A DNA stretch of 64,000 bases from Anthoceros angustus. Its lineage: Eukaryota; Plantae; Anthocerotophyta. Both the position numbers and the translations under genes were made by a program. The notes below the pieces were generated by a model. That model did no database searches, was not told the DNA's origin, and was given only the letters and a program-made list of their open reading frames with translations. The stretch's first letter is position 1. Each line of letters opens with the position of its first letter. The stretch lies in NCBI GenBank assembly GCA_010909165.1, contig MU008164.1:496001-560000 (forward strand), read 5' to 3'. Below, one piece after another: positions 1-64,000 of this stretch.

Positions 1-546
1 AAATCAAGGAGGGCCGAGGAAGGGAGAGCAAGTCGCCTTCTCACAGCTCTTTCAAAGATCATCCTCCCCAATCGATTAGTGTGCCCTTAACCACCTCATG
101 AAGAAAGACCGAGAGGGGAACAACTTGCTTCCTTTTATTTTCTCCTCCTTCACCCGCTCGCCGCCGATTTCGACCGGTGACCCTAGGTGTAGTCAGGTTC
201 CTCTTCTCAAGGTCGTCCTTCCCTTTTCGACCCCTGCTTCGCCTCCGCCCGCTTGCCCTTGGAAACCTCCCACCTTCATCCGAATCTTCTAGGGAGGCGA
301 TTCCCAATCGCTGGAATCCTTCCTAATCCTCCTTACCTCCTCCTCTACCTTGAGTTCTGACCGCTCTATGAAGGGCGATACGCTTCCAACTCCGTTAGAC
401 ACCGGAATGCGCGAATACATGAATCGGAAAAGGTGAAATCAAGGAGGGCCGAGGAAGGGAGAGCACCGCCTTCTCACAAAGCTCTTTCAAAGATCATCCT
501 CCCCAATCGATTAGTGTACCCTTAACCACCTCATGAAGAAAGACCG
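1..546. repeat. ~110-bp direct repeat (1-110 and 437-546), probably part of a ~436-bp tandem duplication running off the window start
   Basis: AAATCAAGGAGGGCCGAGGAAGGGAGAGCA...CACCTCATGAAGAAAGACCG occurs at 1 and again at 437 with few differences. Confidence 0.85.
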
Positions 547-1389
547 TGAAGTGGTCCGCCATATGATCCAACTTTGTTAGAAACACAAAATCCACTTGGC
601 CAATCCCACGGTACCGAACACGAGTTGGCGAGTCACCCATCCATTGTTCACCCTCACTTCCCCATGCTTCATGAGCGCGGCCGCTGCAACTCTCAGGGTC
701 TTCTTTCTCTGGGGGTCAATTACCAAGCTCCCATCCTCTGATGCTTCTCGCCCATACACTGCTCGAAAGAGCCCCAAATCCCAGTTTTGCGGCCTCTTCC
801 TCGCGTCGCCCTCTTGCGACCTGGTTCTCAATTGTCAGGCGCACTCTTGCACCAATCTTTGGTACATGTAACACCATTTCTTCTCCATAAATTCCGGGCT
901 CCGCAGCTGCCAGCTCTCACCTTCCAGTGGTCCATGTTGGGCCACTGCGTGGTGGGATTTCGCACTGGGCGCCATCTCCTTCCTCCTTGTTTCCCGGAAA
1001 AACTCGACCCACTGCGAGGTCGAGAAAAAGGAACACCACCCTTGCACGCTTCTTCCACTCCTCTTCGCGCTGGCCCTCTTGCCTCAGCGCCTCTTCCTCC
1101 TTCGCTAGTTCGCCCCTTGGTTTCCTTCCTCCGCCACCGCCTGACCGATTGACGCGCCTTCTACCGCAGTAAGCAGACTCGGCCCAGCGCGATTGCATCG
1201 CGCCCGGCTGCGGCTCCGCTCGGCTGGCCGCCCTTCTACTGCCGCAGTAAGCAGACTCGGCCCAGGCGCAGTTGCATGCGCGCGCCCAGCTTGCTGCAGC
1301 TCCTCGGCGTCTGCGGAAATTCGCGACCTCGCGGTGCTGGGTGTGTCCTTCTCTCGATTGACTCCGTGGCCCGCCACTAGGGTTGTAAA

Positions 1390-4300
1390 CTCCCCCTGGT
1401 CTATACGTCCCGTTCTTCGGCCACCGTGGTGGAACTAGCCACCTCCCCACTTGACTACCCAACTGTGGCATATTGTGAGCATTCCTAGCATATATAGACA
1501 CCTCGTATCCAAAAATCACCAAAACCCAAGGACTCTATTTCCGACCTACCGACGAAAAAAATTATTATTATCACCAAGGGCCAAGGACCATTCCCGTATA
1601 AAAGGCCTTACCCAGACGATTCTCAAAGCACTTTGCTATACTAACACACCCAAAACAAAAAAAATCGTTCAACCCGACACTTCGGAGAGGGGTTAGTGTA
1701 CATGTGGTCTTCCACAACGCCCAAGGCTGCAGGTGGCGTCGCTTGTTTTTTCCGATCTTCTCTCTCTGATTTCATCACTGTCGCTAGGGAGGACTCCTTC
1801 GCGAGGGTCTTATGGATCAAGGTTTCCGCAACCATCCTTCCATCTGTTTGTCATTTGTTCATAGCATGCTGTTACTTTCCACCTCAGGGTTCTCCGCATG
1901 CTAGAGGCCAACCTCTCTTTACGTTTCAAGACCTCTTTGAAGATCTCATGTTTTTCATGCCCCAAGGAGATATCCTCTTGGTTGGAGACTTCAATGCTTA
2001 GACCTCCTCGGAACAATCTCCTATCTCGCACGGATGATCGACATCAACTATTCCGCTTGATGTTGCACTGGGCGGAGAAGGTCGATGATCCGCACGAGTT
2101 AATCTTTTCGGGCACTTCTCAACCTCGTGGAGTCGCATGGATTATTTATATACAACGGACTCTCTCAATGGCCTGGGAGCGAGAGGATCACCCACTTTGC
2201 GCCTTCAGGTCAACTTCCTGCTGTTCTTGATTACGTTCTAGGACAGGCTTCTTTCGTTTCTTCAGTGCATCAATTTTATGTTTCTGACTTCAAGCCTCTA
2301 GAGTCTGACCATGCCTTCTTGTCTTGGCACATCTCGTGTCATAAGCCGCAAGCCATTCTACAATACCACAAGTCTCCTAGAGTCCGCTTTCCCTCGACCA
2401 TCGTCTAGATTCCCAATACTCCTCTCTTTTGAAAAGACCCTTGGCTGCTATTCCTCCGTCTCTTCCCTTCGCCCAGGAAGCTTCTGCTTTCACTTCCGCC
2501 GTGCTTTCTTGTGCACATCAAATCTTCTCTCCTAAACCTTGTCACCCCGTCAAGCTTTCCAACATCGCCTCGTCATCCTGGTTTGATGGCGAGTGCAAAC
2601 GCTTCGCTTCCATACTCACAACTACCTTGAGCTCTCAAGGTTCCATCCAAGTCTCATCATTCCAGTTGTACAAGGAAATTGTCAAGCCGCATAAAGCCCT
2701 CATTCTTTGTCAAAAGTGCTTTCTTTTCCTCCCAACGTGATCGTCTTGTCAAGCTCCTTAAGGAATCCCTGGCGGTCTTTGCTTTTTGGAGGAGTTTCAT
2801 TCCCATCAAACTATCCAAGCAGCGTCTCGAGCTTATCGAATATGTCCAAACTCTCTTCTTCGGAATCTATACCCCTCCCAGTTAGGACCATGGATCCCGG
2901 GGTCAAGCTTTTCACTCGACCTTATCCTTACCGCCATCAATAACCTTAGATCTGGTAGAGCCCCGACCCTGAAGACATTCTTGGAGAGCTTTTCTCGTAT
3001 GCAAGTCCTATGGTGATTGCTCCCCCCTTGGCTGCGCTGCTTCAACGAAGCTTTGGTCCATGGATTTCAGATGAGTGGTGCTGGAATGACATCCATTCCA
3101 TCTTCAAGACAGGTGACCCCCAGCTCCCATCTAACTATAGGTATATCATGGTTGAGTCCATTTTTGCCAAGATCTTTAGCTCTTGCTTGGAAATTCTCAC
3201 TCGACTTGGGAGAATCTTTGGAGTTAGGGCCGCAGGGCGGTGGATTTCGTCCATGAATACCGGATAATCTCTTCACTCTCATTGCTATTATTCGAAGCCA
3301 AGAGCGAAAGAAGGATAACATGAGCATGTTTATGTATGTTTTGTTGACTTCAAGCGGGCATTTGACTCTATCTCGGGAGAAGCTCTTTTGACCGCTTCCA
3401 TAGGTGGGTATGCCTCCTCATCTTCTTCATGCCATAGGGGTTCTATATGACAAGGTGAAAGCCAAGATCCGCACTCCTTATCTTGCTTTTGACCTTTTGG
3501 ATTTGCTTTGCAACATGGGAGTCGTGAGGAGATCCATCTTCTCCTAACCTATTTGGCCTCTACATAGATGAACTGAGTCTTGGATTGCGGAGTATGGGGA
3601 TCTGGTTGCATCCTTTCCTTGGTCTACATTGCTATTCTCTTGTATGCGGATGACATTGCCCTTCTCTCCCACTCTCCTCGGGGCCTCCAACAAAGAACTT
3701 GACATATTGTCGCGCTTCTGCGAAGCAAGAGATTTGGAGGTCAATCTCAAGAAGACTAAGGTCATGTTCTTCAACAGGATCGGTGCAACACAATCTCAAG
3801 TTCTACTATAATGGTGAACTTGTCCGTAGTTCGATCTTATGTCTACAGGTGGAACTCTGGCCCGACACTTGGAAGCTCTGCCTCACTCGCATTCTCAAGG
3901 GTGTGGCATCGGCATGTGGGGTTCAAGATGCTCTCGGATGCACATCAAGGACATCCCCACTCAATGGTTATTCAACACGGTCGTCGTTCCTTGGCTATGT
4001 ATGCGTGAGTTTTGGGGACCGTACCTCTCTCCCGACGATTGGTGCAAGGTGGAGGAGGTTCGGGCATCCTTTCTTCGTCCCACATTGCGTGCAAGAGGTG
4101 CATCCCCTTCCCATCTTCCTTGCGAGTTTGCCACATTCCGCTTGAGTGGATGGTCTATTTCGCTTGACTAACTTCTTCTACCGCCTCTGTTCATTGGAAG
4201 AAGCTCATTCGATCATCCTACCTCCCTCCTCATACCTCCTTCTTGCTTTTCAGTCCTCCGAAAATTAGCCGTCTCGGGAGATAAGACTTGTTGGTATCAA

Positions 4301-4987
4301 TCTTGCTCATGGCGCAGAATTTGGGTTTTGTCCCGAGAGTCTTCCGCCCATCCCTTTTCCAGTTCTTGCCACCTCCTCCAAATAAGTCCATCCGCCTTGA
4401 TTTGCGGACTACATACTTGTCCTATACTTGGTCTCCTCTCTCCCTTATCCCTAGGCTTGACACTTATAAATGATTTCAGATTTTATCCAATTCGGGAAAC
4501 CGGTGCTCCCTCTTTACCTTCGCACCGTGTCTTTCAAACTAAGGATGATTATAGGTCATCTTAGGTGGGTCTCACCGTCTTAGGATTGAGACGGATAGAT
4601 GGCTCGTCCTAAGCCACCAAAGGAGTCCAATTTGCGGGTTATGCAAGGGGGCGAAGAACACTTTGTGTTCCTCTGTCACAGATATGAAGATATTCGGGGG
4701 AATTTTATCCCTCTATTTACAACGACGATCTTCACTTCACGCTTTTCTCTTTTCGATCCTATTTACAGAGGTGTCTGCCTAAAGCAAACGTGGGAGAAGC
4801 GGACTCAACATTTTCAAGAGTTCAACATACCTGACATTACATAATGGTTCACGTCACTAGTTCTCCGGCCAGATTCAGAATAGCGGTTAATTTTTCAATA
4901 TACTTTCTTTGTATGTATGACAAATCATTCCCATGACGGAAATCCGTCCTTAGTGGACTTAAATAAAATTCTTCTTCTTCTTCTTCT
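1390..4987 (+). mobile_element. Degenerate non-LTR retrotransposon (LINE), APE endonuclease + reverse transcriptase, RTE/RTEX-like; 5' boundary uncertain
   Basis: Frameshifted fragments: endonuclease motifs GGVACF, CYFPP, LLVGDFNA (1696-2001) and DYVL...SDH (2127-2408). RT motifs IFKTGDPQLPSNYRYI (3010-3267), FVDFKRAFDS (~3340), LxYADDIAL-type (~3640) and VNLKKTKVM. C-terminal SHRLRIETDRW...CxxC...EEHFVFLCHRYEDIR (~4570-4700). 3' end has a hairpin, AATAAA and (TTC)6 at 4969-4986. Clade assignment is inference from the C-terminal motif and microsatellite tail. Confidence 0.85.
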
Positions 4988-5289
4988 GGTACATAGAGCT
5001 CCATCAAAACTCTGGAGTTAAGCGCCCCAGGCCCGGATCAGTACCGGGATGGGGAACCTATATGTTTTGATGAATAAAAATCGGAGAAGTTGCTTATCCG
5101 TCGAACCGTCCCCTGCCACCCCATTGGTGGGTGCGAGGCAGTGGCTACCACGCCGCCGCATTTACCTCGGTTCACGAGGCGTACCCATGGGAAGCCGTCA
5201 CTTCGGCTTCTCCCAAGACTCAGAAGTACACTCGGCTCTGCTGACCATGTGAGAGTGGCCTGATATACCCCACAAATGGGCAGAAAAAT

Positions 5290-5720
5290 AACAGCACGCG
5301 CATTTACAAATTGCAAGTCTTGCCAAACTAAACTACAAATATATTCAAAAGTTGACCATGAGAATCTCAAGAAGCTAGAAAATCTCCGCTCATCTTCCTT
5401 GCCACCATGCTATATAAAGGCCACAAATCATGATCGAGGTTTGATGTAATACATACCTTTGTACTCCATGAAGGAGCCCTCTTGGCAACTTGTTTGGGTC
5501 ATCCAAAGATCCCAAGTATAGCAATTAACTCATCACATGCACAAACAAGGTCTTCCATCGATCTTCAAAAGACAATTCTTCTCCTTGGAATAATGAGGCT
5601 TGCATGATGTTAGCATTGTTAGAATAAAAATATCCAATTGCTCCATAAACTTAAACACATTTTCCATACATCCAATAATGGTCATAAGCACACCATAGAT
5701 CGAAATATTACTTGATGTAA
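5290..5720 (-). mobile_element. PIF/Harbinger (HARBI1/ALP1-type) DDE transposase N-terminal remnant
   Basis: Minus-strand translation YIKPRS*...EDERRFSSFLRFSWSTFEYICSLVWQDL matches the family N-terminal pattern (KPRS...FRM..TF.YIC.LV..DL). It contains stops and no catalytic core is visible. Confidence 0.55.
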
Positions 5721-5722
5721 CC

Positions 5723-6184
<462 letters not shown>

Positions 6185-7828
6185 GAAACCAAACCACCTC
6201 AAGTTCTTGGCACCATCCACACTGGCCCCCACATGTAACTTGAACTCCCAAGCCGCCTCAGAACTTGAACCCCGTCCTTGCAAAAGCCCAAATGCGCCCG
6301 TGTGTGGAGTTACTTAAAGTAGGTAGGGTCCGTGGAGCTTCGGACGATAAACCAAACAATCGGTATCTCAACCGCTACATGAGGTAAAAGTGAGGAAATC
6401 CGGGTTGTAGTTCGGGCACATGAACGGGACATGCCTGCACAGCTCAGATTAGGCCCTCGGGGTTCGGGTTCATGCGAATCCACCCTTAGGTGGGAGGACA
6501 GTTGGAAGTGGGAATGGTTCAATTGTCAGCTCGAAAATTTGGAAGAGCATGTTCCCGATCTCCGCTTGTGCTCATTTTTTATGAGGATGTCCATGGTCTT
6601 GTCACGCATCCGTGATAAAGGTTGCTCAAGGACCTGCTTTGCCAATTTCCTTGCCTGTCTGAAGATGCTCTCCCACATCCCATTCGCCACGAGGGCTCCT
6701 CTAATATTGGAAATTTTTGGAGGGTGCACATGAGAGCCTGTCCTTTTGCGTATGTCATGAGAGGATGCAACTCGGCGAGCTGGTAATTGTGACCGAGAAC
6801 AGACGCACCAAATTTGTTTTTAATTAGATATCCATAAATACCCCTAACTCGGCCCAAATACCAGAAAATGAGCTCCATCCTTTAGTGGTTAAAACCAGCG
6901 TATGTATTTACTTGTGTAGCGATGGTGTGGCCTTCCAGCGGGGAAGGCCACGCCGAATTCCCATTCCAGCTCCGAATTATTATTTACGGCCTTATCAGCG
7001 TCGAGGGATGTTGGTTTTGTTTAGTGTACGACAGATAGCAGAAGCACTCCACTCTCTGATGTCAATATACCCCAGCTTCCAGCCAATTCAAGAGACCTTC
7101 TTTCTGTAGCTAATGGTGCTATTCGGCTATCCTCTAAGGGTTGTGCACCTTGAACTCATCTAGGAACTCTTTCTCCCGCCCAATCCAACTCTAACAGAAA
7201 TTTGGGCCAGCGGGGATCAGCCCAGCAATTCTTGTTGCAAATCTGCTTTCAGAAGAAGCAGAACTTGGTAAATGAAGTGTGTTGCGGTGTGCACTCTGTT
7301 CTCTGGTCCGCTTCTCTCGTTGTAGGCCAGCTTCTCTCGTCATATGTCAGCATGTGGAATGCAACATGTCTGATGCTTTGCAAGCCTTTGTTTGAGCAGC
7401 ACACAATTCTGAAGGTTTTCCAAACGCCAGATGTTGTGCTTTCGAAACATCCATGTTCCCTGCTTCTGTCTCCAAGCAGAACAGTATGGGAATACCCTAG
7501 GCCATTTATCAAAGACGAGCAAGAGTGTACACCCAGGAAGGTTGAAAGGCTCGCCGAAGTTGCCTTTGCATGACGCAACAAAGAACCTAAACTAGTTATA
7601 CAGCACCTGAGACTGCGCGAGGTCGTCAGCCCATTGAGACTGGTTAACAAGAGCAAGGGCAAGGACCTGCCAAGGGCAACAAGATTAGGAAGAATCTCTC
7701 ACAGCCTTGGCACCCCTATGTTGGCGAGTAAACAGTGGGTAAGGAAGAGGAAGGCCTGTGACCGCATGCTGGGAGCGGCTCTCGCGGCCTCCTTGTGACC
7801 CGTCATTCATGCCCGTCCATTGGTCCAG

Positions 7829-10800
7829 ATGGGGAGCTTGGCTCGAGCCCGCGTCGGGCTGGGAGGGTGGCAGTGGGAGGCTTTTGTACTCTTGCTGCGC
7901 GCCCCGCCGAAGCCCTCGTCCACCACAATGACCCTGCGGGCGCTGCAATTCCCCCGCAGCTATGCCAGTCTCAGCCAACGGCACTACCACCTGTCCTGGC
8001 AGGCTGCCCGCCACCTCGCCCCACTGCACACCTTGGCTGGCAGCAGCCTCGACTTGGGAGCCCGCAGCCAGGCAGTCGCTCTGCTCGAACATGACAGCTT
8101 GCGGAGAAGGTTGGGCCCGGGCTCACATGCAATCCACAGCTTCAATACTAATCTTCACTGGAGCGCATTCGTAAGCTATCTTGCTTTCTAGATTCGGGAA
8201 CTGTGAATTGGGATGTTGGGTGCCGCTTCCTGTCGCAATGCCGATTGAATTGCCTTGGAGCAGGGTGGATGACAACCTGAGTATGGTGTGCTGTTGCAGG
8301 TCACACCATCCAGTCCTTCGTACACTCACACCAGATCCTGCTCTTCAGCCACTAAGGCTGCCTTGAGTCCAGCAATCCCAGTTGATTCTGCTCCTAAAAA
8401 GCCATCCAGCAATTTGCCAGCTAAACAACAGCCAGATGCTGCTGATGCTGACCTCCGGATTTTGAAGACACTTGCTACCTATTTGTGGCCCAAGGATAAC
8501 TTCGAATTCCGGGCTCGTGTTGTTTTGGCCCTTATGCTTTTGGTGGGATCCAAGGTACACCTGGTTCATAGCGTCATTTCTGCTATCACAGTTGGGGATC
8601 TTGCGTAAATTGTGGGCTCTTACAATTCTGCAAGCATCTTCTATGTGTTTACTTCAGGTTCTAAACGTGCAAGTCCCATTCTTGTTCAAATATGCAATTG
8701 ATGGGCTGGCCGCAGCAACTGGAGCTGCGGCTTCTGGTGCCATGGTCACAAACGCAGCCATTTTGATGGGCACTCCTACCGCTGTTCTGGTGGGCTATGG
8801 CATAGCACGAGCAGGTGCCACGGCTTGCAATGGTACGCTCCTGTTCTGGCCATTGGACGAAGCTTGTAATGACTTGATGCTTTGATTAATACTGTCCTTT
8901 CTATTTGTCCTGTGAGCGTCCGCCACTTGATTCCTCAAGTGCATCTAGTTGGGCAATTTCTTGAACTATGCTAGTCTGATATCGTTGTTGCAGAGTTTCG
9001 GAATGCTGTGTTCGCTAAAGTTGCCCAAGGGACTATTCGAAAGGTTGCACGTCAGGTAGTGATTCTCTCTGTTTGGTCTCTCATTGGCTGGTTGAAGATG
9101 ATGATACCTCCCTCGGATTAATCTCTCGCTTCTGGATGCATCAGGTGTTCTTGCACCTCCACAACCTTGATTTAACCTATCATCTGAGGTAAAAAGACAT
9201 TGCAAGCTGTTGGTTCGGTGGGTCACTTTAGCCTGAACCGTTATTGAGTCTTGGGGTTGTTGCAGTCGGCAAACAGGAGCCTTGAATAGAACGATTGATA
9301 GAGGCACCCGTGGAATCACCTTCATTTTAACTTCTATGGTGTTCAATGTTGTTCCAACTCTCTTGGAGGTAAGTGTGAACCCTTATACCGTCACCTGACA
9401 TTTGTTGTTTGTAAGCTCAAATATGCCTGCATCTCCAGGGGTAAGAGAGAGTAAGGGACGTGTAACTTGTTCATTCTCCATGCCAGATCTCGATGGTTGC
9501 AGGTATTTTATCCTACAAGTTTGGGGGCCCATTTGCAGCGGTTACTGCTCTCACAGTTGGAGCATATACTGTATTCACTCTCGCTGTGACTCAGGTCAGC
9601 ATCTGCAAACCGCCTTCAAAGGTTTGATTTTGTGAATACTCTCAGTGTGTTAATTGTTCTTGGCTTCGTTTGGTCAGTGGCGAACCAAATTCAGGCAGCA
9701 AATGAACAAAGCAGAGAACACTGCAAGTGCTATTGCTATTGACTCTCTAATCAACTATGAGGTGAAACCTCCTGCTGCTGGCTTCTTTTGATGTAATCTG
9801 TTTCTAAAATGGTGCTTAAGGTATGGTTTGGGGGTCTGTTGAACAGACAGTGAAGTACTTCAACAACGAGCTACATGAAGCTGAAAGATATGACAAGTTT
9901 TTGAAGAGTATGTCTCCCAAACCATTGCTCAGTGTATGTTTGTTATCGAGTAGATTCTGTGGTTACTCGAGTGTCGAGAATGTGAAAGACAGTCAGCATG
10001 CATCAATCTTAGTCTCACTGATCCTTGCTGTGTATATTGGGAACTGGAGGACCATGGGTATGTCATCTATGTTTCACATGCTGACAGGGAGTCTATTTGC
10101 AAACAGAGTACGAGGATGCTGCCTTGAAGACTCAAAGCAGTCTCTCAGCCCTAAATCTTGGGCAGAATGCTATATTCAGTACGGCCTTGTCATTGATCAT
10201 GGTGATGTGCAGTCAGGGCATCATGGCTGGGCAAATGACAATAGGTGATTTGGTACGCCTCAGCACTAACGAGGTTCAATGCAGATTTTTTTGTGTGTCC
10301 CGGCTGTAGTCTACAGTCTGAATCATGTGTTTTGCTTCCTTTCAGGTGATGGTGAATGGCCTCTTGTTCCAGCTGTCTCTCCCGTTGAATTTTCTGGGAA
10401 CAGTGTACCGGGAGACACGCCAGAGTCTCATCGACATGCAGGCTATGTTTGCTTTGCTTGAGGTGGGTCCACATCGGTTCATTCGCTGTTAGCTGTTGTT
10501 GATGGGAGGATGTTGTTATGCGAGTTTCAGATCCAATTTGTGCCTTCAAATGCGTTGCAGGTGAAACCAGCTATAAGCGATGCACCTCATGCAAAGCCCC
10601 TGCAATTAGATGGAGGAAGCATATCTTTTGAAGATGTGACCTATGGGTAAACTTCCTACTGGCCTCCTTGTCGTTGCAAAGGGGTACGAATTGAAATCAC
10701 TGAAGTAGATCTCGTTTCATTCACCAGGTATACATCAGAGAGGTCAATCTTAAATGGAGTATCCTTCAATGTCCCTGCTGGAAAAAGTCTTGCTATCGTA

Positions 10801-12092
10801 GGAACCAGTGGCAGTGGTAAGCATCTGAATGTGGGAGAACTTGGTGATCAGTTGTTTGACGCTATTGGATTGATGCCGGATGTGGTTCCTTGCAGGTAAA
10901 TCAACAATTTTGCGGCTTCTTTATCGGTTTTTTGATACCGAGTCCGGAGCGGTGTGTGCCTTGAACTGTGCTGTTGACTATAAGCATGGGACTGATTGGA
11001 GCAGATTGTGACAAGGTTCTGGCTTATTTACAGGTGAAGGTGGATGGTCAAGACGTGAAGGGTGTCACGCTGGACAGTTTGCGGCAATCCATGGCTGTTG
11101 TACCCCAAGACACTGTGAGTAGGGCAGCTGCTGGGTGGCATGCTTTTGTAGTGGGTGCCTCAGGTTTGTAACTCTGCTGTATTTGTCTTTGCAGGTTTTG
11201 TTCAATGATACAATTTTCTACAACATTCACTATGGACGACTATCTGCAACAGAGGAAGAGGTGAGTCTAAGCTCTCAGATAGTTCTAAGCATTGTAGGTT
11301 TTGTCAAGTCAAAATACAGGCACTAACGTTCCATGACTCTTGCAGGTCTACTATGCAGCACGTCAAGCAGCCATCCATGATGTGATCTTGAAGTTCCCCA
11401 AGGGTTACCAAACGGAAGTTGGGGAGAGGGGTTTGAAGGTGGGACATCTTTTATGTCTCTCCCCTGTCCCTTTTTGTGTGGCTTTTGATTCTTAGTTCTG
11501 TCTGTTGGATGTGCACATCGCGTACTGCAGTTGAGTGGAGGAGAGAAACAACGAGTTGCTCTGGCCCGTGCGTTTCTGAAGGCTCCTCAAATTCTGTAAG
11601 CTACTTCTCTGTGCCAGTGCGCTTCTGAATCCTGTTGTTGATCACTGCCCTTGCCTTGGTTGTGTCTCTGACTTCTGGTCCTGAATCACACCTGAAGGTT
11701 ATGTGATGAAGCAACAAGCTCGTTGGACACCAGGACAGAAGCAGAGATCTTGAAGGCTGTCAGGTCGCTAGCCCAGAATCGTACCTCCATCTTTGTGGCC
11801 CATCGTCTCACAACTGCAATGCAGTGCGATGAGGTATGCGCATATAACCATCAGCTTTCCAGGACATGTCTGTACTTTGCATCTGTCGAGTGCTTACAAG
11901 AGCCAATCAGTGTACTGATTTCACTGTCTTGGCTTGCAGATTGTGGTTTTGGAACAGGGCCGGGTGGTGGAACGTGGGCCTCATGACAGGCTCGTCATGG
12001 CGGGTGGAAGGTACTCCCAACTTTGGGGACAGCAGCAAAACTCTGACCAGGTGGAAAATGGCCATGCTGTGGCATGGGAGTCAAAAAGCTGA
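7829..12092 (+). CDS. ATM3: Mitochondrial ABC half-transporter, ABCB subfamily (ATM3/ABCB25/Atm1-like), 20 exons, ~773 aa
   Basis: Exons traced by hand with consistent phases: 7829-8170, 8300-8554, 8658-8832, 8994-9055, 9145-9188, 9266-9368, 9487-9594, 9678-9761, 9847-9907, 10107-10252, 10346-10462, 10561-10646, 10728-10816, 10896-10951, 11034-11114, 11195-11260, 11346-11438, 11531-11595, 11698-11833, 11940-12092 (2322 nt, TGA). Motifs: [51 protein letters not shown], Walker A GTSGSGKST, Q-loop VVPQD, signature LSGGEKQR, Walker [13 protein letters not shown]-loop VAHRL. The Arg/Ser/Leu-rich N-terminus resembles a transit peptide. The start codon is less certain than the rest. Confidence 0.95.
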
Positions 12093-13149
12093 TACCCCCT
12101 TAATCCAGTCAAATGAAACGGTCCATTTCCTCCAGTAGCTGCTGCTTATTTAGAGGTGAGCCTCCGTGCTTGCTCGGACAATTTTATCGGCAGTAAATTA
12201 TAGACGTCTAGTCAAACTGTTAGGCTGTTGCTTGGAGAACGAAGTTGCTCTGGTCGTCTTCTAGTATATTCCAAATGGCATCTTGTAAGAACATCCTTTA
12301 CCTTTACAAAAGATTGACTCTCTTCAAGGGCAAGGGGAGGAAGCAATCACGGCTTACTTGGAGATCAGCGCTTACACGTTGCCTGAATAGACATCACTGA
12401 ATAGAGAAGCGAGTGTGTCTCGGCACCGTCAATGTATACCCTTGAGCCAAGTCGTTTTTTCCAGCAAGTAGGCATGATGAGTTTTAGCAATAATTGCTCA
12501 CCACCCACCAGCTGCGCATTTACTTTTTGTCGCCGGAGATTTATCAGCAATTAAGGGGGGTTTCACGTGGGTGTCTGGTAGTCGGGGAGAGAACTTTCAA
12601 ATCGTCACGTCTAGCTGGGCAGCGGCCGCTTTAATTTACTTATAAAACAGCTTATAACAGCATCACTTCAATATCAGGGACCTATCCAAAGAAGAACTAT
12701 AAGGGTCACTACATGTGGTTTTCAATCCCGCTCATTAACTATGCTTGGTCGCTCACTTGAATTGTTTGGAACATGATTCTTCTCAACCTCATATTATCTT
12801 AAGTTCTTATCATATAATTATGATTAAAGACCACATAATATATCATTGAGAAGCTCCATGAGAAGGTCCATTGCATCTTTTGAAGGAAGTAATTCAGGAA
12901 AAAATTTGAGGTACAAATCTTTAAATCTTGTAGCATCTTCGGGAGTTTCCAACATCAACATATTTAATACTTCTTTGTTCATAGAATCCAAACTAGTGTG
13001 CTGTTCATATTCTAATCTAGCTTGCAAAAGATAAGTTTTCATTTTAGCAAGCAAATCAACTCTTTTAGATACCAAATCGATTACAGTCTCTTCAAAACTC
13101 ATCGAAATCATCATCCGGTCAAATATTATAGCTCTACAATTGGGACACA

Positions 13150-13231
13150 GTTGCATTATCATTAATCAACCATGAAGATGACGGTGATAAGTTGCATTAT
13201 CATTAATCAACCATGAAGATGACGGTGATAA
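13150..13231. repeat. ~41-bp tandem direct duplication
   Basis: AGTTGCATTATCATTAATCAACCATGAAGATGACGGTGATA occurs twice in tandem. Confidence 0.85.
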
Positions 13232-15610
13232 TGCCGGGCCCAGCAAAGATGATGGCGTGCATTCGGGAGAAGAGTAGAATACCCTTTGAATGTTGGCTCA
13301 TCTTCAGCGGGCAAGTGGTGAGCGTATGGTTCAGGCTCATTTTCTATGTTTTGGAGTGTAGATTTGCAAGCCAGTGGACATATTTTTTGAAAGCGTCTTG
13401 GTCTATCATAGGATTTTGTTTGCGGCTGTCCTGTGTGAGTCGGTACAGACTTGAAATACATCATACTTACCAAAGTTCAAGCCTTTTTCCATTAAATGCT
13501 TAAGGTCAATTGGGGAGGGTGCAGGTGGGCCTGCGCCCTGCATTGCGGGATGTAGTCAGGTGGGATAAAATGAGCCTTGCATGCATGTTTCCCCAGACGA
13601 TATGTCAATGAAAACTAGTTTCCGCGTACGATTTCTCTTTAATCTACTGCATTCAGTGGGATCGGATCACATGAATATATTTGCGGGCACAATTGAGGGT
13701 GTGCTGAGGCCCCTCCCAAACCCCAAAGACCCTTTCCAAATGGGTCCCAATATATGCTTGCAAGTTTACGACAGTCGCGATGCTTCATTGCCAGGCGGGT
13801 AGAAGAGTGCTGGCTAGCTGGCGCCCTTTCCCTTAGACCTACAATGTTCCCCGAACCTCAGGGGTACAAGCAGCCAACATAATCTCATCACCATGACTTT
13901 TAGGGTTCTCCACGGTTGCAGCATGAGAATGACGTTGCTATTACCATGACTTGCCTATGTTGCGCTGTTGCATAGTCATCTTTTTGTAGGGTGACAGGCA
14001 GCAATGGTCCTTGTCCATGGGTCTAAAATGCACCCAAAATAAAGTATAGTCTTCAACCATTACCCTTCCCTGGCATGATATGGACATTCAAGCAGTGTCT
14101 GACGCGAATTGTCACCCTTATTTTCAGCCTTTTTTTCACCCATACCCCAAAAAAAACAAATTCAAGACCCATCTCAAATGCCCTTGGGGATATAAAAGGC
14201 ACAAAACCCCCATGCTGAATATTAACCCCCTTACATAAATATGGCGTTATGGCATGAGACATTGCTTATTAAAAATACGATCACATGGAAACATTTCCAT
14301 AATCTCTTCCTCTCTCTTAATGTCTTAAGCACAAATGGTACAATATCGTACACAGTCTCATCAATATCGACTCAATCTCATCACTATGGTGCTGGGTTGC
14401 TACCACATTTGTTTCTTCAGTTGGACCATTAATATTCACCATATTTTCTTCTTGAGTTGGACCATTAACATCCATCTGATCAAAGTTCACCTAGCTACTT
14501 AGGTATACATATAATTTTCTTATTCTGAACACTGAGCTTGGGAGAGAATTGTCTCCCTCTACTTGGATGTTACGATATGAAAACATAGGGGAATCAGAAC
14601 CCTTGCTAAAAGATTTCTCCCTCTGGTTCTTCTGATTTATTCTCAGAATATACTAAATTGAAAAAAAAACTAAGGTGTACATGAACTTCCTCCAATGTAA
14701 AAAAATTATTATATATATGTTTTACACCTATATAAAACTGCAAAGCTAAGCTATATATTTATACTAGAACATCCTCTAATGCCGATGAACGATTGCTACG
14801 CACATCTTTTACAGTTTGATCTTAGCTGCTCAACGCTCTCTCCATGGTGCCCATGGCAAAGAGCTGATAATTCAGCCATCCCTCCAGGCGCCATCAGATC
14901 TTGTCCTCGAGTTGCAGTTCACATGATTTAGGTGGTAAAGGTCCCGCCCTGCAACCAGAAGGAGGATGCATAATAGCAGATTTATTGAAAATTGCGAAGT
15001 TCTATTGGGGCTGATGATTGTTGCAACCTTGGGGAAGTGACCTATTGACATTACTGAAGTAGAACTCGCTGCACATCAGGTATCTCTGAGACGGACCAAC
15101 CCCAAATGAGTCCGTAGTATCCTTCAATGTTTCTTCTGGACAAGTCCTGCCATCGTAAGAAGGAGTGGCAGTGCTAATACTCACCTGCCACATGCGTGAG
15201 AAGCAGCCGTAACGCATGTATGAGCAATGAGGTAGACGGTTTCCCCATTCCACGTAGCAAAACAATGAGGCTTGTGAACAAACACGAAACGCCTTTGCTA
15301 GTATTCCGTACTCAAGAAATTGGCCGTGGCAACGGGAGCGCGCGTGCAAAGGTGAATTCTAAGCAGGCGGGTAATGTATGAGCAGTAGGCTTCAGTGCTG
15401 TCCCCCATTAATAAGCAGCAAAACCGGAGAGGAGAAAGCCTCAGTTGAAGACTCCCATGCTCATCTATAGGCAGGACCGCTTTCATGGGAGCCTTTCTAT
15501 ATGTCCTTTGTTTGAGATGCTTCCTCCAAGCCCACACCAGAACGGCCCAACATAGATGAACATTAGGTCCTCACTTACACAGCGAGTTGGAATGCGAGTG
15601 ACGACAGCCC

Positions 15611-15853
15611 GTGTGGTTGATCTTGGTGCTCTGCGCGGGCCCTGAGTTTGCAGCTGTGTCTCGGCTAGATTTCTCAGGATGGTCCTTGCAAATTGAACTC
15701 GATTGGAACATATTGAGCTCACTGGGAAGTCTGAGGGAGTTGGATGTTTCATCAAACGCATCTCGAACGATTTTCAGGGGGCTTCGCAACAACCTTTTCA
15801 CGATTTCAGATCGATCCCAATTCTTCAAATATCTACTCCGAGAGCAAGCATAA
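15611..15853 (+). pseudogene. LRR receptor ectodomain N-terminal fragment, diverged paralogue of the sequence at ~18320-18530
   Basis: Translation VSRLDFSGWSLQIELDWNILSSLGSLRELDVSSN fits LxxLxxLDLSxN. DNA is similar to CCTGAGTTTGCAGCTGGG...GGATTTCTCAGGCTGGTC...TTGGATGTCTCATAAACG at 18318-18460. Confidence 0.55.
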
Positions 15854-16401
15854 AGCAGAAGCTGATGGTTTCATTTAGAGCAAAAAGCAAAAAGCAGAAG
15901 ATGATGCCTTCATTACGATATATGCATCGGCAGGTAATCGGGGAACCAAACCCAAGCTTGTCTCGTGAGAGGTCACTCAACTACCACTACCCCACCGATG
16001 CTTTCCAAGCCACTTTTTGAATGCTTTGGTTTATGGATCAATTCAACCTCGCGATAGGCAGCACAGAGCTGCAAGTTGCAACCGGTGCGCGGTCCGAAAC
16101 AGATTCTGTGTTTAATTTGGTATTTTGAAAATAAATGAAACAAACCCGGGGGAGAAATCTTCAGCAAGAGTTCCGATTCCACTAGGTTTTCACATCCTAA
16201 CATCACAACGTCCTGTAAAAAGGACGCCATGGATTCATGCCTAGATACCACCAGCTGCTTAAGTTAAACCCAGTGGCCGGGAACACCCATGTCCGAAATT
16301 CTTGCGATAACCTTAGTAGGATCAGGAAACGTGTGGTGGAGGCACATCCCCCCCTAGTGACCAGAATAGCTAAGCAAGACATGTATAAATGGGATGGCTT
16401 C

Positions 16402-18302
16402 ATCGCCTTCAGCAGGTTGGAGGATATTTGTATGAACCCTCGCTTCTCCTTCAGAGCTGCACCCATGACTGCAGGCCATTGCTTTGGACCTGGCTCACGT
16501 CTTGCAAATCCGAAGAACGTTGTATGCTGTGGATTGTTTCGCATTTACTGTACTGGAAACTTATCCTCCAGGCCTGCATCAGGCCTGGATTGCTGTCCTT
16601 GTTTCATCAGTTGTGTTTTGGGCTTACTACTGAGGGTCCGGCCGCACGGCCAGGTCGTGTCTTCCCTGCACTCACGTATTGGCACGGACTGCTCAAATCG
16701 TCGTTATTTGTGTATAGGCTTGCTTACAGTTGAAGCCCGTAGGAACTGGAAGGGAGTATTTGTAAGGGCATGTATGAGCTAATGGTGGCATGTCCCTAGC
16801 AACATCGTGGGTAGGAGTTTGTACTCATCTCTGTGTGTGTAGCTCCGGAGCAGGCTGACCCCGGAGTGCAGAATCTCACCCTACGATCCAAACAAGGTCA
16901 AACAGATGCCTATTTCCTTCCACAATGGACCTCGATGCTGTGTGGGCTATATTTTCTCGTTAACATCCAATAATTTGTCATCCAGTTAGACATTATTGGA
17001 CATGTACATGGCCTCTGTCTACTATTGGCAAACAAAGAAAACAAGAGAGGAGATCGCCTTGAGTTGGAGGATATTTGTATGAACCCTCGCTTCTCCTTGA
17101 GGCTGCACCCATGACCGCAGCCATTGCTTTGGACTGCTCACGTCTTGCAAATCAAGAACGCGTTGTATCTTGTGGATTGTTTCATTCATCGAAACTTATC
17201 CTCCAGCTGCATCGAGCTGGATTGCTGTCCTTGTTTCATCGTTGTGTTTTGGGCTTACTCGAGGGTCCGGCCGCACGCGGTCGTGTCTTCCACGCACTCA
17301 CGTATTGGCACGCTCAAATCGTCGTTATTTGTGTATAGGCTTGCTTGATTGAAGCCGTAGGAAGGAAGGAGTATTTGTAAGGGCATGTATGAGCTAATGG
17401 TGGCATGTCCCTAGCAACATCGTGGGTAGGAGTTTGTACTCATCTCTGTGTGTAGCTCGGGCGGCTGACCCGGAGTGCGAGAATCTCACCCTACGATCCA
17501 AACAAGGTCAAACAGATGCCTATTTCCTTCCACAATGGACCTCGATGCTGTGTGGGCTATATTTTCTCGTTAACATCCAATAATTTGTCATCCAGTTAGA
17601 CATTATTGGACATGTACATGGCCTCTGTCTACTATTGGCAAACAAAGAAAACAAGAGAGGAGATCGCCTTGAGTTGGAGGATATTTGTATGAACCCTCGC
17701 TTCTCCTTGAGGCTGCACCCATGGCTGAGCCATTGCTTTGGACTGCTCACGTCTTGCAAATCAAGAACGCGTTGTATCTGTGGATTGTTTCATTCATCGA
17801 AACTTATCCTCCAGCTGCATCGAGCTGGATTGCTGTCCTTGTTTCATCGTTGTGTTTTGGGCTTACTCGAGGGTCCGGCCGCACGGCCGGTCGTGTCTTC
17901 CACGCACTCACGTATTGGCGATGCTCAAATCGTCGTTATTTGTGTATAGGCTTGCTTGATTGAAGCCGTAGGAAGGAAGGAGTATTTGTAAGGGCATGTA
18001 TGAGCTAATGGTGGCATGTCCCTAGCAACATCGTGGGTAGGAGTTTGTACTCATCTCTGTGTGTGTAGCTCCGGAGCAGGCTGACCCCGGAGTGCAGAAT
18101 CTCACCCTACAGTCCGAAACAAGGTCCGAAACAGATGCCTATTTCCTTCCACAATGGACCTCGATGCTCGTTGTGTGGGCTATATTTTCTCTCGTTAACA
18201 TCCAATAATTTGTCATCCAGTTAGACATTATTGGACATGTACATGGCCTCTCTGTCTACTATTGGCAAACAGCAAAACAAGAGAGGAGATCGCCTCAGTT
18301 GA
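16402..18302. repeat. Tandem triplication of a ~610-650-bp unit of unknown nature
   Basis: TTGGAGGATATTTGTATGAACCCTCGC recurs at ~16417, ~17064 and ~17674. Junctions fall on an ATCGCCT microhomology. Confidence 0.9.
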
Positions 18303-18319
18303 AGGCTTGTGAATCCCCC

Positions 18320-21300
18320 TGAGTTTGCAGCTGGGTTTAGGCTGGATTTCTCAGGCTGGTCTTAGCAAACTGAACCCGACTGGAAGAAGAAAAAGAAGAA
18401 GTCTAATGAGCATCTGAGCTCCCAAGTCTCGAGGGAGGAATTGGATGTCTCATAAACGGCACCACGATTTTTAGGGAATTCACAACGCTTTTCACGTTTT
18501 CACGAGATCTCAATCAAATGCTCCGAGAGCAAAATCACGAGATAGTGATACTTTTCATTGCAGTGCGCACGGGGAGCCCAACCCGAGTCGATCTTGTGGC
18601 AAGATATACAACTACCACTACACCACCGGTGCCTCCATAACTTATTGCTGAGGATGTGGAAAAAATGCGCTGCCTCATAGCCAATGGCGCAGATCACCAT
18701 GCCACAATGACAGAGTTGCAACGGTAGCCGATCAAAGATATGCCTATTTCTCTTCACAGTGTCTTCTCTTCACAACCGTCTTACAGGGCTCACGGCTTCT
18801 TTCTTCCAGAGTTCCACCCTGAAGGTGGTCAACATTTCCTGGAACTCACTACTGCAAGGACCATTGCCGGATAGCATAGTCTCGGTCCCTCACATACACC
18901 TGTCCAACAACAATTTCTCTGGTCACATACCCTCGCACTTCACTAATGCGACCCACATGGACCTGCCCAACAACTTGTCGGGTCAGATTCCGTCAGGCTT
19001 CACTAGCGTCACTCACTTGGACCTGTCCAACAATTTGCTGTCTGGTGCAATCCCGCCCGATCTTCAGAAATGCCTTGTTTCTAGTAGTTTGCTGGATCTC
19101 TCGCTCGATAACATTACAGGCAACATTCCTTCAGGTTTGCTCACCTAGGGAATTGCTTCACAGGAGATCCGGCTGACTTTTTTCTTCATATTCGTAACTT
19201 CAAAGCTTTTCGGACCCTGGACCTTAGTTCACTTTGTCATCCATGTGGAACATCTTAATTTAGTCGGGCTCTAATGGACTACGACGGGCCCTTGGAGGAA
19301 CTTCACATGGTACCAATCTTTGGGGAACACATTGCTCGAGAGGAGTCGCAATGGGCTGCAAACCACTATCATTGCCCGAGAGTCTTGGACCTTCCATCGT
19401 GCAATTTGATCCCAGATCAGGAAACTCTAGGCATCGACTTCCCAAACTTGACCATCTTTAGTGTCACATAACAACTCCTCGGATCCCATTCCAACGCTAC
19501 GACTCTCTTCAAGTACTCGATATTAGCAACAACAATGTGGGGGCGAGGGAGGAAGGGGAGGGAGGGAGGAGTTTATGGATTTGGCGGTTTTGGTTTATTT
19601 AAACACGTGCAACGATTGAGCATCCCGAGCTCCCGAGTCGAGGGAGGTGGATGTCTCATAAAGCCTTTCCACGATTTTTAGGGAATTCACAACGCGTTTT
19701 CACGTTTTCACAGATCTCAATCAAATGCTCCGAGAGCAAAATGCGAGATAGTGATACTTTTCATTGCAGTGCGCGGCCGAGCCCAACCCGAGTCGATCTT
19801 GTGGCAAGATATACAACTACCACTACACCACCGGTGCCTCCATAACTTATTGCTGAGGATGTGGAAAAATCGCGCCTCATAGCCAATGGCGTGATTCACC
19901 GCGCCACGGTCAGAGTTGCAAGTTGGTAGCGATCCGAAAGATATGCCTATTTCTCTTCACGTGTCTTCTCTTCTGGCCGTCTTCAGGGCTCACGGCTTCT
20001 TTCTTCCGTAGTTCCACCACACGAAGGTGGTCAACATTTCTGGAACTCACTCGGACCATTGCCGGATAGCATAGTCTCGGTCCCTCACATACACCACAAC
20101 AATTTCTGGTCACATACCTCGCACTTCACTAATGCGACCCACATGGACTGTCCAACAACTTGTCGGTCGATTCCGTCGCTTCACTAGCGTCACTCACTTG
20201 GACTGTCCAACAATTTCTTTATCAATTTGCAATCCGATCTTGATATGCCTTGTTTCTAGTAGTTTCTTTGGATCTCTCGCTCGATAACATTACAGCAACA
20301 TTCCTTGGTTTGCTCACCTAGGGAATTGCTTCAGATCCGGCTGACTTTTTCTTCATATTCGTAACTTCAAAGCTTTTCGGACCTGGACCTTAGTTCACTT
20401 TGTCATCCATGTGGAACATCTTAATTTAGTACAGCTCTAATGGACTACACGGGCCCTTGGAGGAACTTCCTGGCGGTACCAATCTTTGGGGAACACATTG
20501 CTCGAGAGGAGTCGCAATGGGCTGCAAACCACTATCATTGCCCGAGAGTCTTGGACCTTCCATCGTGCAATTTGAGGCGGGATCAGGAAACTCTAGGCAT
20601 CGACTTCCCAAACTTGACCATCTTTAGTGTCACATAACAACTCCTCGGATCCCATTCCAACGCTACGACTCTCTTCAAGTACTCGATATTAGCAACAACA
20701 ATGTGGGGGCGAGGGAGGAAGGGGAGGGAGGGAGGAGTTTATGGATTTGGCGGTTTTGGTTTATTTAAACACGTGCAACGATTGAGCATCCCGAGCTCCC
20801 GAGTCGAGGGAGGTGGATGTCTCATAAAGCCTTTCCACGATTTTTAGGGAATTCACAACGCGTTTTCACGTTTTCACAGATCTCAATCAAATGCTCCGAG
20901 AGCAAAATGCGAGATAGTGATACTTTTCATTGCAGTGCGCGGCCGAGCCCAACCCGAGTCGATCTTGTGGCAAGATATACAACTACCACTACACCACCGG
21001 TGCCTCCATAACTTATTGCTGAGGATGTGGAAAAATCGCGCCTCATAGCCAATGGCGTGATTCACCGCGCCACGGTCAGAGTTGCAAGTTGGTAGCGATC
21101 CGAAAGATATGCCTATTTCTCTTCACGTGTCTTCTCTTCTGGCCGTCTTCAGGGCTCACGGCTTCTTTCTTCCGTAGTTCCACCACACGAAGGTGGTCAA
21201 CATTTCTGGAACTCACTCGGACCATTGCCGGATAGCATAGTCTCGGTCCCTCACATACACCACAACAATTTCTGGTCACATACCTCGCACTTCACTAATG

Positions 21301-23700
21301 CGACCCACATGGACTGTCCAACAACTTGTCGGTCGATTCCGTCGCTTCACTAGCGTCACTCACTTGGACTGTCCAACAATTTCTTTATCAATTTGCAATC
21401 CGATCTTGATATGCCTTGTTTCTAGTAGTTTCTTTGGATCTCTCGCTCGATAACATTACAGCAACATTCCTTGGTTTGCTCACCTAGGGAATTGCTTCAG
21501 ATCCGGCTGACTTTTTCTTCATATTCGTAACTTCAAAGCTTTTCGGACCTGGACCTTAGTTCACTTTGTCATCCATGTGGAACATCTTAATTTAGTACAG
21601 CTCTAATGGACTACACGGGCCCTTGGAGGAACTTCCTGGCGGTACCAATCTTTGGGGAACACATTGCTCGAGAGGAGTCGCAATGGGCTGCAAACCACTA
21701 TCATTGCCCGAGAGTCTTGGACCTTCCATCGTGCAATTTGGAGGCGGGATACCGAAACTCTAGGCATCGCTTCCCAAACTTGACCATCTTTAGTGTCACA
21801 TAACAACTCCTCGGATCCCATTCCAACGCTACGACTCTCTTCAAGTACTCGATATTAGCAACAACAATGTGAGGGGAGGGAGGGAGGAGTTTATGGATTT
21901 GGCGGTTTTGGTTTATTTAAACACGTGCAACGATTGACGCATCCAACAACAGACTCACGACTCCATGGAAGGCTTGCTTATAGTCTCAAATTGTCTTGGA
22001 TCTTAATCACAGCAATTTGGAGGAGACTCGCCTTCTTCACGGTTTGCACGAGTTGAGGTACATGAATGTGTCCAACAACGATCAAGTCGGGGCACATCCT
22101 GGTTACATCTATTTACGAACGATCCAAGCTGTTTGCTAACAATTACGAACTTTGCGGTGCTCTTCTTCCGTCCTGTAATTATGGCGAATGGGCGCGGAAT
22201 CAACTGCTTCGTGTGGATGAGATGATCATCCCGATCCATCCTGGTATTTACTACCGAGTTGTTACTATCCATTCGCGATATGGGAGAGAGCACTCAAACA
22301 CAAGCAAAATCAAGCGAGTTAAAATGGAGAGCACTTGTCACCCACATCTCTCTTCAAGAACTCGATATTAGCAACAACAATGTGAGGGGAGGGAGGGAGG
22401 AGTTTATGGATTTGGCGGTTTTGGTTTATTTAAACACGTGCAACGATTGACGCATCCAACAACGGACTCGACTCCATGGAAGGCTTGCTTGCTTATAGTC
22501 TCAAATTGTCTTGGATCTTAATCACGCAATTTGGAGGAACTCGGGCGACTTCACTTGGTTTGCACGAGTTGAGGTACATGAATGTGTCCAACAACGATCG
22601 TCGGCACATCCCGTGGTCTCATTTTAGCGATCCAAGCCTTTGCTAACAATTCGAACTTTATGTGCTCTTCTTCCGTCCACGTAATTATGGCGAATGGGGC
22701 GGAATCCAATCTTTCGTGTGGATGAGATGATCATCACGATCGGTCTTATTGGTATTCTGATCGAGTTGTTACTATCCATTCTCGATATGGGAGAGAGCAC
22801 TCAAACACAAGCAAAATCAAAGCGAGTTACGGAAATGGAGCACTTGTCACCCACATCTCTCTTCGCAAACTTTCGACCAGCTAACTTTACACACACCTCG
22901 GAGATTGGGTGGGCGGCTTTGGCACTCACTTAAGGCAACGATGGCACAATGGTGGCAATCAAAAGGAGCGTGAGGGCTCACATAGATAAGCTGCCGTTTC
23001 TTAATGGCGTGAGAATTTTATCAAGTCAATCAAAAGGAGCAAGCGTGAGGGCTCACCAGATAAGCTGCCGTTTCTTAATGGCGTGAGAATTTTATCGCAA
23101 GTCAATCGTAACAGACTAGTCAAGTTTAGTTGTTGCTTGGAGAAGAAAGTTGCTCTCCTTGTCTTCGAGTTATGTTCCCAAGGGCACCTTACATAAGGGA
23201 AAAGGGGAGGGATACAGTCCAGGCTCACTTGGAGACAACGGCCGGCCTACGGATTGCTCTTCAAACCTTTGAGGCTTTAGAGTATCTACATTTAGCAGCC
23301 CAACGTAGATCTATGTTTCATAGAGATGTTAAGTCTTTAAATTTAAACATTCTTCTAGACCACTACCTAAATGCTAAGGTGGCTCATTTTAGCATTTCAA
23401 AGCTGGGCCCAATGGGCGCTAGTCATGCATCCCTTGTAATCGGGGCACCTTGGCCGGATTACCTTGATCCCGAGTATTATACAAGCTTATAGTTCACAGG
23501 CCAAAGTGATTGATATCTAAAGCTTTAGTGAATGCAGTGTTATTGGAACTTATTTCAGCTAGTTAACTCTCCTGTGATATCTTTTGAAGACATATAATGA
23601 GGCAACGTTAGTGGAATTGGCGTTCTTTGTGAAGAACAAGAGGGATTGGAAACTTTCTTTGTGAAGAACAAGAGGGATTGGGAACCTTTCGTCGATCCTG
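18320..23700 (+). pseudogene. LRR receptor-like kinase pseudogene (LRR ectodomain, TM-like segment, WAK/WAKL-like kinase), internally duplicated and frameshifted
   Basis: LRRs LKVVNISWNSLLQGPLP, HLSNNNFSGHIP, LDLSNNLLSGAIP and LDLSLDNITGNIPSG (18759-19148); LRYMNVSNN..SGHIP and FANNSELCGA. Kinase: EIGxGGFG, VAIKRSK, RILSQVN..LVKLLGCCLE, ALEYLHLAA, HRDVKS, YLDPEYY then TAG. Confidence 0.9.
18405..21945 (+). repeat. Tandem triplication of a 1166-bp LRR-coding segment
   Basis: GATATTAGCAACAACAATGTG at 19519, 20685 and 21851 (spacing 1166). Copies 2 and 3 are nearly base-identical. A further ~510-bp re-duplication ends at ~22350. Confidence 0.9.
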
Positions 23701-24319
23701 TCCTAATAGAAACTTTGAATTCCGCTCTTTGGCATTGAAATCAAGAGACCGACTATCTATGAAGGAGGTATGAAAGAGATGCGCAACTGTTTTATATATA
23801 TGTATATATGCTTTCAAATATTTGTTTTGATCACTTGAGCATCTCCCAATCACAAATATATGGTGATGTTAAGTGCACCATCTCTTTGCAAAGTTCTCGA
23901 TCTTCTAAAGATGAGACAGATCTAGAGGGTAGTCACATGAATGATAGAGCTTCAGAAATGGACTTGTCTTTTGAAGACTTGTGTTTTCTATTAACTTTGA
24001 AACCCACTTCGTTAGTCTTCATAGAAAAATGCCAACTTGAAGACTAATTGCAGCCAGCCAATTAATTTACCCTATCATGACAGATAATCATGAGTAGAAA
24101 AATTATTATTTTCTAAGAAAATGAATCAACCTTCTTCTTTGTAAAACAACAAAGAAATATATATTCATAGTAAACTTTGATATGATCAAAGCACAGCCCT
24201 AATCGTAAAAGTACCCAATCGGAATAACTCACATACTTTTTGTTCCTTACTTTTAATTGGTTTAGTTTCTTTGATAGTAATCCCAACAATGTTTATTCTT
24301 GCATTCGATGTATTGGATA

Positions 24320-25050
24320 TTCCACCCCATCATGTCCCCGATAATTCCACCTCCATAATGTCCACCAATAATTCCACCTCCATCATATCCATCGACTTAG
24401 ATGAGTCATGAACCTCCATCATATCCATTCTATATCGTCCCATTCATCTTCTCTCATTCCATCCTCATGCATACTCATCTTCATCCTCATCCGCATACCC
24501 ATCTTCATCCTCATTTTCATTTTCATTTCCTTCATCTTTATTTTCATTGTCATCCTCATTTTCATTTTCATTTTCACGGTCGTTCTCATTTTCCTTCTCC
24601 TCCTCATCTTCATTTACATTTTCATTTTCATCCTCATCTTCTTGCTTGTCCTCGTCTTCATTTTCCTTTGCATTTTCATCGTTATCTTTCAGCTTCTCGC
24701 ATCTTCATCCGACTCAACTCCTCCGATTGTAAGCCTAGCAAGATCTTCACAACACACATTTATGTAGAAAATAATATCTTCTACCTCCATCGAATCTATT
24801 GGATATTCCACCTCCATCACATCCACCGGGATTCCACCCCTATCATATCCATTGAGAATTGGAGCTCCATCATATCCACTAACCAAATGAGTCTTGAACC
24901 TCCATCATATCCGCAATATGTCGCCCCATTTTGCTATGGGCAAGCTGAGCTCCCAAGTGTGAACTTTTAGTGCGAGACCTCATCCTCATCCTCAATTTTA
25001 TTTTCATTCTCATCTTCATCGGGCTCCTCATCCTCATCTTTCGCTTCAAA
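24320..25050 (-). other. Low-complexity (TCA/TTTTCA)-rich block; minus strand reads as acidic D/E/N repeats and DMMEV-like repeats; present in all 7 full units
   Basis: ORF 35807-36166 reads DVMEVEYPIDSMEVED...DENAKENEDEDKQEDEDENEN. DNA motif TCCACCTCCATCATATCC is repeated. The frame is broken differently in different copies. Confidence 0.7.
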
Positions 25051-25304
25051 TCTTAATTCGACTCATCCTCAAATTCTTCATAATGATGATGGTAAGAAAA
25101 ATGTTGAGGTACTTGATCTTATACCAACTATGGACTCTAGGCTTACAAGAAAAGAAGAAGAAAGTGTTGGGACACAATCGATCCCTTTGGGCTATGGGCT
25201 TCTGGATGTAGGAGGAAGCACTTGTCAAATTGAGCGATTGGTGTGTCCAGTGAGACACTTTTGGATAATTCCATTTTGAGCATACATATATATACAATCA
25301 GATA

Positions 25305-25600
25305 TGGTTTGGTCCTTGGACTTTGGTTTCAAGTTTAAAGACTACGAAAATCAACATTGCATGAATTCAGCAAAGCCAAAGACCAAGGACCAAAAGTTAG
25401 TGTTGTTCCTAAAGTTGCATGAAGCAAAGCCAAAGAGCAAGGACCAAAAGTTGTTCCATAAGTTGAATGATCGAAGCAAACCCAAAGACCAAGGACCAAA
25501 ACTGTTTCTAAAGTTGCATAGAGCAAAGCCAAAGACCAAGGACTCAAAGCTACCGCTAAAGTTACACGAAGCAAACCCAAACACCAAAACCAAAAGCTCC
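25305..25600. repeat. Cluster of AAAGCCAAAGACCAAGGACCAAAA-type short repeats, one inverted; repeated in each array unit
   Basis: About five direct copies at 25371-25595 and an inverted copy TGGTTTGGTCCTTGGACTTTGGTTT at ~25305-25329. Confidence 0.8.
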
Positions 25601-28229
25601 TCCAAAATTTCACAAATGAAGATTAGTATCAATTGTTACAAGGTTCTAGCTTTTTACGGTGAAGGTGGATGGTCAAGGCGAGAAGGGTGTCATGTTGGAC
25701 GGCAAAGAATCCTGGTTGTTCACATACCCCAAGATCATGAGTAGGGCAGCTCTTGGATGGCATGCTTGTAGCTAGTGGGGCCTCGGGTTTGTAACTCTGT
25801 TGTATTTGTCTTTGGAGGTTTTGTTCAATGTATAATACTATTTTCTACAACATTCACTATGGACGCCTCTCGCAGCGAGGAAGTCAACATACATGCACTA
25901 ATGTTCCACGACTCGAGTTTATGGATTTGGCGGTTTCGGGGTTTATTTAAACACGTGCAACGATTGAACGCATCCAACAATGACTCCGACTCCATGGAAG
26001 GCTTGTTGCTTATAGTCTCAAATTGTCTTGGATCTTAATCACGCAATTTGGAGGAGACTCGGGCCTTCACTTGGTTTGCGAGTTGAGGTACATGAATGTG
26101 TCCAACAACGATCGAAGTCGGGGCACATCCGTCGGTCTGTCATTTACGAGCAGCCAAGCTGTTGCTAACAATTGAACTTTGCGGTGCTCTTCTTCCGTCC
26201 CGTAATTATGGCGAATGGGGCGGAATCCAACTGCTTCGTGTGGATGAGATGATCATCCCGATCGGTCTGTTGGTATTTACGGTCGAGTTGTTACTATCCA
26301 TTCTGCGATATGGAGAGAGCACTCAAACACAAGCAAAATCAAGAGTTACGGAAATGGAGAGCACTTGTCACCCACATCTCTTCGCAAACTTCGTCCACCT
26401 ACGCCTAACTTTACACACACCTCGAGATTGGGTGGGCGGCTTTGGCACCAAAAGGCAACGATGGCACAGGTGGCAATCAAAAGAGCAAGGACCAAAAGTT
26501 GTTCCATAAGTTGAATGATCAAGCAAACCCAAAGACCAAGGACCAAAACCTGTTTCTAAAGTTGCATAGAGCAAAGCCAAAGACCAAGGACTCAAAGCTC
26601 GCTAAAGTTACACGAAGCAAACCCAAACACCAAAACCAAAAGCTCCTCCAAAATTTCACAAATGAAGATTAGTATCAATTGTTACAAGGTTCTAGCTTTT
26701 TACGGTGAAGGTGGATGGTCAAGGAGAAGGGTGTCATGTTGACGGTTGCAGCAATCACAGTTGTTCACATACCCCAAGATCATGAGTAGGGCACTCTTGG
26801 ATGGCATGCTTGTAGCTAGTGGGGCCTCGGGTTTGTAACTCTGTTGTATTTGTCTTTGGAGGTTTTGTTCAATGTATAATACTATTTTCTACAACATTCA
26901 CTATGGACGCCTCTACGAGGAAGTCAACATACATGCACTAATGTTCCACTCGAGTTTATGGATTTGGCGGTTTGGGGTTTATTTAAACACGCAACGATTG
27001 AGCGCATCCAACAAATCGGCGACTCCATGGAAGGCTTGCTTGCTTATAGTCTCAAATTGTCTTGGATCTTAATCACAATTTGGAGGAGACTCGGGCGCTT
27101 CACTTGGTTTGCGAGTTGAGGTACATGAATGTGTCCAACAACGATCGAAGTCGGGGCACATCCGTCGTCTGTCATTTACGAGCAGCCAAGCTGTTTGCTA
27201 ACAATTGAACTTTGCGGTGCTCTTCTTCCGTCCTGTAATTATGGCGAATGGGGGCGGAATCCAATCTTTCGTGTGGATGAGATGATCATCCCGATCGGTC
27301 TGGTATTTACGGAGTTGTTACTATCCATTGCGATATGGGAGAGCACTCCAAACACAAGCAAAATCAAGCGAGTTCGAAATGGAGAGCACTTGTCACCCAT
27401 CTCTCTTCGCAAACTTCGTCCGACCCATTAACTTTACACACACCTCGGAGATTGGGTGGGCGGCTTTGGCACCACATGCAACGATGGCACGGTGGCAATC
27501 AAAAGGAGCAAGCGTGAGGGCTCACTGTAGATAAGCTGCCGTTCTTAATGACGTGAGAATTTTATCGCAAGTCAATCGTAAAGCTAGTCAAGCTGTTAGG
27601 TTGTTGCTTGGAGAAGAAAGTTGCTCTCCTTGTCTTGAGTTATGTTCCCAAGGGCACCTTACATAAGGGAAAAGGGAGGATGCCAGGCTCACTTGGAGAC
27701 AACGGCCGCCCAGGATTGCTCTTCAAACCTTTGAGGCTTTAGAGTATCTACATTTAGCAGCCCAACGTAGATCTATGTTTCATAGAGATGTTAAGTCTTC
27801 AAATTTAAACATTCTTCTAGACCACTACCTAAATGCTAAGGTGGCTCATTTTAGCATTTCAAAGCTGAGCCCAATGGGCGCTAGTCATGCATCCCTTGTA
27901 ATCGGGGCACCTTGGCGGATTACCTTGATCCAGTATTATACAAGCTTATAGTTCCCGGCCAAAGTGATTGATATCTAAAGCTTTAGTGAATGCGGTGTTA
28001 TTGGAACTTATTTCAGCTAGTTAACTCTCCTGATATCTTTTGAAGACATATGATGAGGCAACGTTGGTGGAATTGGCGTTCTTTGAAGAACAAGAGGATT
28101 GGAAACTTTCTGTGAAGAACAAGAGGATTGGGAACCTTCACGATCCTGGCCCTAATAGAAACTTTGAATTCGCTCTTTGGCATTGAAATCAAGAGACCGA
28201 CTATCTATTAAGCGGTATGAAAGAGATGA

Positions 28230-28264
<35 letters not shown>

Positions 28265-31200
28265 TTTCAAATATTTGTTTTGATCACTTGAGCATCTCCC
28301 AATCACAAATATATGGTGATGTTAAGTGCACCATCTCTTTGCAAAGTTCTCGATCTTCTAAAGATGAGACTGATCTAGAGGGTAGTCACATGAATGATAG
28401 AGCTTGAAATGGACTTGTCTTTTGAAGACTTGTGTTTTCTATTAACTTTGAAACCCACTTGCTAGTCTTCATAGAAAAATGCCAACTTGAAGACTAATTG
28501 CAGCCAGCCAATTAATTTACCCTATCTCAGACGTATAATCATGAGTAGAAAAATTATTATTTTCTAAGAAAATGAATCAACCTTCTTCTTTGTAAAACAA
28601 CAAAGAAATATATATTCATAGTAAACTTTGATATGATCAAAGCACAGCCCTAATCGTAAAAGTACCCAATCGAATAACTCACATACTTTTGTTCCTTACT
28701 TTTAATTGGTTTAGTTTCTTTGATAGTAATCCCAACAATGTTTATTCTTGCATTCGATGTATTGATATTCCACCCCATCATGTCCCCGATAATTCCACCT
28801 CCATAATGTCCACCAATAATTCCACCTCCATCATATCCATCGACTTAGATGAGTCATGAACTCCATCATATCCATTCTATATCGTCCCATTCATCTTCTC
28901 TCATTCCATCCTCATGCATACTCATCTTCATCCTCATCCGCATACCCATCTTCATCCTCATTTTCATTTTCATTTCCTTCATCTTTATTTTCATTGTCAT
29001 CCTCATTTTCATTTTCATTTTCACGGTCGTTCTCATTTTCCTTCTCCTCCTCATCTTCATTTACATTTTCATTTTCATCCTCATCTTCTTGCTTGTCCTC
29101 GTCTTCATTTTCCTTTGCATTTTCATCGTTATCTTCAGCTTCTCCGCATCTTCATCCGACTCAACTCCTCCGATTGTAAGCCTAGCAAGATCTTCACAAC
29201 ACACATTTATGTAGAAAATAATATCTTCTACCTCCATCAATCTATTGGATATTCCACCTCCATCACATCCACCGGGATTCCACCCTATCATATCCATTGA
29301 GAATTGAGCTCCATCATATCCACTAACTTAAATGAGTCTTGAACCTCCATCATATCCATAATATGTCGCCCATTTTGCTATGGGCAACCGAGCTCCCAAG
29401 TGTGAACTTTTAGTGCGAGACCTCATCCTCATCCTCAATTTTATTTTCATTCTCATCTTCATCGGGCTCCTCATCCTCATCTTTCGCTTCCGAAATCTTA
29501 ATTCGACTCATCCTCAAATTCTTCATAATGATGATGGTAAGAAAAATGTTGAGGTACTTGATCTTATACCAACTATGGACTCTAGGCTTACAAGAAAAGA
29601 AGAAGAAAGTGTTGGGACACAATCGATCCCTTTGGGCTATGGGCTTCTTGGATGTAGGAGGAAGCACTTGTCAAATTGAAGTTGGTGTGTCCAGTAGACA
29701 CTTTTGGATAATTCCATTTTGAGCATACATATATATACAATCAGATATGGTTTGGTCCTTGGACTTTGGTTTCAAGTTTAAAGACTACGAAAATCAACGA
29801 TTGCATGAATTCAGCAAAGCCAAAGACCAAGGACCAAAAGTTAGTGTTGTTCCTAAAGTTGCATGAAGCAAAGCCAAAGAGCAAGGACCAAAAGTTGTTC
29901 CATAAGTTGAATGATCAAGCAAACCCAAAGACCAAGGACCAAAACCTGCTTCTAAAGTTGCATAGAGCAAAGCCAAAGACCAAGGACTCAAAGCTACCGC
30001 TAAAGTTACACGAAGCAAACCCAAACACCAAAACCAAAAGCTCCTCCAAAATTTCACAAATGAAGATTAGTATCAATTGTTACAAGGTTCTAGCTTTTTA
30101 CTGTGAAGGTGGATGGTCAAGACGAGAAGGGTGTCATGTTGGACGGTTTGCAGCAATCCACAGTTGTTCACATACCCCAAGATATCGTGAGTAGGGCAGC
30201 TCTTGGATGGCATGCTTGTAGCTAGTGGGGCCTCGTGTTTGTAACTCTGTTGTATTTGTCTTTGGAGGTTTTGTTCAATGTATAATACTATTTTCTACAA
30301 CATTCACTATGGACGCCTCTCGCAGAGGAAGTCAACATACATGCACTAATGTTCCCGACTCGAGTTTATGGATTTGGCGGTTTCGGGTTTATTTAAACAC
30401 GCAACGATTGAACGCATCCAACAGACTCGGCGACTCCATGGAAGGCTTGCTTATAGTCTCAAATTGTCTTGGATCTTAATCACAAAGAATTTGGAGGGGA
30501 GACTCGAGCGACTTCACTTGGTTTGCGAGTTGAGGTACATGAATGTGTCCAACAACGATCAGAAGTCAGGGCACATCCCGTCGGGTCTGTCATTTCTGAA
30601 CGATCCAAGCCTATTTGCTAACAATTCTGAACTTCGCGGTGCTCTTCTTCCGTCCTGTAATTATGGCGAATGGGGCGCGGAATCCAATCTGTTTCGTGTG
30701 GATGAGATGATCATCCTGATCAGTGCGCTGGTATTTACGGTCAGGAGTTGTTACTATCCATTCTACGATATGGGAGAGAGCACTCCAAACACAAGCAAAA
30801 TCAAACAGAGTTCTGGAAATGGAGAGCACTTGTCACCCACATCTCTCTTCGCAAACTTCGTCCAGCCAGCCTAACTTTACACACACCTCGAGATTGGAGG
30901 CGGCTTTGGCACTGCATCGAAGGCAACGATGGCACGTGGCAATCAAAAGGAGCAAGCGTGAGGGCTCACCTATAGATAAGCTGCCGTTTCTTAATGACGT
31001 GAGAATTTTATCGCAAGTCAATCGTAGCCTAGTCAAGTCATTAGGTTGTTGCTTGGAGAAGAAAGTTGCTCTCCTTGTCTTCGAGTTATGTTCCCAAGGG
31101 CACCTTACATAAGGGAAAAGGAGGGATGCACCAGCTCACTTGGAGACAACGGCCTACAGTTGCTCTTCAAACCTTTGAGGCTTTAGAGTATCTACATTTA

Positions 31201-34200
31201 GCAGCCCAACGAGATCTATGTTTCATAGAGATGTTAAGTCTTTAAATTTAAACATTCTTCTAGACCACTACCTAAATGCTAAGGTGGCTCATTTTAGCAT
31301 TTCAAAGCTGGGCCCAATGGGCGCTAGTCATGCATCCCTTGTAATCGGGGCACCTTGGCCGGATTACCTTGATCCCGAGTATTATACAAGCTTATAGTTC
31401 ACAGGCCAAAGTGATTGATATCTAAAGCTTTAGTGAATGCAGTGTTATTGGAACTTATTTCAGCTAGTTAACTCTCCTGATATCTTTTGAAGACATATGA
31501 TGAGGCAACGTTGGTGGAATTGGCGTTCTTTGTGAAGAACAAGAGGATTGGAAACTTTCTCTGTGAAGAACAAGAGGATTGGGAACCTTTAAATCGATCT
31601 GTCCTAATAGAAACTTTGAATTCCGCTCTTTGGCATTGAAATCAAGAGACCGACTATCTATTAAGCGGTATGAAAGAGATGAATCGTTATATATATATAT
31701 ATATATATATGCTTTCAAATATTTGTTTTGATCACTTGAGCATCTCCCAATCACAAATATATGGTGATGTTAAGTGCACCATCTCTTTGCAAAGTTCTCG
31801 ATCTTCTAAAGATGAGACAGATCTAGAGGGTAGTCACATGAATGATAGAGCTTCAGAAATGGACTTGTCTTTTGAAGACTTGTGTTTTCTATTAACTTTG
31901 AAACCCACTTCGTTAGTCTTCATAGAAAATATGCCAACTTGAAGACTGATTGCAGCCAGCCAATTAATTTACCCTATCTACTGTACAGTATAATCATGAG
32001 TAGAAAAAATTATTATTTTCTAAGAAAATGAATCAACCTTCTTCTTTGTAAAACAACAAAGAAATATATATTCATAGTAAACTTTGATATGATCAAAGCA
32101 CAGCCCTAATCGTAAAAGTACCCAATCGGAATAACTCACATACTTTTGTTCCTTACTTTTAATTGGTTTAGTTTCTTTGATAGTAATCCCAACAATGTTT
32201 ATTCTTGCATTCGATGTATTGGATATTCCACCCCATCATGTCCCCGATAATTCCACCTCCATAATGTCCACCAATAATTCCACCTCCATCATATCCATCG
32301 ACTTAGATGAGTCATGAACCTCCATCATATCCATTCTATATCGTCCCATTCATCTTCTCTCATTCCATCCTCATCCGCATACCCATCTTCATCCTCATCC
32401 GCATACCCATCTTCATCCTCATTTTCATTTTCATTTCCTTCATCTTTATTTTCATTGTCATCCTCATTTTCATTTTCATTTTCACGGTCGTTCTCATTTT
32501 CCTTCTCCTCCTCATCTTCATTTACATTTTCATTTTCATCCTCATCTTCTTGCTTGTCCTCGCCTTCATTTTCCTTTGCATTTTCATCGTTATCTTTCAG
32601 CTTCTCCGCATCTTCATCCGACTCAACTCCTCGATTGTAAGCCTAGCAAGATCTTCACAACACACATTTATGTAGAAAATAATATCTTCTACCTCCATCG
32701 AATCTATTGGATATTCCACCTCCATCACATCCAGGGATTCCACCCCTATCATATCCATTGAGAATTGGAGCTCCATCATATCCACTAACTTAAATGAGTC
32801 TTGAACCTCCATCATATCCGCAATATGTCGCCCATTTTGCTATGGGCAAGTGAGCTCCCAAGTGTGAACTTTTAGTGCGAGACCTCATCCTCATCCTCAA
32901 TTTTATTTTCATTCTCATCTTCATCGGGCTCCTCATCCTCATCTTTCGCTTCCAAATCTTAATTCACTCATCCTCAAATTCTTCATAATGATGATGGTAA
33001 GAAAAATGTTGAGGTACTTGATCTTATACCAACTATGGACTCTAGGCTTACAAGAAAAGAAGAAGAAAGTGTTGGGACACAATCGATCCCTTTGGGCTAT
33101 GGGCTTCGGATGTAGGAGGAAGCACTTGTCAAATTGAATTGGTGTGTCCAGACACTTTTGGATAATTCCATTTTGAGCATACATATATATACAATCAGAT
33201 ATGGTTTGGTCCTTGGACTTTGGTTTCAAGTTTAAAGACTACGAAAATCAACGATCGCTGCATGAATTCAGCAAAGCCAAAGACCAAGGACCAAAAGTTA
33301 GTGTTGTTCCTAAAGTTGCATGAAGCAAAGCCAAAGAGCAAGGACCAAAAGTTGTTCCATAAGTTGAATGATCAAGCAAACCCAAAGACCAAGGACCAAA
33401 ACTGTTTCTAAAGTTGCATAGAGCAAAGCCAAAGACCAAGGACTCAAAGCTACGCTAAAGTTACACGAAGCAAACCCAAACACCAAAACCAAAAGCTCCT
33501 CCAAAATTTCACAAATGAAGATTAGTATCAATTGTTACAAGGTTCTAGCTTTTTACGGTGAAGGTGGATGGTCAAGACGAGAAGGGTGTCATGTTACTTT
33601 GCAGCAATCACAGTTGTTCACATACCCCAAGATCGTGAGTAGGCGACTCTTGGATGGCATGCTTGTAGCTAGTGGGGCCTCGGGTTTGTAACTCTGTTGT
33701 ATTTGTCTTTGGAGGTTTTGTTCAATGTATAATACTATTTTCTACAACATTCACTATGGACGCCTCAATGAGGAAGTCAACATACATGCACTAATGTTCT
33801 CGACTCGAGTTTATGGATTTGGCGGTTTGGGGTTTATTTAAACACGCAACGATTGAACGCATCCAACAACAGACTCGGCGACTCCATGGAAGGCTTGCTT
33901 GCTTATAGTCTCAAATTGTCTTGGATCTTAATCACGCAATTTGGAGGAGACCAGCTTCACTTGGTTTGCACGAGTTGAGGTACATGAATGTGTCCAACAA
34001 CGATCAAGTCGGGGCACATCCCGTCGGGTCATCATTTCGAACGAGCCAAGCCTCGCTTTGCTAACAATTCAACTTTGCGGTGCTCTTCTTCCGTCCTGTA
34101 ATTATGGCGAATGGGGCGGAATCCAACTGCTTTCGTGTGGATGAGATGATCATCCCGATCGCTAGTATTACTATGAGTTGTTACTATCCATTCTGCGATA

Positions 34201-35119
34201 TGGGAGAGAGCACTCCAAACACAAGCAAAATCAAACAGAGTTCTGGAAATGGAGAGCACTTGTCACCCACATCTCTCTTCGCAAACTTCGTCCAGCCACA
34301 GCTAACTTTACACACACCTCAGAGATTGGAGTGGGCGGCTTTGGCACCCTGTACGGAAGGCAACGATGGCACAGCGGTGGCAATCAAAAGGAGCAAGCGT
34401 GAGGGCTTACCTGTAGATAAGCCGTTTCTTAATGACGTGAGAATTTTATCGCAAGTCAATCGTAGCTAGTCAAGCTGTTAGGTTGTTGCTTGAGAAGAAA
34501 GTTGCTCTCCTTGTCTTGAGTTATGTTCCCAAGGGCACCTTACATAAGGAAAAGGGAGGGATGCGGTCCAGCTCACTTGGAGACAACGGCCCTACGGATT
34601 GCTCTTCAAACCTTTGAGGCTTTAGAGTATCTACATTTAGCAGCCCAACGTAGATCTATGTTTCATAGAGATGTTAAGTCTTCAAATTTAAACATTCTTC
34701 TAGACCACTACCTAAATGCTAAGGTGGCTCATTTTAGCATTTCTTTGGGCCCAATGGCGCTAGTCATGCATCCCTTGTAATCGGGGCACCTTGGCGGATT
34801 ACCTTGATCCCGAGTATTATACAAGCTTATAGTTCCTGTGCCAAAGTGATTGATATCTAAAGCTTTAGTGAATGCGTTATTGGAACTTATTTCAGCTAGT
34901 TAACTCTCCCGTGATATCTTTTGAAGACATATGATGAGGCAACGTTGGTGGAATTGGCGTTCTTTGTGAAGAACAAGAGGATTGGAAACTTTCTCTGTGA
35001 AGAACAAGAGGATTGGGAACCTTCGTCGATCTGCCCTAATAGAAACTTTGAATTCCGCTCTTTGGCATTGAAATCAAGAGACCGACTATCTATTAAGCGG
35101 TATGAAAGAGATGCAATCG

Positions 35120-35153
<34 letters not shown>

Positions 35154-38100
35154 TTTCAAATATTTGTTTTGATCACTTGAGCATCTCCCAATCACAAATA
35201 TATGGTGATGTTAAGTGCACCATCTCTTTGCAAAGTTCTCGATCTTCTAAAGATGAGAGGATCTAGAGGGTAGTCACATGAATGATAGAGCTTGAAATGG
35301 ACTTGTCTTTTGAAGACTTGTGTTTTCTATTAACTTTGAAACCCACTTCGTTAGTCTTCATAGAAAAATGCCAACTTGAAGACTAATTGCAGCCAGCCAA
35401 TTAATTTACCCTATCTATCGCATAAAGATAATCATGAGTAGAAAAATTATTATTTTCTAAGAAAATGAATCAACCTTCTTCTTTGTAAAACAACAAAGAA
35501 ATATATATTCATAGTAAACTTTGATATGATCAAAGCACAGCCCTAATCGTAAAAGTACCCAATCGGAATAACTCACATACTTTTGTTCCTTACTTTTAAT
35601 TGGTTTAGTTTCTTTGATAGTAATCCCAACAATGTTTATTCTTGCATTCGATGTATTGGATATTCCACCCCATCATGTCCCCGATAATTCCACCTCCATA
35701 ATGTCCACCAATAATTCCACCTCCATCATATCCACGACTTAGATGAGTCATGAACCTCCATCATATCCATTCTATATCGTCCCATTCATCTTCTCTCATT
35801 CCATCCTCATGCATACTCATCTTCATCCTCATCCGCATACCCATCTTCATCCTCATTTTCATTTTCATTTCCTTCATCTTTATTTTCATTGTCATCCTCA
35901 TTTTCATTTTCATTTTCATCGTTCTCATTTTCCTTCTCCTCCTCATCTTCATTTACATTTTCATTTTCATCCTCATCTTCTTGCTTGTCCTCGTCTTCAT
36001 TTTCCTTTGCATTTTCATCGTTATCTTTCAGCTTCTCCGCATCTTCATCCGACTCAACTCCTCCGATTGTAAGCCTAGCAAGATCTTCACAACACACATT
36101 TATGTAGAAAATAATATCTTCTACCTCCATCGAATCTATTGGATATTCCACCTCCATCACATCCACCGGGATTCCACCCCTATCATATCCATTGAGAATT
36201 GGAGCTCCATCATATCCACTAACTTAAATGAGTCTTGAACCTCCATCATATCCGCAATATGTCGCCCCATTTTGCTATGGGCAAGCCGAGCTCCCAAGTG
36301 TGAACTTTTAGTGCGAGACCTCATCCTCATCCTCAATTTTATTTTCATTCTCATCTTCATCGGGCTCCTCATCCTCATCTTTCGCTTCCCGAAATCTTAA
36401 TTGACTCATCCTCAAATTCTTCATAATGATGATGGTAAGAAAAATGTTGAGGTACTTGATCTTATACCAACTATGGACTCTAGGCTTACAAGAAAAGAAG
36501 AAGAAAGTGTTGGGACACAATCGATCCCTTTGGGCTATGGGCTTCTGGATGTAGGAGGAAGCACTTGTCAAATTGAATTGGTGTGTCCAGAGACACTTTT
36601 GGATAATTCCATTTTGAGCATACATATATATACAATCAGATATGGTTTGGTCCTTGGACTTTGGTTTCAAGTTTAAAGACTACGAAAATCAACGATTGTT
36701 GCATGAATTCAGCAAAGCCAAAGACCAAGGACCAAAAGTTAGTGTTGTTCCTAAAGTTGCATGAAGCAAAGCCAAAGAGCAAGGACCAAAAGTTGTTCCA
36801 TAAGTTGAATGATCAAGCAAACCCAAAGACCAAGGACCAAAACCTGTTTCTAAAGTTGCATAGAGCAAAGCCAAAGACCAAGGACTCAAAGCTACTGCTA
36901 AAGTTACACGAAGCAAACCCAAACACCAAATACCAAAAGCTCCTCCAAAATTTCACAAATGAAGATTAGTATCAATTGTTACAAGGTTCTAGCTTTTTTA
37001 CAGGTGAAGGTGGATGGTCAAGACGAGAAGGGTGTCATGTTGGACGGTTGCAGCAATCCACAGTTGTTCACATACCCCAAGATACTGGAGTAGGGCGACT
37101 CTTGGATGGCATGCTTGTAGCTAGTGGGGGCCTCGGGTTTGTAACTCTTGTATTTGTCTTTGGAGGTTTTGTTCAATGTATAATACTATTTTCTACAACA
37201 TTCACTATGGGCGCCTCTCAATGTGAGGAAGTCAACATACATGCACTAATGTTCCACGACTCGAGTTTATGGATTTGGCGGTTTGGGTTTATTTAAACAC
37301 GTGCAACGATTGAACGCATCCAATGACTCAACGACTCCATGGAAGGCTTGCTTGCTTATAGTCTCAAATTGTCTTGGATCTTAATCACAGCAATTTGGAG
37401 GGGAGACTCGAGCGGCTTCACTTGGTTTGCACGAGTTGAGGTACATGAATGTGTCCAACAACGATCGAAGTCGGGCACATCCCGTCCGGGTCCGTCATTT
37501 CAACGAGCCAAGCTGTTTGCTAACAATCGAACTTTGCGGTGCTCTTCTTCCGTCCTGTAATTATGGCGAATGGGCGCGGAATCCAATCTGTTTCGTGTGG
37601 ATGAGATGATCATCCCGATCGATCTTGGTATTTACGGGAGTTGTTACTATCCATTCGCGATATGGGAGAGAGCACTCCAAACACAAGCAAAATCAAAGCG
37701 AGTTCGGAAATGGAGAGCACTTGTCACCCACATCTCTCTTCGCAAACTTCGTCCACCGCTAACTTTACACACACCTCGAGATTGGAGTGGGCGGCTTTGG
37801 CACTCTAAGGCAACGATGGCACGGTGGCAATCAAAAGGAGCAAGCGTGAGGGCTCACCTATAGATAAGCTGCCGTTTCTTAATGACGTGAGAATTTTATC
37901 GCAAGTCAATCGTAAAACAGCCAGTCTGTTAGGTTGTTGCTTGGAGAAGAAAGTTGCTCTCCTTGTCTTGAGTTATGTTCCCAAGGGCACCTTACATAAG
38001 GGAAAAGGGAGGGATGCAGTCGTGCTCACTTGGAGACAACGGCCGCCTACGGATTGCTCTTCAAACCTTTGAGGCTTTAGAGTATCTACATTTAGCAGCC

Positions 38101-41100
38101 CAACGTAGATCTATGTTTCATAGAGATGTTAAGTCTTCAAATTTAAACATTCTTCTAGACCACTACCTAAATGCTAAGGTGGCTCATTTTAGCATTTCAA
38201 AGTCAGCCCAATGGGCGCTAGTCATGCATCCCTTGTAATCGGGCACCTTGGCGGATTACCTTGATCCCGAGTATTATACAAGCTTATAGTTCCTGTGCCA
38301 AAGTGATTGATATCTAAAGCTTTAGTGAATGCGTGTTATTGGAACTTATTTTCAGCTAGTTAACTCTCCGTGATATCTTTTGAAGACATATGATGAGGCA
38401 ACGTTGGTGGAATTGGCGTTCTTGTGAAGAACAAGAGGGATTGGAAACTTTCTGTGAAGAACAAGAGGGATTGGGAACCTTTCGATCTGTCCTAATAGAA
38501 ACTTTGAATTCGCTCTTTGGCATTGAAATCAAGAGACCGACTATCTATTAGCGGTATGAAAGAGATGAATCGTATATATATATATATATATATATATATG
38601 CTTTCAAATATTTGTTTTGATCACTTGAGCATCTCCCAATCACAAATATATGGTGATGTTATGCACCATCTCTTTGCAAAGTTCTCGATCTTCTAAAGAT
38701 GAGACGATCTAGAGGGTAGTCACATGAATGATAGAGCTTAAATGGACTTGTCTTTTGAAGACTTGTGTTTTCTATTAACTTTGAAACCCACTTCGTTAGT
38801 CTTCATAGAAAAATGCCAACTTGAAGACTAATTGCAGCCAGCCAATTAATTTACCCTATCTCATGCAGATAATCATGAGTAGAAAAATTATTATTTTCTA
38901 AGAAAATGAATCAACCTTCTTCTTTGTAAAACAACAAAGAAATATATATTCATAGTAAACTTTGATATGATCAAAGCACAGCCCTAATCGTAAAAGTACC
39001 CAATCGAATAACTCACATACTTTTGTTCCTTACTTTTAATTGGTTTAGTTTCTTTGATAGTAATCCCAACAATGTTTATTCTTGCATTCGATGTATTGGA
39101 TATTCCACCCCATCATGTCCCCGATAATTCCACCTCCATAATGTCCACCAATAATTCCACCTCCATCATATCCATCGACTTAGATGAGTCATGAACCTCC
39201 ATCATATCCATTCTATATCGTCCCATTCATCTTCTCTCATTCCATCCTCATGCGCATACTCATCTTCATCCTCATCCGCATACCCATCTTCATCCTCATT
39301 TTCATTTTCATTTCCTTCATCTTTATTTTCATTGTCATCCTCATTTTCATTTTCATTTTCACGGTCGTTCTCATTTCCTTCTCCTCCTCATCTTCATTTA
39401 CATTTTCATTTTCATCCTCATCTTCTTGCTTGTCCTCGTCTTCATTTCCTTTGCATTTTCATCGTTATCTTTCAGCTTCTCCGCATCTTCATCCGACTCA
39501 ACTCCTCCGATTGTAAGCCTAGCAAGATCTTCACAACACACATTTATGTAGAAAATAATATCTTCTACCTCCATCGAATCTATTGGATATTCCACCTCCA
39601 TCACATCCATCGGGATTCCACCCTATCATATCCATTGAGAATTGGAGCTCCATCATATCCACTAACTTAAATGAGTCTTGAACCTCCATCATATCCGCAA
39701 TATGTCGCCCATTTTGCTATGGGCAAGTGAGCTCCCAAGTGTGAACTTTTAGTGCGAGACCTCATCCTCATCCTCAATTTTATTTTCATTCTCATCTTCA
39801 TCGGGCTCCTCATCCTCATCTTTCCTTCCCGAAATCTTAATTGACTCATCCTCAAATTCTTCATAATGATGATGGTAAGAAAAATGTTGAGGTACTTGAT
39901 CTTATACCAACTATGGACTCTAGGCTTACAAGAAAAGAAGAAGAAAGTGTTGGGACACAATCGATCCCTTTGGGCTATGGGCTTCTTGGATGTAGGAGGA
40001 AGCACTTGTCAAATTGAGCGATTGGTGTGTCCAGTATGAGACACTTTTGGATAATTCCATTTTGAGCATACATATATATACAATCAGATATGGTTTGGTC
40101 CTTGGACTTTGGTTTCAAGTTTAAAGACTACGAAAATCAACGATCAGTTGCATGAATTCAGCAAAGCCAAAGACCAAGGACCAAAAGTTAGTGTTGTTCC
40201 TAAAGTTGCATGAAGCAAAGCCAAAGAGCAAGGACCAAAAGTTGTTCCATAAGTTGAATGATCAAGCAAACCCAAAGACCAAGGACCAAAACTGTTTCTA
40301 AAGTTGCATAGAGCAAAGCCAAAGACCAAGGACTCAAAGCTACTGCTAAAGTTACAAGCAAACCCAAACACCAAAACCAAAAGCTCCTCCAAAATTTCAC
40401 AAATGAAGATTAGTATCAATTGTTACAAGGTTCTAGCTTTTTACGGTGAAGGTGGATGGTCAAGACGAGAAGGGTGTCATGTTGGATGCTTTTTGCAGCA
40501 ATCACAGTTGTTCACATACCCCAAGATATCGTGAGTAGGCGACTCTTGGATGGCATGCTTGTAGCTAGTGGGGGCCTCGGGTTTGTAACTCTGTTGTATT
40601 TGTCTTTGGAGGTTTTGTTCAATGTATAATACTATTTTCTACAACATTCACTATGGACGCCTCTGCAGGAGGAAGTCAACATACATGCACTAATGTTCCT
40701 GACTCGAGTTTATGGATTTGGCGGTTTGGGTTTATTTAAACACGCAACGATTGAGCGCATCCAACAAGCACTTCACGACTCCATGGAAGGCTTGCTTGCT
40801 TATAGTCTCAAATTGTCTTGGATCTTAATCACAATTTGGAGGAGACTTGAGCGGCTTCACTTTGCACGAGTTGAGGTACATGAATGTGTCCAACAACGAT
40901 CAGTCGGGCACATCCCGTCGGGTCTGTCATTTCTGAACGATCCAAGCCTATTTGCTAACAATTCGAACTTTGCGGTGCTCTTCTTCCGTCCTGTAATTAT
41001 GGCGAATGGGCGGAATCCAACTGCTTCGTGTGGATGAGATGATCATCCCGATCGGTCTTGGTATTTACGGTCGAGTTGTTACTATCCATTCTGCGATATG

Positions 41101-44100
41101 GGAGAGCACTCCAAACACAAGCAAAATCAAGCGAGTTCGAAATGGAGAGCACTTGTCACCCACATCTCTTCGCAAACTTCGTCCGACCCACACACTAACT
41201 TTACACACACCTCGAGATTGGAGTGGCGGCTTTGGCACCAGCGAAGGCAACGATGGCACAGCGGTGGCAATCAAAAGGAGCAAGCGTGAGGGCTTACCTG
41301 TAGATAAGCTGCCGTTTCTTAATGACGTGAGAATTTTATCGCAAGTCAATCGTAAACAGCTAGTCAAGCTGTTAGGTTGTTGCTTGGAGAAGAAAGTTGC
41401 TCTCCTTGTCTTCGAGTTATGTTCCCAAGGGCACCTTACATAAGGGAAAAGGGGAGGGATACAGTCCAGGCTCACTTGGAGACAACGGCCGGCCTACAGT
41501 TGCTCTTCAAACCTTTGAGGCTTTAGAGTATCTACATTTAGCAGCCCAACGTGATCTATGTTTCATAGAGATGTTAAGTCTTCAAATTTAAACATTCTTC
41601 TAGACCACTACCTAAATGCTAAGGTGGCTCATTTAGCATTTCAAAATTTGCCCAATGGGCGCTAGTCATGCATCCCTTGTAATCGGGGCACCTTGGCGGA
41701 TTACCTTGATCCAGTATTATACAAGCTTATAGTTCCTGTGCCAAAGTGATTGATATCTAAAGCTTTAGTGAATGCAGTGTTATTGGAACTTATTTCAGCT
41801 AGTTAACTCTCCTGTGATATCTTTTGAAGACATATAATGAGGCAACGTTAGTGGAATTGGCGTTCTTTGTGAAGAACAAGAGGGATTGGAAACTTTCTTT
41901 GTGAAGAACAAGAGGGATTGGGAACCTTTCGTCGATCCTGTCCTAATAGAAACTTTGAATTCCGCTCTTTGGCATTGAAATCAAGAGACCGACTATCTAT
42001 TAAGCGGTATGAAAGATGCAATCGTTATATATATATATATATATATATGCTTTCAAATATTTGTTTTGATCACTTGAGCATCTCCCAATCACAAATATAT
42101 GGTGATGTTAAGTGCACCATCTCTTTGCAAAGTTCTCGATCTTCTAAAGATGAGGCCGATCTAGAGGGTAGTCACATGAATGATAGAGCTTGAAATGGAC
42201 TTGTCTTTTGAAGACTTGTGTTTTCTATTAACTTTGAAACCCACTTCGTTAGTCTTCATAGAAAAAATGCCAACGAAGACTAATTGCAGCCAGCCAATTA
42301 ATTTACCCTATCTATCACGATAATCATGAGTAGAAAAATTATTATTTTCTAAGAAAATGAATCAACCTTCTTCTTTGTAAAACAACAAAGAAATATATAT
42401 TCATAGTAAACTTTGATATGATCAAAGCACAGCCCTAGCGTAAAAGTACCCAATCGGAATAACTCACATACTTTTGTTCCTTACTTTTAATTGGTTTAGT
42501 TTCTTTGATAGTAATCCCAACAATGTTTATTCTTGCATTCGATGTATTGGATATTCCACCCCATCATGTCCCCGATAATTCCACCTCCATAATGTCCACC
42601 AATAATTCCACCTCCATCATATCCATCGACTTAGATGAGTCATGAACCTCCATCATATCCATTCTATATCGTCCCATTCATCTTCTCTCATTCCATCCTC
42701 ATGCGCATACTCATCTTCATCCTCATCCGCATACCCATCTTCATCCTCATTTTCATTTTCATTTCCTTCATCTTTATTTTCATTGTCATCCTCATTTTCA
42801 TTTTCATTTTCATGATTTCTCATTTTCCTTCTCCTCCTCATCTTCATTTACATTTTCATTTTCATCCTCATCTTCTTGCTTGTCCTCGTCTTCATTTTCC
42901 TTTGCATTTTCATCGTTATCTTTCAGCTTCCATCTTCATCCGACTCAACTCCTCGATTGTAAGCCTAGCAAGATCTTCACAACACACATTTATGTAGAAA
43001 ATAATATCTTCTACCTCCATCGAATCTATTGGATATTCCACCTCCATCACATCCATCGGGATTCCACCCCTATCATATCCATTGAGAATTGGAGCTCCAT
43101 CATATCCACTAACTTAAATGAGTCTTGAACCTCCATCATATCCGCAATATGTCGCCCCATTTTGCTATGGGCAAGCCGAGCTCCCAAGTGTGAACTTTTA
43201 GTGCGAGACCTCATCCTCATCCTCAATTTTATTTTCATTCTCATCTTCATCGGCTCCTCATCCTCATCTTTCGCTTCCCGAAATCTTAATTCACTCATCC
43301 TCAAATTCTTCATAATGATGATGGTAAGAAAAATGTTGAGGTACTTGATCTTATACCAACTATGGACTCTAGGCTTACAAGAAAAGAAGAAGAAAGTGTT
43401 GGGACACAATCGATCCTTTGGGCTATGGGCTTCTTGGATGTAGGAGGAAGCACTTGTCAAATTGAATCAGCTTGGTGTGTCCATGAGACACTTTTGGATA
43501 ATTCCATTTTGAGCATACATATATATACAACCTAGATATGGTTTGGTCCTTGGACTTTGGTTTCAAGTTTAAAGATCACTTCTAAAATCAACGACGCTGA
43601 ATTCAGAAAGCCAAAGACCAAGGACCAAAAGTTAGTGTTGTTCCTAAAGTTGCATGAAGCAAAGCCAAAGAGCAAGGACCAAAAGTTGTTCCATAAGTTG
43701 AATGATCGAAGCAAACCCAAAGACCAAGGACCAAAACTGTTTCTAAAGTTGCATAGAGCAAAGCCAAAGACCAAGGACTCAAAGCTACTGCTAAAGTTAC
43801 ACAAGCAAACCCAAACACCAAAACCAAAAGCTCCTCCAAAATTTCACAAATGAAGATTAGTATCAATTGTTACAAGGTTCTAGCTTTTTACGGTGAAGGT
43901 GGATGGTCAAGACGAGAAGGTGTCATGTTGCGATGTTGCAGCAATCACAGTTGTTCACATACCCCAAGATCAGAGAAGCAATGATCGGATGGCATGCTTG
44001 TAGCTAGTGGGGCCTCGGTTTGTAACTCTGTTGTATTTGTCTTTGGAGGTTTTGTTCAATGTATAATACTATTTTCTACAACATTCACTATGGGCGCCTC

Positions 44101-47100
44101 TCGCAGAGGAAGTCAACATACATGCACTAATGTTCCTGACTCGAGTTTATGGATTTGGCGGTTTCGGGTTTATTTAAACACGGCAACGATTGAACGCGCA
44201 TCCAACAGACTCGGCGACTCCATGGAAGGCTTGCTTATAGTCTCAAATTGTCTTGGATCTTAATCACGGCAATTTGGAGGAGACTCGGAGGCCTTCACTC
44301 GGTTTGCCCGAGTTGAGGTACATGAATGTGTCCAACAACGATCGAAGTCGTGGCACATCCTCTGTCGGCTATTTCAACGAGCCAAGCCTGCTTGCTAACA
44401 ATTCAACTTTGCGGTGCTCTTCTTCCGTCCTGTAATTATGGCGAATGGGGCGGAATCCAACTGCTTCAGGATGAGATGATCATCCCGATCAAGCAAACCC
44501 AAAGACCAAGGACCAAAACTGTTTCTAAAGTTGCATAGAGCAAAGCCAAAGACCAAGGACTCAAAGCTACTGCTAAAGTTACAAACAAGCAAACACCAAA
44601 ACCAAAAGCTCCTCCAAAATTTCACAAATGAAGATTAGTATCAATTGTTACAAGGTTCTAGCTTTTTACGGTGAAGGTGGATGGTCAAGACGAGAAGGTG
44701 TCATGTTGCGATGTTGCAGCAATCACAGTTGTTCACATACCCCAAGATCAGAGAAGCAATGATCGGATGGCATGCTTGTAGCTAGTGGGGCCTCGGTTTG
44801 TAACTCTGTTGTATTTGTCTTTGGAGGTTTTGTTCAATGTATAATACTATTTTCTACAACATTCACTATGGGCGCCTCTCGCAGAGGAAGTCAACATACA
44901 TGCACTAATGTTCCTGACTCGAGTTTATGGATTTGGCGGTTTCGGGTTTATTTAAACACGGCAACGATTGAACGCATCCAACAGACTCGGCGACTCCATG
45001 GAAGGCTTGCTTATAGTCTCAAATTGTCTTGGATCTTAATCACGGCAATTTGGAGGAGACTCGGAGGCCTTCACTCGGTTTGCCCGAGTTGAGGTACATG
45101 AATGTGTCCAACAACGATCGAAGTCGTGGCACATCCTCTGTCGGCTATTTCAACGAGCCAAGCCTGCTTGCTAACAATTCAACTTTGCGGTGCTCTTCTT
45201 CCGTCCTGTAATTATGGCGAATGGGGCGGAATCCAACTGCTTCAGGATGAGATGATCATCCCGATCAAGCAAACCCAAAGACCAAGGACCAAAACTGTTT
45301 CTAAAGTTGCATAGAGCAAAGCCAAAGACCAAGGACTCAAAGCTACTGCTAAAGTTACAAACAAGCAAACACCAAAACCAAAAGCTCCTCCAAAATTTCA
45401 CAAATGAAGATTAGTATCAATTGTTACAAGGTTCTAGCTTTTTACGTGAAGGTGGATGGTCAAGACGAGAAGGTGTCATGTTGGGATTTGCAGCAATCCT
45501 CGTTGTTCACATACCCCAAGATCTGTGAGTAGGGCGCTCTTGGATGGCATGCTTGTAGCTAGTGGGGCCTCGGTTTGTAACTCTGTATTTGTCTTTGGAG
45601 GTTTTGTTCAATGTATAATACTATTTTCTACAACATTCACTATGGGTCCTATGGAGGAAGTCAACATACATGCACTAATGTTCCCGACTCGAGTTTATGG
45701 ATTTGGCGGTTTGGGGTTTATTTAAACACGGCAACGATTGAACGCATCCAACAACAGACTCGGCGACTCCATGGAAGGCTTGCTTATAGTCTCAAATTGT
45801 CTTGGATCTTAATCACAATTTGGAGGAGACTCGAGCGCTTCACTTGGTTTGCACGAGTTGAGGTACATGAATGTGTCCAACAACGATCGAAGTCGTGGCA
45901 CATCCCGTCGGGTCTCATTTACGAGCGAGCCAAGCTTTTTGCTAACAATTCAACTTTGCGGTGCTCTTCTTCCGTCCTGTAATTATGGCGAATGGGGCGG
46001 AATCCAACTGCTTCGTGTGGATGAGATGATCATCCCGATCGATGGTATTTACGGTCGAGTTGTTACTATCCATTCTCGCGATATGGGAGAGAGCACTCCA
46101 AACACAAGCAAAATCAAATGAAGTTCGAAATGAGAGCACTTGTCACCCACATCTCTCTTCGCAAACTTCGCCCAGCCATGCCTAACTTTACACACACCTC
46201 GGAGATTGGGTGGGCGGCTTTGGCACCTGCGGAAGGCAGCGATGGCAATGTGGCAATCAAAGGAGCAAGCGTGAGGGCTCACCTATAGATAAGCCGCCGT
46301 TTAATGACGTGAGAATTTTATCGAAGTCAATCGAAATAGCTAGTCAAGTCGTTAGGTTGTTGCTTGAGAAGAAAGTTGCTCTCCTTGTCTTGAGTTATGT
46401 TCCCAAGGGCACCTTACATAAGGGAAAAGGGAGGGATGCGTCCAGCTCACTTGGAGACAACGGCCGCCTACGGATTGCTCTTCAAACCTTTGAGGCTTTA
46501 GAGTATCTACATTTAGCAGCCCAACGAGATCTATGTTTCATAGAGATGTTAAGTCTTCAAATTTAAACATTCTTCTAGACCACTACCTAAATGCTAAGGT
46601 GGCTCATTTAGCATTTCAAAGTCAGCCCAATGGGCGCTAGTCATGCATCCCTTGTAATCGGGGCACCTTGGCGGATTACCTTGATCCCGAGTATTATACA
46701 AGCTTATAGTTCCAAAGCCAAAGTGATTGATATCTAAAGCTTTAGTGAATGCGTGTTATTGGAACTTATTTCAGCTAGTTAACTCTCCGTGATATCTTTT
46801 GAAGACATATGATGAGGCAACGTTAGGAATTGGCGTTCTTTGTGAAGAACAAGAGGATTGGAAACTTTCTGTGAAGAACAAGAGGATTGGGAACCTTCGT
46901 CGATCGGCCCTAATAGAAACTTTGAATTCCGCTCTTTGGCATTGAAATCAAGAGACCGACTATCTATTAAGCGGTATGAAAGAGATGATATATATATATA
47001 TATATATATATATATGCTTTCAAATATTTGTTTTGATCACTTGAGCATCTCCCAATCACAAATATATGGTGATGTTAAGTGCACCATCTCTTTGCAAAGT

Positions 47101-48824
47101 TCTCGATCTTCTAAAGATGAGATCGATCTAGAGGGTAGTCACATGAATGATAGAGCTTCGTAAATGGACTTGTCTTTTGAAGACTTGTGTTTTCTATTAA
47201 CTTTGAAACCCACTTCGTTAGTCTTCATAGAAAAATGCCAACTTGAAGACTAATTGCAGCCAGCCAATTAATTTACCCTATCATGATAAGATAATCATGA
47301 GTAGAAAAATTATTATTTTCTAAGAAAATGAATCAACCTTCTTCTTTGTAAAACAACAAAGAAATATATATTCATAGTAAACTTTGATATGATCAAAGCA
47401 CAGCCCTAACTAAAAGTACCCAATCGAATAACTCACATACTTTTGTTCCTTACTTTTAATTGGTTTAGTTTCTTTGATAGTAATCCCAACAATGTTTATT
47501 CTTGCATTCGATGTATTGGATATTCCACCCCATCATGTCCCCGATAATTCCACCTCCATAATGTCCACCAATAATTCCACCTCCATCATATCCACGACTT
47601 AGATGAGTCATGAACCTCCATCATATCCATTCTATATCGTCCCATTCATCTTCTCTCATTCCATCCTCATGCATACTCATCTTCATCCTCATCCGCATAC
47701 CCATCTTCATCCTCATTTTCATTTTCATTTTCCTTCATCTTTATTTTCATTGTCATCCTCATTTTCATTTTCATTTTCATGGTCGTTCTCATTTTCCTTC
47801 TCCTCCTCATCTTCATTTACATTTTCATTTTCATCCTCATCTTCTTGCTTGTCCTGCCTTCATTTTCCTTTGCATTTTCATCGTTATCTTCAAATTCTCC
47901 GCATCTTCATCCGACTCAACTCCTCGATTGTAAGCCTAGCAAGATCTTCACAACACACATTTATGTAGAAAATAATATCTTCTACCTCCATCAATCTATT
48001 GGATATTCCACCTCCATCACATCCATCGATTCCACCCTATCATATCCATTGAGAATTGGAGCTCCATCATATCCACTAACTTAAATGAGTCTTGAACCTC
48101 CATCATCCGCATATGTCCCCATTTTGCTATGGGCAAGGAGCTCCCAAGTGTGAACTTTAGTGCGAGACCTCATCCTCATCCTCAATTTTATTTTCATTCT
48201 CATCTTCATCGGGCTCCTCATCCTCATCTTTCTCGCTCCAAATCTTAATTCGACTCATCCTCAAATTCTTCATAATGATGATGGTAAGAAAAATGTTGAG
48301 GTACTTGATCTTATACCAACTATGGACTCTAGGCTTACAAGAAAAGAAGAAGAAAGTGTTGGGACACAATCGATCCCTTTGGGCTATGGGCCATCTTGGA
48401 TGTAGGAGGAAGCACTTGTCAAATTGAGCAGTTGGTGTGTCAAAGGTGACACTTTTGGATAATTCCATTTTGAGCATACATATATATACAATCAGATATG
48501 GTTTGGTCCTTGGACTTTGGTTTCAAGTTTAAAGACTAAAAATCAACGATCGTTGCATGAATTCAGCAAAGCCAAAGACCAAGGACCAAAAGTTAGTGTT
48601 GTTCCTAAAGTTGCATGAAGCAAAGCCAAAGAGCAAGGACCAAAAGTTGTTCCATAAGTTGAATGATCGAAGCAAACCCAAAGACCAAGGACCAAAAACC
48701 TGTTTCTAAAGTTGCATAGAGCAAAGCCAAAGACCAAGGACTCAAAGCTCTGCAAGTTACACGGCAAACCTAAACACTAAAACCAAAAGCTCCTCCAAAA
48801 TTTCACAAATGAAGATTAGTATCA

Positions 48825-49448
48825 ATTGTTACAAGGTTCTAGCTTTTTGGTGAAGGTGGATGGTCAAGACGAGAAGGTGTCATGTTGACGGTTGCAGCAA
48901 TCCACGTTGTTCACATACCCCAAGATAATGAGTAGGGCAGCTAATGGATGGCATGCTTGTAGCTAGTGGGGCCTCAGTTTGTAACTGTTGTATTTGTCTT
49001 TGGAGGTTTTGTTCAATGTATAATACTATTTTCTACAACATTCACTATGGACGCCTCTCTGCAACAGAGGAAGTCAACATACATGCACTAATGTTCCCTG
49101 ACTCTTGTAGGTCTACAATGCAGCACGTCAAGTAGCCATCCATGATATGATATCGAAGTTCACCAAAGGTTACCAAATGGAAGATAGGGAGAGGGGTTTG
49201 AAGGTGCGACATTTTTGATGTCTCTCTCTCTTGTCCTTATATGTGTGGCTTTTGACCCTTACTAATGTCTTTTGGATGTGCGCGTCGCGTACTGCATTTG
49301 AGTGGAGGAGAGAAACAACTAGTTGCTCTGACCCGTGTGTTTCTGAAGGCTCCTCAAATTTTGTAAGCTACTTCCCTATGCCATTGCGCTTGTGAATCCT
49401 ATTGGTGATCACTGTCCATGCCTTGGTTGTATCTATGACTTCTGGTTC
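48825..49448 (+). pseudogene. Partial unprocessed duplicate of the ATM3 gene (equivalent to ~11005-11680; exons 15-18 with introns). Shorter versions (equivalent to ~11005-11340) end each of the other nine array units
   Basis: Colinear with ATM3 exons and introns (GGTGAAGGTGGATGGTCAAGAC, TTCTACAACATTCACTATGGACG, TTGAGTGGAGGAGAGAAACAAC). Acceptors are mutated (TGCAG>TGGAG, TGCAG>TGCAT), there is a small insertion in exon 16, and a 50-bp deletion (11259-11308 equivalent) removes a donor site. Confidence 0.92.
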
Positions 49449-50337
49449 TACAGATTTTACAACAACCAGTCCCGTAGGACAATGAAATTGGGAATAAACA
49501 ACACCCCATGGCTTTTACAAAAGCCAGTCCCGTAGGACCATATTTAACAAGGAACTATAAATAACACTCATCCTGCTGGTAGTGATTCGTCCCAAGGACG
49601 TTTTGACTGTGGAGTTGCAATGAACTCTTATCTAGATCTCACTCCTTGAAGGGAGGAGTGGAAGAGATCTTGGCGACATTAAGCAAGCAACACATAAGAA
49701 AGGATTTTTGTCACGAAATCGGTAGTACATGAAGTGAGCATATGCATACTAGACAAAGTGGTTAGAGGGAAGATAATATTGTGGTGGTGGCCAGTTGGCG
49801 TAGCTCACCGGGCTTCCAATTTGTCAGCGTTAACTTCGATTGTGTTCGTGGGTCTGAAGAACTTGCGAGGATGTGATCTCCACATGATCCGATCAACTGG
49901 GAGGAATTCAGTACTTTCTGTTCCTTACTCCTCTCGGGTACGTATGGCATGCCGTTTCCGACACTTCGGTCCTTGCAATGTTTCTGTGGTTTTTATGGAA
50001 GTTGCTGCGTGCCCTGTGACCCAAATATGGTTCTTTGGGTCACAGCGGCCATGTGCAAGTACGACGTTCGGAACACCCATCCCCTGGCTCAGAAGAATGT
50101 GCGAAAGTTTTTAGAAACTTTGCCATCCTTACGTGGCTGGTTTGTCAGGCCATATTTCTACAGGATTCGGCACATTTATACGATGACCATAATAAACACA
50201 ATACAATTCAAACTTTTTCAAAGAAACTTTTCAAAGCGCACATTATGGTCCGATGCTCTCGCGTGCGATCGTCGCTATGGTCAGATGCTCGCACGTCGCA
50301 ATGGTCCAGCGGAGGGGTGGCAAGGGGAGCGGTGGCC

Positions 50338-50496
50338 AGGGCATGGGCTGAAATGGCATGGCATAGCATGGTATAGCATGGCTGGCATGGTATAGCATGG
50401 CTAGAATGGTGGGCATGGCTGGCATGGCTAGCATGGTGGGCATGGATGGCATGGCTAGCATGGCATGGTATGGTGGGCATGTCATGGCATGGCATG
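50338..50496. repeat. Degenerate (GGCAT/AGCAT)-based minisatellite
   Basis: GGCATGGCATAGCATGGTATAGCATGGCTGGCATGG... read directly. Confidence 0.85.
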
Positions 50497-51199
50497 ATTT
50501 CAGAAACGTTTCTTTAAGGTTTCTCATCACAACCTTGCCTATCACCCATGCCCAACAACCATTGTCACCGAATGGTGGCACGCGTGATTGCACATGTACA
50601 TAGGCACCCCACTCCAAATCATGCAGTTAGATACTGATGGCCAATCCCGCGATGTAGCGAGCCTCCTTAATGGCCGCTCTCGTCGCCTTGTGCAGAGGCT
50701 CGTCGAAGTTGATCTTCTCATCCGGCCACTGGCTTATATAGTGTGCACCCTAGAACTTAGATCAGAGCAGCTTGTAGCGCATGATGGTGAGGATGATGAT
50801 AGTTAGGTTGTAGTCTCCGCAAGTGCTACCGCACTGGCTGGCCCTCTTTATTCAGGTTTTTTTTATTCCCAATCTGAAATTTGGTTACACCAAAAAAAAC
50901 ATGCAAAGGTTGTCTCATAGGGTGAACAAGTGCTGGCAGGCATTGTCGCCAAGGTGGCATTGGGTGCCATCGGGGTCTCAATTTTGGCAGCTCAAATTTG
51001 GCCACACCAGGTACGGCCTTCCAGTTTGTAGCAGCCTAGTGTGGTGGGTTGTCACTGGTCACCACTTTGTGGAGGCGCTCCGGGACCTGCTCACCTCGTT
51101 TGAAGGAACAAGTCGTTGGCAAACTAACAAGCCGCGCGCTGCAACACTTATGCAAACAAGGAAGCACGGCGTGTGGCTGAAGCCGGGTATCGAATGGCT

Positions 51200-54100
51200 T
51201 CCAACCCCGGGGTTCGACTCCCATGCCTAGATGTATTATTTTTTTATGCATAGAACATGGAACAAGTTCATTTTAAGGGGTAGCAATGTTTTGCATTAAA
51301 AAGTGACATTTCTTAAGTTGGACATAAATGTGGATTCGCTTTAAAATCTACATGGTAATTCCAACTTAATATCTATTTTAATATTATTCTATTTTATGTT
51401 AAAGATATTAACTTTATTCTTTAAGTTGGAATTTTAATTTAAAATTAATTTCCTTAACACCTACTAGCAATTCTAACTTAACATCTATCTTTATGAGTAA
51501 CTTATTTTGCTTTAAAGACATTAAAGTTATCCTTTAAGTTGAAATTTTAATGCAAAATCTACTTTTTAATTTTGGAATTTTTATTAGTTTACACGTGAAG
51601 TCTAGTGGGGGCAAGAAGGCTATCGTTGTGGCCCCCTTATAAGAAAAGACTTGGGCGGGCCAAATCCTACAAATCACAACCCATGCCATGGGCCCGCCAA
51701 AGCATGCATCTATGCCTACTGTGTGTGTGATAAGACGTTTTGGTACAGACAGTGGCTCCAAGCTGGCTAGTTAGTTTGCTTCAAACATAGGGTGAGTGGG
51801 CTATAGCTCAGACCAAGGATCTAGAAGATCCTGGGTATTTTTAGAACATGGAACAAGTTCATTTTAAGGTAAGGGGTAGCAATGTTTTGCATTAAAAAGT
51901 GACATTTCTTAAGTTGGACATAAATGTGGATTCGCTTTAAAATCTACATGGTAATTCCAACTTAATATCTATTTTAATATTATTCTATTTTATGTTAAAG
52001 ATATTAACTTTATTCTTTAAGTTGGAATTTTAATTTAAAATTAATTTCCCTTAACACCTACTAGCAGTCCTAACTTAACATCTATCTTTAAGAGTAACTT
52101 ATTTTGCTTTAAAGACATTAAAGTTATCCTTTAAGTTGAAATTTTAATGCAAAATCTACTTTTTAATTTTGGAATTTTTATTAGTTTACACGTGAAGTCT
52201 AGTGGGGGCAAGAAGGCTATCGTTGTGGCCCCCTTATAAGAAAAGACTTGGGCGGGCCAAATCCTACAAATCACAACCCATGCCATGGGCCCGCCAAAGC
52301 ATGCATCTATGCCTACTGTGTGTGTGATAAGACGTTTTGGTACAGACAGTGGCTCCAAGCAGGCTAGTTAGCTGCTTCCAAACATAGGGTGAGTGGGCCA
52401 TAGCCAGCTGTATCCAAGGATCTAGAAGATCTGGGTATTTTTAGAACAACGGAGTCACTACATATAATGGCCCCAACATTTGTAACGGGGATCGGGCAAT
52501 ATCACGGATTGACCCCTTTCTCATTTCAATACAGAGCTTGTCAAGCCACTCCATGCTTTTGATCATGGGCCTAATCAACCATGCCGTTGTTTGCATGTGT
52601 GCACGCTCACTGCAGGGGCCTTGCTACCATTGAAGGGATATGAAGCTTGAGAGTCTGAGAGGTGTTCAAGTCCCTGCTTAGCTAACCATCAAATGTCCAC
52701 TTATGCATAGAACATGGAACAAGTTCATTTTAAGGGGTAGCAATGTTTGCATTAAAAGTGACATTTCTTAAGTTGGACATAAATGTGGATTCGCTTTAAA
52801 ATCTACATGGTAATTCCAACTTAATATCTATTTTAATATTATTCTATTTTATGTTATTAAAGATATTAACTTTATTCTTTAAGTTGGAATTTTAATTTAA
52901 AATTAATTTCCTTAACACCTACTAGCAATTCTAACTTAACATCTATCTTTAAGAGTAACTTATTTTGCTTTAAAGACATTAAAGTTATCCTTTAAGTTGA
53001 AATTTTAATGCAAAATCTACTTTTTAATTTTGGAATTTTATTAGTTTACACGTGAAGTCTAGTGGGGCAAGAAGGCTATCGTTGTGGCCCCTTATAAGAA
53101 AAGACTTGGCGGCCAAATCCTACAAATCACCCATGCCATGGGCCAAAGCATGCATCTATGCTCACGTGTGTGATAAGACGCTTTTTGACAGAATGGCTCC
53201 AAGCTGATTAGTTAGCTTCCAAACATAGGGTGAGTGGGCCATAGCCGGTATCCAAGGATCTAGAAGATCCGGGTATTTTTAGAACAACGAGTCACTACAT
53301 ATAATGGCCCCAACATTTGTAACGGGGCAATATACGGGATTGACCCCTTTCTCATTTCAATCACGAGCTTGTCAAGCCACTCCATGCTTTTGATCATGGG
53401 CCTAATCAACCATGCCGTTGTTTGCATGTGTGCACGCTCACTGCAGGGGCCTTGCTACCATTGAAGGGATATGAAGCTTGAGAGTCTGAGAGGTGTTCAA
53501 GTCCCTGCTTAGCTAACCATCAAATGTCCGCCTGTGTGCATTGGTTGGATGTGTTATTCAAAACCATAGGCCTGCTTGACTAACGCTATGTGTATGTGTG
53601 TGTGTACTCCTGTGTGCATCCTAGGATCCGCTCATCACCGTTGTACTTGTATGGCAGGCACAACAATCACCACCGTGTTTATACCTCTTCGAATCGCCAT
53701 GCTCTACCATAGTGACTTATGCTTGAATGAGAATGCCTAACACATTTGCCACTCCTACCTTTGTTGTTTCCCCAATGCAAACCACCACCTAACACTACAC
53801 ATAAGTTGTAAGTGACATAAGTTTTTAAGCGTGCACCTTATGCCTACACATAACATGTAACCTATAATCCATGATATGCACTTGCCAAAGTCTGCACCTC
53901 ATACCTACACATAACTAGGATTGCGGGCCTAGTATATTATATATAGGGAAAGAAAATCAACGTGTGTGCAATTAGAACACTTGTTGCTTAAAAAGTTCAG
54001 GAGGATGATCTATTTTTGCTTGCTGGTAGAAAATTTTGGTTATTTTACTACCACAAAAAAAAAAATCTTGCATTGAAGACAATGAGGTGAGGGTTGCTCT

Positions 54101-56338
54101 TGAGTATAGCATCAAACATAGTATCGACTGAGGGATGCATACCAAGATTTGGGCTATACAGCTTGATCACAAGGATATTGAGAGTCTGAGGAGTGTTCAA
54201 GTCCCTGCTAGGCTAGCCATCGGTTGTCCTCATGTGTGCATTGGTTGGCGGTCTTATTCAAAACCGTACGCTTGCCTGACTAACGCTATGTGCATGTGTG
54301 TGTGTGTGTATTCTTGTGTGTGTCCTAGCATCCGCTCATCACCGTGGAGCATCGATATGGTGACATGGAAAGCCTGGAAATGGAAACGGGGCAAGCCCGC
54401 CCGCCAAACCCCTGTTCCTACGGCGGATGGCTAGATGGCCTTCTGCATGGCCTTCTAGAAGAGGACATCTACATGTCACAAGGCTATATCCAACCCCGGG
54501 TTCGACTCCCATGCCTAGATGTATTATTTTTTTATGCATAGAACATGGAACAAGTTCATTTTAAGGGGTAGCAATGTTTGCATTAAAAGTGACATTTCTT
54601 AAGTTGGACATAAATGTGGATTCGCTTTAAAATCTACATGGTAATTCCAACTTAATATCTATTTTAATATTATTCTATTTTATGTTATTAAAGATATTAA
54701 CTTTATTCTTTAAGTTGGAATTTTAATTTAAAATTAATTTCCTTAACACCTACTAGCAATTCTAACTTAACATCTATCTTTAAGAGTAACTTATTTTGCT
54801 TTAAAGACATTAAAGTTATCCTTTAAGTTGAAATTTTAATGCAAAATCTACTTTTTAATTTTGGAATTTTATTAGTTTACACGTGAAGTCTAGTGGGGCA
54901 AGAAGGCTATCGTTGTGGCCCCTTATAAGAAAAGACTTGGCGGCCAAATCCTACAAATCACCCATGCCATGGGCCAAAGCATGCATCTATGCTCACGTGT
55001 GTGATAAGACGCTTTTTGACAGAATGGCTCCAAGCTGATTAGTTAGCTTCCAAACATAGGGTGAGTGGGCCATAGCCGGTATCCAAGGATCTAGAAGATC
55101 TGGGTATTTTTAGAACAACGGAGTCACTACATATAATGGCCCCAACATTTGTAACGGGGGACTGGGCAATATACGGGGATTGACCCCTTTCTCATTTCAA
55201 TACAGAGCTTGTCAAGCCACTCCATGCTTTTGATCATGGGCCTAATCAACCATGCCGTTGTTTGCATGTGTGCACGCTCACTGCAGGGGCCTTGCTACCA
55301 TTGAAGGGATATGAAGCTTGAGAGTCTGAGAGGTGTTCAAGTCCCCTTAGCTAACCATCAAATGTCACTTTGTGCATTGGTTGGATGTGTTATTCAAAAC
55401 CATAGGCACCGCTATGATGTGTATGTGTGTGTACTCCTGTGTGCATCCTAGGATCCGCTCATCACCGTTGTACTTGTATGGCAGGCACAACAATCACCAC
55501 GGCCGTGTCGACACCTCTTCAGAATCAGCGTTGCCTACCATAGTGACTTATGCTTGAATGAGAATGCCTAACACATTTGCCACTCCTACCTTTGTTGTTT
55601 CCCCAATGCAAACCACCACCTAACACTACACATAAGTTGTAAGTGACATAAGCCTTTTTAAGCGTGCACCTTATGCCTACACATAACATGTAACCTATAA
55701 TCCATGATATGCACTTGCCAAAGTCTGCACCTCATACCTACACATAACTAGGATTGCGGGCCTAGTATATTATATATAGGGAAAGAAAATCAACGTGTGT
55801 GCAATTAGAACACTTGTTGCTTAAAAAGTTCAGGAGGATGATCTATTTTTGCTTGCTGGTAGAAAATTTTGGTTATTTTACTACCACAAAAAAAAAAATC
55901 TTGCATTGAAGACAATGAGGTGAGGGTTGCTCTGAGTATAGCATCAAACATAGTATCATTGAGGATGCATACCAAGATTTGGGCTATACAGCTTGATCAC
56001 AAGGATATTGAGAGTCGAGGGTGTTCAAGTCCCCGCTAGGCTAGCCATCGGTTGTCCTCATGTGTGCATTGGTTGGCGGTCTTATTCAAAACCGTACGCT
56101 TGCCTGACTAACGCTATGTGCATGTGTGTGTGTGTGTATTCTTGTGTGTGTCCTAGCATCCGCTCATCACCGTGGAGCATCGATATGGTGACATGGAAAG
56201 CCTGGAAATGGAAACGGGGCAAGCCCGGCCCGCCAAGCCCCCCTGTTCCTACCTGGCGGATGGCTAGATGGCCTTCCTGCATGGCCTTCTAGAAGAGGAC
56301 ATCTACATGTCACAAGCAGAAGGCTATATCCGCAACCC
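51200..56338. repeat. Nested tandem duplications: four copies of a ~600-bp AT-rich block and two copies of a ~1.8-kb unit
   Basis: TAGAACATGGAACAAGTTCATTTTAAGG at ~51251, 51842, 52708 and 54539. The segments 52703-54490 and 54535-56330 are colinear. Confidence 0.9.
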
Positions 56339-56760
56339 TGACAAAGTGCTGAAACTACTCAAGACTCTCTACGTATACAGACTTAAGCAATCATCCCGTG
56401 CTTGGAATGAAGTGTTTCACTAAGTATTAATAGAGCTAGGTTTCGTGTGCCTTGATGCGGACTCAAGTGTTTATGTACTATTTGAAGGACATGACTTCAT
56501 AATCCTGATTGTCTATGTTGACGACAACTTTCTTTTCAGCACATCAGTTGCTTTGATGGACAAGACAAAGAAGGTTTTGCTGGCCATGTTTGAAATGTCT
56601 GATTTAGGCGAACTTTCCTTCTCACTTGGTATTTAGTTTCATTTCTATCTGTCTGAGCCTGTGATTGACATTCACCAAGAGCACTCTATTAAGCAGCTGC
56701 TAAGAAGGTTTTATAAGAAAGATGCTTGTCCAGTGGCAACTCTGTTGGAGGTAAAGCCAA
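56270..56760 (+). mobile_element. Ty1/Copia reverse transcriptase remnant (its first ~50 bp are also duplicated at ~54437-54490)
   Basis: AFLHGLLEEDIYMSQAEG...VLKLLKTLY..LKQSSRAWN...DSSVYV...IILIVYVDD...FEMSDLGELSFSLGI, with stops and frameshifts. Confidence 0.92.
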
Positions 56761-56907
56761 CCTCTAGTTAAGTAATGGTTAGTTAGAGTTAGGGCAAAGT
56801 GTTATACTGTTTATTGATAAGACAGACTCAAGAGACAATTTTGTATTGATCATCATTATTATTGAGTTTACATTCTGGTCTGTTCTCAAGCTCTCCAAAG
56901 TCAAATA

Positions 56908-56919
56908 TGGTATCAGAGC
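56908..56919 (+). promoter_or_regulatory. LTR-retrotransposon primer-binding site for tRNA-iMet; a short 5' LTR probably lies at ~56743-56903
   Basis: Exact TGGTATCAGAGC a few bases after TCA, with TGTTGG at 56743 as a possible LTR start. No second LTR is seen. Confidence 0.75.
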
Positions 56920-58107
56920 TACCTCTTTCTCTTTTTCAAGATACCCTGAGAATGTCGAGGCAAGGTAGTTCTCGTAGAGGCTCAAGCAAGAGAGGCATCA
57001 ATGGTTCGCCATGACAGACGACCCCCAAAATCACCACAGGCTGCTCAACAAAGCGAGCCCTTCCTGCCCCTTGATACAATTGTAGACCTCTACGAACTAG
57101 ACTATCCTAACCTCTGGCTAAGGAACCTAGCAGACAAGCACTTGGGTTCGGCGCGCACACTTCCGGGTGGAGAGTAATCGTGAGGTTGATTTTTTATACC
57201 GGCTCAGGTGTGCTAGCAGAGGGCAGAACCCTGATCTGTTCTTCGAGGCACCCTGTTCCCATTGTTTCCCTTTTGCTATCCCAAGGCCTGCTCTACGGCA
57301 GCGGTATCCCTCGCACCCTACAAACAAAGTTGAATGTAGTCAGATAACGATTGCCAAGAGTTATGCAACTACAATGAGGGTGGAGAAGACGCTATCGTGC
57401 TTGCTCTCGAATCAGGACATCTTGAAGACTCAAGTGGAAGATCTGGATTACCTTTCAGGATGGGCAATTTGTTCGAGTTCCAATACCATCCAGCAGCAAA
57501 TCGGCAAAGTAGCTGACTTTCTCAGGGATCTTGAGCTTCAATCACTAGAATTTTAGTGATTGGCTGCCCGGATGAGGCCAATCACTAGAATTCAGGCGTT
57601 GGTCGCTCGCCTTGATCGCTTTCCCTGCACACGCTAAAGGGCTGCGAGGCATCACATGGAGAGTCGAAGCGTCGCGTGCAAGGTGAAGGGGCAGGGGTGA
57701 CCAGTACATGTTGATTTGCCCTCCACTAGCCGCGAGCATCGTCATGTCCCTTCGCAACTTGGTCCCTTAAGCACCTAGAAGTTGCATCGCTTCATCTGAA
57801 GTGGATGCACACATCAGTTAGGGATTTGCTACAAATTGATGCATCATGCACAGTTAGGAAAATAGCAAAACTCGCCTCAGTAATCTGCTGTATGTAATTT
57901 ACCTATATGTTAACACCTGTAGATGCTCGGGAGTGGAAATGATAGGGCAGAGCTTGAGCAAAGCCACACATTCTAATGTCCTGGCTTCACCCAAGCGGCG
58001 CCCCATGCTCCACTCCCTACATGGCCCAGGTTAGCTTCATACAGGTTTGCAACATTCAGAAAGGACATGGTAGTCATCGTCAGCACCTTCTGTCAGGTGA
58101 TCTATGC

Positions 58108-58605
58108 ATGTCCACAAGATCTGTCAACAACCTCATACAACAATTGCAGAATCTTACCCTGATCAATCCTATTTCCATGGCTATTAATATTATCCTCCAT
58201 CCGCTCCAGCAACTACTGGCCTTGTCTTCACGTCTGAGCTTAAAGAAAAGGACCGCTTCAATGGAACTAAGTATCAACTGTGGAAGGTGCACATGAAGTC
58301 TACCCTGGTTGCTTGAGGTGTCTGGGCTGTCGTAGATGGCACGTCTAAGAAGCCAGACCCGAATGTTGTGCCCCCACCCACACCTGCAAAGACCCAGAAA
58401 TGGGATCAGCTCAACTCAATAGCCTTGGCACTCTTGATTGAAGGTTTGGATGAGATCTTAGTGCTTGATGTGGAATACCTGACCAGTGGCAAAGAAATTT
58501 GGGATCTGCTCGCTACTACATACGGGGTGAAAAACATCCTTACTTTGTGTAGAGCCCGACAAGAGCTCTTTGGCTTGCGGATGCGTGAGGGGGACAAGGT
58601 GGCAT
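58108..58605 (+). mobile_element. Ty1/Copia gag remnant (UBN2/Retrotran_gag_2-type), truncated
   Basis: KDRFNGTKYQLWKVHMKSTLVA*GVWAVVDG...WDQLNSIALALLIEGL...TSGKEIWDLLATTY...RQELFGLRMREGDKV. Confidence 0.85.
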
Positions 58606-59933
58606 CCCCAGACACGATAGATCCAATCCCGTCCTCTCCAACGGCCATGTGCAACGGCACTCAGAACAGAGGATGTTTGACCCTCAAGTTTCAACCCCTA
58701 GGAGGCTTCGATTCCTTAGCGTCGGATGCATCAGGGCAATCTGTAGCTGGAGAGGTACAAAGCGTTCCTTCCTCCCTCTGTTCCCATTTCCGTTCCCATT
58801 CCCTTTTAACCTGGACAAGGACAAGGGCACTGGCTGTCACTTACCAACTTGAGGAAATCTAGCTTAGGACTCCAATTGGTGCTAGGAAGATGCTGGCCCT
58901 CCAGGAAGAAGAAAAAACAATCCATCCTCGCGCGTTTCTCCATAGACCATCCAATCCATCATAGAGAGCTCCACAACCGGAGGCTTGGACCTTAATATAA
59001 TGTGGCAAGGTATTCCATCGCAGGCTGGAGTGCTCACCCAGAGGGCAGTACATAAAGGCATCCGATCCAAAGATATCGGACACGGAGTGGGTGAGTACCT
59101 ACATGCTAACATTTCCACCATGTGAATTTAAAGCTAAGAATGTGCTTAACGTGATGTATGTGCTAGCTATAGCTAGTCTAACAGGCATGATCTCCAATGT
59201 TGTTAGCATTTCGAAGTTGGCAGCTTGATCACCTGACCCCCTTCTGCCGATGTGGGGAATGGACATTTGACAGTGCGTATGAGCACATGATGAGAGAATT
59301 CATGAATTCGTACCTTCAACATCTTGAATTCCGGCTAGCCCCAGGAATGTGCGGAGTGGGCCCTACATTCCATGCCGGCATCTTCCTGATTAGCTGATCG
59401 ATTGCTACTTTTTGCAATCTTGAGGAACCCAAGAAGCGGGCGATCTGGATATGTCTGTATGCTATGTATATAGTCGTGTCATCAGCTTAAACTGTTGTTT
59501 AGATGTGAGCAACAGTGCATACACAGTTACATGTACAAGTCGGCGATTTGGGTTTATGTGCACGCTATGTATGTAGTCCTGTTATCCGCTTCAATTGAAA
59601 GGTTTGTTCAGATGTGAGCATCAAGTACTGAGTTACAGACAACCATAATCATGTTGCACATACGTGATTAAGATGTCTCCCTTATCATTTACTAGGAGGA
59701 TGAGGGATACAAAAATTCGGACAGGAACATCCTGGCTCTCTTAGAAGGCGACAAGGTGCTCCACATTCGCAGAATAGAAGCCGCTGCTTGTTGTCGGAGA
59801 TTCCACCAGCTAACATGCCATCCATAGCGGAGGCAATAGCCACAAGCTGGAAGAAGAAGAAGAAATCATCTATTGTAGTCCACTTATCGCAACAACAGTG
59901 ATTTCTTATATATACCTAAAATTATAGATAATG

Positions 59934-60004
59934 GAGTGCGTGGTCTAGTAATATGATTCTCGCTTTGGGTGCAAGAGGTCGTGAGTCGATTCTCGCAATG
60001 CCCC
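59934..60004 (+). pseudogene. tRNA-Pro(UGG) pseudogene
   Basis: TGGTCTAGTAATATGATTCTCGCT-TGG-GTGCAAGAGGTCGTGAGTCGATTCTCGCAATGCCC closely follows plant cytosolic tRNA-Pro. The acceptor stem pairs poorly, D-loop GG>AA, the anticodon stem has a mismatch and the T-loop lacks one T. Confidence 0.85.
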
Positions 60005-60054
60005 ATAGCCTACAATGTTCTATCCTTTATAACTTACATCTTTTATAAACTCAC

Positions 60055-60625
60055 ATGTAAGGTTCATCTAGTATTTTATATCATATATAGGTCTTATATA
60101 GTATATTATATCATCATATAGGTCTTATCTAGTATATTATATCATCATATAGGTCTTATCTAGTATTTTACATCATTACACAAAAGGAAGAGTAAATAGG
60201 TCTCCACTACTCACTTGTAGGATTCATCTAGTATTTTATATCATATATCACTACACAAAAGAAAGAGTAAATAGGTCCTATCTAGTATTTTATATCACTA
60301 CACAAAAGAAAGAGTGAATAGGTCTTTACTGCTCACCTATAGGGTTATCTAGCATTTATATCACTATACAAAAGAAAGAATGAATAGGTCTCCATTGCTC
60401 ACCTATAGGGTTTATCTAGTATTTTACATCATTACACAAAAGAAAGAATGAATAAGTCTCCACTGCTCACCTTTAGGACTGATCTAGTATTTTATATTAC
60501 TACACGAAGATACCCGCAGGATTTATCTAATATTCATTTCACTACATAAATGTAGTGTCGGCTCCTAATACCCCGATTTATCTAATATTTATTTCACTAC
60601 ACAAATGTAGTGTCGGCTCCTAAAA
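60055..60625. repeat. AT-rich minisatellite built on ATCTAGTATTTTATATCACTACACAAAAGAAAGAGTAAATAGGTC; second copy at ~61640-62205
   Basis: About ten TCTAGTATT-anchored subunits of 25-70 bp. Confidence 0.85.
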
Positions 60626-61517
60626 ACCCCTCACGTTATTGCACATGTGTGTAAAGGTAGGACCTATCATTATCTCCTCAGTAATAATGGGTGGGTCCGC
60701 ACCTCAGTAATTGATCAATCCAGTCCCTCCTCATCCATATCCCATCTCCATGCATCCCATGTCACCCCTGCATGCACATGCGAGGCATACCAAAGGCGGG
60801 GTCCATCCCCATGCCTCTGCCGGCGAGGCATCGAGTATGAGGCATCGAGTATCGTGCGCAGTGAAGGACGATGAGGGAAGCTTGGGGATGGACCCCGGAT
60901 TTTGGCATGCCATGGACGGGTGGATGCGAAGAAGGCAATAGGTGTGTGTGGTGGGCTCCATTCTTTGTACACACGCAAGTTAAGAGTATATTAACAAGAG
61001 GGTGGTACAAAAGAAACGCAACGCGACTGGCTTCGCTGTGCGTGATGTGACCAAGGTGAGCATCTATATCGCGTGATGCGGACCGATGTATTGTCTATTA
61101 CAATCTCTAAATGGCTACGCTTATGGAGACCGGACTCACACGTTGATGTCTTAGATATCAACATGACAGCACGAGATGTTGGAACTTCAAGAATTGAAGA
61201 GAGTCGTCTGCGTCTGTGCAATTCCTTACGCCTATGGCATCCCATAGCCTGATCTTCAAGAAAATTGAAGGAATGAGACTCATCAAGGCCGCTTTGTCAA
61301 TATCGCCCATCTCACCTTGTACTTGGCAGCAAGGTAGTGAGTTCTACGCGGGCCTACCGCCAAGGGTAGAGCTCGGTGCCACCCGCTTGACTGCAACTCC
61401 TTTAGCAAGGAGTGAATATGGCCTGTGCGGCATCTTTTCGCCGCCTCGATGAAAAGGCGCCTCGGCGGCGCGTCCAACAATGTGATTTCTTATATATACC
61501 TAAAATTATAGATAATG

Positions 61518-61588
61518 GAGTGCGTGGTCTAGTAATATGATTCTCGCTTTGGGTGCAAGAGGTCGTGAGTCGATTCTCGCAATGCCCC
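61518..61588 (+). pseudogene. tRNA-Pro(UGG) pseudogene, second identical copy
   Basis: Same sequence as 59934-60004. Confidence 0.85.
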
Positions 61589-63370
61589 ATAGCCTACAAT
61601 GTTCTATCCTTTATAACTTACATCTTTTATAAACTCACATGTAAGGTTCATCTAGTATTTTATATCATATATAGGTCTTATATAGTATATTATATCATCA
61701 TATAGGTCTTATCTAGTATATTATATCATCATATAGGTCTTATCTAGTATTTTACATCATTACACAAAAGGAAGAGTAAATAGGTCTCCACCACTCACTT
61801 GTAGGATTCATCTAGTATTTTATATCATATATCACTACACAAAAGAAAGAGTAAATAGGTCCTATCTAGTATTTTATATCACTACACAAAAGAAAGAGTG
61901 AATAGGTCTTTACCGCTCACCTATAGGGTTATCTAGCATTTATATCACTATACAAAAGAAAGAATGAATAGGTCTCCATTGCTCACCTATAGGGTTTATC
62001 TAGTATTTTACATCATTACACAAAAGAAAGAATGAATAAGTCTCCACTGCTCACCTTTAGGGGTGATCTAGTATTTTATATTACTACACAAGATACCAGA
62101 TTTATCTAATATTCATTTCACTACATAAATGTAGTGTCGGCTCCTAATACCCCGATTTATCTAATATTTATTTCACTACACAAATGTAGTGTCGGCTCCT
62201 AAAAACCCCTCACGTTATTGCACATGTGTGTAAAGGTAGGACCTATCATTATCTCCTCAGTAATAATGGGTGGGTCCGCACCTCAGGAATTGATCAATCC
62301 AGTCCCTCCTCATCCATATCCCATCTCCATGCATCCCATGTCACCCCTGCATGCACATGCGAGGCATACCAAAGGCGGGTCCATCCCATGCCTCTGCGAG
62401 GCATCGAGTATGAGGCATCGAGTATCGCTGAAGGACGATGAGGGAAGCTTGGGGATGGACCCCGGATTTTGGCATGCCATGGACGGTGGATGCGAAGAAG
62501 GCAATAGTGTGTGGTGGGCTCCATTCTTTGTACACACGCAAGTTAAGAGTATATTAACAAGAGGGTGGTACAAAAGAAAGCTGACCGGCTTGCGTGATGT
62601 GACCAAGGTGAGCATCTATATCGCGTGATGCGGACCGATGTATTGTCTACAATCTCTAAATGGCTACGCTTATGGAGACTGACTCACACGTTGATGTCTT
62701 AGATATCAACATGACAAGATGTTGGAACTTCAAGAATTGAAGAGTCGCTCTGCGTCAGTAATTCCTTACGCCTATGGCATCCCATAGCCGATCTTCAAGA
62801 AAATTGAAGGAATGAGACTCACCGGCGGTGTCAACATCGCCCATCTCACCTTGTACTTGGCAGCAGTAGAGCGGGCCCCCGCCGTAAGGGTAGAGCTCCG
62901 GTGCCACCCGCTTGGACTGCAACTCCTTTAGCAAGGGAGTGAATATGGCCCAGGCGGCATCTTTTCGTCGCCTCTGATGAAAAGGCGCCGCTCCCCTTCG
63001 ATGGCGTCCAACAACAGTCGGTTTAGAGTATGGTAATAAGAGTGAATAAGTCTTGCAAGTTAAGAGTATATTAACAAGAGGGTGGTACAAAAGAAAATGG
63101 TTTAGAGTATGGGAATAAAAGTGAATAAGTCTTTACTAGGTACTCATCTGTGGGGGTTATTTGATAACTTTTTATATCATTATATAAGAAAATTTATAAT
63201 ACTTTATCAAGAGGGAAGAATTCTTCATTACTCACCTTTAGCGTATAAGCTTAAAACGTGTTTACAAAAGTAAGTCTCACTACTTGATAATTCTCCATGA
63301 CTCAGCTTTTGGATTTTCGCTTAAAATGTGTTCATTAAAGTGAGTAAGTCTCTACTATTCGCCTTCATGT

Positions 63371-63606
63371 GGGTTTAGGTCTGGAGCCCATGCCCAAATG
63401 GCTTAGGCCAAATGAACACACATTTATAAGAACGTCGTGAGTAAACATCCTGCGCTTAGATCAGTACTTAGATGGGGTGCCTAAAGGGAGTGGATGCCCT
63501 TGGTGCAAGTAGCTTAGGCACACCATGGTACAAGTTGTTAAGTACCAAGTCCCATGACGGAAATTCGTCCTTAGTGGACTTAAATAAAATTCTTCTTCTT
63601 CTTCTT
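63371..63606 (+). mobile_element. Short non-autonomous retroposon (SINE) with a 5S-rRNA-like segment and a LINE-derived 3' end
   Basis: TSD CTTCATGT at 63363-63370 and 63607-63614. 63550-63589 is 39/40 identical to the LINE 3' end at 4929-4968 and is followed by (TTC)7. 63411-63490 aligns without gaps to plant 5S rRNA nt ~22-101 at 45/80 by hand count. Confidence 0.8.
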
Positions 63607-63700
63607 CTTCATGTTGCCACTTTGTGTTGCATCATTCACGAGTGTCAACATGAACGCGGCCTTTTCATTATGGATTTTGGGAAAGAATGTGTGTATCTGC

Positions 63701-63831
63701 CTGTGGTTTAGATTCTCGCCTTTGTTTAATGCAGCAATACATTCTTAGTTTACTCTAAAGTGAATCTGTGGTTTAGATTCTCGCCTTTGTTTAATGCAGC
63801 AATACATTCTTAGTTTACTCTAAAGTGAATC
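63701..63831. repeat. 65-bp perfect tandem duplication
   Basis: CTGTGGTTTAGATTCTCGCC...CTCTAAAGTGAAT occurs twice. Confidence 0.92.
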
Positions 63832-64000
63832 AAAATGTGACGCTTTATCTTTTCTTTAGGTGTCTATATTATTAGCTTGAAATAATAAAAACAATCACAT
63901 AGTTGATGTTGTCAATTGTACCACACCACAAAGAAGTGGGACTTGCACAAAAAAAAAAAAAATTACATAGTCCAAGTGAAAGTTGTAAAGCAGATTGCGT

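Follow-up and report, generated by a model that had tools for sequence, protein, structure and literature searches.

Results

Structure of the insertion and its surroundings

The element analyzed here occupies positions 63371 to 63606 on the plus strand of the window, by which we mean the whole 64-kb stretch of DNA that was studied. It is 236 bp long, begins with GGG, and ends in AATAAAA followed by a run of TTC. Two copies of the 8-mer CTTCATGT bound it on the plus strand, the left target-site duplication (TSD) at 63363 to 63370 and the right one at 63607 to 63614. Since CTTCATGT occurs just twice on the plus strand of the 64-kb window, at 63363 and 63607, and hence solely at both junctions, the 8-bp duplication is no chance repeat. 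The (TTC)n tail (63590 to 63606, plus strand) enters the right TSD, with a (TTC)7 run that spans 63590 to 63610, and the first three bases of the duplication could equally be assigned to the tail. A correlation between the 3' microsatellite and the first base of the TSD is reported for RTE-related SINEs and LINEs (PMC6007223). The open reading frames within 63371 to 63606 are short and trivial, and the element contains no T4 run, the first TTTT downstream being at 63662. An earlier interpretation made from the letters of the window (here, the sequence-only reading) had described a noncoding insert of about 236 bp with a GGG start, a (TTC)n tail, and an 8-bp TSD overlapping that tail, and all of these features are present at the coordinates given above. 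The element is a retroposed insert with its own TSD and an old, mutated copy of its family.

From 5' to 3' on the plus strand, the element opens with an atypical stretch of 23 nucleotides (nt) that starts with GGG (63371 to 63393) and is foreign to the rest of the family. It is followed by the 5' part of the family core (63394 to 63425), in which similarity to 5S rRNA is unclear and which holds ACACACA at 63416 to 63422. The 5S-like region (63426 to 63489) is colinear with 5S nt 37 to 100, the internal control region, and includes an A-box-like block at 63439 to 63453 (5S nt 50 to 64) and a C-box-like block with the core GATGGG at 63469 to 63486 (5S nt 80 to 97). Next comes a body (63490 to 63549) that is similar neither to 5S nor to the LINE copy of the window, and then a LINE-derived 3' end with a stem-loop and AATAAAA (63550 to 63589), which matches the 3' end of the window's LINE and leads into the TTC tail.

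Several other repeats were observed in the window. A perfect tandem duplication with a 65-bp unit (63701 to 63831) lies 90 bp downstream of the element. Upstream of it lie two copies, in the same orientation, of a segment of about 1.5 kb (60149 to 60505 and 61733 to 62091, with 60975 to 61016/62538 to 62579 and 61376 to 61461/62901 to 62989 also duplicated), and both copies of this segment hold 68/122-bp tandem repeats. The region from 24400 to 48400 is a tandem array of approximately seven units, most of them about 3.44 kb long and two longer (4.4 and 5.0 kb), with pieces of receptor-kinase-like exons and His/Phe-rich low-complexity open reading frames; 13-mers that mark these units are found at 24751, 29198, 32659, 36091, 39535, 42981, and 47952. 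Matches of 23/36 to 5S nt 1 to 36 in the tandem units (at 45656, 44886, 44108, 40671, and 30327) do not extend into the 5S body and were set aside as chance similarity within a repeated exon.

A decayed LINE with the same 3' end

A decayed LINE is recognizable from 1696 to 4986 on the plus strand of the window, with endonuclease and reverse transcriptase frames, the same 3' stem-loop as the element, and a (TTC)6 tail at 4969 to 4986. A Pfam match to Exo_endo_phos on 1696 to 1998 corresponds to a piece of the LINE endonuclease, and broken LINE frames, some of them typical of reverse transcriptase, run from about 1700 to 4850. Judged by its size (about 3.3 kb) and its microsatellite tail, this LINE may be RTE-like. 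A protein-atlas look-up of a LINE piece was uninformative on the clade, and searches for related DNA with open reading frames of the window, LINE pieces, and a pseudo-ORF across the element returned one 1.7-kb contig with a LINE fragment that is 49% identical.

BLAST of the element against the window gave one strong match, in which 63550 to 63606 (57 nt) and 4929 to 4985 are 98% identical. The similarity begins abruptly at 63550, and upstream of this position no alignment of the element to the window's LINE copy was found. The shared piece folds into a stem-loop, in which the one difference between the two copies keeps the inner stem paired as G-U. SINEs with LINE-derived tails have a 3' end in common with a resident LINE, and here this common end comprises the 57 nt with the stem-loop and (TTC)n, so that the tail of this copy pairs specifically with the LINE of the same window. 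Such a layout is the usual one for a SINE that borrows the recognition end of a LINE, and we infer that the LINE of the window may have mobilized the element, as the sequence-only reading had proposed for the resident LINE.

Abundance and 5' end of the family

Logan contigs of four runs were mapped on 63171 to 63806 at a likeness of at least 80%. The records obtained, which are numbers of contigs and not exact copy counts, were 2166 for run X1 (organism A, the probable source species; 98 Mb of contigs), 1076 for X2 (organism B), 488 for X17 (organism D), and 114 for X5 (organism A, a run guessed to be RNA, whose contigs extend into other sequence). The repeated part reaches from about 63394 to about 63558, and the flanks carry the locus's own contig alone, at a depth of about 9. 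Since thousands of contigs lie on this core, 63371 to 63606 belongs to an abundant SINE family. In the terms of SINEBase, abundance is seen in the records of X1, X2, and X17, and the unit is short (less than 1 kb), interspersed, and nontandem, with its own TSD and unlike flanks. An 18-nt core searched against metagenomes gave two chance matches in bacterial coding sequence and zero copies.

On the 5' side of 63394, the contigs that read on differ from each other (agreement of 0.41 to 0.47) and are alike just in a short ...TGTGTGT before 63394; the contigs that diverge just upstream of this position number 41, 22, and 19 in three runs. Because these upstream continuations are unlike, the copies must be dispersed and have no common LINE sequence there. 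The core is thus found on contigs of three organisms with unlike upstream flanks, which bears out the proposal of many dispersed copies instead of a single one. Depth over 63371 to 63393 falls to about that of the locus's own contig (25.8 versus 9.07 in the flank). The sequence-only reading had taken GGG as the 5' start of the family; this part of it has to be given up, since 63371 to 63393 is covered almost solely by the locus's own contig. These 23 nt may be 5' nucleotides that were added, may reflect a source copy that started farther upstream, or may mark a rare subfamily. Additionally, TGTGTGT is complementary to the ACACACA at 63416 to 63422, and ordinary copies therefore probably carry a 5' hairpin. 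Downstream of 63557, the other copies have tail variants that are related yet different. These copies are known from contig pieces, in which the family 5' end and further TSDs are not directly visible.

The distribution of depth along the element differs in two of the organisms. The body and tail (63479 to 63566) are far commoner than the 5S-like head in organisms B and D, and the summed depth in X17 is about 210,000 for body and tail versus about 4,000 for the head. The body module in these organisms is probably common to other repeats.

Similarity of the head to 5S rRNA

The Rfam covariance model RF00001 gave no 5S match for the element at the gathering score on the whole window, and none at an E value of ≤10 on 62500 to 64000, on 63371 to 63606, or on the trimmed segment 63411 to 63490. 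The same procedure detects the fragment at 4988 to 5063 described below and true 5S genes. The silence of RF00001 means that the 5S fold is not kept and that the sequence signal is modest; the covariance check that the sequence-only reading had put forward is thus without a match on this copy.

Reference 5S genes for a direct comparison came from a scan of genome_contigs with a eukaryotic 5S pattern, which gave 60 contaminant loci in bacterial assemblies, and L008, L036, and L048 were used; viral contigs scanned with the eukaryotic 5S pattern gave no match. True 5S genes score 113 to 117 bits with RF00001. L008 is a typical angiosperm 5S (113.5 bits), L036 is the 5S of another eukaryote, and the reference, L048:409-527 on the minus strand, is a typical angiosperm gene (115 bits) and not the host's own 5S.

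Against L048, the element aligns free of gaps in a register in which 5S nt p corresponds to window position 63389+p. Over 5S nt 22 to 101 (63411 to 63490), 44/80 positions are identical, or 46/80 when the majority letters of organism A or D are used, these letters being a swap by coordinate at nine or fewer listed positions. The register and the gap-free alignment proposed earlier therefore stand, although the identity is 44/80 and not the 45/80 given there. When the 80-mer was slid over the window on both strands (127,842 positions; mean, 19.7; standard deviation, 3.8), the best two positions were 4988 (47 matches) and 63411 (44 matches), and the third best reached 37. For 63411, the binomial tail is 6e-9 per position and 8e-4 after correction for the window. 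Furthermore, a local alignment with majority letters gave z=6.0, and 0/500 shuffles reached its score.

Similarity is not even along the 5S gene. Nucleotides 1 to 15 and 101 to 119 of 5S are at chance and nt 16 to 36 are marginal; consequently, the part that is kept is the internal control region alone. The proposed span of about nt 22 to 101 accordingly shrinks to nt 37 to 100, with nt 22 to 36 marginal and the rest outside the internal control region at chance. Over 5S nt 37 to 100 (63426 to 63489), 38 of the 64 positions (59%) are identical to the angiosperm reference in this copy and 40 of the 64 (62%) with family majority letters, and in this 64-nt comparison a score of that height is reached at just 2 of 127,874 positions of the window. 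SINEBase sets the threshold for a SINE at 60% identity or more to tRNA, 5S rRNA, or 7SL RNA along 60 nt or more (PMC3531059). Measured with the angiosperm reference, the identity straddles this line, at 59% for the copy and 62% for the majority letters. In this comparison of sequences, the head is colinear with the 5S internal control region, and its similarity to that region is statistically clear.

The promoter-like blocks follow the same register. The block at 63439 to 63453 corresponds to 5S nt 50 to 64, which by Xenopus numbering we take to be the A box. The majority letters of the family are T at 63441 and G at 63445 in all four runs (4/4), which gives TTAAGC, as in 5S nt 52 to 57; the copy in the window carries G and A, respectively, at these sites, so that its A-box core is mutated at both positions. 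The C-box core GATGGG equals 5S nt 82 to 87 and lies in 63464 to 63477, the least variable stretch of the family in 4/4 runs, where no variant reaches 10% in any run except at 63470 in X17. Both cores are thus the same in the family majority as in 5S, and they stand at the 5S spacing. By hand count in strict register, 9/15 positions match 5S in the A-box block, 3/6 in the IE, and 9/18 in the C-box block. Of the A- and C-box-like blocks of the sequence-only reading, the cores agree with 5S in the family majority, the blocks as a whole match at 9/15 and 9/18, and the A-box core is mutated in the copy at hand. These blocks would predict a Pol III type 1 promoter and the use of TFIIIA.

A 5S-like fragment next to the LINE

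A second 5S-like sequence, at 4988 to 5063 on the plus strand, adjoins the (TTC)6 tail of the LINE and covers 5S nt 35 to 92, approximately. Rfam ranks RF00001 first for this fragment, at 18 bits and E=0.066 over model positions 22 to 98. Compared with plant 5S, 42/58 positions are identical (z=15), and compared with the head of the element, z is about 5.5, a score that 0/1000 shuffles reach. The 5S homology starts near nt 35 (window position 5001) and ends near nt 92, and TTTT follows at 5067. Perhaps 5S-like sequences are preferred targets of the LINE, or perhaps the LINE and the 5S fragment form a repeated composite. An (ATA)n microsatellite of about 158 units (5723 to 6184) lies just downstream of the LINE and this fragment.

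Discussion

We consider it likely that 63371 to 63606 is an old copy of an abundant, LINE-dependent SINE family, built of a head from the 5S internal control region, a body unlike both 5S and the LINE copy of the window, and a LINE tail, and that, as part of the same claim, this family occurs in this land plant and its relatives. Under this explanation, the master copies would be transcribed by Pol III from an internal promoter of the TFIIIA type. The +1 position in the 5S register would be 63390, near the apparent start of ordinary copies, and the transcript would pass through the element, which is free of T4. The reverse transcriptase of the LINE would then recognize the common 3' stem-loop and the (UUC)n repeat, and priming at a nicked site with an end that fits the repeat would give rise to an 8-bp duplication that overlaps the tail. 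Integration would in this way occur by target-primed reverse transcription. The copy in the window itself is probably inactive, because its A-box core is mutated and it carries the 23 atypical 5' nt, 19 nt beyond the predicted start.

The alternative that survives best is a LINE-dependent SINE whose head does not come from 5S, the 60% identity over 64 nt being convergence or chance and the promoter being another or an unknown one. This is unlikely, even if RF00001 finds no match, the identity lies at the threshold, and 5S nt 1 to 36 and 101 to 119 are unrecognizable. The match is gap-free over 64 nt, ranks second among about 128,000 positions, remains at 8e-4 after correction, and rises with the family-majority letters. 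Furthermore, conservation is best at the A-box and C-box cores, which keep the spacing of 5S, there are no tRNA-type boxes, and no other Rfam family fits. A loss of the outer parts of 5S is also known from SINE3 and Ajax, which keep the promoter region alone; in these elements, described by Kojima, the promoter motifs are conserved, the upstream part has diverged, and there is no 5S fold (PMC10886601).

It is rather improbable that the 5S module was acquired second-hand, from a Cassandra-type LTR or from a dispersed 5S variant such as the fragment at 4988 to 5063. Promoter modules of 5S do occur in the Cassandra LTRs of ferns and angiosperms (PMC10946416), and both the fragment and the element have GATC.GTAC and GATGGGG where angiosperm 5S differs. 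However, the alignment columns in which the element equals the fragment only (5) and those in which it equals 5S only (6) reveal no special affinity, and the states common to the element and the fragment may simply be the host's own 5S sequence. The LTR pair, PBS, and PPT of a Cassandra-type donor are also missing near the element.

A 5'-truncated LINE subfamily whose 3' untranslated region includes this sequence, so that the element would not be a SINE at all, is very improbable. The 3' 57 nt are indeed LINE sequence, and the summed depth climbs toward the 3' part, strongly in organism D. Against this stand the absence of similarity to the LINE copy of the window upstream of 63550, the disagreement among upstream contigs (0.41 to 0.47), and an insert with its own TSD at 236 bp. 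A plain truncated copy of the LINE, which the sequence-only reading wanted to see excluded, was rejected for the lack of LINE continuity upstream of 63550 and for the heterogeneous upstream flanks of the other copies.

The remaining candidates were rejected more readily. A 5S pseudogene is contradicted by the lack of an RF00001 match, the extra body and tail, and the thousands of copies. A Cassandra TRIM would need a second copy of the head, of which the window holds none. The closest PBS-like site lies at a distance of 6.4 kb, and the surroundings of the element yielded neither an LTR pair nor a PBS or PPT. The element stands as one unit, with a LINE tail and an 8-bp TSD, so that its earlier separation from Cassandra is upheld. 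A tRNA head, as in SINE2, was dismissed since ARAGORN finds no tRNA in the window and Rfam no tRNA match at an E value of ≤10, and the best tRNA-type A and B boxes have 2 and 3 mismatches, respectively, and lie about 97 nt apart, which is the wrong spacing. A SINE that arose from a LINE-interrupted 5S gene predicts a 5' sequence that does not match.

The SINE3 of zebrafish was reportedly described by Kapitonov and Jurka in 2003, and Cassandra TRIMs are said to have been described by Kalendar et al. in 2008.

According to a 2024 review, 5S-derived SINEs occur in fish, reptiles, insects, and mammals, and none are known in plants (PMC10946416). Among the insects, lepidopteran HaSE3 and its relatives are 5S-derived SINEs (PMC3272025, PMC10886601), and 5S-related SINEs have also been found in the fungus Aspergillus fumigatus (PMC5063351). 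Our literature search found no report of 5S-derived plant SINEs, which agrees with the novelty in plants that the sequence-only reading had supposed, with an unpublished Repbase or Dfam entry being possible. The element resembles the animal and fungal 5S SINEs as a short noncoding retroposon with a head like the 5S internal promoter region, in which the promoter-like blocks are conserved and the part upstream has diverged (as in SINE3 and Ajax, PMC10886601), and with a LINE-borrowed 3' end, TSDs, and a high copy number. It differs from them in its host, a land plant, in the restriction of the similarity to 5S nt 37 to 100, approximately, at about 60% and beyond the sight of RF00001, and in its tail, a (TTC)n microsatellite with a stem-loop.

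The likeness to Cassandra is that of a plant mobile element with a 5S-type Pol III promoter module, which is predicted in the present case. In contrast, Cassandra has two LTRs, a PBS, a PPT, and the machinery of LTR retrotransposons, whereas the element consists of one unit that ends in LINE sequence and a microsatellite tail and has an 8-bp TSD. With the Au-like SINEs of plants, whose LINE partners are of the RTE clade, it has in common the 3' terminal sequence and microsatellite-like tail of a LINE and a TSD start that fits the repeat (PMC6007223). However, those SINEs have tRNA-derived heads, of which this element has none. From 5S rRNA genes and retropseudogenes (RF00001), with which it is colinear over nt 37 to 100, the element differs in lacking the terminal helices, in its extra body and LINE tail, and in thousands of copies with common substitutions relative to 5S. 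SINEBase separates SINEs from pseudogenes by such features (PMC3531059).

A more far-reaching interpretation can be put forward only tentatively, as we give it somewhat less than an even chance. The family would be a genuine land-plant SINE3 transcribed by Pol III, the first in the plant kingdom, and the type of element from which Kalendar and colleagues, as cited in PMC10886601, derived the Cassandra 5S module; its partner LINE would perhaps prefer 5S-like targets, as its tail abuts 5S at about nt 35 at 4987/4988. The proposed ancestor of Cassandra itself is a SINE3 that had inserted into an LTR (PMC10886601).

The copy at 63371 to 63606 offers a clean pair of SINE and LINE tails in one window, together with a statistical control within that window. 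A 5S-type head on an abundant SINE would close a gap in plants. If true, such a SINE would provide a candidate origin for the Cassandra promoter module, and it would add a second type of Pol III promoter to the biology of plant SINEs and to the annotation pipelines that look for tRNA heads.
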